Assembly (NCBI GenBank): GCA_049840735.1
Contig: JASGJN010000002.1
Coordinates: forward strand, 96,001 to 160,000
Length of the DNA: 64,000 nt
Source: Anaeromyxobacter sp.
Lineage (GTDB): Bacteria; Myxococcota; Myxococcia; Myxococcales; Anaeromyxobacteraceae
Direction of reading: 5' to 3'
Shown here: positions 1-64,000 of the stretch, one piece after another
Position numbering within the stretch: the stretch's first letter is position 1
How the letters are laid out: each line of letters begins with the position of its first letter
Translations under genes and position numbers: made by a program
Notes under the pieces: model-generated
Database searches by the model: none
The model's input: the letters and a program-made list of their open reading frames with translations, nothing else
Told to the model about the DNA's origin: nothing

Positions 1-1567
1 CCTTCACCAGCGCCTCCGACTCCGCGTCCAGCGCGCTGGTGGCCTCGTCCAGCAGCAGGATGCGCGGGTCCTTGAGGACCGCCCGCGCCACCGCCAGCCG
101 CTGCCGCTGCCCGCCGGAGAGCTGCTGGCCGCGCTCGCCCACGCGTGTGGCGTAGCCCTCGGGGAAGGCGCTCACGAAGTCGTGGGCGTGGGCCGCACGG
201 CAGGCCGCCTCCACCTCCTCGCGGCTGGCCCCCGGCCGCCCGTAGCGCACGTTCTCCTCCACCGAGGCGGAGAAGAGCACCGGCTCCTGCGGCACCACGC
301 CGATCTGCCCGCGCAGCCAGGCCGGGTCGAGCGTGCGCAGGTCGCGCCCATCCAGCAGGACGGCCCCCTGCCCCGGGTCGTAGAGCCGCCCCAGCAGCGC
401 GCCGATGGTGGACTTGCCGGCGCCGGACGGGCCCACCAGCGCCACCACCTCCCCCGGCGCGATCTCGAGGCCCAGGTCGGCCAGCACCACCGACTCCGGC
501 CGCGACGGGTAGGCGAAGCGCACGCCGGAGAAGGTGATGCGCCCCTCGCAGCGGGCCGGTCGCTCGCCGCCGGTGAGCGGCATGGCCGGGGCGCGATCGA
601 TCAGCTCCAGCACGTGCTCCGCCGCGCCCAGGCCGCGCATCACCTCGGCCCAGAGGTCCGCCAGGGCGCCCAGGCTCATGGCCACCAGCAGCGTGTAGAC
701 CAGGAAGGCCGTCAGCGCGCCGGCGCTGAGCTGCCCGCGGCCCACCAGCAGGCCGCCGTAGCCCAGCACCGCCGCGACCGCCGCGTACACGCCGGTGGAC
801 GCGCCGCCCATGAAGCTGGCGCCGGCCAGCGCCCGCCGCCGCGCCGCCTCGTAGGCCTGCGCCACCGCCCCGCCGAAGCGGGCCACCTCCGCCTCCTCGG
901 CCACGTAGGCGCGCACCGTCCGGATGGACGAGAGCGACTCCTCCGCCACGTGGCTGGCCTCGGCCAGCGCGTCCTGGTAGGCGCGGGCCAGCGCCCGGAC
1001 CTTGCGCCCGTACACCACCGCGCCGATGGCCACCGGCGGCACCACCAGCAGCATGAGCAGCGTCAGGCGCGGCGAGGTCACCACCAGCAGGGCCAGGCCG
1101 CCCAGCGCGGTGATGGCGTGGCGCAGCGTCATGGAGAGCTGGCTGGAGAGGAGCCCCTGCAGGCTGGCCGCGTCGGCGCCCAGGCGCGAGACCAGGTCGC
1201 CGGTCCGGGTGGCGTCGAAGAAGGCGATCTCCTGCGCCACCAGGCTGCGGAAGAGCCGCTCGCGCACCCGGCGCACGCCGCGCTCGCCCGCCAGCGAGAA
1301 GAGCACGTGCCGGCCCGCCACCGCCGCGCCCTGCACCAGCGCCAGCGCCCCCAGCGCCACCGCCACGCGCAGCAGCCACCCGGGATCGCGCCCGGCGATG
1401 GCGCCGTCCACGATGGCGCGGATGCCCTGCGGGTAGACCAGCGACAGGCCGGCGCCGATCACCAGCAGGCCGGTGGCCGCCGCCAGCCGCGCCCGCTCCG
1501 GCCGCAGCAGCGCCAGGATGCGCCGCGCGGTGCGGGCGCGCCCCGGCCCGACGCTCAGCCCCGCCAC
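1..1567 (-). CDS. ABC transporter permease/ATP-binding fusion (MsbA/TAP-like), 3' end runs off the window
   Basis: Minus-strand translation gives hydrophobic TM segments, Walker A GPSGAGKST, signature LSGGQRQR and Walker B ILLLDEATSALD; GTG at 1567 overlaps the metF stop. Confidence 0.9.
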   Translation of the reverse strand, partial: MAGLSVGPGRARTARRILALLRPERARLAAATGLLVIGAGLSLVYPQGIRAIVDGAIAGRDPGWLLRVAVALGALALVQGAAVAGRHVLFSLAGERGVRRVRERLFRSLVAQEIAFFDATRTGDLVSRLGADAASLQGLLSSQLSMTLRHAITALGGLALLVVTSPRLTLLMLLVVPPVAIGAVVYGRKVRALARAYQDALAEASHVAEESLSSIRTVRAYVAEEAEVARFGGAVAQAYEAARRRALAGASFMGGASTGVYAAVAAVLGYGGLLVGRGQLSAGALTAFLVYTLLVAMSLGALADLWAEVMRGLGAAEHVLELIDRAPAMPLTGGERPARCEGRITFSGVRFAYPSRPESVVLADLGLEIAPGEVVALVGPSGAGKSTIGALLGRLYDPGQGAVLLDGRDLRTLDPAWLRGQIGVVPQEPVLFSASVEENVRYGRPGASREEVEAACRAAHAHDFVSAFPEGYATRVGERGQQLSGGQRQRLAVARAVLKDPRILLLDEATSALDAESEALVK

Positions 1568-2457
1568 GGCTCGCTCGCCCGCAGGGCCGAGACGATGGCG
1601 CGCGTCGAGGGGGAGCGGTTCAGCGTGTAGAAGTGCAGACCGGGCGCGCCGCGGCGCAGGAGGTCGGCGCACTGCAGCGTGGCGTAGGCCACGCCCAGGT
1701 CGCGCGCGCCTTCCAGGTCCTCGCGCCGGACCTCCATGGCGGCGCGCAGCGGCCGCGGGATGGAGGCGCCGCACATGGCGGTGAAGCGCTCCACCTGCTC
1801 CACGTTGGCGATGGGCATGATGCCGGGGACGATGGGCACGGTGATCCCCGCGGCCCGCGCCCGCTCCACGAAGGTGAAGTAGTGGGCGTTCTCGAAGAAG
1901 AGCTGCGAGACCAGGAAGTCCGCCCCGGCGTCCACCTTGGCCTTGAGGTTGCGCAGGTCCTGGGCCAGGTCGCGCGTCTCCACGTGGCCCTCGGGGTAGC
2001 AGGCGGCGCCGAGGCAGAAGCGCCAGCGCTGCGGGTGCGCGCGGATGAAGGCCACCAGCTCGCCGGCGTGGGCGAAGCCGTCCGGGTGGGGCTGGAAGCT
2101 GGACTGGCCGCGCGGCGGATCGCCCCGCAGCGCCAGCACGTTCTGCACGCCGGCCTCGGAGAGCTCGTCCAGCACCGCGGCGATCTCGTCGCGGGAGGCG
2201 CCCACGCAGGTGATGTGGGCCATGGCCTCGACCTCGGTCTCCCGCTTGAGCCGCTTCACCAGCTCGACGGTGCGCGCGCGGGTCGAGCCGCCGGCGCCGT
2301 AGGTGACCGAGACGTAGGCCGGCCCGAGCGGGCGGAGCCGCTCCACGGTCTCGAACAGGGCGGTGACCCCGTCCTCCGTCTTGGGTGGGAAGAACTCGAA
2401 GGAGAAGATGGGCTCGCCCCGCTCACGGGCGAAGCGCAAGAGGTCGGTGATCCGCAC
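1555..2457 (-). CDS. metF: 5,10-methylenetetrahydrofolate reductase
   Basis: FSFEFFPPKT, VSVTYGAGGS, LALRGDPP and HFYTLN motifs in the C-terminal part of ORF 1555..4614. Confidence 0.95.
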   Translation of the reverse strand: MRITDLLRFARERGEPIFSFEFFPPKTEDGVTALFETVERLRPLGPAYVSVTYGAGGSTRARTVELVKRLKRETEVEAMAHITCVGASRDEIAAVLDELSEAGVQNVLALRGDPPRGQSSFQPHPDGFAHAGELVAFIRAHPQRWRFCLGAACYPEGHVETRDLAQDLRNLKAKVDAGADFLVSQLFFENAHYFTFVERARAAGITVPIVPGIMPIANVEQVERFTAMCGASIPRPLRAAMEVRREDLEGARDLGVAYATLQCADLLRRGAPGLHFYTLNRSPSTRAIVSALRASEPWRG

Positions 2458-2544
2458 GCCGGGCGAGATCAGCCCGCCGGCGGCGCGCTGGCCAGCCTTC
2501 ACCGGGTTGACAGGCGGCCGCGGCGCGGCGATGGAAAGGGCGCC

Positions 2545-3030
2545 ATGACGCGGCCTCCCCGCTACATCACCCCCGAGGGCTTCCGGCGGCTCGCCGCGGA
2601 GCACGAGCGCATCTGGACCGCGGACCGCCCGCGCATCGTGGCCGAGGTGGAGGCGGCGGCGGCGCTGGGCGACCGGAGCGAGAACGCCGAGTACATCTAC
2701 GGCAAGCGCAAGCTGCGCGAGCTGGACCGCCGGCTGCGCTTCCTGTCCGAGCGGATGGACGCGCTCACCGTGGTCGAGCCTCGCCCCAACGACGGCGGGC
2801 GCGCCTTCTTCGGCGCCTGGGTGACGGTCGAGGACGAGGACGGGGCCGAGCGGACGTACCGGCTGGTGGGGCCGGACGAGTTCGACGCGGCGGTGGGGCT
2901 GATCAGCGTGGACGCGCCCATCGGCCGCGCCCTGCTGGGCAAGCGCGAGGGGGACGTGGTGGTGGTGCAGCGGCCGGCCGGAGCGGTGGAGCTGACGGTG
3001 GTGGCCATCGCCTGGACCCGCGGGGGCTGA
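2545..3030 (+). CDS. greB: Transcription elongation factor GreB
   Basis: YITPEG, GDRSENAEYIYGKRKLRELDRR, ISVDAPIGRALLGK. Confidence 0.95.
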   Translation: MTRPPRYITPEGFRRLAAEHERIWTADRPRIVAEVEAAAALGDRSENAEYIYGKRKLRELDRRLRFLSERMDALTVVEPRPNDGGRAFFGAWVTVEDEDGAERTYRLVGPDEFDAAVGLISVDAPIGRALLGKREGDVVVVQRPAGAVELTVVAIAWTRGG

Positions 3031-3075
3031 GGCGCGGGCGCCCGCCGGCGGCCGGGCGGTGCGCATCTTCTCGGG

Positions 3076-4773
3076 GTGCCGGCGCGCAGGCGGTCCAGCC
3101 AGGGGCAGCGGGCGCGGCGCGCGGAGCGGCTGGCCGACGCGGCGGGGCTGGCCATGCGCGCCCTGCTCAGGCCCATCGCCGGCCAGGGGCGCTTCCGCCC
3201 CGGGCCCCTGCCGGGCGGCGCCCGCCGCCTCCTGCTCATCCAGCTGGACGGCGTCTCGCTCGGCCGGCTGCGCGAGGTCCTGGCGGCCGGTCGGCTGCCT
3301 GCGCTGGCGGCCCGGCTGGCCCGCGGCAGCCACGCGCTGAGCGGCTGCCGGAGCGGCCTCCCCTCCTCCACCCCGGCCTACCAGGCCGGCCTGCTCTATG
3401 GGCGCTCCCCTGCCGTCCCCGGGTTCATCTGGTGCGACCGGCGCACCGGGCGCGAGGTGCGCATGGACCGCGCCGCCGACGCGGCCGCGCTGGAGCGGTC
3501 GCTGGGCAGCGGCGGGCGCGGGCTGCTCCGCGGCGGCACCAGCTACTTCTCCATCTTCTCCGGCGACGCAGCCGTCCCGCACTTCTGCCTCTCCGGCCTC
3601 TCCGGCGAGCTGGACCTGGGCTGGTTCGAGCGCGAGCTGGGCCCGTGGGACGCGGCGGCCTCGGCGCTGGTCCACACCGTCACCGCCGGCCGCGCCGCGG
3701 TGCGGCTGGCCCACGAGGCCGGGCTCGGGCTGGTGGACGGCCTGCGCTGGGTGGCGCGGGTGCGCCGGCTCCGGCACGAGCCGCGCTTCCTCCTGCACCG
3801 CGTCTTCATCTCCTCGGTGCTGCGCGAGCTGGCCATCCAGGGGATCCTGCTGGACGTCTCGCGCGGCCTGCCCGTCGTCTACGCCGACTTCCTGGGCTTC
3901 GACGAGGCCGCGCACCGGCGCGGCCCGGCCTCGGCGGCGGCGCTGCGCCGGCTGGAGGCGGCCGACGCGGCGCTGGCCACGATCTTCGCCGCGGTCGAGG
4001 CCGCGCCGGGGCTGGGCTACGACGTCTTCGTGCTCTCGGACCACGGCCACGTGCCCACCACGCCCTTCGAGGCGCTGAGCGGGTTGGCGCTGCCGGCGTT
4101 CGTGGGCCGCGCCGAGCGCGGCGAGCCGCTGCCGCGGGGGCCGGCGCCGCTCCGGCCCAACCGCGGCCTGCTCGGCGGGCGGACGCTGGGCGGCGCGCGC
4201 ACCGAGGGGATCGCGGTGGCGGAGGCCGGGGCCCTGGCCCACGTCTACTTCCTGCGCGAGGGCCCTGGGCCGCACCCGCTGGACGTCCTCCGGGCCCGGC
4301 ACGGGCGCGTGCTGGCGGCGCTGGCCGGCTCGCCGGCGGTGGGGCTGGTGGCGGCGCGCGGCGGGCAGCGCGGCGTGGTGCTGGTGGGCGGCGGCGCGCT
4401 GGCGCTGTCCGACCCGGCCGACGTGGCGCGGCTCCCCCACCCCGAGCCGCGCCTGCTGGCCACCTACCTCTCCGACCTGCTCTCGCTGGAGTCGGCCGGG
4501 GACCTGGTGGTGCTGGGCTGGCGCGGCCCGTGCCACCGCTCGGTGGCGTACGCCTGGGAGTTCGGCTCGCACGGCGGCGCGGCACCGGAGGAGCTGGACG
4601 CCTTCGTCCTCCACCCCGCCGCCTGCCCGTTCCGCTTCGACCAGGTGCTGCGGCCGGCCGAGCTGAACGCGTTCTTCGAGCAGGCCTACCGCGGCCCGGC
4701 GGAGGAGGCCCAGCGCGAGCGGGCCCGCCGCGCGCCGCCGTCGCCGGAGGCTGCGGCCGAGGGGCTGCCGTGA
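3076..4773 (+). CDS. Alkaline phosphatase superfamily / type I phosphodiesterase protein
   Basis: IQLDG, PSSTPAYQ, DEAAH, LSDHG and SHGG metal-ligand motifs. Confidence 0.8.
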   Translation: MPARRRSSQGQRARRAERLADAAGLAMRALLRPIAGQGRFRPGPLPGGARRLLLIQLDGVSLGRLREVLAAGRLPALAARLARGSHALSGCRSGLPSSTPAYQAGLLYGRSPAVPGFIWCDRRTGREVRMDRAADAAALERSLGSGGRGLLRGGTSYFSIFSGDAAVPHFCLSGLSGELDLGWFERELGPWDAAASALVHTVTAGRAAVRLAHEAGLGLVDGLRWVARVRRLRHEPRFLLHRVFISSVLRELAIQGILLDVSRGLPVVYADFLGFDEAAHRRGPASAAALRRLEAADAALATIFAAVEAAPGLGYDVFVLSDHGHVPTTPFEALSGLALPAFVGRAERGEPLPRGPAPLRPNRGLLGGRTLGGARTEGIAVAEAGALAHVYFLREGPGPHPLDVLRARHGRVLAALAGSPAVGLVAARGGQRGVVLVGGGALALSDPADVARLPHPEPRLLATYLSDLLSLESAGDLVVLGWRGPCHRSVAYAWEFGSHGGAAPEELDAFVLHPAACPFRFDQVLRPAELNAFFEQAYRGPAEEAQRERARRAPPSPEAAAEGLP

Positions 4774-5561
4774 GCCTGCGCGTCCTGAGCTGGAACGTGC
4801 ACGGGCTCAAGGGCGCCGACGGCCGGCGGGACGCGGCGCGCGTGGCCGAGGTGATCGCCGCCGCGGCCCCGGATCTGGCTGGGCTGCAGGAGGTGGGGGC
4901 CCCGGCGCTGCCCGGCGGGCACGCCGACGCGGCGCAGGCCCTGGCCGAGCTCACCGGCCTGGAGGTGGCCTTCGGCCCCACCCTGCGCGACCGCCGCCAC
5001 GGCTTCGCCTACGGCAACGCCATCCTCTCCCGCCACGCCATCGAGGCCACGCGCAGCTACGACCTCTCGGTGCCCGGGCGCGAGCCGCGCGGCTGCCTCC
5101 GCGCCGACGTGGCGGTGGCCGGGACGCGGCTGCACCTCTTCGCTGCCCACCTGGGCCTCCACTGGCGCGAGCGGCGCCGGCAGGCGGCGGCGCTGCTGTC
5201 CGCCGACATCCTGCGCGACGCCGCGCTGGCCCACCCGCTGGTGCTGGTGGGCGACTTCAACTCGCCCTCGCACCGCTCGGCCGTGCCCCGCTGGCTCCGG
5301 CGCCAGCTCTCCGACGCCGCGCTGGCGGCGCGGAACGAGGCGCCCACCTTCCCGGCGCGCTTCCCGCTGCTGCGGCTCGATCACGTCTACGTCAGCTCGG
5401 CGCTGCGGGTGCTGGCGGTCGAGGTGATCCGCACGCCGCTCGCCCGGCGGGCCTCCGACCACCTGCCGCTCCTGGCGGTGCTGGAGCTCACCCAGGAGGC
5501 CCGGCTGCCGCCCGTCCCGCGGCCAATCGAGGCGGCCGGGGTGAGCACCACGCTGCGATGA
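4770..5561 (+). CDS. Endonuclease/exonuclease/phosphatase family protein
   Basis: LSWNVH, LQEV, GNAILS, GDFN, RLDHVY, SDHLP; GTG overlaps the upstream stop. Confidence 0.9.
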   Translation: MSLRVLSWNVHGLKGADGRRDAARVAEVIAAAAPDLAGLQEVGAPALPGGHADAAQALAELTGLEVAFGPTLRDRRHGFAYGNAILSRHAIEATRSYDLSVPGREPRGCLRADVAVAGTRLHLFAAHLGLHWRERRRQAAALLSADILRDAALAHPLVLVGDFNSPSHRSAVPRWLRRQLSDAALAARNEAPTFPARFPLLRLDHVYVSSALRVLAVEVIRTPLARRASDHLPLLAVLELTQEARLPPVPRPIEAAGVSTTLR

Positions 5562-5649
5562 CGCGCTGCCCGCCGGGGGGTCGTTCGCTCCCGCGCGGAT
5601 GCGCAGCCTGTAGCTCGGACCCGGCGAGACGGGGCGGGAGGAGACCGAC

Positions 5650-5940
5650 ATGGCGATGAGCTGGAAGGCGGCGCGCAAGCTGCTGGACCGCGACGAGGTG
5701 CTGCGGTCGATGGGGCTCGAGCGGCGCTCGGAGACGGGCGACTTCTTCACCGGCCTCGGGCTGTTCTCGGTGGGCGTGCTGGTGGGCGCCGGCCTGGGGC
5801 TGATGTTCGCGCCCAAGCGCGGCGAGGACATGCGCTCGATGATGACGGAGGCCTGGCGCAACCGCGCCGGACGCGGCCGCCAGGATCTGCAGACGCCGCT
5901 CGGCGCCGAGGCCGGCATCCCGCCGGCCGCCGGGCACTGA
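5650..5940 (+). CDS. YtxH-domain small membrane protein
   Basis: GVLVGAGLGLMFAPKRGEDMR motif; GGAG Shine-Dalgarno upstream. Confidence 0.8.
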   Translation: MAMSWKAARKLLDRDEVLRSMGLERRSETGDFFTGLGLFSVGVLVGAGLGLMFAPKRGEDMRSMMTEAWRNRAGRGRQDLQTPLGAEAGIPPAAGH

Positions 5941-5945
5941 GGGGA

Positions 5946-6611
5946 CTACTCCTCTTCCGGCTCCGCGGCCGGACCGGCCTCGGGCGCCTCTTCCGGCGCC
6001 TCGGCCACCGCCGCGAGCCGGGCCCACAGGGCGTCCGTCCCCGTGCCCTCGACGGCGGAGAACGGGACGGCGTCCCCACGGGCCAGCCCCATGACCCGCT
6101 CCACGGCCCGGAGCGCGCCGGTCCGCTTGCTCTTGGCCAGCTTGTCCATCTTGGTGGCGGCCACCACCACCCGCCGGCCGTTGGCGCGCAGGAAGGTGGC
6201 GGCGTCCTGGTCGCTCTCCGAGGGCTCGTGGCGCGCGTCCACGATGAGCACCACGGCGCGCAGCACGTCGCGCTCCTTCAGGTACCCCTCGATCATCGAG
6301 GCCCAGCTGTCGCGCTCGGCCTTGGAGACCTTGGCGTAGCCGTAGCCGGGCAGGTCGCAGAGCCGCAGCGCCCGGGGGCGCGCGGCCGGCGTGGGCCGGT
6401 AGCTCACGTCGAAGAACTGCAGCGCCCGCGTGCGGCCCGGGGTGGTGGAGACGCGGGCCAGCTTCCTGCGCCGCGTGAGCGCGTTGAGCATCGAGGACTT
6501 GCCCACGTTGGAGCGGCCGACGAAGGCCACCTCCGGCGCGGGGCCTTGAGGCCACTCGGAGGGCTTGGTGGCGGTGCGGCTGAAGGCTGCGGACACGAGC
6601 TGGATGGGCAC
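5946..6611 (-). CDS. engB: Ribosome biogenesis GTPase YihA/YsxC (EngB)
   Basis: GRSNVGKSS, PGRT, DLPGYGYA, TKMD. Confidence 0.95.
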   Translation of the reverse strand: MPIQLVSAAFSRTATKPSEWPQGPAPEVAFVGRSNVGKSSMLNALTRRRKLARVSTTPGRTRALQFFDVSYRPTPAARPRALRLCDLPGYGYAKVSKAERDSWASMIEGYLKERDVLRAVVLIVDARHEPSESDQDAATFLRANGRRVVVAATKMDKLAKSKRTGALRAVERVMGLARGDAVPFSAVEGTGTDALWARLAAVAEAPEEAPEAGPAAEPEEE

Positions 6612-6628
6612 TCGGTGCTCCGGGGGGG

Positions 6629-7156
6629 CTACGGGCGGGCGGGCTTGGTGGGCGCCGCGGGCTTGGCGGGCGCGGCGGGCTTGGCGGCAGGCGGCGCGGC
6701 CGGCGCCGGGGCGCGGCGGGCCTCGCGCTCGCGCGTCCAGTGATTGATGAGCGGGAGCTTCCGCGCCGGGTCGAACTTGACCAGGCTGGGGGTGCTCTCG
6801 CCGTGGCAGGCCAGGCAGCTCTTCGGCCCGACCTCGGCCAGCCCCACGGCGCGGGCCAGCTCGCGGTCGCGCATGACGTAGGCGGCCGAGTACCGCCGCC
6901 CCGGACCGTGGCAGGCCTCGCAGGTCACCGCGGCCAGGCCGTCCTCGGCGTCAGGGGAGTGGCAGACCTGGCAGCGCGCGTCCTTGCGCTGTGCGTCGGA
7001 GAGGCCGTCCATGGCCCGGGCGTGCGGATTGGCCTTCCAGGCCTCGTAGGCGGCCGGGTGGCAGGCCTTGCAGGTCTCGGGTCCCACCTTGTCCCCTGTG
7101 GCACGGGCGGACAGGGCGGCGAACAGCAGCAGCGCTGCGAGCGAGGGTCTGGTCAC
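6629..7156 (-). CDS. Secreted tetraheme c-type cytochrome (c554-like)
   Basis: Signal peptide plus four CxxCH motifs (CKACH, CQVCH, CEACH, CLACH); Pro/Ala/Lys tail; start approximate. Confidence 0.85.
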   Translation of the reverse strand: MTRPSLAALLLFAALSARATGDKVGPETCKACHPAAYEAWKANPHARAMDGLSDAQRKDARCQVCHSPDAEDGLAAVTCEACHGPGRRYSAAYVMRDRELARAVGLAEVGPKSCLACHGESTPSLVKFDPARKLPLINHWTREREARRAPAPAAPPAAKPAAPAKPAAPTKPARP

Positions 7157-7178
7157 GCGCCCCGGAGTATAATGTCTC

Positions 7179-7679
7179 ATGCGCTCCGTCCAGCTTGCCC
7201 TCGCCCTGTGCCTGGCGCTCGGCCCGTTCGCCGCCCAGGCCCGCGCCTGGAAGGGCATCAACCCGGGTCAGGCCACCCAGGCCGACGTCGTCGAGCAGTT
7301 CGGGCAGCCCACCAAGAAGACCAAGGCGGGCAGCCGGACCGTGCTGGCCTACTACGGCGAGCAGGCGCTGGAGGGGACCAGGCAGGCCCAGTTCCACCTC
7401 GACGCCAACGGCACGGTCCAGGAGATCACCGTCTTCCTGACCGCCGAGCGCGCCCTCGACGCCGACTCCATCGAGGGCACCTACGGCAAGGCGCCGCAGA
7501 AGACCTTCGTCGAGGATACCTTCCAGAAGGTGTGGCTCTACCCGCAGCAGGGCGTGACGGTCTACTTCGGCAAGGACGGGATGGTGGAGGCCCTCTCCTT
7601 CTCGCCCGGGAAGGGCAAGCCGGCCGTGGCGCCGGCCGCGGCGGAGGCTCCCGCCGAGCCGGCCGCCGGGACCCACTGA
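7179..7679 (+). CDS. Secreted hypothetical protein
   Basis: Signal peptide ending ARA-W; codon usage typical of the window. Confidence 0.75.
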   Translation: MRSVQLALALCLALGPFAAQARAWKGINPGQATQADVVEQFGQPTKKTKAGSRTVLAYYGEQALEGTRQAQFHLDANGTVQEITVFLTAERALDADSIEGTYGKAPQKTFVEDTFQKVWLYPQQGVTVYFGKDGMVEALSFSPGKGKPAVAPAAAEAPAEPAAGTH

Positions 7680-7686
7680 GCACCGC

Positions 7687-8322
7687 ATGCGCGTGATCGG
7701 GCTGACCGGCGGCATCGCCACCGGGAAGAGCACCTTCGCCGCGCTGCTGCGCGAGCGAGGAGCGGCGGTGATCGACGCCGACCAGCTGGCGCGCTCGGTG
7801 GTGGAGCCCGGCACGCCCGCGCTGGGGGCCATCGCCCGCGCCTTCGGCCCGGAGGTGCTGCAGGCCGACGGGCGGCTCGATCGCAAGAAGCTGGGCAGCA
7901 AGGTCTTCGCCGACCCGGAGCAGCGGCGGCGGCTCGAGGCCATCACCCACCCCGCCATCCGCGAGGCCATGGCCGACGAGACCATGCGGCTCGCGGCCCG
8001 CGGCGCCACGCTGGCCTTCTACGACGCCCCGCTCCTCTACGAGGTGGGGATGGACCGTGCGCTCGACGCGGTGGTGGTCGTCTGGGCGCCCCCCGAGGTG
8101 CAGCGGGAGCGGCTGGCCCGCCGGGATGGGCTCAGCCCCGCCGAGGTGGAGGGGCGGCTCCAGGCGCAGCTGCCCATCGACGAGAAGGCGGCCCGCGCGG
8201 ACCTGGTGGTGGAGAACACGGGAGACCCCTCGGCGCTCGCCGAAAAGGCGGACCAGCTGCTGGCCGACCTCCGCCAGGGCCGGGGGCGCAGGCTTCCCAA
8301 CGCGCTCCCCGTGCGTTATTGA
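7687..8322 (+). CDS. coaE: Dephospho-CoA kinase
   Basis: IGLTGGIATGKST, IDAD, LEAITHP, DAPLL. Confidence 0.95.
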   Translation: MRVIGLTGGIATGKSTFAALLRERGAAVIDADQLARSVVEPGTPALGAIARAFGPEVLQADGRLDRKKLGSKVFADPEQRRRLEAITHPAIREAMADETMRLAARGATLAFYDAPLLYEVGMDRALDAVVVVWAPPEVQRERLARRDGLSPAEVEGRLQAQLPIDEKAARADLVVENTGDPSALAEKADQLLADLRQGRGRRLPNALPVRY

Positions 8323-8330
8323 CGCCGGGA

Positions 8331-9459
8331 ATGGGGGAGAGCGCGCGCGTCCACTTCGTCACCGGCTACCCGGGCTTCATCGGGCAGCGGCTGGTGCGGA
8401 AGCTCGCCGAGCGGGACGGCGATCGGCTGGTGCTGCTGGTGCAGCGCGACCGGCTCGACGCCGCCCGGGAGCACCTGGCCGAGATCGGCGCACCGCACGC
8501 CGAGGTGGTCGAGGGCGATGTGCAGCAGATGCACCTCGGCCTGTCCGGCGCGGAGTGGAAGGGGCTCGCCGCCGAGGTCACCGACGTCTGGCACCTGGCG
8601 GCCCGCTCCCGCCTGGGCGCGGCGCGCAGCGAGATGCGGCGCGTGAACGTCGAGGGCACGCGAAACGTCATCGAGCTGGCCGAGGCGGCGCCGCGGCTGC
8701 AGCGGCTCAACCACTTCTCCAGCGCCTACGTCTCCGGCAACCGGGTGGGCGTGATCCTCGAGGACGAGCTGGCCATGGGCCAGCGCTTCCACAACGCCTA
8801 CGAGGAGACGAAGTACCAGGCCGAGCTGCTGGTGCGGCGGGCCCAGTCCACCCTGCCGGCCACCATCTACCGGCCCAGCATCGTGGTGGGGGACTCGCGC
8901 ACCGGCGAGATCGACCGCTTCGAGGGGCCGTACACGCTGGCCATCCTGATGGTGGCCTCCCCGCTGGCGGTGCCGCTGCCGCTGCCCGGCGACGCGGTGG
9001 CCCCGCTCAACGTGGTGCCGGTGGACTTCGTCATCGACGCGGTGACCACGCTGGGGCGGCTGCCGGCGGCGGCGGGGCGGACGGTGCACCTGGTGGATCC
9101 GGCGCCGCTCTCGGCGAGACGCGTGTACGAGATGATCGCGGCGCGCGCGGGCAAGAAGCTGGCGCCGGTTCTCGGTGCCGGCGCGGGCGTTCCAGGCGCT
9201 GCTGCAGCTCCCGCTCGTCGAGCGGCTGTCGCGCACCCACCGGCCGGCCATCGAGTACGTGAACCACCTGGCCATCTACAACTGCCGGAACCTGATCGAG
9301 CTGCTGGACGGCACCGGGATCCGCTGCCCGCCCATCGGCAGCTACCTCGACCGGCTCATCGACTTCGTCCAGGCCAGCTTCGAGCGGCGCCGCGACGAGG
9401 AGCTGGCCCAGCTGGCCGGTGAGCCGGACGATCCACTCGACCCGCGCCCGCCGGCGTGA
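8331..9459 (+). CDS. Extended SDR / NAD-dependent epimerase-reductase; apparent +1 frameshift near 9169
   Basis: VTGYPGFIG, HLAA, YEETK, RPSIVVG; the C-terminus continues in ORF 9175..9459. Confidence 0.8.
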
Positions 9460-9548
9460 CGCGCTGCGGCGGGGGCGCTGCGCGGCGGGGCGTGCCCAGC
9501 GCGCCCGCCAGATTCATGCTAGGCAGGGGCCCGATGCCGACGGAGCAC

Positions 9549-9956
9549 ATGAAGCGCCTGCAGGACTTCAAGGCGGGGGACACGTTCGAGTACGTGCGCG
9601 AGGTCGATCCCTACCGGCCCGTGTACTACGCCGGCGCCTCCGGGGACTACAACCCCATCCACCTCGACGCCACCGTGGGCCGGGCCGCCGGCTACAACGG
9701 CGTCATCCTCCAGGGCATGTGCACGCTCTCCTGGCTCTCCGACGCCTGCGTCGGCTACCTCGGTGACCCGGCCCGGCTGCGGCGGGTGCGCGTCCGCTTC
9801 ACCAAGCCGGTGCAGGTAGGCGACGTGATCCGGTTCCACGGTCGGTGCACGGCGGTCGAGGGCCAGTCCATCCGGCTCGAGCTGTCGGCCACCAACCAGG
9901 CCGGCGAAGAGGTCCTGAAGGGCGCGGTGGCCGAGGGCCACGTCGCGGCGGGGTGA
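9549..9956 (+). CDS. MaoC-family dehydratase
   Basis: YAGASGDYNPIHLD hydratase motif; GGAG upstream of the ATG. Confidence 0.9.
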   Translation: MKRLQDFKAGDTFEYVREVDPYRPVYYAGASGDYNPIHLDATVGRAAGYNGVILQGMCTLSWLSDACVGYLGDPARLRRVRVRFTKPVQVGDVIRFHGRCTAVEGQSIRLELSATNQAGEEVLKGAVAEGHVAAG

Positions 9957-9959
9957 GCG

Positions 9960-10436
9960 GTGGCCATCGACAAGCGACACCTGGGCCGCCGCTACGGCCC
10001 CTACCGGTTCGTGGTGGCGGCGGAGGCCATCCGCGACTTCGCAGCCGCCACCGGCGGCGGCGTGCCCGGGCGCGTCTTCGGCGACGTGCCGGAGCACGCG
10101 CATCCGTGGAGCTGGGACGCCGAGGCGGCCAGGGCGTCGCCGCACGGCGACCTGGTGGCCCCGCCCACGTTCGCCACCGTCTTCGCCATCGAGCCCTTCG
10201 CCCGCGCCGTGCGGGACCCCGAGCTGGCCGTCAACGTGCTGCGGCTTGTGCACGGCGAGCAGGCCTTCGAGTTCCTGGAGGTGGTCCGCCCCGGTGACGT
10301 GCTGGAGACCACCGGCGAGATCACCAGGGTGCAGGAGCGCGGCTCCCTCGACTTCCTCGAGGTCACCACCGAGACTCGCAACCAGCACGGCCGGTTGGTG
10401 GTCCGCGGCGTGTGGACTGCGATCGTCCGGAACTGA
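9960..10436 (+). CDS. MaoC-family (HadA/FAS1-type) hot-dog dehydratase partner
   Basis: APPTF and LVHGEQAFEF..VRPGDVL motifs; 3 nt after the MaoC gene. Confidence 0.85.
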   Translation: MAIDKRHLGRRYGPYRFVVAAEAIRDFAAATGGGVPGRVFGDVPEHAHPWSWDAEAARASPHGDLVAPPTFATVFAIEPFARAVRDPELAVNVLRLVHGEQAFEFLEVVRPGDVLETTGEITRVQERGSLDFLEVTTETRNQHGRLVVRGVWTAIVRN

Positions 10437-10443
10437 GGGATCG

Positions 10444-11706
10444 TCAGGCCTCACGGGTCTTCCCCGCGCGCCGCAGGTCGCACCCCAAGAGCGCACGCGC
10501 TGGAGCAAGTGAAGGGGAGAGGGAGAGCGAGAGGGAGAGGGAAGGGACGAAGGCCGCCATCTTCTCGCGGCCGTAGGCCTGCACCGCCGCCCAGAGGTTG
10601 TGCCCCCGGCAGCGGAGCCGGAGGTTGGAGATCGTCGCTGGCCCGCCCATCGCCTCCGGGTCGATGTGGTCCAGCTCCAGCTGCCAGCGGCTGCAGCAGC
10701 GCCGGCCGTCCGGGGAGACGTAGGAGCAGCAGCCGCCATCGCGCGCCCAGACCTCGCGGCGAACGAGGGCTGTGACGGTGCGCGGGTCGAAGCGGTACGC
10801 GGTGGCGAAGAGCGGGAGCGGATCGGTGAAGGGAACCGTGACCGGAACCGGCGCGGAGAGCGTCGCCGGCTTCGGGTCCTCGGGCGCAGCAGCGGCGGGG
10901 GCCGCCGCCCTGTTCAGCTCCACCGCACCCCTTCGCTTGGCGTGCTTCTCGACCGCGCAGCGCAGCGCCTCCTTGAGGACATCGGCCAGGTTTCCGTCGG
11001 GGACCTTGTGGGAGAGGAGTTCACGGAGCGTCTCGAGGTCAGCGTGCGCCGCCTCGTCGAGCGTGACCCGCATCGACCACTGCTCCGCGTTGACCGGGTG
11101 AAGCTCGGGGCGGCTGGGGACGGGGGTGGGCGCCGAGAGCGCGAAGGCGGGCTCCGAGGAAACGGCCGGCTCCTGAGGCTGGGACGGAGCCGCCTCGACC
11201 GGCGCGGTCACCAGTGCAGTCGCACCCGTTGGATCCACCGGACGAGGCTGGGGGGCGGCAGGGGGCGTAGAAGGGAGCCGACGCACCCCGTTCTTCGGCG
11301 CCTCGCGGGGCTTGAGGGTCACCACCAGCCGCTCCACCTCGGCCTTGGACTTGAAGGCGGCGCTCCCGACCAGCTCCTCCAGGTTCTCCTCGGTCAGCAC
11401 GTCGCGCAGCATTCCCAGCGTGGAGAGCGAGAGCCTGCCCTCGCGCAGCGGCGCCTCGAGGGAGGGGAACCGGGACAGCAGCCGCATGGCCGTGATGCGG
11501 CGGTAGGCGCCGTCCTCGGAGAGGTGGAGCACCTCCCGGCAGTAGGCCCACAGGGACGGGAACCCCTGCTCCAGGTAGAGCTTCCGCCGCTCCACCTCCG
11601 CCAGCACCAGCAGGAACCCGACCTTGATGCCCCGCTCGTCCGAGGCGAGAGCGTGCAGCCGGGCGATGAGGGAGCTGTTGTCGAGCACATCGAGTCGGGC
11701 GTTCAT
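10444..11706 (-). CDS. HNH endonuclease with DUF222-like helical N-terminal region
   Basis: C-terminal VRREVWARDGGCC...C...LELDHIDP..GG...SNLRLRCRGHN; N-terminal helical region followed by Pro-rich linkers; ATG 11706 with GGAGG upstream. Confidence 0.88.
   Translation of the reverse strand: MNARLDVLDNSSLIARLHALASDERGIKVGFLLVLAEVERRKLYLEQGFPSLWAYCREVLHLSEDGAYRRITAMRLLSRFPSLEAPLREGRLSLSTLGMLRDVLTEENLEELVGSAAFKSKAEVERLVVTLKPREAPKNGVRRLPSTPPAAPQPRPVDPTGATALVTAPVEAAPSQPQEPAVSSEPAFALSAPTPVPSRPELHPVNAEQWSMRVTLDEAAHADLETLRELLSHKVPDGNLADVLKEALRCAVEKHAKRRGAVELNRAAAPAAAAPEDPKPATLSAPVPVTVPFTDPLPLFATAYRFDPRTVTALVRREVWARDGGCCSYVSPDGRRCCSRWQLELDHIDPEAMGGPATISNLRLRCRGHNLWAAVQAYGREKMAAFVPSLSLSLSLSPSLAPARALLGCDLRRAGKTREA
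10482..10512 (+). repeat. Solo copy of the 41-bp array repeat
   Basis: ACCCCAAGAGCGCACGCGCTGGAGCAAGTGA matches the array unit with one mismatch. Confidence 0.9.
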
Positions 11707-11953
11707 TGGCGTGCACCTCCAGCAGAGGACGCCATCGTAAGCCTGGTTTTCGAGGTGCTCGCCGAGGCCCCTGGCGCCGCCCAGGAGGCGAGATCTCCGC
11801 GAGCCCATCGCCGCTCCCCCACGCGCCTCCCCGCGCGCCCAGGAGATCACGCAGAGCATTGCAGGAGAGGCGTTTCCGGCGGAGCCCCGCCGCGGAAGCC
11901 GCGCCGCGCCAAATTCACGTCAAGCGAAATCCGGCGAATGCCGCGAGACGCCC

Positions 11954-11968
11954 CACTTGCTCCAGCGC
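11954..11968 (-). repeat. Inverted 15-bp copy of the array repeat core
   Basis: CACTTGCTCCAGCGC is the exact reverse complement of GCGCTGGAGCAAGTG. Confidence 0.85.
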
Positions 11969-11989
11969 CGGCGTTTCACGGCGCCTGGG

Positions 11990-12036
11990 CTTCGACTCCG
12001 CGAGCCCTGCGGGCTCGCTACGCTCAGCCCGAACGG
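11990..12036 (-). repeat. REP-like palindromic element, family A
   Basis: CTTCGACTCC-[GCGAGCCC TGC GGGCTCGC]-TACGCTCAGCCCGAACGG; same flanks as the copies at 29125 and 40258. Confidence 0.8.
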
Positions 12037-12082
12037 ATCCCCAACGTCCTCGGCAATGACTTGACCCCGCATCGGATCCATT

Positions 12083-12478
12083 CAAGGGCGCACGCGCTGG
12101 AGTAAGTGACTCTCAGTTGATCCCAAGGGCGCACGCGCTGGAGCGAGTGACTCCCAGTTGACCCCAAGGGCGCACGCGCTGGAGCAAGTAACTCTCAGTT
12201 GACCCCAAGGGCGCACGCGCTGGAGTAAGTAACTCTCAGTTGACTTCAAGGGCGCACGCGCTGGAGTAAGTAACTCTCAGTTGACTCCAAGGGCGCACGC
12301 GCTGGAGCAAGTAACTCTCAGTTGACTCCAAGGACGCACGCGCTGGAGTAAGTGACTCCCAGTTGACCCCTAGGGCGCACGCGCTGGAGCAAGTGACTCT
12401 CAGTTGACCCCAAGGGCGCACGCGCTGGAGCAAGTGACTCTCAGTTGACCCCTAGGGCGCACGCGCCGGAGCAAGTGA
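12083..12478. repeat. Tandem array of 41-bp repeats (9 full + 1 partial)
   Basis: Consensus CAAGGGCGCACGCGCTGGAGYAAGTRACTCYCAGTTGACYY; units start at 12083, 12124, 12165, 12206, 12247, 12288, 12329, 12370, 12411 and 12452. Confidence 0.97.
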
Positions 12479-12718
12479 GCGCGAACACGCCTGACGTCAC
12501 TCCCCCCGTCCCACCGCCCGCCCCCTCTCACCGCCAGCCCCTCCCACGTCCCAGCCCTCCACCCCGCCCCTCAGCACGGCACCGCCCACGGCGCTGGGGC
12601 AGGGGCTCCCCAGCGCCCTGCACCATCGGCAGGTCCGCCCGCCCTCACCCCCACCGCCCCGCACCATCGGCAGGTCCACTCGCAGGCAGCAGCGGCGCAC
12701 CCGCCCGCCACCCGCCAC

Positions 12719-13519
12719 CTACGACGTGATCGCCCCATCCGCGATCAGGTTGGCCAGGATCCTCGCCGTGTCCAGCCTCGGCAGCCCCGACAGCGCGAAC
12801 AGCGCCTCGTAGTCCACCGCCCCGTCGATCTGCGCCAGCAGGAAGCCGGCGCGGTGATCGAGGTTCAGCCAGACGATCTCCTCCGGCTTGATGGCCAGGT
12901 GCGGCACGCCGCCCAGCGGGCCCAGCTTGGACTCGTACATGGCCACCAGCGTGGCCTCGTTCTGCCGCAGGTAGTCCCGGGCCTCGCCGTGGTCAGGGTC
13001 GAGCTGGAGGATCTTCTCGATCAGCTCCAGCGAGCCGCTGAAGTCGCCCAGCGCGAAGAGCTCCTTGGCGGCGCTCATCCAGACGCCGACGTCGTCCTGC
13101 CCCTGCGGCTGCGGCGCGGGCGGGCCCTCGGGGACCAGCGCCTTGAGGTCCGACTTCTCCTCCACCGCCAGCAGGTCCAGGCCGCCGCCGGGCTCCAGCA
13201 CGAACGTGGCCGCGGCGGCGGGCCCTTCGTCCCAGGGTGACGGCGCGTAGTCGTCCCCGGCGCGGGCCGGCGCGGCGCCGGGCGCGGGGAGCGGGACGGC
13301 CGCGCTGGCGGACGGGGCCGGGAGCGGCACCGACGCCGGGGCGGCCGACGCGGCGGCCGGGCCGCTCGCGCCGCCGCTGATGAGCAGCAGGTAGGAGCGG
13401 GCGCGCGGGTTGCCCGGGTCGCGCTCCAGCACCTCCTGGAACGTGCGCAGCGCCTCGCCCACCTTGCCGGCGACGTAGGCCTTGATGCCGCGGTCGATGA
13501 GGTCGGCGAGCTCCGACAC
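12719..13519 (-). CDS. TPR-containing hypothetical protein
   Basis: Two TPR-like segments (EALRTFQEVLERDPGN; LELIEKILQLDPDH) and C-terminal LDHRAGFLLAQIDG. Confidence 0.75.
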   Translation of the reverse strand: MSELADLIDRGIKAYVAGKVGEALRTFQEVLERDPGNPRARSYLLLISGGASGPAAASAAPASVPLPAPSASAAVPLPAPGAAPARAGDDYAPSPWDEGPAAAATFVLEPGGGLDLLAVEEKSDLKALVPEGPPAPQPQGQDDVGVWMSAAKELFALGDFSGSLELIEKILQLDPDHGEARDYLRQNEATLVAMYESKLGPLGGVPHLAIKPEEIVWLNLDHRAGFLLAQIDGAVDYEALFALSGLPRLDTARILANLIADGAITS

Positions 13520-13522
13520 GGG

Positions 13523-15391
13523 CTAGCCCTCACCCGCCGGGTGGCCGGCAGAGGCCAGCCCCTTGAAGAGCTGCAGCGTCCGCTCCAGCGCCTCCTGCTC
13601 GGCCTCCAGCGCGGCCATGTCCTGGGCGTCGAAGGCCTGCCGGACGCGCGCCAGCACGCCCTCGGCCTTCTGGACCGCGTCCTTGCCGAAGCGGGTCCGC
13701 TCCAGGGCCGCGACCACCGCCGGGCGCAGCCCCTCGATCTCGGTCACGATCACCTGGGCCCGCTGCCGCCGCAGGTCGAACTCGCGCGTGGTGGCCTTCT
13801 TCTCCAGCAGGTCGTCGATCTGCTCGTCGAGGATCCGCTTCAGCTCCTCCTCGGTCAGGCCGGAGGTGGCGGTGACGGTGATCGACTGCTGCAGCCCGGT
13901 GGCCACGTCGCGGGCGGCGACGCCCACGATGCCGTCGGCGCTGATGTCGAAGGTGACCTCGATCTCCACCTCGCCGCGCCGGGCCGGGCGGATGCCGTCC
14001 AGCACGAACTCGCCCAGCAGCTCGTTGTCCACCGCGCGCTCGGCCTCGCCCTGCAGCACGGCGATGCGCACCGAGGTCTGGTTGTCCTGCACGGTGGTGA
14101 AGAGGTGGGTCTCGCTGGTGGGGACGGTGGTGTTGCGCGCGATGATGGTCTGGAAGTAGCCGCCCACCACCATGATGCCCAGGTTCTGCGGCGTCACGTC
14201 GAGCAGCAGCACCTCGCTGCCCGCCGGCTGCGGCGCGGTCAGCGCGTGGGCCTGGATGGCGGCCCCCAGCGCCACGACCTCCTCCGGGTGGACGCCGCGG
14301 CAGGGCTCGCGCCCGAAGAACTCCTTCACCGCCTTCTGCACCCGCGGCATGCGGGTCATGCCGCCGACCAGGATCACCTCGCCCACCTGCGTGGGGCGCA
14401 CCCCGGCGTCCTTGAGCGTCCGCTCCGTCACCGCGATGCAGCGGTCCACCAGGTCCTTGGTCAGCTCCTCCAGCTTCTCGCGGGTGAGCTGCCGGTCGAG
14501 GTGGAGCGCCGGCTTGCCCTCCCCGCCGCCGTAGAGGAACGGCAGGTGGATGGCCGCCTGCTGCGCGCCGGAGAGCTCGATCTTGGCCTTCTCGGCCGCG
14601 TCGCGCAGCCGCTGCAGCGCCATCTTGTCCTGGCGCAGGTCCACGCCGCCGTTCTCGCGGGCGAAGGTGAAGGTGAGCCAGTCGATGATGCGCCGGTCGA
14701 AGTCCTCGCCGCCCAGGTACGTGTCGCCGCCCACCGCCACGACGTCGTAGACGCTCTTGCCGATGTCGAGGATGGAGACGTCGAAGGTGCCGCCGCCCAG
14801 GTCGAAGACCACCACCTTCTGCTCGATCTGCTTGCCGAAGCCGTACGCCAGCGCGGCGCTGGTGGGCTCGTTGATGATGCGGAGCACCTCCAGCCCGGCG
14901 ATGCGGCCGGCGTCCTTGGTGGCGTGGCGCTGGCCGTCGTTGAAGTAGGCCGGGACGGTGATGACCGCCTTCTGCACCGGGCGCCCGAACCAGGCCTCGG
15001 CGTCGGCCTTGAGCTCGGCCAGCACCATGGCCGAGATCTCGGGGATGGCGTAGGCGCGCCCGGCCAGGTCCACGCGGACGTCGTTCCCCTCCGGCCCGGG
15101 GACCAGCACGTAGGGGAGCACCCGGCGCGCGTCCTCGACCTCCTTGGACCCCCAGCGCCGGCCGATGAGCCGCTTGGCGGCGTGCACGGTGTTCTCGGCG
15201 TTGGTGATGGCCTGGCGCTTGGCCAGGTGCCCCACCAGCCGCTTCCCGTTCTTGGCCACCGCCAGGATGGAGGGGGTGAGCAGCTGTCCGCCGCGGTTGG
15301 GGATGACGCGCGGGACGCCGTCGCGCACGGTGGCCACGACCGAGTTGGTCGTGCCCAGGTCGATCCCGATCACCGGCTCGTAGTCGCTCAT
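13523..15391 (-). CDS. dnaK: Hsp70/DnaK-family chaperone (paralog)
   Basis: [54 protein letters not shown]. Confidence 0.93.
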
Positions 15392-16353
15392 CCCAGGATG
15401 CCCCAGCGCAGCTTCTTGAGCCGCTCCTTGGCCGCCTCGAGCTTCGGATCGAGCTCGAGCGCCTTCTCCAGCGCCCGGCGGGCCTCGCGCTTCTCGCCCT
15501 GGGCCTCCAGCACCAGCCCCAGCGCCTCGTGCGACTGGCCCAGGCCCGGCGCGGCGCGGACGGCCGCGTCGGCCAGCTCGCGCGCGCCGCCCACGTCGCC
15601 CACCGCCAGCGCCACCCGCGCGCCGGCGGACGCAGCGCGGGCGTGGCGCGGATCGGCCTCGAGCGCGCCGCGGAAGGCGGCCAGCGCCGCCTGCAGCTGC
15701 CCCATCACCTCGGCCGAGACGCCCTTGTCGTAGAGGTCGGAGGCCTTGGACGAGGCCGCGCGCCGGCGCGCCTCGGCCGCCAGCGTGGCCACCTCCCCGT
15801 TGCTCGGGTCGAGGCTGGCCGCGAGCGCCAGGTCGTTCATGGCCTGGCTGGCCCGGCCGGCCTCCAGCGCCTCCTTGCCGCGCGCCACCAGCTCGGCCAC
15901 CCGCGTGACGCGGGCCACCAGCGGGTTCTGGCGCGCCAGGCGGGCCCGCCGCTCGGCGGCGCGCCGCTCGTCCTCCAGCTTGCGCGCCTCGAGGCGGGCG
16001 AACTCGGTCGCCGGCGCGGTGGCGCGCGCGTAGGCGGCGCGGCGCGCGTCGTCGGTGAGCGCGTCGCGCGCCTCGGTCACGCGCCGGAAGACGCGCTCCA
16101 GGCGCGCGCGGTAGCTGCCCAGCCGCCTGCCCGGGTAGCGATCGGGGTGGAAGATCTTCACCGCCTCCAGGTACGCGGCGCGCGCGTCGGCGGCGGGCGC
16201 GTTCCAGGGCAGGCCGAGCACGTCCCAGTGCGTGCCGGCGGCGACCAGGCTCTCGGCGTAGAGGATCGCCTTCCGCCGCTCGGGCTCGAGGTCGATGTTG
16301 GCCTCCCCGAGCTCGGCGCCGAAGACGAAGCCCTTGTACCGGTCGTCGCTCAC
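15388..16353 (-). CDS. J-domain + TPR co-chaperone
   Basis: HWDVLGL...KIFHPDRY J-domain motif followed by TPR-like repeats; 4-nt overlap with dnaK. Confidence 0.85.
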
Positions 16354-16550
16354 GGCTCACCCTCTCCCACGAACACCGAGATTACAGACGGGTGCCTCGA
16401 GGGGTCAAACCCGACCGAGCGAGAACGCGCACTTGAACAGGTCGCCCAGGCGCCGGTCGTACCGATGAGGGTGAAGCTGGGCGCCCGACCCCTCGGCGGG
16501 TAGTCGGGCAAGCGAGGGAGCCCCTCGGGGGTCGCCGCCTCCCAGCGGCC

Positions 16551-17480
16551 TCACCGGTTGGCGAGCAGCAGCTCCAGAAGGGCCTTCTGGGCGTGCAGCC
16601 GGTTCTCGGCCTCGTCGAAGACGGCCGACTGCGGCCCCTCCAGGACGCCCTCGGTGATCTCCTCGCCGCGGTGGGCCGGCAGGCAGTGGAGCACGATGGC
16701 GTTGGGGCGCGCCCGCGCCATCAGCGCCTCGTCCACGATGAAGGCCTTGAAGTGGCGCTCGCGCTCGGCCTGCTCCGCCTCCTGGCCCATGGACGCCCAG
16801 ACGTCGGTGTTGACCACGTGCGCGCCCTCGACCGCCTCGGCGGGGCTGCGGACCACCCGGGCGTGCGCGCCGCAGCGGGCCACCAGCGCCGGATCGGGAT
16901 CGTAGCCGGCGGGGCAGGCCAGGCGCAGGTCGAACCCGAGCACCGCGCAGGCCTCGAGCCAGCTGTTGGCCATGTTGTTGCCGTCGCCGATCCAGGCCAC
17001 CTGCAGGCCGGACCGCGTCAGGACGTCGGCCCCGAACCGCTCGGTGACGGTGAGCAGGTCGGCCAGGAGCTGGCAGGGGTGCGACGAGTCGGTGAGCGCG
17101 TTCACCACCGGCACGTCGGCGTACCTCGCCATCTCCTCGACCTTGGCGTGCTCGAAGGTCCGCACCACCAGGCAGTCGAGGTACCGCGAGAGGACGCGGG
17201 CCGTGTCGCGGATGGGCTCGCCGCGCCCCAGCTGCGTGTCGCGCGGCGACAGCATCATGGCGTTGCCGCCCAGCTGGTAGGAGGCCACCTCGAAGGAGAC
17301 GCGCGTGCGCGTGGAGGCCTTCTCGAAGACCAGGCCCACGGTCAGCTGCTCCAGCGGGCGCGGCCCGCCCTTGCCGAGGAGCTTCCACTCCGCGGCGCGC
17401 TCGATGAGCTCCAGCAGCTCGGAGCGGTCCAGGTCGGTGAGGCGGAGGAAGTCGCGGTGGTTGCGGGTCGGGGCGGGCAT
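16551..17480 (-). CDS. argF: Ornithine carbamoyltransferase
   Basis: FEKASTRTR, HPCQ, GDGNN, DVWASMG, HCLP. Confidence 0.95.
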   Translation of the reverse strand: MPAPTRNHRDFLRLTDLDRSELLELIERAAEWKLLGKGGPRPLEQLTVGLVFEKASTRTRVSFEVASYQLGGNAMMLSPRDTQLGRGEPIRDTARVLSRYLDCLVVRTFEHAKVEEMARYADVPVVNALTDSSHPCQLLADLLTVTERFGADVLTRSGLQVAWIGDGNNMANSWLEACAVLGFDLRLACPAGYDPDPALVARCGAHARVVRSPAEAVEGAHVVNTDVWASMGQEAEQAERERHFKAFIVDEALMARARPNAIVLHCLPAHRGEEITEGVLEGPQSAVFDEAENRLHAQKALLELLLANR

Positions 17481-17494
17481 GGGTCTCTCGACGG

Positions 17495-18704
17495 TCAGGG
17501 CTTGGCGGGCGCCGCCGCCAGGGCGGCGCCGAGCCGCTCGACGGCCTGGTCGGCCTCGGCAGCGGTGAGGGTCAGGGCCGGGGCGAGGCGGAGCACGTCG
17601 TCCCCGATGGCGTTCACGAGCAGGCCGCGGGCGCGGGCGGCCTTCATCACCTCTCCGGCGGCCACGCCCTTCACCAGCACGCCCAGCAGCATGCCGCGGC
17701 CGCGCACGCCGGCCAGCCGGCCGCCGTTGCCCAGCTTCTCCAGGCCGGCCCGGAGCCGGGCCGCGACCTCGCGCGAGCGCTCCAGCACGCCGCCCTGCCG
17801 CAGCTCGCGCAGGACCGCCAACGCCACGGCGCTGGCCAGCGGGTTGCCGCCGAAGGTGCTGCCGTGCGAGCCGGGCGTGAGGTGCTGGCCCACCTCCTCC
17901 GACGCGAGCAGCGCGCCGATGGGGAAGCCGCCGCCCAGCGCCTTCGCCGTGGAGAGCAGGTCCGGCGTGAAGCCGAGCCACTCGTGGGCCCACATCTTCC
18001 CGGTGCGGCCCATGCCGGTCTGGACCTCGTCCAGGCAGAGCAGCACGCCGCGCTTGCGGGTCAGCTCGCGGGCGGCCTCGAGGTAGCCCTCCGGCGCCGG
18101 GAGCACCCCCGACTCGCCCTGGATCGGCTCCACGATGAAGGCGGCGGTCCGGTCGGTGAGCGCCGCGTCGAGCGCCGCCAGGTCGCCGAACGGCACGTGG
18201 CGCACGCCCGGGACCAGCGGCTCGAAGCCGTGCTGGTACTTCTCCTGCCCGCCCACGGTCACGGTGAAGAGCGTGCGCCCGTGGAAGGAGTCCTTGCAGG
18301 CGACGATTCTCGTTGCGCTCCGGGTGGCCCCGGTCGGCGTGGTACTTGCGCGCCAGCTTCAGCATCACCTCGTTGGCCTCGGCGCCGCTGTTGCAGAAGA
18401 AGGCGCGCGACGCGAACGGCGTGGCGGCCAGCAGGGCCTCCGCCAGCTCGACCTGCCGCGGGATGAAGTAGTGGTTGGAGACGTGCCAGACCGCGCGGGC
18501 CTGCGCCTCGAGCGCCTCCACCAGCGCCGGGTGGCAGTGCCCGAGCACGTTGACCGCCACGCCGCCCAGGAAGTCGAGGTACTCGTTCCCGTCGGCGTCC
18601 CACACGCGGCTGCCCTCGCCGCGGACGATGGCGACGGGCTGCTGCTTGTAGTTGGGGGTGAGGACCTTCTGGGCCCGCTCCGCGAGCTGCGCGTTGCCGT
18701 TCAT
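17495..18704 (-). CDS. argD: Acetylornithine aminotransferase; apparent +1 frameshift near 18307
   Basis: YLDFLGG, NSGAEANE, then FHGR, EPIQGE, DEVQTG, AKALGGG in the next frame. Confidence 0.9.
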
Positions 18705-18791
18705 GGACCGCTTATATCAGCGGAACGGCAAGGGGTTAAGGGATTCTGTCCGCGCAGGGCCGGTCAGGGGGCCGGGAGGGGCCCCGGCCGC

Positions 18792-20204
18792 TCACAGGAT
18801 GTACCGCGACAGGTCCTCGTCCCTGACCACGTCCGCCAGCCGCTCCCGCACGTAGGCCGCGTCCACCACGATGCGCTGGCCGCGCAGCTCGGCCGCGTCG
18901 AAGGAGATGGGGTCGAGCAGCCGCTCCATCACCGTGTGGAGCCGCCGGGCGCCGATGTTCTCCATGCGCTCGTTCACCTCCGCCGCGATCCGGGCCACCT
19001 CCTCCACCGCGTCGTCCCGGATCTGCACGTCCACCCCCTCGGTCGAGAGCAGGGCGACGTACTGGCGCACCAGGCTGCCGCGCGGCTCGCGCAGGATCCG
19101 GACCAGGTCCTCCCGGGTGAGCGGCGTGAGCTCCACGCGGATGGGGAAGCGGCCCTGCAGCTCCGGGATCAGGTCGGAGACCTTGCTGACGTGGAAGGCG
19201 CCGGCCGCGATGAACAGGATGTGGTCGGTCTTCACCATGCCGTACTTGGTGTTGACGTTGGACCCCTCCACGATGGGCAGGAGGTCGCGCTGCACGCCGC
19301 CGCGGGAGACGTCCGGGCCGCGCCCGCCCCCGGCCTCGCCGCCGCCGCCGGCGATCTTGTCGATCTCGTCGATGAAGACGATGCCGGCGTCCTGCGCGCG
19401 CACCAGCGCCTCGCGGACCACGCGCTCCATGTCCACCATCCGGCTGGCCTCCTCCTCGGTGAGGAGCTCCAGCGCCTCCTTGACGGTGACCTTGCGCTTC
19501 CGCTTCTTCTGCCCGCCCCCCAGCATGTTCAGGATGGGGTTGTTGCCCAGGTTCTGCACCATGTCCTGGAGCCCCTGGGCCATGTCCTCCATGCCCGGCC
19601 CCATGAACGGCATGACCGGGAGCCCCCGCTCCTGCACCTCCACCTCCACCAGGTCGTCGTCCAGCGTGCCGGCCCGCAGCTGCGCCCGGGCCTTCTCGCG
19701 CGAGCCGGCGCCGCTGGCCGGGTGCTCCGGCTCCTCGCCGCGCACCCGCGCCGCCACGCTCCGGAACCCCAGCCCCAGCCCGCCGCCGTGTCCCAGCGCG
19801 TCGAGCACCCGCTCCTCGGCGGCCTCGCGGGCCCGCTCGCGGAGCTTCACCATCTCCTCCTCCTTCACCAGCTTGACCGAGGCCTCCACCAGGTCGCGGA
19901 TCATGGCGTCCACGTCCCGGCCGACGTAGCCCACCTCGGTGAACTTGGAGGCCTCCACCTTCACGAACGGCGCGCCCGCCAGCTTCGCGAGGCGGCGCGC
20001 GATCTCGGTCTTCCCCACGCCGGTGGGGCCGATGAGGATGATGTTCTTGGGGAGCACCTCGTCGCGCAGCTCCGGCGCGACGCGCTGCCGCCGCCAGCGG
20101 TTGCGGAGCGCGATGGCGACGGCCCGCTTCGCCGCGCCCTGCCCGACCACGTACCGGTCCAGCTCGGCCACGATCTCGCGCGGCGTCAGCTCCTGGGCCT
20201 TCAC
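18792..20204 (-). CDS. hslU: ATP-dependent protease ATPase subunit HslU
   Basis: [35 protein letters not shown]. Confidence 0.97.
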
Positions 20205-20752
20205 GACAGCTCCTCCACCGTCAGGTTCGCGTTGGTGTAGATGCAGATCCCGGCGGCCAGCTTCATGGCCTCCTCGGCCAGGGCCCGGGCGTCGAGCGTC
20301 GAGTGCGCCAGCAAGGCGCGGGCGGCCGCCAGCGCGTAGGGGCCGCCGGAGCCGATGGCCACCACCGCGCCGCCGGGCACCGCGTCCGGCTCGATGACGT
20401 CGCCGGCGCCGGAGAGCACCAGCACGTGCTCCCGGTCGGCCACCACCAGCAGCGCCTCCAGCCGGCGCAGCAGCCGGTCGGTCCGCCACTGCTTGGCCAG
20501 CTCGACCGCGGCCCGCGGCAGCGAGCGGGCGTGCTCCTTGAGCTTCTTCTCGAACAGCTCGAAGAGCTGGAAGGCGTCGGCGGTGGCGCCGGCGAACCCC
20601 GCCAGCACCTGCCCCTCGGCCAGCCGCCGCACCTTGCGGGCCGTGGCCTTCATGACGGTCTTGTCGAGCGTGACCTGGCCGTCGCTGGCCATCACCGTCC
20701 GCCCCTCGCGGCGGACGCAGAGGACGGTGGTTCCATGGAGCGCTTGCATCAT
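20201..20752 (-). CDS. hslV: ATP-dependent protease peptidase subunit HslV
   Basis: [30 protein letters not shown]. Confidence 0.97.
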
Positions 20753-20818
20753 TTACGCGTAGCGCGCCCGCCCTGCGGGAGCAACGGCCTTCGCTGGTTC
20801 ACCCCGCCCGCCTGCGCC

Positions 20819-21922
20819 CTACCGGTCCTTCCGGGCCTCGCAGGCCCGCAGGAGGCGTCGGGCCTCGGCCAGCAGCGCCCGCTCCCCGCGGGCGCCCTGC
20901 ACCGCCTGGCGTAGCCCCTGGAGCCCTGCCTGCGTGCTCGAGACCTCCGGGACCGGGAACGCCCGCGCCGCCGCCGCGAGCCGGGCCTCGGCGGCGCCTG
21001 CTCCGCCCAGCACGGCCGGCTCGAGCCCCTCGAACCAGGCATCGCCCGAGGCGTCGGGCCCGGCCCGGAGCGCGGCGAGCTCGACGGCGGCGTCCGCCGC
21101 CTGGTCGGCCACCGGTCCGGGGATCCGCCCCTGGGCCGCGGCCAGCGCGACCGCGCCCGGCACGAGGCTGGCCTGCCGCTGCAGCAGCTCGAGCTGGGCG
21201 CGCGCCGGCGGCACCCTGCGATCGAGCGCCTCCTCGAGCCGCTCCACCTGCCGGCGCTCCGGCTCGCACCGCCCGGGCGCCCGCCGCAGGTCCCAGGCCA
21301 GGCGGGTGTTCCCCTCGGCGGCCTGGCCGGCCAGGCGGTCCGGCCGCGCCGGATCCTGCTGGCCGGCGCCGGTCACCGTGCGGGCGGCGCCTTCCCACTC
21401 GCCGGCGGCGCTGGTCCGCGCCGGGGCGACCGTGCGGCAGCCGCCGCTGGTGCTGCTCTCGGAGGCGATCTCGGTCCGGCCGCGCGCAGCGGGCAGCGCG
21501 AGCTCGATGGTGTAGGTCCCGTCGTCGGCGAGGACGATCGAGACCTGGGCCTCCGCCTGCGCCAGCCCGGACATCGCCGTTCGCTCGGTGGTCACGGTGC
21601 GCTGGGTCTGCCAGCGCGGCGGCGCGAGCGCGCGCTCCTCGCAGTTCATCCTCAGCTCGCTGCGGCTCGAGGCGGTGCCGGCCCAGGTCTCCTCGACCTG
21701 CGCCGTGGCCTCGCCGCCGGCCTGGAGCATCACCCGGGCGACGAAGCGGACGCGCAGCTCCGACCGCGAGCCGTTCCCCGCGTCGCCGGTCTCGGTGACC
21801 TGCGCATCGGACTCCTCCACCTCGAGGGTCCCCATCCAGCGCTCCGCGGCGGGCGCCGGCGCCGGGCGGAGCAGGAGGACGGCCAGGAGGGCCGGCAGGG
21901 TGCGCGACGCGGTGGGCAGCAC
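20819..21922 (-). CDS. Secreted hypothetical protein
   Basis: Signal-like N-terminus; beta-rich N half and helical C half; fills the xerC-hslV gap. Confidence 0.6.
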   Translation of the reverse strand: MLPTASRTLPALLAVLLLRPAPAPAAERWMGTLEVEESDAQVTETGDAGNGSRSELRVRFVARVMLQAGGEATAQVEETWAGTASSRSELRMNCEERALAPPRWQTQRTVTTERTAMSGLAQAEAQVSIVLADDGTYTIELALPAARGRTEIASESSTSGGCRTVAPARTSAAGEWEGAARTVTGAGQQDPARPDRLAGQAAEGNTRLAWDLRRAPGRCEPERRQVERLEEALDRRVPPARAQLELLQRQASLVPGAVALAAAQGRIPGPVADQAADAAVELAALRAGPDASGDAWFEGLEPAVLGGAGAAEARLAAAARAFPVPEVSSTQAGLQGLRQAVQGARGERALLAEARRLLRACEARKDR

Positions 21923-21943
21923 GGGGGCTCCGGGCGGGATCCG

Positions 21944-22870
21944 CTAGGCCTTCCGCGCCCGCGGATGGGCCTGGTCGTAGACGGTGGCCAGCCGCTTCCA
22001 GTCGAGGTGGGTGTACCGCTGCGTGGTGGAGAGCGAGGCGTGGCCCAGCAGCTCCTGGATGCCGCGCAGGTCGGCGCCGTTGCCCAGCAGGTGGGTGGCG
22101 AAGCAGTGGCGGAGCACGTGCGGGTGGACGTGGCGCGGGAGGCCGGCCTCCAGCACCCAGCGGTCGAGCAGGCGCGCCACCGAGCGGCTGGTGAGGCGTC
22201 CGCCGCGGTGGTTCAGGAACAGCGCCGCGCCGGCCCGGGCGCGCTCGGGCCCGGCCGCCAGCACCACCCGCCCCTCGTCGAGGTACCGGCGCAGCGCCTC
22301 GGCGGCGGGCCGGCCGAAGGGGACGATCCGCTCCTTGCGCCGCTTGCCCAGCACCCGCACCAGCCCGCCGGACAGGTCCAGGTCCTCCCGGTCCAGGCCG
22401 GTCAGCTCGGAGACGCGGAGGCCGCTGCCGTAGAGCAGCTCCAGGAAGGCGCGATCGCGCAGGCGGAGCGGCTGCGAGAGCGGCCCGGGCGCCTCCACCA
22501 GCGCCGCCACCTCGGCCTCGGGCAGCACCTCCGGCAGCCGCTTGGGGCGGCGCGGCGAGGCCACCCCGCGGGCCGGGTTCCCGGCCGCCAGCCCCTCGCG
22601 GACCAGGAAGCTGTAGAGCGAGCGGATGGCCGAGAGCTTCCGGCCCAGGCTCACCGCCCCCGCCTCGCCGGCCGCCCGGGCCAGGTAGGCGCGGATCAGC
22701 GCGGTCGAGGACGGGATGACGCCCTGCCCGACCGAGGCCAGGTAGCCGGCGTACTGCGCGAGGTCGATCCGGTAGGCCTTGAGCGTGTGGGGCGAGGCCC
22801 GGCGCTCGGTGGCCAGGTAGCGGTCGAACCGCTGGATCTCCGGGGGCAGCGCGGCGACGTCGATGGCCAC
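21944..22870 (-). CDS. xerC: Tyrosine recombinase XerC
   Basis: SPHTLKAY, GLRVSEL, HPHVLRHCFATH, LLGHASLSTTQRY; position upstream of hslVU. Confidence 0.93.
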   Translation of the reverse strand: MAIDVAALPPEIQRFDRYLATERRASPHTLKAYRIDLAQYAGYLASVGQGVIPSSTALIRAYLARAAGEAGAVSLGRKLSAIRSLYSFLVREGLAAGNPARGVASPRRPKRLPEVLPEAEVAALVEAPGPLSQPLRLRDRAFLELLYGSGLRVSELTGLDREDLDLSGGLVRVLGKRRKERIVPFGRPAAEALRRYLDEGRVVLAAGPERARAGAALFLNHRGGRLTSRSVARLLDRWVLEAGLPRHVHPHVLRHCFATHLLGNGADLRGIQELLGHASLSTTQRYTHLDWKRLATVYDQAHPRARKA

Positions 22871-22938
22871 GGCCCAAGCCTACCCCGGGGCGCGGGCGGC
22901 GCCGAGTTTTGCAGCGCCGTCCGCCCTTCCGGCCGCGC

Positions 22939-25389
22939 CTACTCCCGGCTCCGCGGCGGCAGGATCGCGTCCGGCCCCAGCGCGTGGGCCACGTCCACCG
23001 CCTGCTCGGCGCCCGGCCCGTGGCAGACCTGGCAGGTCTCCACCGGCCCCTCCGGCGAGGCCCAGGTGTTGAGCGCGGCGTGACCGGCCTCGGCGGCGGA
23101 GTCGTGGCAGCCCAGGCAGCTCGCGGTGGAGGGCGCCTGCCAGGCCACGTTGCGGCAGGTGCCGGCCTGGCAGGCCTGGCCCACGCTGCAGGCCGAGTCG
23201 TCGTTGCAGCTGCCGCCCTCGTCGGCGTGGCAGGACCTGCAGTTGCGCAGGTCCACCGGCAGCAGCGTCTCGGAGAAGGACAGGTAGAGGTTGCTGAAGC
23301 CCACCAGCCCGTAGAGGCCCGGCTCCACCCGGTTGTTCCGCTCCGCGTAGCCATCCAGCGTCCGCGCGGCGTGGAGCCGGTGGGCCAGCTCCCCCAGCGC
23401 GATGCTGGCGCCCGGGGTCGGGTCCTCCGTCATGATGCAGCGGGAGGCCTGGCAGGTCTCCCAGCCGCCGGCGTAGCCGAGGCAGTCCGACGGCTCCGCG
23501 CAGGACTGGCCGGCCGAGCCCACCGCCCGGTCGAGCGCGCCGGCGGTGTGGCAGGTGACGCACCCCTCCACCGGACGGCGCGAGCCGCCGTGGGCCTGCA
23601 GCTGGCCGTGGCAGGCGTTGCACGCGTCGTCGGTGACCACGCGGCGGTGCCGGGCCATGGTCCCCGCTCCGAACCTCACCGGCACGACGGCGCTGGCGAC
23701 GTTGCGCCGGTTGGTGCTGCCCGTGAGCACGGACCTGTGGACGTAGGCATAGACCAGGTAGCTGCCGGGCAGCGCGACGCCGGTCGGCTGGTCGCTGTTG
23801 AGCGGCGCCAGCGTGGCGGACGGCCAGGGCGGGCCGGCCAGCGCGTAGCGCTGCGAGGCCGCGTCGTAGGTGAGGCCGGCCTTGCTGGTGATGACGAAGA
23901 GCCGCTGGGGCGCCTCCGCAGGGCCGGCCACGAGGTAGGTCAGGGAGTAGGTGGGGTTGGTCCTCACGTCGGTGACGGGCGCGCCGGCGTCGGTCAGGCC
24001 GAACGCCAGGGTGGGGACGTCGCCCAGCTGGAACTCGCCCCCCGAGCCGCTGGCGCCGCTGACGGTCACGCCGGTCAGGGCCAGGCTCTGCGCGACGGAC
24101 GGCTGGGTGTGGCGGGCCGTGACCGGGGAGAGCGAGCCCTCTCCGCCGTGGCAGACCGCGCACTGGCTGTCATCCGCCTGGTCGGGGTGGGAGGTGCGCT
24201 GGCAGCTGCCGGTGCCGGTGTTGCAGGTCAGGAGCGCGCCGAGGCTGGCGCAGTCGGCGTCCACGGCGCAGGCCACGCCGGCCGGGCGGCCGAGGTCATG
24301 CGGCGGGTCGATCACGCCGGTCGCGAAGGAGACGTTGTCGTGGCAGGTGCCGCAGGCCAGGCGCGAGGGGCGCTCGGCCCAGCGCTGGTCGGCGTGGCAG
24401 GCGGCGCAGTCCTTCTCGCCGTCGGGCATGGAGGGGAAGACCACGTCCACGTAGTCCATCAGCGAGTGGTCGCTCCCCAGCCCGTACTCGGCGTGCGCCG
24501 CGCCCGGCGCGGTCAGGTGCCCGCCGCGGTGGATGCCATGGACCTTCCGCACGGCGGGCTGGGGCGAGTAGCCCTCCAGGTTGTGGCAGAGCTGGCAGCT
24601 CCCCGAGGGCGCCGCGTCCAGCGAGGGGAGCCCGGCCGGCGCGTAGCTGCTGGAGCGCGCGTGGGCCATCTGCATCCGCCCGGAGGTGGCGCCCAGGTGG
24701 CAGGCCGCGCAGGTGGAGCCGTCCACCGGACCGGACGCGTAGGACTCGACCGTGGCCGTGCCGATCTGCACGTCCACCAGCTCCAGCTGGTCCTTCCACT
24801 GGGCGGAGTGGAGCCGCAGGCCGGCGGTGTAGGTGCCAGGCGCCTCGTCGGAGATGGGCGCCAGCGTGTACTGGAGCGAGCCGTCCGGGAGGGTGACCAG
24901 GTTCTCCTGCGCTGGCTCGGCGTAGGTCGGCGCCTTCAGGTCGATGTGGTGCTGGAAGGGACCGGACACCGCGTTGAGCAGGCGGGTGGCGCTGCGGGTC
25001 TGCAGCGTCGCGCGCGGCCCGGCCATGAGCAGCTCGGCCGTGGAGAAGCGGTCCAGCCCCACCGCCCGGCCGCAGCCGTCATGGAGGGAGATGGTGAGCA
25101 CCACCCGATTGCCGGCGCCGAAGAATCCGGCCGCGGGCGCGGCGGCGGCAGCGAACGTCACGTGGAGCGAGGCGTCGGCCGCGTCGGGCCAGTCACAGCC
25201 CGCCGGCCCGGTCGGGCCCGTCGGACCGGTCGGACCGGTCGGCCCCGTCGGACCGGTCGGCCCCGTGGGCCCGGTCGAGCCCGTCGGGCCGGTGGGCCCG
25301 GTTGCACCCTGCGCGCCCTCCGAGCCGCTGCAGGCGGTGAGCAGCACGAACCCCAGGACGATGCCGGCGAGGAGGTGCAGGTGGCGCAT
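22939..25389 (-). CDS. Decaheme OmcA/MtrC-like outer-membrane cytochrome lipoprotein
   Basis: Lipobox LLTAC, (GPT)n linker and ten CxxCH motifs. Confidence 0.85.
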
Positions 25390-25520
25390 GGCCGAGGATG
25401 CTAGCACCTGCTACGAGGTGACCAGACCGAGGGTTGCTGTCCGGGAGGAGCGACCCACCGCAAAGGCGCAGGGCGCCTGATCGCGATTAATGGTCGTCCG
25501 GGTCGAGGCCACCTGGGCCT

Positions 25521-27065
25521 CTACGGCACCTCCGCCACGTAGACGCCCTCACGCCCCTTCTCGGCGACCGCGTAGGCCAGCCGGCGCGCGTCGGGCGGGA
25601 GCAGGCGGGCCGTGCCCGGCACGACGCCGCCGTCCACGCGGGTGAGCCGGCCGGCCTCCCAGACGCCCACCTCGAGCAGCCCGTCGCCGCGGGCCCAGGT
25701 GAGGAGCAGCCGCTCCGGCCGGGCGGCGGCGAACTCGAAGGAGCGGGCCGCCTCGGCGATGGCCTCGGGCTTCTGGCCCTCCACCGGGCCGGCGGCCGGG
25801 ATCCGCTCCAGGTCGCAGGCCTCGGCGTTCCCGCCGCTGCAGCGGGTCCGGTAGTAGAGCCAGCGACCGTCGGGCGAGAAGGCGAAGCCGAACACGTCCG
25901 GCGCCACCGCGCGCGCCGCCGCGCCAGGCGCCGCGTCCAGCAGCGCCACCGCCAGGTCCACCGAGTAGCCGCCGCGCGTGGAGTGCTGCAGGAAGGCGAT
26001 GGCCTTGCCGTCGGGCGAGATCTCCGCGTCGGAGACCCGCTCGCCGAAGGTGCGCGGCGCGATCCCGGGGCCGCCGGCGCCCACCGCGCCGGAGCGGACC
26101 CGCGCGTCGTAGCGCTCCAGCCAGACCAGCCGCGGGGCCGCGGCCGCCCAGTGGTATTCGCCCACCGCCTTGCCGAGCAGCGTCACCGGCCCGCCGGGCG
26201 CGGCGAGGCGCAGGTCGCCCTGGTGCCCGGGCGTGGTCCCGGCCACGAACGCCAGCGCCGGGCCGGCCGGCTCGAAGGCGAAGCTGCTCACCGCCCTGGC
26301 CAGCGCCTGCGGGCGCGCGCCGGCGCGGGCGTCGGCCAGCTGCAGCTCGGCGCCCTCCGCGCCGATGCGGGTGAAGGCGTAGCGCTCACCGCCGCGAGAG
26401 AAGCCGTAGTCGCCCACCGCCGGGGCCAGCTTCACCGCCGGGCCGGACGCCGGGACGGCCAGCAGGTCGCCGCCGGAGGTGGAGCGGCGCCGCACCAGCG
26501 CGCGCAGCCCGCCGGGCGTCGTGGCCGGGGCCAGCTCGAAGGTGGAGGCGCCGGTGGTGCCGGGCACCGCCCCCGCCGCGCCGTCCAGGTACAGCTCGCC
26601 GCCGGCGATGTAGCCCAGCGCGCCGTCCCGCCCGAACGCGAAGAAGCCCACCCCCTGCGCCAGCTCGGCCGCCCCACCGCCCGGCGTCCAGCGTACCAGC
26701 GCGCCCTGCGCGGTGGCGTAGTCGTGGCGGGCGAGCACGCCCAGCGTCGCGCCCACCGGGCTCCAGGCCAGGCCACCGGGCAGCGTGGTCACCTGCTGGG
26801 CGACGCGCACCGGCGCCCCGGTACCATCCACCCGGGCCACCTCGAGGTCACAGCTGGCGGTGCCGGGCGGGAGCGAGCGGACGCGGGCGTCCACGCACCC
26901 GTCCAGCCAGGCCAGCCAGGCGCCGTCGGCGGAGACGGCCAGCGCCCGCGCGGTCCCCTCCCCCCGCCGGGCGCCGCCGGACGGGCGCTGCGCGGTGGGC
27001 CGGGAGGTGCACGCCGCGAGCGCGGCCAGGAGGAGCGGGAGGGCGAGGGCTGGGCGTCGGTTCAC
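25521..27065 (-). CDS. TolB-like beta-propeller lipoprotein (probable AglU homolog)
   Basis: Lipobox LAAC; repeated SPDG/FSxDG blades; sits downstream of trmFO as I recall aglU does in myxobacteria (not verified). Confidence 0.7.
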   Translation of the reverse strand: MNRRPALALPLLLAALAACTSRPTAQRPSGGARRGEGTARALAVSADGAWLAWLDGCVDARVRSLPPGTASCDLEVARVDGTGAPVRVAQQVTTLPGGLAWSPVGATLGVLARHDYATAQGALVRWTPGGGAAELAQGVGFFAFGRDGALGYIAGGELYLDGAAGAVPGTTGASTFELAPATTPGGLRALVRRRSTSGGDLLAVPASGPAVKLAPAVGDYGFSRGGERYAFTRIGAEGAELQLADARAGARPQALARAVSSFAFEPAGPALAFVAGTTPGHQGDLRLAAPGGPVTLLGKAVGEYHWAAAAPRLVWLERYDARVRSGAVGAGGPGIAPRTFGERVSDAEISPDGKAIAFLQHSTRGGYSVDLAVALLDAAPGAAARAVAPDVFGFAFSPDGRWLYYRTRCSGGNAEACDLERIPAAGPVEGQKPEAIAEAARSFEFAAARPERLLLTWARGDGLLEVGVWEAGRLTRVDGGVVPGTARLLPPDARRLAYAVAEKGREGVYVAEVP

Positions 27066-27080
27066 GGTGGCGGGAAGGTA

Positions 27081-28439
<1,359 letters not shown>

Positions 28440-28647
28440 CACGTTGCTCCGTTCCAATCCCCGAGGAGGCTGGCAACCAGCCTGCCGAGGGCTTACCGTT
28501 TCCCTGGATCCCCGAGTCCTGGCCGCCTCGCCCCGGGGTGCGCATGTTCGTCCACGGACGCGCCCAGTCCCGGCGAGGCGGCGGCGGGTGAGGGGATGGC
28601 CGGGGCCGGGCGCGCTCCACTTATCTCCCCCGGGAAAGGAACGCAAC

Positions 28648-29064
28648 GTGAGCGACAGGAACCTGGCAGCGCTGAGGCTGGACCTGCAGCGGCGCCGCCG
28701 CATCATCCTGGAGACCACGGAGCGCACCAGCGCCGAGCTGGAGGCGCTCCGCGCCGCCGAGCGCGATCCCGAGTTCGAGGAGGGCGCGCAGTCGGAGCAC
28801 GAGCAGTACACGCTGTCGCGCCTCACCGACGGGCAGCGGCGGGAGGTGGGCGCCATCGACGCCGCCATCGCCCGCATCGACGCCGGGGACTACGGCGTCT
28901 GCCGCGAGTGCGAGCGCGAGATCGACCCGCGCCGCCTGGCCGCCCTGCCCTACGCGCTGCTCTGCACCGAGTGCGCGCAGCGGGCGGAGCAGGAGCGGAG
29001 CCGCATGGCGCAGGAGCCGCCGAGTCTCTGGAAGCGGGGGCTGCGCCCCGCCCCGCCGTCCTGA
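28648..29064 (+). CDS. TraR/DksA C4 zinc-finger protein
   Basis: [30 protein letters not shown]. Confidence 0.9.
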
Positions 29065-29110
29065 GCCTGCCGAAGGACGTCGGGGCCCCACCCCTGCTGC
29101 GCGGGGCCCG
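29035..29110 (+). repeat. Dispersed palindromic repeat, family B
   Basis: CGGGGGCTGCGCCCC...GTCGGGGCCCCACCCCTGCTGC shared with 40392, 40572, 47020 and 57045 (reverse). Confidence 0.7.
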
Positions 29111-29124
29111 GGGATGGAGAGCGG

Positions 29125-29171
29125 CCGTTCGCCCTGAGCGTAGCGGCGCGAAGCGCCGCGGAGTCGAAGGG
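29125..29171 (+). repeat. REP-like palindromic element, family A
   Basis: CCGTTCGCCCTGAGC-GTAG-CGGCGC GAA GCGCCG-CGGAGTCGAAGGG. Confidence 0.82.
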
Positions 29172-29289
29172 CGCCCTCCAGCTTCGCTGGGGCCCCTCCC
29201 TGCGTGCCGCACGCGGGGCGCCCGCCCGTTCGCGGCCTTCCCTCCGGCCCGAACCTCGCCCCCCGTCCCACCCGTGGCACCATCCGGCC

Positions 29290-29961
29290 GTGCCCACCCG
29301 CGGCCAGCTCCACGCCCTCCGCGCCCGGCTCCGCGTCCGCCTGCGGGACGGCGACGCGCGCGCCGGGCTGCAGCTGGGGCGCTCGCTGGAGCGCGAGCCG
29401 CCCCGCGACCACGCCAGCGCGCGGCGCGCCTATCAACGCGCCGCAGAGGCCGGCCTGGCCGAGGCGCAGCACGCGCTGGGCGAGCTCTTGCGCGACGGCC
29501 GCGGCGGCCCGCGCGACCTGCGCGGCGCGGTCCGCTGGCTGGAGGCCGCGGCGAAGCAGGGCCACCCGGCGGCCTGCGCGGCGCTGGCCAGCGCCCGCTT
29601 CCACGGCGAGGGGCTCCCGCGCGACCGCGCCGAGGCGGTCCGGCTCTGGCGACGCGCCGCGGCGGCGGGGCTGCCCGACGCCATGCTGGCGCTGGCCACG
29701 TGCCTGCGGCAGGGCCAGGGCGTGGAGCGGGAGCCTGCCGCGGCGCTGCGCTGGGCCCGGCGCGCCGCCACCCGTGGGCACGCGGGCGCGGCGGCGTTCG
29801 TGGGGCTCGCCTACTGGTACGGGGGGTGCGGGGCGCCGCGGGACCGGGCGCGGGCCGCGCCCTGGCTGCTGGCGGCGGCCCGGAAAGGCGACGCCCGCGC
29901 AGCGGAGCTGGCGGGCGTGGCGGGGGCCAAGGCGAAGGCGGCGCCCCGGCGCGGGAGCTAG
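29290..29961 (+). CDS. Sel1-like repeat protein
   Basis: Repeated A..LG..L..G.G.PRD...A..W...AA..G units. Confidence 0.85.
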   Translation: MPTRGQLHALRARLRVRLRDGDARAGLQLGRSLEREPPRDHASARRAYQRAAEAGLAEAQHALGELLRDGRGGPRDLRGAVRWLEAAAKQGHPAACAALASARFHGEGLPRDRAEAVRLWRRAAAAGLPDAMLALATCLRQGQGVEREPAAALRWARRAATRGHAGAAAFVGLAYWYGGCGAPRDRARAAPWLLAAARKGDARAAELAGVAGAKAKAAPRRGS

Positions 29962-30542
29962 TCCTTCTTCAGCACCATGAACTTGTACTCGCCCAGCTCG
30001 GCCTGGCCGGCGGTGTACAGGATCTCCATCAGCGTCCGGTAGGAGATCCGCTTGTCGGCCACCACGTTGATGCGGCCGGTGAAGGGCGCGTCCTTGTTGA
30101 ACTGCGCGATCTTCTTCTGCTTGTCCACCTCGCGGACCAGCGCGTCGCGCAGCGGGGCCACCAGGAAGGCGTCGGCCTTGCCGCCCTCCTTCTCGGCGGT
30201 GGGGATGACCCCCGCCTCCAGCTTGACCACCCCGTGGTCGTTCACGGTCAGCTCGTCCATCGAGACCGTGACGGTGATGTTCTCCTGCGGGTGGAGCTGG
30301 GTGCTGGAGATGGGCATCGACAGGTGCTCGCCCATGTTCACGTTGATGGCGGACGCCTGGTACGACTTGAGCAGGAACACCAGGATGATGGTCATCATGT
30401 CCATCATCGCGACGATGTTGAGCTCCTTGATCTCGCCCTCGGCCTCGCGCTGCTTGCGCCGCGCGCGCCGGTAGAGCCTCTGCCGCTTCTCCTCCTGGAG
30501 CTGCTCGGGGGTGGGCCCCGTCCTCTGTGCGGCGCTGGGCAT
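29958..30542 (-). CDS. ExbD/TolR family protein
   Basis: ELNIVAMMDMMTIILVFLL TM with conserved Asp; ADKRISY. Confidence 0.9.
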   Translation of the reverse strand: MPSAAQRTGPTPEQLQEEKRQRLYRRARRKQREAEGEIKELNIVAMMDMMTIILVFLLKSYQASAINVNMGEHLSMPISSTQLHPQENITVTVSMDELTVNDHGVVKLEAGVIPTAEKEGGKADAFLVAPLRDALVREVDKQKKIAQFNKDAPFTGRINVVADKRISYRTLMEILYTAGQAELGEYKFMVLKKD

Positions 30543-30545
30543 GGG

Positions 30546-31085
30546 CTACCCGATCAGCGAGAGGGCCACGTCGAAGAAGAGCTTCTTCCGCTCCGAGGTG
30601 CCGTCCGGCTTCGTGAGGACCTGCTCGCGGCAGGCGTCCATGGTCTGGATCAGGGTGTCGTAGACGACGTCCGGATCGGCGGACAGGATCACCTGCGTCT
30701 CGGCCGGGAACTTCTCCTTCACCTTCGCCAGCTCCTCGGTGAGCGCGGCGTAGTCGTACTTGCCGGCCTTGAGCGGGATGGTGGGCGGGCGCCCGGCGTC
30801 CGGGGTGGCGGCGTCCTCGCCCAGCACGCCGCCGGCGCCGGCCAGGTAGAAGCCCTGCTTCCCGATCGCGACGGTGAGGAGCAGCTTGGGCGTGTTGTTG
30901 TCCACCTGCCCCTGCGTGGCCACCGCCTCGCCGCCGATCTTGGGGGCGGAGACGTTGAGCACGCCCAGGCTGATGAGCCCGGTCATGCTGAGCAGCATGA
31001 ACATCACCAGGTTCACCACCACGTCGAGGTACGGGACGATGTTCAGCTCGCCCGTGTGCTCTTCGTCGCGGATGCGGCGGCGCAT
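30546..31085 (-). CDS. ExbD/TolR family protein
   Basis: ELNIVPYLDVVVNLVMFML; ADPDVVYDTLIQTMD. Confidence 0.9.
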   Translation of the reverse strand: MRRRIRDEEHTGELNIVPYLDVVVNLVMFMLLSMTGLISLGVLNVSAPKIGGEAVATQGQVDNNTPKLLLTVAIGKQGFYLAGAGGVLGEDAATPDAGRPPTIPLKAGKYDYAALTEELAKVKEKFPAETQVILSADPDVVYDTLIQTMDACREQVLTKPDGTSERKKLFFDVALSLIG

Positions 31086-31109
31086 GGCGTCCCCTCGCGC
31101 GCTGGAGCG

Positions 31110-31760
31110 CTAGCCCGCCTGCTCCGCCCCGCCCTCGGCGCGGCGCGACAGCAGGTTCTCCAGCCGCAGGGCGTTGAACTCGACCTCGTCGATCATCGAC
31201 TTGGCCTTCGAGGTCAGCAGCAGGTGGGCCACGATGCAGACCACGGCGATGGTGAGGCCGAAGGCCGTGTTGTTCATGGCCTCGGAGATGCCGCGGGAGA
31301 GCATGAGCTGCTTCATCTCCGGGCTGGCGGCGCCCAGGGACTTGAAGGTGCCGATCAGGCCGGTGATGGTGCCGATGAGGCCGACCAGGGTCGCCACGTT
31401 GGCCAGCGACCAGAGCGAGGCGATGCGGCGCGAGATGGAGGGCGTGACCTCGAGGACCGCCTCCTCCAGGGCCCGGGCCACCTCCTGCTCGCCCTTGCCG
31501 GCGCGGGTCAGGCCGGCGCGCACGACGCGCGAGAGGGCGGCCTCGGGGGCGGCGCCGCAGAGCTTCACGGCGCGGTCCACGTTCCCGGAGATGACCAGCT
31601 TCTGGACCTGCTCCATGAACGGACCGGCGTTCAGGTTCAGCCGTCCGACCAGCACGATGCTCCGCTCGATGACGATCGCGACGGCGACCGCGGCGGTGAA
31701 CAGGTTCACCATCATGAACGGGCCGCCCTGCTGGAAGAACTCGGCCAGGCTCTGGAACAT
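31110..31760 (-). CDS. MotA/TolQ/ExbB proton channel protein
   Basis: ATLVGLIGTITGLI..F and GISEAMNNTAFGL. Confidence 0.92.
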   Translation of the reverse strand: MFQSLAEFFQQGGPFMMVNLFTAAVAVAIVIERSIVLVGRLNLNAGPFMEQVQKLVISGNVDRAVKLCGAAPEAALSRVVRAGLTRAGKGEQEVARALEEAVLEVTPSISRRIASLWSLANVATLVGLIGTITGLIGTFKSLGAASPEMKQLMLSRGISEAMNNTAFGLTIAVVCIVAHLLLTSKAKSMIDEVEFNALRLENLLSRRAEGGAEQAG

Positions 31761-31922
31761 CGCGTCCTCGTCTCGGCTGTGGCGCGGGTGGGGAGGGCGC
31801 ACACCCTGTGTGCGCTGGGCCCGCGTACCGACTGCGGTTTTCGATAGCAGCAGCCCACGGAGGGTGTCAAGCGACCGGGGCGGACAGGCCGCCCCGGCAC
31901 CCCCCTGCGGGCCCACGCAGTC

Positions 31923-34457
<2,535 letters not shown>

Positions 34458-34460
34458 CCT

Positions 34461-35323
34461 CTAATCCCTTCGCGGCGCAGAAAGTAATGGCCCGGTCGCT
34501 GCTCGCACAACCCTTGGAGCTCGAGGGACAGGAGGCCGGCCAGGGCCGCCCCCGCTCCCATCCCGGCGGCGCTGGCCACCTCGTCGACGTGGCGGGGCCG
34601 GCGCGCCAGCGTCCCCAGGAGCCGCCCGGCCTCGAGCGACAGGGTGGGGAGCGTCTGCTGGGCCTGCACGGCGCCCAGCCCCAGCTCGGCCAGGACGTCG
34701 GCGGCGCAGGTGACCAGCGCCGCCCCCTGCCGGATGAGCCGGTGCGGCCCGGCCGAGAGCGCGTCGCGCGCGTCCCCCGGCACGGCCAGGAGCCGGCGCC
34801 CCTGGGAGCGGGCCCGGCTGGCGGTGATGAGCGCCCCGCTCTTCCCGGCGGCGCGGACCACCACCACCGCCTCGCACATGCCGGAGATGATCCGGTTGCG
34901 CTGCGGGAAGGTCCTCGGCGAGCCGTGGGTCCCGTCGGGCAGCTCCGAGACCAGCGCGCCACCCGCCTGGAGGATCCGGGCGAACAGCGCGCGGTGCTGG
35001 GCGGGGTAGCAGACGTCCACGCCGGTCCCCAGCACGGCCACGGTGTGCCCGCCCGCGTCCAGCGCGCCCTTGTGGGCGGCGCCGTCGATGCCGCGCGCGC
35101 CGCCGGAGACCACCGACACGCCGGCGCGGGCCAGCCCGGCCGCGAGCTCGTGGGCCAGGTCGGCGCCGTACTCGTCGGTGTCGCGGGCCCCCACGATGGC
35201 GACGCGGCGCAGGTCACCGCGCAGGTCGCCGCGGACGCGCAGCTCGCCCGGGCGATCGGGGATCCCGGCGAGCAGCCCTGGGTACGGGCCGTCTCCCGGC
35301 CGGATGGTGCGCGCCACGTCCAT
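34461..35323 (-). CDS. dprA: DNA-processing protein DprA (3' end uncertain)
   Basis: VAIVGAR, VVSGGARGID, FPQRNRIISG, SGALITA; the frame reads on to 34175 as given, TAG at 34461 is one base out of frame. Confidence 0.9.
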
Positions 35324-35404
35324 GGAGGGGGGCCATATACCCGCGGGGTTTCTGAGCGTCAAGCCGAGGCCCCGCGAGCGCATGCATGGGCCGTGCAAGC
35401 GGGA

Positions 35405-35432
35405 AGGCCCTCCGCGCTGCCGCGGAGGGCCT
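35405..35432. terminator. Perfect 12-bp hairpin downstream of the LysM gene
   Basis: AGGCCCTCCGCG-CTGC-CGCGGAGGGCCT; U-tract weak. Confidence 0.5.
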
Positions 35433-35585
35433 GAAATGACGCTCGAATCTGCGCTCCGGAGCGGGGCCGCGGCGGGCCCGGGCCGGCGCCCCAGCGAGGG
35501 AGGCGGCCTCTCCCCGGGGTGGGGGCCCCTGCGACCGCTGGGGAGGGGCGTCAGCCCCTCGGCGGCCGCGGAAGCCCCCGTGCGA

Positions 35586-36938
35586 TCACTCGGCCGAGCC
35601 CACGGCCGTCCGGGCCGCCCTCATCTCGACCCGGTCGCCGACCTCCAGCTCCACGATGCTGCGCGTGACCATGGCCGCAGAGGCGTTCTCGCGGACGTCC
35701 ACGATGAGCAGCTCGCCCACCACCTCGCGCGGGAAGCGGTCGTCCCAGGCGCGGACCGCGTCCATGGGGCGGCCGTAGGGGTCGCCGGCGCGGATCACCT
35801 GGAACTTGTTCCCCTCCTCGACGCCGTCGGCCTTGCCGCGGTCGATGAACACCACCTGCGTCTCGGCCAGCTGCGTGACCTGCGCGGTCGGCGAGGCCAT
35901 GATCACGCCGGCCAGGTCGCGGCCGTTGGGCTTGGCCGGCACCGGGCGGAAGATCTTCTCCGTCCAGGGGCCGAGCAGGGCGCCGCGCTCGATGCTGTCC
36001 ACGGCCACCACGATGTCGATGGTGACGGCCTTGTCGTCCACCGCCACCACCTTGCCCGCGCCCAGCACGTCCGACTGGTACCCGAAGAGCTCCCCCGTCA
36101 CCGGGTGCTTCACCGGCTGCACGGTCCGGTAGATGAGGTAGGTCTCCCCCACCTTCACCTCCGCCTTGTCCTTGAACTGGGCGTAGGCGCGGTCGTACGC
36201 CGAGAGCATCGACTTCTCGGCGAAGGCGGCCTTGATGGTGCCGGACTCGTCCAGCTCACGCGGGGTGACGAAGGTGGCGCGGGCAGCGTAGAGGGTGCGG
36301 GTGGGGGCCTGGCCGATCTTGTACGGGCCGGCCACCTGGACCGCGTCCTGCTCCTCGGCGCTCGGCCCCTGCTTCAGCAGGTCGGCCTTGGAGAAGTCCT
36401 CCAGCTCCTTCGGCGCGGCGACCGGCGCCTCCTCCTCGACGGGCGCGGCCTCGGCCACCGGCTCGACCTGCATCGGGCCCTGATCCGGCGCCGGGTAGAA
36501 CCGCAGCAGGTTGCCGGGCTCGATCCAGTGCGGGTTGGTGATCTGCGGGTTGTAGGACCAGACCTTGGGCCAGTACCAGGGATTGTTGAGGAAGCGGCCG
36601 GAGAGGTCCCAGAGCGTGTCGCCGGGCCGGACGGTGTACGTGTCCGGCGGCGGCACCGTGCCCCGGCCCGCGTCGGCGGCGGTGGCCCCGCCCTCCTGCG
36701 GCGCCATCCGCACCTCGACGTCGGTCGGGACGGCGGGCCTGCCGGTCCCGTTCCCGGAGGCGGCGGCCGCGTCGGCGGCGTTCATCACCCGGGCGTGGCC
36801 TGCGTCCGACGTCTTCTGCGTGTCGCGCGCGGCGTTGAGCGCGTTGACCTGCGCCCGCGAAGCGGTGGGGACGAGGGCCGCCAGCGCCAGCGCCGCGAAG
36901 GCGGAGGTAGAGAGGACCGCGTCGTGCTTGCGGGTCAT
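35586..36938 (-). CDS. LysM-domain secreted protein (TsaP-like)
   Basis: Signal peptide; YTVRPGDTLWDLSGRFLNNPWYWPKVW..NPQITNPHWIEPG; upstream of dprA. Confidence 0.88.
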   Translation of the reverse strand: MTRKHDAVLSTSAFAALALAALVPTASRAQVNALNAARDTQKTSDAGHARVMNAADAAAASGNGTGRPAVPTDVEVRMAPQEGGATAADAGRGTVPPPDTYTVRPGDTLWDLSGRFLNNPWYWPKVWSYNPQITNPHWIEPGNLLRFYPAPDQGPMQVEPVAEAAPVEEEAPVAAPKELEDFSKADLLKQGPSAEEQDAVQVAGPYKIGQAPTRTLYAARATFVTPRELDESGTIKAAFAEKSMLSAYDRAYAQFKDKAEVKVGETYLIYRTVQPVKHPVTGELFGYQSDVLGAGKVVAVDDKAVTIDIVVAVDSIERGALLGPWTEKIFRPVPAKPNGRDLAGVIMASPTAQVTQLAETQVVFIDRGKADGVEEGNKFQVIRAGDPYGRPMDAVRAWDDRFPREVVGELLIVDVRENASAAMVTRSIVELEVGDRVEMRAARTAVGSAE

Positions 36939-37867
36939 GGAACACTCCTTGCCGGGACGTCGCGCGGCGAGTCCTCGCCGTCGCTCCCGGAGATCGTCGA
37001 GAGGCGGGCCCCGGCGCGGGTCGCGGCCGGGGAGTCGGGGTAATCGGTCGTCAGCCGCTTGAGCAGCCGGGCCTCGCCGGTGCCGTCGCCGCGGGCCGCG
37101 GCGCACCGGGCCTGGCGCTCCAGGGCGTCCGGGAGCGCGTCGCCGGCGGGGTACTCGTCCGCCACCCGGCGCGCCAGGGTGCAGGCCGCGTCGTCCCGAT
37201 CCGCCTCCTGGTAGGCGGCGGCCGCCTCCAGCAGCGCGTTGTCGGCGGCGGGGTGGCGCGGATAACGCTTGGTGAAGTCCTCGAGGGCGTGGGCGCGATC
37301 CAGGCCGCCCTGCCCGCGGGCGGCGGTCAGCTCGGCCTCGGCCTGCGCGGACACGCCGGGGCCGCGCGGCGCGGCGCCGCCGCCCAGCCGCGACAGGTCC
37401 GGCTCGGCCATGGCGACGGTGGTCGGCACCGCGGGCGCCGCGCGCGCCTGCTTGCGCTTGCCGCCGGCCGGCGGCGCCACCTTCACCACCGCGAGATGCG
37501 GCGGGATCACCGGCGCGTCCGCGGCCGGCGCGGCCTGGGCCCCGGCGGCCGGCGCAGCCGCGGCGCGCGGCTCGGGCTGCCCCCGGGTCAGCCGGGCGGT
37601 CAGGATGTCGACCCGGCCGGAGAGCTCCTCCAGGCGCGCGGCCAGCGCCTCGTTCTCGTGGCGCAGGGCCTGGACCTCGCTCCGGAGCGAGGCCGATTCG
37701 TCGCGCGCGCCGGCCCCGGCGGGACCGGCGCAGCCGGCCAGGAGGAGGACGGCCGCGCAGGCCTCTCGAGCGAAGGATCCCAAGGTCCGGAAAATTCTAG
37801 AGGACTCGCGCTTTTCGTCAAGGAACGGGCCCCCCGGCGGTCGGGTCGGGTGGGGCGATGAAGGCAA
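36935..37867 (-). CDS. CpoB/YbgF-like coiled-coil + TPR lipoprotein (start uncertain)
   Basis: LLLAGC lipobox, coiled coil, repeated YPxxP/YPDS TPR ends. Confidence 0.7.
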   Translation of the reverse strand: MPSSPHPTRPPGGPFLDEKRESSRIFRTLGSFAREACAAVLLLAGCAGPAGAGARDESASLRSEVQALRHENEALAARLEELSGRVDILTARLTRGQPEPRAAAAPAAGAQAAPAADAPVIPPHLAVVKVAPPAGGKRKQARAAPAVPTTVAMAEPDLSRLGGGAAPRGPGVSAQAEAELTAARGQGGLDRAHALEDFTKRYPRHPAADNALLEAAAAYQEADRDDAACTLARRVADEYPAGDALPDALERQARCAAARGDGTGEARLLKRLTTDYPDSPAATRAGARLSTISGSDGEDSPRDVPARSVP

Positions 37868-38585
37868 CCTGGCGCCCCGTCCGCCCTGCGTCGCGCCGGT
37901 GGGAGAAGAACTCCGCCGCCTCGCAGGAGGTGCAGCGCCCCAGCACCTCCACGCGATCCGGCGCCAGCCCCGCCGCGGCCAGGACGGCGCGGTTGGACGC
38001 CCAGAGGTCGAGGTGGGGGCGCTCCCCTCCCCGCACCACCGGCCCCAGCTCCGCCGCGAAGCGCGCCGCCAGCTCCGGCGACACCTCGTAGCAGCAGGGG
38101 CCGATGGACGGGCCGATGGCGGCCAGCAGCCGCGCCGCCGGGGCGCCGGTGGCCGCCGCCAGCGCCGCCACCGCCTCGCGCGCCACCCCAGCGATGGTCC
38201 CGCGCCAGCCGGCGTGGACCGCCGCCACGGCGCCGGTCTCCGGATCGGCCAGCAGCACCGGGACGCAGTCCGCCACCGCCACGCACGCCGCCAGGCCGGG
38301 CCGGGTGGACAGGACCGCGTCCGCCTCCTCGCGCGGCGCCCCGGGCGCGCCGGCCGGCACCACCCGGGCGCCGTGCACCTGCTTCACGCGCGCGAAGGCC
38401 AGGCCGGTGGCCTGCTCCAGCAGGCGCCAGTTCTCAGCCACGCGCGCCGGATCGTCCCCGACCGCGCCGCCCAGGTTGAGCGAGGCCCAGGGCCCGGGCG
38501 ACGCGCCGCCGGAGCGGGTGGTGAAGCCGTGCGGGAAGGCGGCCAGTAGCGGGGCGCGGACCAGATGCATGGGCCGTTCCCTCAT
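37818..38585 (-). CDS. pgeF: PgeF/YfiH family protein
   Basis: HGFTTR, QVHG, ADCVPVL, HAGWRG, GPSIGPCCYEV, FFSHRR. Confidence 0.93.
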   Translation of the reverse strand: MRERPMHLVRAPLLAAFPHGFTTRSGGASPGPWASLNLGGAVGDDPARVAENWRLLEQATGLAFARVKQVHGARVVPAGAPGAPREEADAVLSTRPGLAACVAVADCVPVLLADPETGAVAAVHAGWRGTIAGVAREAVAALAAATGAPAARLLAAIGPSIGPCCYEVSPELAARFAAELGPVVRGGERPHLDLWASNRAVLAAAGLAPDRVEVLGRCTSCEAAEFFSHRRDAGRTGRQVAFIAPPDPTAGGPVP

Positions 38586-38670
38586 AACCCGGCGCGCGCC
38601 GCGCGTCCGCCCCGGCGCGCAGCCCCGCTTGATCGGCCCCGGTCCGGCGGCTACCCTCTCCGGCTCCTCT

Positions 38671-40166
38671 ATGCTGCATCACATCCGCCGCTCCCTGGGT
38701 CGCAAGCTGCTGGTGGCGGTCGGCCTGCCCTCCCTGGTCTTCGCGCTGGTGCTGGTCCTGTGGCTGCGCGGGACCGCGCACGCCGCCTCCCCCCGCCTGG
38801 ACGGGACCTTCCACGCCGCGCTGGCCGTGGTGCTGGTCTTCTTCGCCGCCATGGTCGGCACCTCCGTGCTCGCCCTGCGGCTCCTGCTGCACCGGCCGCT
38901 GCAGCGGCTGGAGGCCGGGCTGCGGCGCGCGCGGGAGGGCGACTTCCTGCACCGCGTGCCGGTGGAGACCGAGGACGAGCTGGGGCGGCTGGCCAGCGAC
39001 TTCAACACCACCCTGGCCGCCATCACCGACCTGCACGCGGCGCGCATCGACGACCAGGCGCTGATGGCCTCCATGCAGCGCGAGCTGGCGCTGACGCAGG
39101 CGCTGGAGGCGCGCGTCCGCGAGCTGACGCTGCTCTTCGACCTCTCCCGCCGGCTGGTGGCCACCCTGGAGCTGGACAGGCTCATCGCCACCGTGACGGA
39201 GCTGATCGGCCGCGGCCTGGGCGATCACGCCTTCGCCCTCCTGCTGGTGGAGCCGCCCACCGGCGAGCTGGTGGTCCGCGGCGTCTCCGGGCTGGACGCG
39301 TCGGTGATCGGGACCCGCATCGGCGCCGGCGAGGGGCCGGCGGCCTGGGCGATCCACGACCGGGCCACGGTCAAGGTGGACGACACCAGCACCGACCCGC
39401 GCCGCCCGGTGCTGCCCTGGCAGAACCACGCGGCCGGCTCGATCCTGGCGGTCCCGCTCATCCACCAGGCGGCCTGCGCCGGCGTGCTGGCCTTCTTCCG
39501 GCCGGCCACCTCGGCCTTCCCGGACGACGAGGTCCGGCTCCTCGAGGCGGTGGCCGGCCAGGCCGCCATCGCCATCGAGAACGCGGTCCTGCACCAGGAG
39601 ATGGTGCGCCTCTCGCAGACCGACGCGCTGACGGGCGTCCAGAACCGGCGGGCGCTCTTCGCGCGGCTGGAGATGGAGCGGGAGCGGAGCGAGCGGTTCG
39701 AGCACCCATGGGCCTGGCGCTGCTGGACGTGGACCACTTCAAGGCGGTCAACGACCGGTTCGGCCACTCGGCCGGGGACGCCATCCTGTGCAAGGTCGCG
39801 GAGGCGCTCTCCGGCGCCGTGCGCAAGGTGGACCTGGTGGCGCGCTACGGCGGCGAGGAGTTCGCGGTGGTGCTGCCGCGCGCCGACCGGGCCGCCGCGG
39901 CCGCCGCGGCCGAGAAGCTGCGCGCGGCCGTGGCCCAGGCGCTGATCGGCCCGGACCCGGCGGCGCCGGTCACGGTCTCGGTGGGCGTGGCCAGCTGGCC
40001 GGTGGACGGCGCCGACCTGCCCACGCTGGTGGACGCGGCCGACGCGGCGCTCTACGCCGCCAAGCGCGCCGGCCGCAACGTGGTCCAGGTGCACGCCCCC
40101 GGCATGCGCGTGCACCCGGGCCGCAAGCGCGACGTGAAGACCACCGCGGACGCCGACGCGGGGTAA
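38671..40166 (+). CDS. Membrane diguanylate cyclase (2TM-HAMP-GAF-GGEEF); apparent -1 frameshift near 39706
   Basis: DELG HAMP motif, GAF region, TDALTG, then DVDHFKAVND and RYGGEEF in the next frame; RKVD I-site. Confidence 0.9.
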
Positions 40167-40257
40167 CGGCGGGGTCGCCGGCGCCCAGCTCGAGCTTCAC
40201 GGCTTGGGCCTTGTCCGAGGAGAGGAGCGAGACGCGGCCGCCGCGGCCTGAACGCGG

Positions 40258-40304
40258 CCGGTCACCCTGAGCGTAGCGGCGCATAGCGCCGCGAAGTCGA
40301 AGGG
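40258..40304 (+). repeat. REP-like palindromic element, family A
   Basis: CCCTGAGC-GTAG-CGGCGC ATA GCGCCG-CGAAGTCGAAGGG. Confidence 0.82.
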
Positions 40305-40337
40305 CGCCCCCTCCCCCAGGTTCCCTGGGGCCCCCAA

Positions 40338-40742
40338 CCCATCCCTACTCATGCTCCCCGCGCGCTGCCCGCCGGCACCGGCGGAGTGTCTCGCGGGGGT
40401 TGCACCCCCGCCCCGCCGGCGAAGCCGTCGGGGCCCCACCCCTGCTGCGGCGGAGCCGAGCGCGCTGCGGCCTCCGGCCTTGCGCGCTTTCCGCCGACGA
40501 GGGGGCTACGCCCCCTCCCCATCCCTACTCATGCTCCCCGCGCGTGCCCGCCGGCACCGGCGGAGTGTCTCGCGGGGGTTGCACCCCCGCCCCGCCGGCG
40601 AAGCCGTCGGGGCCCCACCCCTGCTGCGGCGGAGCCGAGCGCGCTGCGGCCTCCGGCCTTGCGCGCTTTCCGCCGACGAGGGGGCTACGCCCCCTCCCCA
40701 TCCCTACTCATGCTCCCCGCGCGTGCCCGCCGGCACCGGCGG
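40338..40742. repeat. About 180-bp tandem duplication (2 units + partial) containing the family B repeat and the aglZ 3' end
   Basis: CTACTCATGCTCCCCGCGCG recurs at 40345, 40525 and 40704. Confidence 0.92.
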
Positions 40743-43700
40743 CTCCTCGCGGGCGGCTCGCCCCTTGGCGCGGGCCAGCTCAATCTCCAGCGCCTTCTCC
40801 CGGCGGGCCCCCTCCTGCAGCGCGCCCTGCAGCCGCTGGACCTCCTGGGCGCGCAGGGCGTCGCGGCGCGCCAGCTCCTCGCGGAAGCGCGCCTGGGCCT
40901 CCTCGACCGCGCGCACCGCCCGCGCGTCGGCCTCGCGCCGCCCGGCGCCGGCCTGGTCGGCCCGCCGGGCCGCCTCCGCCGCGCGCGTCTCGGCCGCGGC
41001 CGCGCGCGCGGCCAGCTCCTTCTCCGCGCGGGCCCGGGCCTGCCCGGCCGCGGACAGCTCGGCCTCCAGCTCGGTGACCCGCTGCCGCGCCGGGGCCAGC
41101 GCCGCGGCGTCCCGCCCGGCCGCCTCCAGGCGGCCGGCCACCTCGGTGGCCCGGGCCTCGGCCCGCGCCGCGCGCGCCGTCAGCTCGGTCTCGATCCGCT
41201 GCCGATCGCGGTGCGCCGCGGCCAGGGCCGCCTCCAGCTCCTCCAGGCGGCGCTCGGCGCGCCCGGCGCGGTCGGCCGCCCCCGCCGCCTCGGTCCCGGC
41301 CTGCGCCAGCTTCGCCTCCAGCGCCGCTGCGCCCCGCTCCGCCGCCTCGCGCGCCGCGGCCAGGTCGCTGGCCCGCGACTCCTGCTCGGACAGGCGCCGG
41401 CGCAGCTCCTCCTGGCGCGCCGCGGCCGCCTCGGCCTGCGCGAGCTCGCGCCGCTCGGCCGAGGCCAGCGCCTCGCCCCGCGCCGCCAGCTCCTGTTGCA
41501 GCGCCTCCTCGCGCCGGGCGCGCTCCTGGGCCAGCTCCTCGAAGCGCGCGTGCAGTCCCTCGGCGGCCTCGGTCTTGCGGGCCAGCTCGGCCAGCAGCTC
41601 GTCCTCGCGCCGCGCCGCCTCGGCCTGGGCCGCGGCCAGCCGGGCCCGCCCCTGCGCCTCGGCCTCGGCGGACGCGGCCGCCGCGTGGGTCAGCTCCGCC
41701 TCCAGCCGCGCCTGGGCCTCCTCGGCCCGCTCGCGCCGGGCGGCCGCCCCGCGCAGCTCCTCGGCCAGGCCGGCCCGCTCGGCGCCCAGCGCCTCCAGCT
41801 CGGCGGCCAGCGCCGTCCGCTCGCCCTGCGCCGTGTCGCGCTCCTGCGAGGCCTGCGCCAGCAGCGCCGCCAGCTCGTCGCCGCGCGCCTGCAGCCGGGC
41901 CGCCTCCGCCGCCTGCTCCGAGGCGTGGACCATCGCCCCCTGCCGCGCCTCGGAGAGCTCGCCCTGCAGCCGGTCCACCTCGCGGCGCGCCGCCGCCAGG
42001 AGCCCGTCCTGCCCCTCGATCCGCCCCCGCAGCTCGCCCACCGCCTGCTGCATCTCGCGGGAGAGCGCCTCGGTGGCCTGGCGCGCGTGGGCCAGCTCCT
42101 GCTCCAGCCCGGCCGCGCGGGCCTCCTGCGCCCCGGCCCCGGCCACGGCCGCCGCCAGCTCCGCCTCCACGGCGCGCACCCGCTCCGCCCGCGCCAGCGC
42201 CTCCTGCGTCAGCTCCGCCTCGCGCCGCTGCGCGGCCCGCCCGGCCTCGGCCAGCGCCTCCTCCAGCCGCGCCGCCTCCACCGCCAGCCGGCTGCGCCCG
42301 GCCTCGGCCTCGGCGCGCGCAGCCTCCAGCGCCGCCCGCCCCTCGGCCGCGCTCGCCTCCAGCGCCGCCGCCCGCGCCCGGGCCTCCTCCGCCGCGGCCC
42401 AGGCCTCGGCCGCGCGGGACCGCCCGTCCGCCTCCGCCTCGGCCAGCCGCGCCGTCAGCCGGGCCACCTCGGCGCGGCCGGACTCGGCCGTGTCGGCGTG
42501 GCTGCGGGCCCGCGCCTCCGCGTCCCCGAGCGCCTGCTCCAGCTGCGCCCGCGCCGCCGCCAGCGCCCCGGCCTCGGCCCGCGCGCCCTCGGCCCCCTGC
42601 CGCGCCTCGGCCAGCGCCGCCTCCGCCGCGGCCCGCTCCGCCTCGCGCCCCTCCAGCGCCGCGCGCAGCGCGTCGCGCTCTCGCCCGGCCCCGTCCGCCT
42701 GGGCCCGCTCGCGCTCCAGCTCGTCGCGCAGCCCGTCGCGCTCGGCGGCCAGCACGGCCGCGCGGGCCTCCAGCTCGGCCCGCTCCGCGCCGGCCGCACC
42801 CAGCGCCCGCCGCCCCTCCTCCTGCGCGGCCGCGGCGGCGGCCTGGGCCGCCTCCAGCGCCTGCCGCACCTCGGCGGACGCGGCCTCGGCCTGGGCCAGC
42901 CGCGCCGCGCCGGTCGCCGCGGCCTCCGCCGCCGCCCGCTCCACCGCCTCGCGCTCCGCGGCCGCCTCGGCCCGGACCCGCTCCGCCTCCTCGCGCCCGT
43001 CCGCCTCCGCCGCGGCCAGCTCCTGCGCCAGCCCCTCGATCTCCGCCTCCAGCGAGCCGATTTGCTGCAGGTGGTCCTGCACCTCGCGGGAGAGGTCGTC
43101 CTCGCGGGCGCGGGCGGTGTCGCGGAAGCGCCGGTACTCCTCGTCCAGGAGCGCGTGGCGCGCCTCGCGGTCGCGGATGGCCCCCTCGCGCTCCTCGATC
43201 CGCCCCTGCAGCAGCTCGGCCGTCTCGCGCGCCGTGGCCTGGGCCCGCTCGCGCCCGGCCTCGGCCGCGGCGAGCTGGGCCGCCAGCTCCTGCGCCCGGG
43301 CCTCGCCGGCGCTCCGCTCGCGCTCCGCCTCGGCCAGCGCCGCGTCGCGCGCGGCGGCCAGCTGGGCGGCGGCGGCCGCGGCCTCCGCCTGCCGGGCCTC
43401 GGCGGCCCGGGCCTGCTCCTCGGCGGCCGCGCGGGCCGCGGCCAGCTCGCCCTCCACCGCCCTGCGGGCGGCCTGCTCCGCCTCGAGCCGCGCGGCCGCC
43501 TCGCGCGCGGCCTCCTCCGCCGCGGCCGTGGCCGCGGCCAGGCGCGCCTCCAGGGCCGAGAGCTCGTCGGCGCGGCGGGCGATCTCAGACTCCAGCTCGC
43601 GCTCGCGGGCGTCCGCGGCGGCGGCCTCGACGCGGGCCTGCCGGTCCAGCCGGGCGATCTCCTCCTGCGCCCCGTCCAGCGCCAGCTTGCGCTGGGCCAG

Positions 43701-44697
43701 GTCGTCGTCGCGGCGGCGGACCTCGCGCTCCAGCTCGTGGATGCGCCGCTCGCTGGCCGCCACCACCTCGATGAGCGCCTTCTCCTGGCTGAACTTCTCC
43801 AGCAGCAGGCCGTCCACCGAGGCGCCGTACTCGCGCTCCTTCTCGACGAACAGGTCGCGCGCCTCGGCCAGCCGGCGCAGCAGGTCCTCCACCTGGACCT
43901 TGAGCCCCTGCGCCTCCACGTCGCGGGCGTGGATGCGCTCGTCGAAGGTGCCCAGCTCCCGCTCGCGCACCTCCCAGAATCTCCGACAGGCGGGCGATCT
44001 GGGCCTCGCGCCAGCGCAGCTCCTCGCGCAGCAGCTCCGCCCGCCCCTCCGGCGTCTGCAGCTGCTCGCGCCGCGGGGGCGGCCGGCGCCGGTGCGCCTC
44101 GGCCACCAGCGCGTCGCGGTGCTCGGAGACCGACTGGAAGACCCGGTCGGCGAAGAGCCGATCCTCGTCGGTGACGGCGTGCCGGACCGGGCGGCGCGGC
44201 ACCGGCGGCGGCGCCTCGCCGGCGGGGAGCGCCGGGGGCGCAGCCTCGGCCGCCGCGGACGGCCCGGCGGCCTCGTCCTCGACCAGCACCGCGTCGTCGG
44301 CGCTCTCGACCGGCTCCTCGGCGGCCAGGATCCGGGCGGCCAGCTTGCGCAGCGCCTCGGTGTCGAGCGGCATGGCCAGGTAGCCGTTGGCGGCCCAGGG
44401 CGTGCGGGCGTGCTCGGCCAGCGACTCCGGGGGCGTGTCGGAGGAGTAGAGGATCACCGGCAGGCTGGCCGTGACCCGGTCGTGACGGAGGCGGGCGCAG
44501 AGCGAGAAGCCGGACAGGTCCGGCAGCTCGGCCCGGATCACCACCAGCCCGGGACGGCGGGTGGCGATCTCCAGCTCGGCCTCGGCCGCGCTGGCCGCCA
44601 CGCGGGTGAGGCAGCCGTCCGCCTGGAAGAGCGCGGCCAGCGAGAGGGCGAAGCCGTGATCGGACTCGACGACGAGGACGCGCTTCGGAGTGTCCAT
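40704..44697 (-). CDS. aglZ: AglZ-like pseudo-receiver + long coiled-coil protein; apparent +1 frameshift near 43979
   Basis: N-terminal RVLVVESDHGFALSL...LVVIRAELPDLSGFSLC receiver lacking the phospho-Asp, followed by about 1100 aa of E/A/R heptads. Confidence 0.8.
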
Positions 44698-44942
44698 GGA
44701 AGGGGTTCCGGGGTGCACCCGCCGGGCAGCCGAGTGTACTGCCGGCGCCCACGCCAATCTAGCCATGCCCGCAGCCCGGGCCCGGGCGCGGTGATCCAGC
44801 GCACTTCCGCCTGCACCGGAGCAGCCCCGGACGGCCCGGCACGCCCCGCAAGGCTGGCCGGTGGCGCGGGCCGAGGGATTGCGCCAGGCGCCGCCGGAGC
44901 GAACCGTGAGCGGGCCCCGATTCCACCGGGAGCGGAACCTGG

Positions 44943-45539
44943 ATGCCCTTCGCCGCCATCGCCCTGGCCGCGGCCCTCGCCGCCCCCGTCGCCCCGCCCC
45001 AGGAGAACCTGCTGCGCGGGCCGGCCCGCTGCGTGCTGCGGTACCTGGAGGCGGTGCGGCTGGCCGGGCCGCGCGCCGCGGAGCTCCGCCCCGCCCCGGG
45101 CCGCGGGAGGGCCGCGCCCATCCCGGACCGGCCGCAGGCCTACGCCGCCGCCAACCGGCTCCTGGCCCCGCGCGCGCTGGAGGCGGCGGCGCGGCCCGGG
45201 GGGAGCGGCGCGCCGCACCCGCTGGCGCCCTGGACCGAGGCCGCGGGCGGCGCGGTGCTCGAGTCCTTCCAGCTGCAGGGCGTGCGCCGGGCCCCGCGCG
45301 GCGCGGCCGTGGTCACCGTGCGTGAGCGCTGGTGGCGCCCGGGGCCGGAGGACGGCGAGCTGGCCCGGTCGGTGAGCGAGATCCTGGTGGCGCGCGTGGA
45401 CGGGGAGTGGCGGGTCATCGACCGCCGCCCGGGGCGGACCTTCCGCGACGCCGAGATCGCCGACGGCTACGCGGGCTGGTTCGACGAGGCGGGCCCGCCG
45501 CGCGCGCGCCCCGTGCCCTCCGCCGCGCCCGGGCGGTAG
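44943..45539 (+). CDS. Secreted hypothetical protein
   Basis: Signal-like N-terminus; VARVDGEWRVID resembles NTF2-like C-termini. Confidence 0.6.
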   Translation: MPFAAIALAAALAAPVAPPQENLLRGPARCVLRYLEAVRLAGPRAAELRPAPGRGRAAPIPDRPQAYAAANRLLAPRALEAAARPGGSGAPHPLAPWTEAAGGAVLESFQLQGVRRAPRGAAVVTVRERWWRPGPEDGELARSVSEILVARVDGEWRVIDRRPGRTFRDAEIADGYAGWFDEAGPPRARPVPSAAPGR

Positions 45540-45545
45540 CGGCGA

Positions 45546-46466
45546 TCAGCCGGCCTGGGCGGCGGCCAGGATCTCGCCGCGCCGCTCCCTGGCGCGGGCA
45601 ACGTCCCCCTCGTACTTGAGCACCAGGTTGAGCGTCGCGTCGAGCAGCGCCGGCTCCAGCCGGTCCGCCTCCAGCAGCACCAGCGCCCGGACCCAGTCCA
45701 GCGTCTCGGAGATGGACGGCGCCTTCTTGAGATCGAGCGTGCGCAGCCGCGCCACCGCGGCCACCACGCCGCGCGCCAGCGCCTCGGCCGCCTCCGGCAC
45801 GCGGGTCCGGACGATGGCCAGCTCGCGCTCGCGCGCGGGGAAGTCGAGGTACAGGTGGAGGCAGCGCCGCTTGAGCGCGTCGGACAGATCGCGCGCGGCG
45901 TTGGAGGTGAGCACCACGCGCGGGATGTGGCGGGCCCGCACCGGCCCCAGCTCCGGCACCGTGACCGTCCAGTCCGAGAGCACCTCGAGCAGGAACGCCT
46001 CCAGCTCCGGGTCGGCCTTGTCGATCTCGTCCACCAGCAGCAGCGCCGGCGCCTCGGAGAGGAGCGCGCGCAGCACCGGGCGCGGGAGCAGGAAGCGCTC
46101 GCTGAAGAAGACGTTGCCCTGGGCGGCGACGCGGTCGGCCGCCTCGGCCAGCGAGCCCGCCCCCTCCAGCGCGGCGCCGATCCGGTCGCGCAGCAGCTGG
46201 GTGTAGAGGAGCTGCTTGGCGTACTCCCACTCGTAGAGCGCCTTGGACTCGTCGAGCCCCTCGTAGCACTGGAGGCGGATCAGCACCCGGCCGCTGGCCT
46301 CGGCGAAGGCGCGCGCCAGCTCGGTCTTGCCCACGCCCGCCGGCCCCTCCACCAGCACCGGCTTCTCCAGCCGGTCCGCCAGGAAGACGGCGGTGGCGAT
46401 CTCCGGCGAGGGCAGGTAGCCCGCCGCCGTCAGCTTGTCCGACACCTCCGCCACGGTCCCGAACAC
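45546..46466 (-). CDS. MoxR/CoxD-family AAA+ ATPase
   Basis: EGPAGVGKTE, RLQCYEGLD, LLVDEIDK, LTSN, DALKRRC. Confidence 0.93.
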   Translation of the reverse strand: MFGTVAEVSDKLTAAGYLPSPEIATAVFLADRLEKPVLVEGPAGVGKTELARAFAEASGRVLIRLQCYEGLDESKALYEWEYAKQLLYTQLLRDRIGAALEGAGSLAEAADRVAAQGNVFFSERFLLPRPVLRALLSEAPALLLVDEIDKADPELEAFLLEVLSDWTVTVPELGPVRARHIPRVVLTSNAARDLSDALKRRCLHLYLDFPARERELAIVRTRVPEAAEALARGVVAAVARLRTLDLKKAPSISETLDWVRALVLLEADRLEPALLDATLNLVLKYEGDVARARERRGEILAAAQAG

Positions 46467-46714
46467 GGCGACCTCCCTCCCCCGAGGAGGCCCCCGGGAG
46501 CGGGTCCAAAGGTAACCGGCCCCGGGGGAACCGGCGAGCGAAGCGCGGCAGACGTCAGCGGATTTTCCGGGGGACGGGCGGGGGGGCGCCTGGGTCAGGA
46601 TCCGAGGGTCAAGTCAGACCCAAGCGTCTCCAGGCACCTTCCGTTTTACAGACGCCGCCCGGGGCACACGTTTGCAACCGCTGGATTTCACGAATGGCGG
46701 CTGGGCGGAGCGGC

Positions 46715-46730
46715 CGGCACGCGGCTTGAA
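46715..46730 (+). promoter_or_regulatory. Candidate sigma54 (-24/-12) promoter
   Basis: CGGCACGCGGCTTGAA versus consensus TGGCACG-N4-TTGCW. Confidence 0.4.
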
Positions 46731-46776
46731 GTGAAACCTGGGCGAGTCCCGCCGGAGGCCGGCCAAGGACCCTGCC

Positions 46777-46917
46777 ATGAACGCGAAGCTCCATTCCCAA
46801 ACGCTCGATTGCAGGGCCCACCTCCCGTTTCACGTCCAAGTCGATGCGAGGTCGGAAGCTCGACTCCCCCCACCGCCGGTCGCTCCTCACGAGGAGCCCG
46901 GCGGAGAGCACCCATAG
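46777..46917 (+). other. Candidate 46-aa small ORF or sRNA body
   Basis: AAGGA upstream of ATG; MNAKLHSQTLDCRAHLPFHVQVDARSEARLPPPPVAPHEEPGGEHP; many A/T-ending codons. Confidence 0.35.
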
Positions 46918-46943
46918 GCTGCTGAACAAGCGCCAAAGCTAGA

Positions 46944-47012
46944 GAGGCCGAGCGGAGGTCACTCCGCCGGCCTTTCGCTTTTCCGGGCGCCTTGGGCGCC
47001 CGGAAAAGCGAA
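46944..47012. terminator. Two adjacent hairpins; probable bidirectional terminator
   Basis: AGGCCG-A-GCGGAG-GTCA-CTCCGC-CGGCCT followed by T-rich sequence; perfect 18-bp stem at 46974-47012. Confidence 0.7.
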
Positions 47013-47019
47013 GGATTCT

Positions 47020-47077
47020 GACGGGGGCTGCGCCCCCGCCCCTGCTGCGGCGGGGCCGAGCGCGCTGCGGCCTCCGC
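47020..47077 (+). repeat. Family B dispersed repeat (shortened copy)
   Basis: GACGGGGGCTGCGCCCCCGCCCCTGCTGCGGCGGGGCCGAGCGCGCTGCGGCCTCCG. Confidence 0.75.
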
Positions 47078-49333
47078 TCACACCTCGATCTTCACCCTCA
47101 GCTCACCGCCCTCCACCTTCAGGACCTCGGCGAAGGCGCCGGAGGGGCCGCGGATGAAGCGCAGGTCGGCCCGGGCGTCGCCGATGCGGAGCCGCTCCAG
47201 GCGGACCTCGTCGAGCCAGGCCGGGAGCCAGGGGCGGACGATGCGCAGCTCGTGGGCGGGGGCGTCGGGGAACAGGCCCAGCACCGCGCGGAGCAGCAGG
47301 AACCAGGCGGCCGACGACCAGGCCTGGGGCGAGCAGGCCACCGGGTAGTGGACCGGGAACTGGCCGGACTGGCGCGAGAGGCCGCAGAACAGCTCGGGCA
47401 GGCGGAGCTGGCGGAAGTGCTGCGCGGCGTCCCAGAGGCCGCCCAGCACCTGCGCCGCCTCGCGGGTCATGCCGTAGGTGGCGAGCCCCATGGCGCAGAG
47501 GGCGTTGTCGTGCGGCCAGACGGTGCCGTCGTGGTAGCTGAGCGGGTTGTAGGCGGGCTGGCCGGAGGCCAGCGTGCGGATGCCCCAGCCGCTCCAGAGC
47601 CCGCCCGCCAGCAGCGAGGCGGCCACCTTCCTGGCCCGCTCGGCCGTGACGGCGCCCGAGAAGAGCAGGTGGCCGGCGTTGGAGGTGACGGCGTCCACCT
47701 GCCGCTTCTCTCGGTCCAGCGCGATGGCGTAGGTGCCCGCCTCCTCCATCCAGAGCCGCTCCTCGACCGCCGCCGCGTGCCCGCGCGCCGCGGCCCGCAG
47801 CGCCCGCGCCTCGGAGCGCCGGCCCAGCCGCTCCAGGATGGCGGCCATGCGCCGGCGCGCGTCGATGGCGTACCCCTGCACCTCCACCAGCGCGATGGGC
47901 GGCTCGGCCGGGCGCCCGTCGGCGAACGGCACGCCGTCGTGGCTGTCCTTCCAGCCCTGGTTGCGCAGCCCCTTGCCGGTCCGGCGCTGGTACTCCAGCA
48001 GCCCGTCGCCGTCCCGGTCGCCCCAGCGATCGAGCCAGCCCAGCGCGGCCTCGGCGTGCGGCAGCAGCTCCTGCAGCGTGGCCTGGTCCCCGGTCCAGCG
48101 GTCGTACTCGGAGAGGAGCACCAGGAAGAGCGGCGTCGCGTCCACCGAGCCGTAGTACGGCGTGTGCGGCACCTCGCCGGCCGCGGCCATCTCGCCGAAG
48201 CGGATCTCGTGCGGGATCTTCCCCGGCTCCTCGTCGCGCGAGGGATTGTCGGCGGTCCCCTGCAGCCGCGCCAGGAAGCGGAGCGCGTCGCGCGCCACGT
48301 CGGGGTGGGCGGGCAGCGCCTCGAAGCCGGCGATGAGCGCGTCCCGGCCGAACGGGCAGGTGTACCAGGGGATGCCGGCCGAGATGACCGGCGCGCCGAA
48401 GTGGTAGACGGTGAGCGCCTTGAGGTCGGCGACCGACTGCGCCAGCGCGCCGGTGAAGAGGTCGTTGGAGGTCGAGAAGCCGGTGGCGGCCTGGGCCCAG
48501 CTGGCGTAGGCCTCGCGCGTGGCCGCGGCCCGGGCCGGCCAGGGCCGGTGGGCACCGCGCGGCACCGGCCGCTCCTCGTCCAGCCCGCGCACCTTGCCCG
48601 GCGTGCCGCGCTCGATGCCGGCCGCCACCACGAAGGTCACCTCCACCCGCTCCGCCGGCGCGAGCCGCAGCCCCAGCCGCGCCCGGCCGCCGGTCAGCTC
48701 CTCCAGCCGCGCCGGGCCGGCGCCACCGTCCAGCCCCTCCACCCGGATCTCGGTGGCGTAGCGCCGCCCGTCCCGCCCCTCGTAGCGGAGCACCACCCGG
48801 TCCCGCTCCAGCACCGGGGCCAGGTAGGTCCCCCGCTCCGTCCGGCGCGCGCCGCGGATCTCGAAGACGTCGGCGAAGTCGGCCGCCCAGGCCAGCTCCA
48901 GCGAGGTGGCCACCGGGCGCCCCTGGAAGTTCTCGAGCGCGATCCGGTCCACCAGCACGTCGTCGATGAGCAGCTCGCGGCGCAGGTGGACGTAGTTGAC
49001 CGGCTCGCGCCCCAGCAGGTCGCCCTCGTGCAGGCTGGTGACCGTGAAGTCCACCTGCGCCAGGTAGTCGGGCGAGACCTGGGAGGAGAGGCAGAGCATG
49101 GGGCCGCCCGCCAGCGCCAGGCGCCAGGCGGAGAGGTGGCGGGTGTCGGTCAGGAACAGCCCCAGGTCGCGGGCGCCCGCGGGCGCCACGTCGCCCAGCC
49201 GGTTCGCCACCAGGAAGAGGTTCCCGCGCTTCAGGACCAGCTTGTCGACGCCGGTGGCCTCGGGCTGGACCGAAGGGTCGGTGTAGCCCAGCAGCTCCTC
49301 CGGGGCTGCGGTCAGCGCGCCGCCGTCGTCCAT
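47078..49333 (-). CDS. Amylo-alpha-1,6-glucosidase / glycogen debranching family protein
   Basis: AGIPWY..FGRD, EEPGKIPHE, YYGSVDATPL, NQGWKDS, YHDGTVWPHD, LPELF, CSPQAW. Confidence 0.92.
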   Translation of the reverse strand: MDDGGALTAAPEELLGYTDPSVQPEATGVDKLVLKRGNLFLVANRLGDVAPAGARDLGLFLTDTRHLSAWRLALAGGPMLCLSSQVSPDYLAQVDFTVTSLHEGDLLGREPVNYVHLRRELLIDDVLVDRIALENFQGRPVATSLELAWAADFADVFEIRGARRTERGTYLAPVLERDRVVLRYEGRDGRRYATEIRVEGLDGGAGPARLEELTGGRARLGLRLAPAERVEVTFVVAAGIERGTPGKVRGLDEERPVPRGAHRPWPARAAATREAYASWAQAATGFSTSNDLFTGALAQSVADLKALTVYHFGAPVISAGIPWYTCPFGRDALIAGFEALPAHPDVARDALRFLARLQGTADNPSRDEEPGKIPHEIRFGEMAAAGEVPHTPYYGSVDATPLFLVLLSEYDRWTGDQATLQELLPHAEAALGWLDRWGDRDGDGLLEYQRRTGKGLRNQGWKDSHDGVPFADGRPAEPPIALVEVQGYAIDARRRMAAILERLGRRSEARALRAAARGHAAAVEERLWMEEAGTYAIALDREKRQVDAVTSNAGHLLFSGAVTAERARKVAASLLAGGLWSGWGIRTLASGQPAYNPLSYHDGTVWPHDNALCAMGLATYGMTREAAQVLGGLWDAAQHFRQLRLPELFCGLSRQSGQFPVHYPVACSPQAWSSAAWFLLLRAVLGLFPDAPAHELRIVRPWLPAWLDEVRLERLRIGDARADLRFIRGPSGAFAEVLKVEGGELRVKIEV

Positions 49334-50390
49334 TCGTCACCCTCCCCGGCCTGGCCCGGACCGCTCCGGCGCAGGTGATCCGCCACCGCCTCGCGGTAGA
49401 CCGCCAGGTAGCCCCGCGCCATCTGGTCGGCCGAGAACCGCTCGCGCGCCCGGGCCTGGATCACGCGCCGATCCAGGGCGCCGGCCCGCCGCAGCGCGCG
49501 CGCCATGTCCCGGACCCCGTCCACCAGGAACCCGTCCACCCCGTCCTCCACCAGCTCCGGCGCCGCCCCCAGCGGCGTGGCGATCACCGGGCAGCCGGCC
49601 AGCAGCGCCTCCAGCATGACCAGCCCGAACGGCTCCTCCCAGCGCAGCGGCACCAGCAGCGCGCGCCCCCTGGCCAGCGCCCGGCGCTTGGCGGAGAGAT
49701 CGGGCGGACCCGATCCAGCGGACGTGCGGCTGGCGCAGCGCCTGCTGCAGCTCGGCGGCCCACTCCGGCCCGTCGTCGCCGACGTGGACCTCGCCCCCCA
49801 CCAGCAGCGAGGTGCCCGCCAGCCGGGCCGCCGCGACCGCCAGGTCCGGCGCCTTGCAGCGCGCCAGCCGCCCCAGGAACACCGCCCCGCCGCCGCCCGG
49901 GCCGGCCACCGGGTAGAGCTCGGGGTCGAGGCCGTGGTGCACCACGTGGTGGGCGGGCGGCTCGGCCAGCTCGGCCTGCCGCCGGGAGATGGCCACGCAG
50001 CGCACCAGCGGCGCCTCGGCGTAGAAGCGGCTGAGCGTGGGCTGCCGGGCGTGGTGCAGGGTGTAGACCATGGGCGCCGGCAGCTCGCCGGCGAAGGCCA
50101 CCATGGCCGGCACGTGGGCGTGGACCACGTCGAACCGGCCGGCGCAGAATCTCGCGCACCGCGAACTGGCAGTGAAGCAGCTCGGCGTAGGGGTCCGGCG
50201 GCCAGATGGGCCCCGGGAAGCGGGCCCGGAGCCCCGGGACGCGCGAGTCCCCGGTGGCGAAGACCGCCACCTCGTGGCCGGCGCGCGCCAGGGCGCGGAC
50301 CAGGGCGTGGACGATCAGCTCCGTCCCTCCGTAGGCCGGGGGCGGGACGGCGACGAAGGGCGTCGAGACCACGGCGATCCGCACGTCCAC
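49312..50390 (-). CDS. Glycosyltransferase family 4; apparent frameshifts near 50149 and 49702
   Basis: VPPPAYGGTE, GHEV, DVVHAH, VVHHGLD, FLGR, WEEPFGLVMLEA spread over three frames. Confidence 0.85.
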
Positions 50391-50549
50391 AAGCTAGGGG
50401 TGGTACCGGGTGCCGACCAGCGGCGCCGGCCAGGCGGCTCCCGGACCAGGGGAGAGCCGGGCCCACACCGCCGCCGTGCGGGCCGGCGCACCGCCGCCCG
50501 ACGGTCCTCCTGGCACCCGGGGCCGCTGGGGCGGTAGACTCCCTGTCCC

Positions 50550-51662
50550 ATGGAAGGACAGGGTCCGCTCAGCGAGGAGATGTTCCACTCGTTCCTGCAG
50601 CTCGCCGTCAAGCGACAGGCGAGCGACGTCCACTTCGAGGTCGGCTACCCGCCCACCTACCGCGTGTTCGGCGAGCTGCTGGCGGCCAAGTACCCGCCGC
50701 TCACGCCGGCCGACACCGAGGCCATCGCCAACTTCGTGCTGCAGGCGCCCGGCTCCGGCTTCACCCCGCTCGACTTCCGCGAGGTGGACCGCGGCTACGC
50801 GCTGCCCGGCGTCTCCCGCTTCCGCGCCTCCATCTTCAAGCAGCGCGGGAGCTGGGGCGCGGTGATGCGGACCATCCCCTTCCAGATCCCGGAGTTCGAG
50901 GGCCTGAACCTGCCGCCGGTGATCCGGACCATCGCCGGCGCGCGCCGCGGGCTCATCTGCGTCACCGGCGCGACCGGCAACGGCAAGTCCACCACCATCG
51001 CCAGCATCATCAACCACATCATCACGCAGGAGCGGCTGCACGTCGTCACGGTCGAGGATCCGATCGAGTTCATCTTCGCCGGCGGCAAGGGGCTGGTGAT
51101 CCAGCGCGAGGTGGGCTCGGACACGGCCAGCTACACCGACGCGCTCCGCGCGGCGCTGCGGCAGGACCCCGACATCATCATGGTGGGCGAGCTGCGCGAC
51201 CGGGAGGCCGCCGACATCTGCCTCAAGGCGGCCGAGACCGGCCACCTGGTCATCACCTCGCTGCACACGCCGGACGTGCCGCGCGCCATCGGCCGCATCG
51301 TGGGGCTCTTCCCGGCCGACGAGCAGGAGGGGGTGCGGGCCCGCCTGGCGGACAACCTGCAGGCCTGCATCGCGCTCCGCCTGCTGATGCGGGCCGACGC
51401 CACCGGCCTCATCCCGGCGGTGGAGGCCATGCTGGCCACCACCACGGTGCGCGAGATGATCCGGGACGGCACCAAGATCAACGACCTGCGCGCCTACATG
51501 GACCAGGCCGGCGCCGACCTGGGCATGCACTCCTTCGACCAGTACCTGTACCGCCTGCACGAGTCCAAGCGGATCGGCCTCGACACCGCGCTGGCCAACG
51601 CCACGCACCGGGCCGACCTGGAGCGCCGGATCATGATGGAGACGGGGGGCCGTCCCACGTGA
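50550..51662 (+). CDS. PilT/PilU-family retraction ATPase
   Basis: ASDVH, TGATGNGKSTT, EDPIE, ALRQDPDIIMVGELRD, TGHLVITSLH. Confidence 0.93.
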   Translation: MEGQGPLSEEMFHSFLQLAVKRQASDVHFEVGYPPTYRVFGELLAAKYPPLTPADTEAIANFVLQAPGSGFTPLDFREVDRGYALPGVSRFRASIFKQRGSWGAVMRTIPFQIPEFEGLNLPPVIRTIAGARRGLICVTGATGNGKSTTIASIINHIITQERLHVVTVEDPIEFIFAGGKGLVIQREVGSDTASYTDALRAALRQDPDIIMVGELRDREAADICLKAAETGHLVITSLHTPDVPRAIGRIVGLFPADEQEGVRARLADNLQACIALRLLMRADATGLIPAVEAMLATTTVREMIRDGTKINDLRAYMDQAGADLGMHSFDQYLYRLHESKRIGLDTALANATHRADLERRIMMETGGRPT

Positions 51663-52586
51663 GCCAGGCCGGCGCCCCTGCGGCGTCGCGCGTCCTCGTG
51701 GTGGGCTCGGACGCCGACGTCTCGATCACGCTCCACCTGCACCTCGAGCGTGCGGGCTACGGCGTGTATTGCGTGCCGGGGCCGGCGGACCTCGAGGTGT
51801 TCGTGCGGGCCGTCGCGCCCCACGTGATCGTGCTGCTGCTCCCCGCCGCGCCGGACGGCAGCTGGGGCACCGCGCTCACCACCGCCGCCAGCGCCGCCCG
51901 CGTCGGCGTGCGGGTGGTGATGGTGGCGCCCTCCCGCGAGAATCGTGGAGCCGCTGGCGGCCGTGGCCGGGGCCGAGCGCGCCCTGGCCCGCGCCGAGGT
52001 CATCTCCCGCCCGCTCACCGTGGTGGAGCGCCACGTGGGAGGCGGGCTGGTCGGGGGAGGCCTGTCGCCGCCGGTGCAGGCGACCGGCCCGGCCCCGCAG
52101 CCGCCCCGCCCGCCGGCGGCCGCCATCGTCCCGCCGCCCGCGCCGGGGCCGCTGCCCGCGGCGTTCCCCCCGGACGCGGCACGTGCACGGGGCGGCGGCA
52201 GCGTGGACCTGATGGCGCTCATCGACGAGGAGCTGGTGGACGAGCCGCGCCAGCGGCCGGTCCTGACCCGCGTCGAGGTCAACGTCAGCCTGGTCTCGGA
52301 GCACAACTTCTACGTCGGCTCCTCCCGCCGGGTGGACACCGGGGGCGTCTTCATCGCCACCGCCATGCCGCCGCCGGTGGGGACGCGGCTGCACGTGCGC
52401 CTGGGGCTGGCGGATGGGCGCAAGCTCGACCTCGAGGGCGAGGTGGCCTTCGTCCGCGAGAAGAGCGCCACCACCGGCCGCCAGCCGTCCGGCTGCGGCG
52501 TGAAGCTGTTCGGCCTGCCCGCGTGGGCGGTGGACTCCATCGACCGCTTCGTCCTGGCGCGTCAGGCGATCGTCTACAGTCCGTGA
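51659..52586 (+). CDS. Degenerate receiver + TIGR02266/PilZ-like domain protein; apparent +1 frameshift near 51942
   Basis: RVLVVGSD receiver-like N-terminus; VSLVSEHNFY, GGVFIAT..PPPVGT and GCGVK C-terminus. Confidence 0.7.
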
Positions 52587-52739
52587 AGGGGGGAGCGCGG
52601 GGCGCGGCGCCAACGCGCCGCGTCGCGAGCGCCCCGTCGTGTCGATCCCAGGTCGGGTCCCGCCCCGTCCAGAGCGCGGACACCTGCGACACGCGACCTC
52701 ATATGGCTGACTCCACAGTCAGTCACGGAGGTCGCACGC

Positions 52740-53834
52740 ATGCCTGGATCGGCTCCGCTCCGCGTCGTCCCCTTCCTCGTCTCGCTGCTCGCGCTCACCG
52801 CCGCCCCGGCGCGCGCGAACACCATCAACCAGAACACGTCCTGGACCATCAACCGGACCGGCGCCACCACCACCTACCGCGTGGTGGCGTACGGCGACTC
52901 GATCTTCGCCGGCTACAACGGGAGCCTCACCTCCGTCTCGAAGCGGGCCGGGCCGCTGGTGGAGGGTGAGTACCTCGGCAAGACCTTCGGCACCGCCAAC
53001 ATCCAGGTGGTCCGGCGCACCAAGTCGGGCGCCGTGGCCAGCGACGTCTACCAGAACAAGATCGTCAACGAGCGCTCGTACATGCAGGCCGCCAGCACGC
53101 GCGTGGTGGTCTTCGAGATGTGCGGGAACGACTACCTGCAGGCGCGCAGCAGCTTCTCCGGCCAGAGCGGCACCTGCAACTACGCGCCGCTCGACAACGC
53201 CCTGAACAACTGCACCACGTACATGGAGCGGGCCATGCAGGCCATCAACACGTACGCGACCACGGCCCGGGCCAAGATCATCATGAACATCTACTACCCG
53301 GGGTACGCGGCCGACAACGTGCAGACCGGCTGCCGGGACGCCACCACCGGCGCCACCGTCAACAAGCAGTCGAAGTTCCTCCCCTACCTGGCCCGCAGCA
53401 ACTGGCGGGCCTGCGACCTCGCCGCGCGCTACGGGTTCCAGTGCGCCGACGTCTTCGCGCAGTGGATGGGGGCGGAGTACGACAGCAACGGCGACGGCCT
53501 GGTGGACACCGCCGGGCTGGCCTGGCGCGCCGGCGAGTCCGAGGCCGACTACGTGCAGCGCATCAGCGTGACGCTGCGGGGCACGCTCCGCGACGCCAAC
53601 GGCCACCTGACCTCGCCGTCCACCAGCTACGACTACCTGCTCTCGGACGACACGCACCCGACCTACACGGGCGGCACCATCGGCGTGAACATCTTCACCG
53701 GGAGCGGCAGCGGCTCGGGCGCGCCGGACTACTCCGACGCCCAGATCGTGAACGGGCAGAACCCGGTCTGGAACCGGCTGGGCCACGAGAAGGCCGGCTG
53801 GACGCTCTCGGGGAAGAACCCGACCTCGCCGTGA
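52740..53834 (+). CDS. Secreted SGNH/GDSL hydrolase
   Basis: Signal peptide; YGDSI, KSGA, CGND and DDTHP blocks. Confidence 0.85.
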   Translation: MPGSAPLRVVPFLVSLLALTAAPARANTINQNTSWTINRTGATTTYRVVAYGDSIFAGYNGSLTSVSKRAGPLVEGEYLGKTFGTANIQVVRRTKSGAVASDVYQNKIVNERSYMQAASTRVVVFEMCGNDYLQARSSFSGQSGTCNYAPLDNALNNCTTYMERAMQAINTYATTARAKIIMNIYYPGYAADNVQTGCRDATTGATVNKQSKFLPYLARSNWRACDLAARYGFQCADVFAQWMGAEYDSNGDGLVDTAGLAWRAGESEADYVQRISVTLRGTLRDANGHLTSPSTSYDYLLSDDTHPTYTGGTIGVNIFTGSGSGSGAPDYSDAQIVNGQNPVWNRLGHEKAGWTLSGKNPTSP

Positions 53835-53842
53835 CCTCCGGA

Positions 53843-54676
53843 TCACGCGAGGAAGCGCGCGGCCAGCAGCGCCGGCACCCCGGCGTAGAGGACGGCGCGG
53901 CAGAGCCACTCGGCCACCTGCCGCGCCGCCCCGGCGCGGCCGGGGAGGAGCGCCGTCGCGACGGCGCAGCCGGCCCCGGCCAGCGCGCGCGCCGCCGCCG
54001 CCAGCAGCACCAGCAGCGCCAGGCTGGCGGCGGCGTAGCCGGAGAGCGTGCGCAGCCAGGCCAGCGGACCGGCCAGGTGCCACTCGCCCAGCGGCCCGCC
54101 GAAGGCGATGGCCTGGTGGGCGTGGAAGAGCACGCCCGCCACCAGGAGCGGCAGCGCCCCCCAGCGCAGCGCCAGCTCCAGGCGGCCCGGCCGGTGGCGC
54201 AGCCGGGCCCGCACCCAGGCCTCGGTCCGGCCGGGCTCGCCGGCGGCGGTGGCGCCGGCCGCGGCCAGGGCGTCGAGGAGCGCGCCCGGATCGTCCACCT
54301 CGAGGGCCACCGGCGGCGGCCCGGAGGCGAGCCGCAGCGCCAGGCCCGGCCCGGGCAGCGGCAGGCGCCAGGGGCGCGCCGCGCGGAGCGCGGAGAGCGG
54401 CAGCTCCAGCCGGCGGCTGCGCAGCGCCAGCACCAGCCGATCGGCCTCCACCGACGCGCGCCCGCGGGCGGCGGAGCGCACGGCGGCGACGGCCAGCCAG
54501 GGGCCGACGATGGTCAGCGCCGCCCCCAGCAGCAGCGCGGCCGAGGGCGGCCGCACCTCGCGCTGGGCGGCCGCGGCGGCGATCAGCGCCGCGTGGAACA
54601 GCAGGCTGGCCCACCCCAGCCCGAGGGCCAGGGCCAGCAGGGGACGCAGCGGACGGGCGTAGGCGCGGATGAGCAT
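53843..54676 (-). CDS. Membrane hypothetical protein
   Basis: Several hydrophobic segments; PWRLPLPGPG and HQAIAFGG..GE motifs. Confidence 0.65.
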   Translation of the reverse strand: MLIRAYARPLRPLLALALGLGWASLLFHAALIAAAAAQREVRPPSAALLLGAALTIVGPWLAVAAVRSAARGRASVEADRLVLALRSRRLELPLSALRAARPWRLPLPGPGLALRLASGPPPVALEVDDPGALLDALAAAGATAAGEPGRTEAWVRARLRHRPGRLELALRWGALPLLVAGVLFHAHQAIAFGGPLGEWHLAGPLAWLRTLSGYAAASLALLVLLAAAARALAGAGCAVATALLPGRAGAARQVAEWLCRAVLYAGVPALLAARFLA

Positions 54677-54718
54677 GGCGGCGGTCGGCCGCCACTATAG
54701 GGGAGCCGGGAGAGGAAC

Positions 54719-55437
54719 ATGGCCAAGGTCTCGCACCCCACCCTCCGGCGCCACCGCGACGGCGTGGTGGAGCTCCGCACCGGGACCGGCCCCACGCCGG
54801 TGACGCTGGTGAGCGGCGCGGTGCTGGCCGCGGCCCTGGCCGGGCTGGCCTGGCTGGCCGCGCAGGGCCTGTGGCAGCGGCCCGGCAGCGCCGGCGCGCC
54901 GCGCGCCGGGATCGCGGCGCCGGCCCGGACCGCCCCCACGGCCTCCCCGGCCGCGCCCGCCTCCACGGCCCGGGCCGCCACCGCCCGGGCGGCGCCGCGG
55001 CCCGCGCCGGCAGGCGGCCTCCAGGGCGCGGCCTCCAGCGGCAGCGGCGCCGGGAGCCATGGGCCGGCGCAGGCCCCCGGGCCGGCGGAGCCAGGGGGCG
55101 ACGGCGTGGAGGACGAGGCGGCCGCCGCGGCCGGCGCGCCCGACGCGGGCGAGGGCCCCACCGGCCTGGCAGCCTTCCCGCCCATGGGCACGAAGCCCAT
55201 CCAGCGCGGGCTGCTGGTCCCGGAGGGGTTCGTGCTCCCGCCCGGCTACGTGCGCCACTACCAGGCCACCGACGACGGCCGGCTCCTGCCGCCATCCTCC
55301 GCTTCCACCCCGATCACCCCGTCACCGACGCCAGCGGCCACCCGCTCCCGCCCGGCGCGGCGGTTCCGCCCGAGCTGGCGCCGCCGGGCCTGCCCATCGA
55401 GTGGCTGGAGCCGCCGGCGCCGGAGGGGCGCGAGTGA
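54719..55437 (+). CDS. Single-TM hypothetical protein; apparent -1 frameshift near 55290
   Basis: TM segment, Ala/Pro linker, FPPMGTKP..GLLVPEGFVLPPGYVRHYQATDDG, then AILRFHPD...VPPELAPPGLP in the next frame. Confidence 0.65.
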
Positions 55438-57119
55438 GCGCCGCGCGCCGGCGCGGCGCGCTGCTGCTGGCCTGCCTGGCCAGCGCGGCGCTGCTGGCGG
55501 GCTGCGCCTTCCTCCCGCCGCCGGCCCACCTCCTGGTGCTGGTGGCGCTGGTGCCCTGGCTGGCCGCGCTCGACCGGGCGCGCACGGCCCGGGGCGCGCT
55601 GGCCGCCGGCGCGGCGCTGGCGGCGGCCTTCATGCTGGCGGCGCTGGGCTGGTTCGCCGACGCGGTCGCGCGCTTCACCGGCTGGCCGCGCCCGGCGGCC
55701 TGGCTCGCGCTGGCGCTGCTGGCGCCGCTGCTCCAGCCACAGCTCCCGCTGGCCGCCCTGGCGCGCCACGCGGCGCGCGCCGGCGGCGCCCACCCGATCC
55801 GCGGAGCGCTGGCGCTGGCGCTGGCCTGGACCGCGGTGGAGTCGCTCGTGCCGAAGCTGCTGGGCGACACGCTGGGGCTGGCCTTCGCGCCCGCCCCCTG
55901 GCTGCGACAGGCGGCGGACCTGGCCGGCGCGACCGGGCTGACGGCGGGGGCGCTGGCAGTGAACGAGCTGCTGCTGGCGCTGGCGCGCGCCGGCCTGGCG
56001 CCGGGGCCGGGCGGACGGCTGCGCCGGGCCGCCCTGCCGGCGGGCGCGCTGGCGGCGCTCCTCCTGGCCTGGGGCGGGTACGGCGCGGCCCGCCTGCGGC
56101 AGCTGGCGGGGGCGCCGGACCGGCCCACGGTGACGGTGGGCGTGGTCCAGTCCAACCTGGTGGCCTACGACCGGCTGGCGCGCGAGCGGGGCCGCTACGC
56201 CGTGGTCCGCGAGGTGCTGGACGTGCACCAGGGGCTCTCGCAGGCGCTGGTGGAGCGCGGCGCGGTGGACCTCCTGGTCTGGCCGGAGACGGTCTACCCG
56301 ACCACCTTCGGCGCGCCGCAGAGCGCCGACGGCGCGGCGCTCGATCAGGAGCTCGAGGCCTTCGCCCGGCGCGAGGGGGTGCCGCTGGCCTTCGGCGCCT
56401 ACGAGGCCGGCCCGGGCGCCGAGTACGTCTCGGCCTTCTTCCTGCAACCGGGCGTCGGCGGCCTGGCCCGCGCCAGCTACCGCAAGGCGCACCTCTTCCC
56501 GCTGACCGAGTGGGCCCCGGGGCCGCTCTCCGGCGCCCTGGCCCGCCGGCTCCTGCCCTGGCTGGGCGGGTGGACGCCGGGGCCCGGGCCGCAGGTGGTG
56601 CCGCTGCAGGTGGCGGGGCGGCCGCTGCGGGTCGGCCCGCTGCTCTGCTACGACGCGGTCCGGCCGGAGCACGCCGCCGCCGAGGCCCGCGCCGGGGCCG
56701 AGCTCTTGCTGGCCCTCTCCAACGACGCCTGGTTCGACGGCGGCCCGGGCTCGCGCCTCCACCTGGCGGTGGCGCGGCTGCGCGCGGTGGAGACCCGCCT
56801 GCCGCTGGCGCGCGCCGCCCCCTCCGGCATCTCGGCGGTGATCGAGCCCTCCGGCGAGGTCGCCGCCGCCGCCGCGGTGGGCGAGCGGGCGGCGCTGGCG
56901 GTGGAGCTCACGCCGGGGCGGGCGGTGGACGCGCCGTTCCTGTGGCTGGGCCCCTGGCTCGGACCGGCCGCGCTGCTGGGGCTCGCCGCCGTGCTCGGGA
57001 GCTCAATGCGGCCCCGCTCCGGGGTGGGGGCCCCGGCGAAGCCGGGGGAGGGGCGCCAGCCCCTCGGCGGCGGACAGCGCGCAAGGCCGAAGGCCGCAGC
57101 GCGCTCGGCTCCGCCGTAG
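55434..57119 (+). CDS. Apolipoprotein N-acyltransferase paralog
   Basis: TM N-terminus, VVQSN, WPE, YRKAHLFPLTE, LLCYD, SNDAWF, RAVE. Confidence 0.88.
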   Translation: MSAARRRGALLLACLASAALLAGCAFLPPPAHLLVLVALVPWLAALDRARTARGALAAGAALAAAFMLAALGWFADAVARFTGWPRPAAWLALALLAPLLQPQLPLAALARHAARAGGAHPIRGALALALAWTAVESLVPKLLGDTLGLAFAPAPWLRQAADLAGATGLTAGALAVNELLLALARAGLAPGPGGRLRRAALPAGALAALLLAWGGYGAARLRQLAGAPDRPTVTVGVVQSNLVAYDRLARERGRYAVVREVLDVHQGLSQALVERGAVDLLVWPETVYPTTFGAPQSADGAALDQELEAFARREGVPLAFGAYEAGPGAEYVSAFFLQPGVGGLARASYRKAHLFPLTEWAPGPLSGALARRLLPWLGGWTPGPGPQVVPLQVAGRPLRVGPLLCYDAVRPEHAAAEARAGAELLLALSNDAWFDGGPGSRLHLAVARLRAVETRLPLARAAPSGISAVIEPSGEVAAAAAVGERAALAVELTPGRAVDAPFLWLGPWLGPAALLGLAAVLGSSMRPRSGVGAPAKPGEGRQPLGGGQRARPKAAARSAPP

Positions 57120-57172
57120 CGCGGGTGGGGCCCCGACGGCTCCGCCGGCGGGGCGGGGGCGCAGCCCCCGTT
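57020..57172 (-). repeat. Family B dispersed repeat (reverse orientation)
   Basis: Reverse complement aligns with 40392-40520; the 57021-57070 part also resembles 35516-35566. Confidence 0.78.
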
Positions 57173-58291
57173 CAATCGTCCACGGCGCGATCGGTCCGGC
57201 GCACGCCCAGCAGGTAGGGCGTGATGAACCCGTCCAGCTCGCCGTCCAGCACCTCGTCCACCTTGCCCGTCTCCACCCCGGTGCGCAGGTCCTTCACCAT
57301 CCGGTAGGGCTGGAGCACGTAGCTGCGGATCTGCGAGCCGAAGTCGATGTCCTTCTTCTGCGCCTCGACGGCGTCGCGCGCGGCGGCGCGCTTGCGCTCC
57401 TCCAGCTCGTAGAGGCGCGAGCGGAGGATCTTCCAGGCCACCGACCGGTTCTTCTGCTGGCTGCGCTCGTTCTGGACCGCCACCACGATGCCGGTGGGCA
57501 GGTGGGTCATGCGGACGGCGGAGTCGGTCTTGTTGACCTTCTGGCCGCCGGCGCCGGAGGAGCGGTAGGTGTCGATGCGGACGTCGGCCTCCTTGATGTC
57601 GATGACGATGTCGTCGTCGATCTCCGGGGTCACGTCCACGGCGGCGAAGGCGGTCTGGCGGCGGGCGTTCTGGTCGAACGGGCTGATGCGCACCAGGCGG
57701 TGCACGCCGCGCTCGGCCTTGAGGAAGCCGAAGGCGTTGGGGCCGCGGGCGATGAAGGACGCCTGCGAGATGCCGGCCTCCTCGCCGGCCACCAGGTCGG
57801 CGGGCTCGACCTCCCAGCCCTTGCGCTCGCAGTAGCGGGCGTACATCCGGTAGAGCATGGCCGCCCAGTCCATGGCGTCCACGCCGCCCGCGCCGCTCTT
57901 CACCTCGACGATGGCGCCGGCGCCGTCGTGCGGGCCGGAGAGCATGCGCTGGAACTCCAGCGCCTGCACCTCCACCTCCAGCGCGTCCAGGGCCTGGGCC
58001 GCCTCGCCCCGGGCGGCCTCGTCCCGGGCCTCCTCGGCCAGCTCGTGCAGCGCCTGGGCGTCCTCCAGCGCGCGCCGGGTCCGGTCGAAGCCGACCGTCA
58101 CGCCCTCCAGCCCGGCCTTCTCCTTCAGCAGCCCCTGGGCCCTGGCGGCGTCGCCCCAGAAGGCCGGGTCCTCCGACATCCGGGCGATCTCGGCCACCCG
58201 GTTGGCCTTGCGGTCGACGTCAAAGAGACCCCCGCAGCCCCTCGAGGCGGCGAGTCAGGTCGGCGAGGCGCTCGGCGTTGGGTGCGGCCAT
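57172..58291 (-). CDS. prfB: Peptide chain release factor 2 with programmed +1 frameshift
   Basis: SPF and GGQ motifs; 23-codon first ORF ending GGGGG-TCT-CTT-TGA-C at 58219-58225. Confidence 0.97.
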
Positions 58292-58309
58292 GGCTCGATC
58301 TCCGTTCGG

Positions 58310-60001
58310 TCAGGCGGCGGGGCGGCGTCGCCGGAGGGCCAGGCCCAGCGCGGCCAGGGTGGCGGCCACGCAAGCCCAGGCGAAGAGGTCGCCCAACCTA
58401 GTGTAGAGCGTGCGCCCCTGCAATCGCGGCACGTCGGTCACCAGCAGGCCGGGCGGCTCGTCGAGGCGGGGCGCCAGGTCCGGGTCCACCGGCCCCACCT
58501 CCAGCCACCCCGGCGCCAGCTCCCCGGTGGGCAGGATCACCGCCGAGACCCCGGCGTAGGCCGGGCGGATCACCGCCCGCCCGGTCTCGATGGCGCGCAT
58601 GCGCACGATGGCCAGGAACTGGTACGGGCCGGACGAGTAGCCGTACCAGGCGTCGTTGGTGGCGTTGACGAGCAGGTCCGGGGCGGGCTGCTGGGCCGCG
58701 AAGGCCCGCGCCACCTCCGGGAAGATGGCGTCGAAGCAGATGAGCGGCGCCAGCCGCACCGGCTCGGCCGGCGCCAGCGCCGCCGGGGTGGCCGCGCCGG
58801 GGCGCGGGGTGAAGGCCAGCACCCGCAGCTCGGAGCCGGGCGCGACGGCCGCCACGCTGGGGACGACCTTGTCCACGAACGGCAGGAGCGTCTTGACGAT
58901 GGAGGGGACGTACTCGCCGAAGGGGACCAGGTGGTGCTTGCGGTAGGAGCCGAGGCGCTCCAGCTCGGGCGTGAGCAGGAACTGCTCGTTGCCCACGCGG
59001 TAGTGGAGCTCGCCGCCGTCGCCCCGGAGCCGCTCCAGCGTGGCCACGCCCATGAGCAGGTGCGCCCGCGCCAGGCGCGGGAGGCCGGCCTCGGGATCGT
59101 CGAACGAGGTGATCCCGGGCGGCACGTAGAGCGGATAGGCCGCCTCGGGCCAGGCCACCAGGTCGGCGCCGCGCCGGTCGGCCTCCAGCGTGGGCGGCAC
59201 CAGGCGGCCCAGGATGTAGGCGGCGTTCTCGCGGGCGGCGTTCTTGGTGGACTGGTCGACGTTGGGCTGGACCACCCCCACGCGCACGCTGGGCGCGGCG
59301 GCCATGGCCGCCCGGACGCCGCGCAGGTGCCAGGTCCCCCCGGCCACCACCAGCGCCACCAGCGCACCCACGGCCGCCACCGGCCGCCAGCGCCAGCCGC
59401 CGCCGGCGCGACGGGCCACCCACGCCTCGGCGAGCGCGGCGTTGACGGCGGCCACCAGCGCCGCCACGCCGTAGACGCCGGTCACCGCGGCCAGCTGCGC
59501 CACCGGGAGCGTGCGCACCTGCGTGTAGCCGAGGTCGGCCCAGGGGAAGCCGGAGAAGAGGTAGTTGCGCAGGAGCTCGGCGGCCGCCCAGGCCGGCGGG
59601 AGGTGCAGGTGGAGGGGCCAGCCCAGGCGCGCCCGGATGCGGTGGGCCACCGCGAAGAGCAGCGCCCAGTGCCCGGCCATGTAGAGCACCAGCAGCGCCA
59701 GCGCGGGCAGCGCCGCGACGGCGGGGAGCCCGCCGAACGCGGTCATGGCGTGGGAGACCCACCAGATGGCGACCCAGAAGTAGGTGAAGCCGGCCAGGAG
59801 CCCGAGCGCCGCCGCGCCGCGGGTGCGCCGGGCGCCGATGAGCGCCACCAGCGCCGGGACCAGCCCGACCCAGGCCAGGAGCTCGAGGTGGCCGGCGGGG
59901 TCCACCTCGCGGAGCGAGCCGTAGGGCACCGCCAGCGGCAGGGCCAGGGCGGTGAGCAGGCCGGAGGCGACGGCGAGGAGCGGGAGGCGGAGACGGCGCA
60001 T
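58310..60001 (-). CDS. lnt: Apolipoprotein N-acyltransferase
   Basis: GFPW, QPN, WPE, YRKHHLVPFGEY, ICFD, TNDAWY, RAIE; canonical phoH-ybeY-lnt-prfB position. Confidence 0.95.
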   Translation of the reverse strand: MRRLRLPLLAVASGLLTALALPLAVPYGSLREVDPAGHLELLAWVGLVPALVALIGARRTRGAAALGLLAGFTYFWVAIWWVSHAMTAFGGLPAVAALPALALLVLYMAGHWALLFAVAHRIRARLGWPLHLHLPPAWAAAELLRNYLFSGFPWADLGYTQVRTLPVAQLAAVTGVYGVAALVAAVNAALAEAWVARRAGGGWRWRPVAAVGALVALVVAGGTWHLRGVRAAMAAAPSVRVGVVQPNVDQSTKNAARENAAYILGRLVPPTLEADRRGADLVAWPEAAYPLYVPPGITSFDDPEAGLPRLARAHLLMGVATLERLRGDGGELHYRVGNEQFLLTPELERLGSYRKHHLVPFGEYVPSIVKTLLPFVDKVVPSVAAVAPGSELRVLAFTPRPGAATPAALAPAEPVRLAPLICFDAIFPEVARAFAAQQPAPDLLVNATNDAWYGYSSGPYQFLAIVRMRAIETGRAVIRPAYAGVSAVILPTGELAPGWLEVGPVDPDLAPRLDEPPGLLVTDVPRLQGRTLYTRLGDLFAWACVAATLAALGLALRRRRPAA

Positions 60002-60054
60002 GGCGAGGCGGCAGGGTCAGTCTTGTAACGGGCGGGCGGGGGCGCCGGGCGCCC

Positions 60055-60441
60055 TCAGCGGCCCTTGGCGGGCGTCCCGGCGGAGGCCGCCGGGGCGGCT
60101 GGCTCGACCTCGACCGCAGGCCCCTGCCCGGCCTCGTAGGCGGCGGCCGCGGCCAGGTAGTAGGCGACCGCCTCGCGGACCAGGTGCCCGACCGGGCGGC
60201 CCAGGCGCGTGGCGGTGGCCTCGATGGCCCCGGCGGAATCCGATGGCATGCGCACCGGGACGACGCGGGCCTGGGCCAGGGCGGCCTCCAGCCGCTCGAG
60301 CGCCTGGCTGGGCCGGGAGACGCGGAAGTCCCCGGCCTCGATCATCTCCTTGATGCGGCGCGCGAGGTCCTCGCGCGTGTACCACGCGCCGTCGAGCCAG
60401 ACCGCCTCGGCGTCGAGATCGATGTCGGCGAACGGATCCAT
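60055..60441 (-). CDS. Ribbon-helix-helix domain protein
   Basis: VVPVRMP...IEATATRLGRPVGHLVREAVAYYL; GAGGAG SD before ATG 60441. Confidence 0.7.
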   Translation of the reverse strand: MDPFADIDLDAEAVWLDGAWYTREDLARRIKEMIEAGDFRVSRPSQALERLEAALAQARVVPVRMPSDSAGAIEATATRLGRPVGHLVREAVAYYLAAAAAYEAGQGPAVEVEPAAPAASAGTPAKGR

Positions 60442-60924
60442 CGCTCCTCGGCCTCGCGCGCGCTCTCCGCGCGCCCTGCGTTGCCCAGCGCTGCCCCGAC
60501 CAGCCCCTCGACCCGCGCCAGCGCGGCCTCCTGCGCCGCCATCCGGCGTGCCTCCTCCGGCCGCTCGTGGTCGTGGCCGAGCAGGTGGAGGATCCCGTGG
60601 GCGAGGTACCGATTCGAGCTCCGAACCCACGGAGCGCCCCTCGGCCCGGGCACGGCGGCTGGCCGTGTCGAGCGAGATTACCACGTCGCCGAGCAACGAC
60701 CCAGCGCCCGGAGGCTCGCTGATGGGAAACGACAGCACGTCGGTGGCCTGGTCCTTCCCGCGCCACTCCCGGTTGAGCGTCCGGATGCGCCGATCGCCGA
60801 CCAGCAGCACCGAGAGCTCGGCGTCCTCGCGGCCCAGCGCGGCCAGGTAGGCGGCGGCCTGGCGCCGCAGGCGGCGCGCGGCGGCGGCTCCGCGGCGGTG
60901 CTCGCTGGTGAGCCGGACGATCAC
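60342..60924 (-). CDS. ybeY: rRNA maturation RNase YbeY; apparent +1 frameshift near 60613
   Basis: LNREWRGKDQATDVLSF, LGDVVIS, then HGILHLLGHDH in the next frame. Confidence 0.9.
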
Positions 60925-63266
60925 GAGGACCTCGCCAGGAGCCGCACGGGCGGCGCGCCGGCGGGCTCGGGAGGCCGGCCGGGGGCGCCAGGGCCGGCCC
61001 GGTGGATGGCGTCCAGCGCCCGCACCATGGCGGCGGCCACGGCGGTCAGGTCGCGCAGGGTCAGCTCGCAGTCGTCCAGCTGGCCGTCGGCGAAGATCTC
61101 GTCGATGCGCGCCTCCACCAGCTGCCGGAGCGGCTCGCCGGTGGGGGTGTCGAGCGCGCGGGAGGAGGCCTCGCAGGCGTCGGCGATCATCACCAGGGCC
61201 GATTCCCGCGACTGCGGGCGCGGCCCGGGGTAGCGGAAGAGCGACTCGTCGAGCGGCCCGCGGGCGCTGCCGTCCTCGACGGCGCGCCGGGCCTGCTCCC
61301 AGAAGATGCCGGTGCGGCGGGTGCCGTGGTGCTCGGCGATGGCGTCGCGGACCGGGCGCGGCAGCTTCCAGCGCCGGGCCAGCTCCAGCCCGTCGGTCAC
61401 GTGGCGCTTCACCACCAGCGCGCCCATCGACGGCGCCTGCGGGTCCTGGCGGGTGTCGCCGCGCTGGTTCTCCTCGAAGGCCAGCGGGTTCCGGGTCTTC
61501 CCGATGTCGTGGTAGTAGGCGCAGACCCGCGCCAGCAGCGGGTTGGCGCCGATGGCCTGCGCGCCGGCCTCCACCAGGGCCCCCATCACGATGGCGTGGT
61601 GGTAGGTGCCCGGGGCCTGGATGATGAGCTCCTTGAGCGCCGGGTGGTTGAGGTTCGCGAGCTCCAGCAGCCCCTGGTCGGTGACGTAGCCGAAGATCCC
61701 CTCCACCAGCGGCAGGAAGCAGACCACCGCCAGCGGGACCACCAGCAGGCCGCCGAGGAAGGCCGAGAGCGCGTTGGCCGCCACGTCGGAGGGCGAGAGA
61801 CCCGCGTTGAGCCCCAGCGCCGCCACCACGCCCGCGCCCACCAGCCCCACGCCGGCGCCGGTCCGGAAGTGGCGCGCCCGGTCCTGGCCGCCGGACGGGA
61901 GCCCCGCGGCGGCGATGGAGGTGAGCGTGGCGTAGACGGCGTAGCCGGGCGACTGCGGCGCGAGCAGGCCGCTGGCCAGCCCCGCCGCCAGCGCGAAGAG
62001 CAGCGCCACCTCGGCGGAGAGCACCTGGCGCACCAGCAGCGCGCCGGCCGCGACCGGCAGGAGGTACTGGAGCGCGTTGGGGGGCAGCCCGGGCAGGCGC
62101 TCGTGCAGCTCGCCCACCACCGCCAGGCCGGCGGCGGCCAGGCCCAGGGTGCCGATCAGCGACGAGGCCAGGAAGGTGGAGTCGCGGCGGCCCGGCTTGA
62201 AGCGCGGCAGGTTGCGGCGGGCGAAGACCCAGAGCAGCGCCACCACCAGCGCCACCAGCGCGCCGCCGCCCAGGCGGACGTGCGTGAGATCCTGCCCCGC
62301 GCCCTGCGCGCGCATGCCGTCGAGGATCACCAGGTGGCGCTCCTCGATCACCTCGCCCTCGGAGAGCACCCGCTCACCGCGCTTCACCGCCAGCACCACC
62401 GGCTTCACCGCGGCCCGGGCCTCGGCCCGCCGCCGATCGGTCTCGGCCTGCGCCTGGACCAGGGTGGGCCGGACCATGGCCGAGGCGATGCGCACCGCCG
62501 CCGCCCGCAGCGCCGGCTTCTCCGAGGCCAGCCGCGCGGCGCCGGTCTGGGCTACCTCCGCGCGCGCCGAGGCCACGTCGCGGACCAGGGCCAGATCCGA
62601 GTCCACCCGCTCGCCCTGCAGCTCGCCGCCCACCGCGCTGCGGACCGCCAGCCCCTGCTGCCGGTCGGCCGCCAGGAGCTGCAGGTCCTCCACCACCATG
62701 CCGGCCAGGCCGCGCTGCGCCAGCGCCACGATCTCGCGCTCCACCTGCTCGGAGAAGCGGGCCGCCGAGAGCGCCGCCAGGTCCTCGTCGCGCACCACCA
62801 CCTGCAGCCGCGAGACGAAGGCGCCCCGCTGCGCGCTCCAGCGGCGGGCCAGCTCGCCGGGGGCCGGCGTGGGCGTGGCCGCGAGCAGGGCGGACTCCTC
62901 CTCGCGCATCACCTGGAAGGCGGCCCGGACGCGGGCCGCGGCCTCGTCCCCGGCGCCCACGTCGCGGTCGTAGACCGGCCGGACCGCGCCGGCGGCCTCG
63001 GACCGGCGCCGCGCGGTCGCCTCCTGATCCTCGATGTCGTAGTCGCGATCGGCGCGGACGGTGGCCGGGGCGGGCGTGCCCAGCTTGTCGTGGCCCGGCA
63101 GGCGGACCAGCGAGGTCGGGGAGAGCAGCCAGCCGGCCGCGCCGCCCACGCAGGCCACCAGGGCCAGCGCCAGGAGCTGGCGGGTCCATTCGCGACGCGA
63201 CCGCCGTCCTGCCTCGGCCGGGCGGGGGCTCTCGGGGGTGGGTGGCACGGCGAGCCAGACTGTCAC
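60921..63266 (-). CDS. 7TM-HD phosphohydrolase (PgpH-like)
   Basis: Extracellular domain, multiple TMs, APGTYHH, YYHDIGK, EHHGT, FRYPGP.P, IADACEA. Confidence 0.92.
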   Translation of the reverse strand: MTVWLAVPPTPESPRPAEAGRRSRREWTRQLLALALVACVGGAAGWLLSPTSLVRLPGHDKLGTPAPATVRADRDYDIEDQEATARRRSEAAGAVRPVYDRDVGAGDEAAARVRAAFQVMREEESALLAATPTPAPGELARRWSAQRGAFVSRLQVVVRDEDLAALSAARFSEQVEREIVALAQRGLAGMVVEDLQLLAADRQQGLAVRSAVGGELQGERVDSDLALVRDVASARAEVAQTGAARLASEKPALRAAAVRIASAMVRPTLVQAQAETDRRRAEARAAVKPVVLAVKRGERVLSEGEVIEERHLVILDGMRAQGAGQDLTHVRLGGGALVALVVALLWVFARRNLPRFKPGRRDSTFLASSLIGTLGLAAAGLAVVGELHERLPGLPPNALQYLLPVAAGALLVRQVLSAEVALLFALAAGLASGLLAPQSPGYAVYATLTSIAAAGLPSGGQDRARHFRTGAGVGLVGAGVVAALGLNAGLSPSDVAANALSAFLGGLLVVPLAVVCFLPLVEGIFGYVTDQGLLELANLNHPALKELIIQAPGTYHHAIVMGALVEAGAQAIGANPLLARVCAYYHDIGKTRNPLAFEENQRGDTRQDPQAPSMGALVVKRHVTDGLELARRWKLPRPVRDAIAEHHGTRRTGIFWEQARRAVEDGSARGPLDESLFRYPGPRPQSRESALVMIADACEASSRALDTPTGEPLRQLVEARIDEIFADGQLDDCELTLRDLTAVAAAMVRALDAIHRAGPGAPGRPPEPAGAPPVRLLARSS

Positions 63267-63396
63267 CCGGACGCCAGGATGGCAACGGTCAAGCGGGTGG
63301 GATACCGGGGGAGGCCTCGGACCTCGGGCCTCGGACCTCAGGTGAAGGTCGAGCGACGCCTCTCCCGAGGCCTGCAGCCTGGGGCCTGAGGCCCGG

Positions 63397-64000
63397 TCAG
63401 GCCTCCGGGTCCCGGGGCCCCGCCGCCTGCGCGGGCTCCCCGCCCCGGCGCGCCTCGCGCGGCAGCTTCCGCTCCGCCTCGTAGGCGTCGTACGCGCGCA
63501 CCACCTCCTGCACCAGCGGGTGGCGGACCACGTCGATCTCGCTGAACTGGCAGAACGAGACCCCCTCCACCCCGCGCAGCACCTTCTGGACCTCGACCAG
63601 CCCGGAGGCGCGGGCGGACGGCAGGTCGACCTGGGTCACGTCTCCGGTCACCACCGCCTTCGAGCCGTAGCCGAGCCGGGTGAGGAACATCTTCATCTGC
63701 TCCTCGGTGGTGTTCTGCGCCTCGTCGAGGATGATGAAGGCGTCGTTGAGCGTGCGGCCGCGCATGAAGGCCAGCGGCGCGACCTCCACCGTGCCGCGCT
63801 CGATGAGCGCCGACGCCTTCTCGTAGTCCACCATGTCGAAGAGCGCGTCGTGGAGCGGGCGCAGGTAGGGGTTCACCTTCTCGGCGATGTCGCCGGGCAG
63901 GAAGCCCAGCCGCTCCCCGGCCTCCACGGCCGGGCGCGTGAGGACGATCCGCTTCACCTTGCGATCGACCAGGAACGAGAACCGCCATGGCCATGGCCAG
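63397..64000 (-). CDS. phoH: PhoH-family ATPase (5' end outside the window)
   Basis: [45 protein letters not shown]. Confidence 0.95.

Follow-up and report, generated by a model that had tools for sequence, protein, structure and literature searches.

A multicopy HNH cassette with a 41-bp repeat array in Anaeromyxobacter: a candidate selfish element resembling DUF222/REP13E12 repeats

Among the described systems closest to the locus studied here is the REP13E12/DUF222-HNH repeat (PF02720) of mycobacteria. DUF222-HNH repeats are among the repetitive elements caught in a mobile-element search, according to the accessible part of that report (PMC10589994). REP13E12 loci are gene-conversion hot spots at which conversion is frequent, they are given no defined function, and a prophage attachment site is one of their features, as far as the accessible text of a second report goes (PMC13061034). 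The present cassette is likewise a multicopy, dispersed chromosomal repeat with a DUF222-like N-terminus, a C-terminal HNH domain, and no transposase gene. It differs in that its protein scores under the DUF222 cut-off. For its family, element ends, empty sites, an 18-bp site, a leader of fixed length, and capture by IS50-type ends are defined here. In a literature covering few subscription journals, no publication was found that describes the ends of such elements or how they work.

Relatives of the cassette (lineages G017, G021, G023, and others) resemble the IS4 family (IS50 subgroup, with target duplications of 8–9 bp) in their ends and in having target duplications, here of 8–11 bp. However, the cassette contains no DDE gene (YREK motif), and the lineage in the window has neither such ends nor duplications. 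MIC231-type mobile insertion cassettes, non-autonomous cassettes of that family, are passenger genes between IS231 ends. OMEGA systems (IscB, TnpB) also keep an intact nuclease on a mobile element, but the cassette has no RuvC match or RNA scaffold signal, and in our models its recognition looks protein-based. Restorative homing is described for OMEGA nucleases, and homing endonucleases spread by break-induced gene conversion in a general account (both from the accessible part of PMC13565253). Free-standing HNH homing endonucleases similarly combine HNH with a separate DNA-binding domain (here predicted), but they occupy a single homologous site. The cassette sits at many unrelated intergenic positions within one chromosome, lies outside introns and inteins, and hardly occurs in the viral contigs that were scanned. 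RAYT/REPIN elements share its intergenic positions, mostly at convergent gene ends, its covarying terminal hairpin, its gene-less relics, and an internal REP. Unlike them and IS200/IS605, whose gene is an HUH Y1 transposase, the cassette has an ORF that encodes an HNH protein. This ORF is itself present in multiple copies, and the hairpin module was not found beside the resident Y1 genes.

The window is a 64,000-nucleotide stretch of an Anaeromyxobacter genome (the source genome, G000). As the first-pass annotation had reported, a nuclease gene lies in a gap of about 2.3 kb between two convergent host genes; the gap measures 2.28 kb between the ends of the MaoC-like gene (10436) and the TPR gene (12719). 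The features are as follows.

9960–10436, forward strand: host MaoC-like dehydratase gene, a flank outside the element; it adjoins the TPR gene in relatives
10444–11706, reverse strand: DUF222-like/HNH ORF of 420 amino acids, with its ATG at 11706; the sole gene of the cassette
10482–10512, reverse strand, in the orientation of the array: 3' repeat copy, holding an 18-bp site at 10493–10510
10570–10794, reverse strand: HNH nuclease domain, residues about 305–379, with a DH..GG..NL..C..HN motif and cysteines
10918–11079, reverse strand: ribbon-helix-helix (RHH)-like module, residues about 210–263, strand-helix-helix in the model
11308–11682, reverse strand: N-terminal helical domain, ParB/Spo0J/KorB-like HTH, residues 9–133 (domain model pLDDT 91.8)
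11734–11923, reverse strand: fixed-length leader, with TTGAC at 11919–11923, a −10-like hexamer at 11734–11739, and A/T phasing of about 9.75 bp between them
11954–11973, forward strand: inverted copy of the repeat core, with an 18-mer at 11955–11972
11984–12036, no strand assigned: genome-wide REP-like palindrome, with 289 genomic matches of at least 45 nt, 98 of them at 90% identity or more
12079–12478, reverse strand: 41-bp tandem array of ten units without spacers, each holding an imperfect 18-bp site
12590–12683, reverse strand: 5' end module, with a hairpin (10-bp stem) at 12590–12617 and a boundary near 12632
12719–13519, reverse strand: host TPR gene, a flank outside the element

As annotated, there is no cas or transposase gene nearby; neither family was detected in 54 further ORFs of the window (of 86 candidates; E ≤ 1e-8). 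One tyrosine recombinase at 21947–22870 adjoins a proteasome-subunit/AAA-ATPase pair, and we read these genes as host xerC-hslVU.

The ten-unit, non-coding 41-bp array reported upstream of the gene was confirmed. Tandem-repeat analysis places it at 12083–12478 (period 41, 9.7 copies, 93% matches), with ten 31-nt cores at 12079–12478, about 375 bp from the ORF start. The units are contiguous and differ through point changes. The GC content of the array is 61%, below the 72–74% of the three adjoining genes, as had been noticed. The copy at the 3' end of the gene and the inverted copy do bracket the nuclease, and no further copies were found elsewhere in the window; the inverted copy extends to 11973, slightly beyond its first delimitation. 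The 3' copy is 81–97% identical to the array units. The inverted copy has 20-nt arms with complementarity of up to 90%; allowing one mismatch at most, it was detected in 8 of the 13 close cassette copies, and in the rest it is degenerate or palindromic. Upstream units occur in 12 of these 13 copies and the 3' copy in all of them; beyond the 3' copy, likeness among cassette copies is lost within about 25 bp. Genome-wide, every occurrence of a 23-nt core (at most two mismatches) belongs to an HNH copy or to one of four gene-less cassette relics, which supports the proposed tie between repeat and gene. The expectation of arrays at HNH homologues held for the close copies and failed further out: the 13 copies carry 10, 12, 1, 4, 4, 2, 2, 2, 1, 1, 5, 2, and 0 units, and the 41-mer is found in 0/36 other genomes of the genus. 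The array was therefore rejected as a conserved feature of the family. TIGR arrays are defined by repeats with variable spacers. A CRISPR- or TIGR-type array was rejected, since no variable spacers lie between or within the units. Of the three roles first offered for the repeat (RNA cofactor, tandem binding or decoy sites, target amplified by cleavage and repair), tandem binding or decoy sites are the likeliest.

The ORF had been called a DUF222-like HNH nuclease. The HNH part stands by motif and fold, but the Pfam scores for HNH (21.1 bits; cut-off 21.4) and DUF222 (PF02720; 18.1 bits; cut-off 24.4) both lie below threshold. Several homologues with 44–49% identity to the ORF carry a precomputed PF02720 label. 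The HNH domain model matches phage GVE2 HNH (Z 7.3), IscB HNH (Z 7.2), and McrA (Z 7.2). The best matches of the N-terminal domain model are the ParB DNA-binding domain 6s6h (Z 7.0, rmsd 5.1, 108 residues aligned) and KorB 8qa8 (Z 6.7, rmsd 3.4, 97 aligned), and Foldseek returned ParB 6sdk (probability 0.94, E 0.8); with Z below 8 throughout, these matches are suggestive only. The RHH module gave weak matches to the MazE6 N-domain (Z 4.6) and pCXC100 ParB (Z 4.4). From these models, we infer that the HTH-like domain binds DNA and that the RHH-like module mediates dimerization. All three modelled domains evolve under purifying selection. The overall dN/dS is 0.35, with 0.27 in the N-domain, 0.14 in the RHH module, and 0.22 in HNH, against 0.71 and 0.79 in the linkers, and the HNH motif is intact in 12/12 copies. 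Pfam detected neither a DDE family nor Y1_Tnp in the ORF, whose model has four short strands only. NCBIfam gave a single weak ISKra4 match (E 0.009) among 104 members. No transposase domain was detected in the ORF. None of the fold matches listed is a DDE/RNase H or Tn5 DNA-binding domain, a result still compatible with a remote link. A sequence search of solved structures returned weak HNH matches alone. The IscB model NF040563 scores 17.8 bits (cut-off 175) and covers only the HNH domain (residues 315–370), with no RuvC match. Kinship to IscB/Cas9, which the annotation had evoked, is thus not supported beyond that domain.

The suggestion of a mobile element was well founded. At 29 orthologous TPR loci, a MaoC gene lies within 166 bp in 11 and the HNH gene is found in none; the cassette is an insertion, and relatives have an empty site at the orthologous position. 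The cassette, of about 2.2 kb, has also multiplied within the source genome, where 12 intact copies have ORFs that are 70–95% identical. In the tree, 11 of these copies form one clade (support 100) and expansions are genome-specific; the tree includes about seven wrong-frame or fragmentary rows with long branches and one duplicate locus, lacks one copy (C12), and was used for well-supported genome-specific clades only. The copies are mosaic (PHI-like p < 0.001 for recombination, 205 sites). Positions differ between genomes, and some loci are common to G014 and G006. Two filled and empty pairs from these genomes show no duplication, with 18–47 bp replaced. Many copies of the gene are broken or partial, and gene-less end relics also exist. 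The insertions are intergenic, mostly at convergent gene ends, and the downstream neighbor points toward the cassette in 11/13 copies. G-rich microsatellites by the copies are not supported as products of the element, since similar tracts occur at an empty site (L147) and around IS4 elements. The gene family is present in 24/24 sampled genomes of the genus, and the protein family comprises 10,736 clusters at E ≤ 1e-10, more than 10,000 at 50% identity. No match to the ORF was found in 72,556 plasmids, and the viral contigs scanned gave a single match of 58 amino acids, HNH only.

An 18-bp quasi-palindrome, with the consensus RCT-N4-C-YR-G-N4-AGY, marks both ends of the element in several lineages, and an imperfect form of it lies within the 41-mer. 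In other lineages it lies 27–39 nt after residue 386, the position of the 3' copy. The 18-mer scored at least 10.5 upstream in 32/89 loci against a background of 2.75%; 14/89 reached this score at the 3' end, where the background is 0.5% and the in-ORF control gave 4/89. These scores were obtained with a pattern derived from the loci being scored and with kin among them that are not independent. The 3' sites of the source genome score 9–10, under this bar, and the 18-mer was not seen in several multicopy clades, among them G014, G021, G096, and the Eisenbacteria loci. A two-base variant of the 18-mer agrees fully between upstream and 3' copies in 10/12 elements; plain shared ancestry can be an alternative cause. 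The quasi-palindrome is probably the DNA site of the protein. Upstream of the gene lies a non-coding leader whose length is conserved across phyla, 168 or 178 bp in most lineages, with an A/T period of 9.75 bp. No canonical sigma-70 promoter was found in 10300–12800. Leader RNA showed no folding signal in 38 sequences (mean z −0.2 on either strand). For 76 sequences no consensus structure emerged, and lineage alignments gave z −1.3 to +1.2. No shortened, "excised" leader form was found among loci without the usual TTGAC position.

IS50-type ends flank 36/125 loci of the HNH gene. G017, G021, G023, and others have 19-bp ends of this type with 8–11-bp duplications. Duplications were found in G021 at 6/8 loci against 1/56 cross-locus pairs, in G017 at 7/7 against 19/42, and in G023 at 16/17 against 197/272, where the high background makes the count uninformative; in G023 the duplications of HNH cassettes and of IS elements alike are mostly 8 bp long and fall in shared hexamer tracts. 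A matrix built from the HNH-cassette ends alone finds the ends of 7/7 NF033590 elements, each with a perfect 8–11-bp duplication. The G017 ends match 7/7 positions of the IS50-subgroup end consensus (PMC2266710, Table 1). Twenty further loci at such motifs had an HNH match in 14 and paired ends around another gene in none. No NF033590 or PF14706 helper was detected in G000, G017, or G021. Many multicopy lineages lack IS50-type ends, and the gene is multicopy either way. The 13 source-genome loci score at most 8.8 bits for them (background 99th percentile 11.4), and the longest common words at 10 loci are 6–10 nt, against 5–12 nt across loci. The cassette of the source genome is without terminal inverted repeats or target duplications.

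The 5' end module, which includes a short duplication (family D3) 41 bp further out, has 21 matches genome-wide: 12 belong to HNH loci, and the other 9 have no gene. One stem pair of its hairpin covaries (G-C 7, T-A 6, A-T 4, C-G 1, G-T 1, unpaired 2). The REP palindrome at 11984–12036 folds with z −2.1, and by eye its slot is occupied by other REP types in some copies. The source genome has six Y1_Tnp matches, and the 5' module was found beside none of these genes; a 12-mer that ends five relic loci also occurs three times around one Y1 gene. The covarying hairpin and this shared relic end make an HUH helper in the source genome possible. Its cassette copies have no end in common with eight DDE loci (of 15–17 PF01609 matches) or one Y1 locus.

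We rate at about even chances that this is a selfish, IS-sized, DUF222/REP13E12-like HNH cassette that persists and spreads through the action of its own protein. A dimeric protein would use its HTH to bind the 18-bp sites, and the HNH domain would nick DNA nearby. HNH domains make no covalent link to DNA, so this model leaves strand transfer to the host, whose repair or replication would copy the cassette to new intergenic positions and convert between copies. The array, whose 41-bp unit spans roughly four turns of the helix, would be a local site amplification by nick-primed slippage or unequal exchange and would at most provide additional binding or decoy sites. Cassettes captured between IS50-type ends would be moved in trans by an IS4-family DDE transposase. 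We count in favor the empty sites, intact copies, domain selection, mosaicism, 18-mers with their concordant two-base variant, multicopy state with or without IS50 ends, filled and empty pairs without duplication, failure to detect an NF033590 or PF14706 helper, and gene conversion at REP13E12 loci, and against it the fold matches below Z 8, the 18-mer pattern scored on its own source loci and missing from several clades, the IS50-ended lineages, the possible HUH helper, and the need for host strand transfer. A stronger version, possible but less likely, is an undescribed autonomous class: one HTH-RHH-HNH protein would bind 18-bp ends, wrap or loop the phased 168/178-bp leader, and nick, with host repair copying the cassette to new sites without transposase, recombinase, or reverse transcriptase, and with repeated capture by IS ends. 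The main rival, possible though rather unlikely, is a non-autonomous cassette moved wholly by trans-acting transposases (IS50-type DDE in several relatives, Y1/RAYT-type HUH on the 5' hairpin or REP here), its protein only autoregulating or serving the host and its array arising by neutral slippage. The shared end matrix, the G021 duplications and 8-bp preference in G023, the G017 consensus fit, the covarying hairpin, and the Y1 matches with the relic-end 12-mer point that way, and IS50-type ends with duplications show that a borrowed transposase could explain how the cassette moves in some lineages. Yet cargo of no use to the element would be expected to decay, and the HNH motif is intact; at the 20 further loci the IS50-type motifs pair around no other gene; many multicopy lineages lack them; and the source-genome copies share no end with the eight DDE loci or the Y1 locus compared, nor was the hairpin found beside the six Y1 genes.

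The host may instead profit from, or be addicted to, a gene family (defence, DNA repair, nucleoid role) that grew by duplication and for which the 18-bp sites would be ordinary operators. Purifying selection, presence in every sampled genome of the genus, near absence from the plasmids and viral contigs scanned, and the loci common to G014 and G006 are in keeping with this, but the differing positions, genome-specific expansions, many broken copies, and gene-less relics make it improbable. IscB keeps its RNA upstream of its ORF. An RNA-associated nuclease, with array or leader yielding a structured RNA that serves as guide or cofactor in the manner of IscB/omegaRNA or TIGR-Tas, would suit the conserved-length leader, the IscB HNH fold match, and the covarying hairpin. 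It is nevertheless highly improbable: the element has no Rfam match, no structured omegaRNA (HEARO) was detected next to the ORF, single units fold with z 0.67 and 0.81 and three units with z −1.3 and −0.01, the leader has no structural signal, the array lacks spacers and was not found in the 36 other genomes, and the IscB score is confined to HNH. The RNA cofactor first proposed accordingly found no support.

DUF222/HNH repeats have so far been multicopy loci without a defined function, in the accessible text of PMC13061034. For a very large related family, the locus supplies empty alleles, ends that are defined, a candidate 18-bp site for the protein, and a helically phased leader of fixed length. 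Should the HNH nuclease by itself mobilize DNA, transposition would have a new mode, and the family would offer compact nucleases whose recognition is protein-based. Otherwise the gene would still be an unusual piece of cargo that several unrelated transposon ends repeatedly pick up. An autonomous class, if true, would suggest how DUF222/REP13E12 repeats spread.

A 2.2-kb element lies between a MaoC-like gene and a TPR gene. The first-pass annotation had described it as a tandem array, a copy in the same orientation, an inverted core and a DUF222-like HNH open reading frame (ORF), and all of these were borne out:

10444-11706, minus strand: HNH ORF of 420 aa (ORF and Pfam searches; HNH and DUF222 matches both sub-threshold)
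10482-10512: 3' repeat copy, oriented as the array (repeat search)
11954-11973: inverted repeat core (repeat search)
12079-12478: array of ten 41-bp units (repeat search)

A REP-like palindrome at 11984-12036 has 289 matches in the genome, and by eye its slot is occupied by at least four REP types across different cassette copies.

Judged from sequence comparison, the locus is an insertion. The empty sites that the first-pass annotation had proposed looking for were found in relatives. A MaoC-like gene lies within 1.5 kb in 15 of 29 orthologous TPR loci, and within 166 bp in 11; none of the 29 carries an HNH gene. The nearest downstream host ORF is directed toward the element in 11 of 13 copies (codon-bias heuristic). 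Two filled/empty pairs between the compared genomes G014 and G006 show no target duplication and a loss of 18-47 bp; at a third locus the cassette is present in both. Elsewhere in the window, an aminotransferase class III gene is split across two frames (16554-18704) and an SDR-like gene apparently finishes in a second frame (8319-9459); these may be assembly indel errors or pseudogenes. A 179-bp unit is repeated 2.3 times at 98% identity, with REP-like inverted segments (40330-40742), and a protein with an MtrC/MtrF-like outer-membrane cytochrome domain is encoded at 22942-25407.

The genome (G000) contains 12 full-length copies of the HNH ORF, 70-95% identical to the window copy, together with one copy with an internal deletion and two distant relatives. 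Upstream repeat units are present in 12 of the 13 close copies (1-12 units each; at least four in five copies), and the 3' repeat copy in all 13. The copies are mosaic (p<0.001). Allowing up to four mismatches, the 23-nt repeat core has 87 matches in the genome, 61 of them adjoining HNH genes. Among the remaining 26, the five with at most two mismatches all fall in four gene-less relics; the 21 at the looser 3-4 mismatches comprise one in a relic and 20 scattered. The proposed tie between repeat and nuclease gene holds, and the repeat is a part of the cassette. The array as such is variable and lineage-specific (found in 0/36 other genomes of the genus).

The HNH protein itself was matched in 24/24 sampled genus genomes and, at a stricter first-look threshold, in 16/121 genomes of the phylum. 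Homologues of the 420-aa ORF are labelled Anaeromyxobacter or Anaeromyxobacteraceae. At E<=1e-10 the family amounts to 10,736 clusters, and look-alikes occur in Myxococcota, Acidobacteriota and Bdellovibrionota. The plasmid collection gave no match, and viral contigs gave one, to the HNH part only.

The model of the protein (pLDDT 79) has three ordered parts separated by disordered linkers. Modeled alone, the N-domain best matches the DNA-binding domains of ParB and KorB (Z 7.0 and 6.7); a ParB-type Foldseek match has a probability of 0.94 but an E value of 0.8, and the resemblance is at most suggestive. In the model, residues 210-263 resemble a ribbon-helix-helix, and residues 305-379 match HNH nucleases in fold. 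Over 12 copies, dN/dS is 0.27, 0.14 and 0.22 for these three parts and 0.71-0.79 for the linkers; the HNH motif is undamaged in all 12. Likeness to IscB is confined to this domain: the IscB profile reaches 17.8 (cut-off 175), in the HNH region only.

A palindrome scan of 120 loci revealed a recurrent 18-mer, RCT-N4-C-YR-G-N4-AGY. It was scored on 89 de-duplicated loci, from which the pattern was itself derived and whose kin are not independent. At a bar of 10.5, upstream sites are present in 32/89 (background 2.75%); the ORF 3' end has one in 14/89 (genome background 0.5%; in-ORF control 4/89). Sites scoring at least 10 cluster within 50 nt after residue 386 (27, versus at most 7 in other bins), the position occupied by the window's 3' repeat copy. 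Every array unit contains the same imperfect site as this copy; 3' sites in G000 score 9-10, under the bar. In 10 of 12 elements a two-base variant matches fully between the upstream copies and the 3' copy; in one the match is partial, and in one there is none. The 18-mer is absent from several clades; one such clade, G079, has another palindrome at both ends. The remainder of the 41-bp unit resembles a motif directly upstream of the leader, the non-coding stretch before the ORF, in 8/103 loci of other genomes (control 0). Seven near-perfect 18-bp palindromes of the family type share a common context in G000 (contig positions C17:152780, C20:224266, C21:353089, C26:12776, C26:476050, C26:552594 and C13:763972), one upstream of a distant fragmented paralogue and two inside hairpin relics.

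The element ends were compared by lineage. Paired 19-bp inverted ends bound 17/20 fetched copies in G023, 7/10 in G017 and 8/10 in G021. G021 shows clear 8-11-bp target duplications (6/8 versus 1/56 cross-locus pairs); in G017 the comparison is partly confounded (7/7 versus 19/42), and in G023 it is uninformative (16/17 versus 197/272). A matrix built from HNH-cassette ends alone located the ends of 7/7 elements of the IS4-family transposase family NF033590, all with perfect duplication. Table 1 of PMC2266710 gives an IS50-subgroup consensus that the G017 ends fit. IS50-type ends occur at 36/125 loci in several clades and are absent from G000, whose copies show no target duplication beyond chance. 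The 5'-end hairpin of G000 occurs 21 times, 12 at HNH loci and nine gene-less, with one stem pair in all four Watson-Crick forms; none lies beside the six Y1 (HUH-type transposase) genes of this genome. A 12-mer ends five relic loci and is also found three times near a Y1 gene. In G096, six copies are 97-99% identical and five share a 3' end; their 5' sides differ. Their 5' pieces correspond to a locus that shares this 3' end and contains fragments judged by eye to be transposase-like.

A Y1 (RAYT-like) gene in G000 is flanked by a conserved end motif of about 35 bp, which also occurs where the gene is missing, twice next to hairpin relics; there are 19 sites, among them C17:604561 and a C17:350-373 kb cluster. 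Three near-identical Y1-family genes (C7:245373, C12:95822, C2:170779) have common flanks, and one of them is frameshifted, which suggests recent mobility of an HUH element. In G023, HNH cassettes as well as IS50-type elements are surrounded by long hexamer tracts, and a further tract occurs at an empty site in G013 (loci L041-L060, L095, L103, L147); such tracts resemble favored insertion targets. In G068 (L293-L302), two distant protein subfamilies have the same 3' end DNA, indicating that ends have been exchanged between them. Two copies in one genome (L180, L228) carry, directly upstream of the leader, fragments resembling by eye a transposase start, which we take to be of IS481 type.

We consider it an even call that the element is a selfish cassette. 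A palindrome-binding HTH dimer would recognize the site at the cassette ends, the protein would nick DNA near them, and host repair would copy the nicked cassette; the array would be an amplified version of the end site. We favor this reading because the gene multiplies and stays intact with or without IS50 ends, and because the ends carry a site compatible with an HTH dimer. A serious rival has DDE or HUH helpers carrying the cassette passively; this is possible if rather doubtful as a general account, and in IS50-ended lineages there is good support for it as the way the cassette moves. The candidate helper NF033590 is present in 10/36 genus genomes, G023 among them, and was not found in G000, G017, G021 or G007; since end-bounded copies are 80-97% identical, a helper could have been lost. 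A host role for the HNH gene is unlikely, and the structured RNA cofactor earlier proposed for the array more unlikely still: Rfam gave no match within the element, neither the unit nor three units in a row nor the leader folds more stably than shuffled sequence, and the array units have no spacers.

The leader is of fixed length. In 114/126 loci (control 4) a TTGAC is found 150-260 bp before the ORF start. It is separated from a -10-like motif by 176-180 bp in 60/76 de-duplicated leaders and by 167-170 bp in 15/76, a difference of about one helical turn. Between the two motifs, A/T content is periodic at 9.75 bp (power 2.25 across 34 lineages; shuffle 99th percentile 1.55); this power was reached in 0/2000 draws from a set of 435 upstream regions elsewhere in G000. 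This length and phasing, without RNA structure, suggest that the leader may act as a DNA surface, wrapped or looped.

Among known kinds, the DUF222/REP13E12 repeat comes closest; PMC10589994 and PMC13061034 describe such repeats as repetitive elements that often undergo gene conversion and have no defined function. PMC13565253 and PMC2266710 offer analogies in OMEGA nucleases and IS4-family cassettes, respectively. Literature listings with abstract openings describe neither the cassette ends nor the 18-bp site nor the leader. Tentatively, the cassette might represent a new class of autonomous element.
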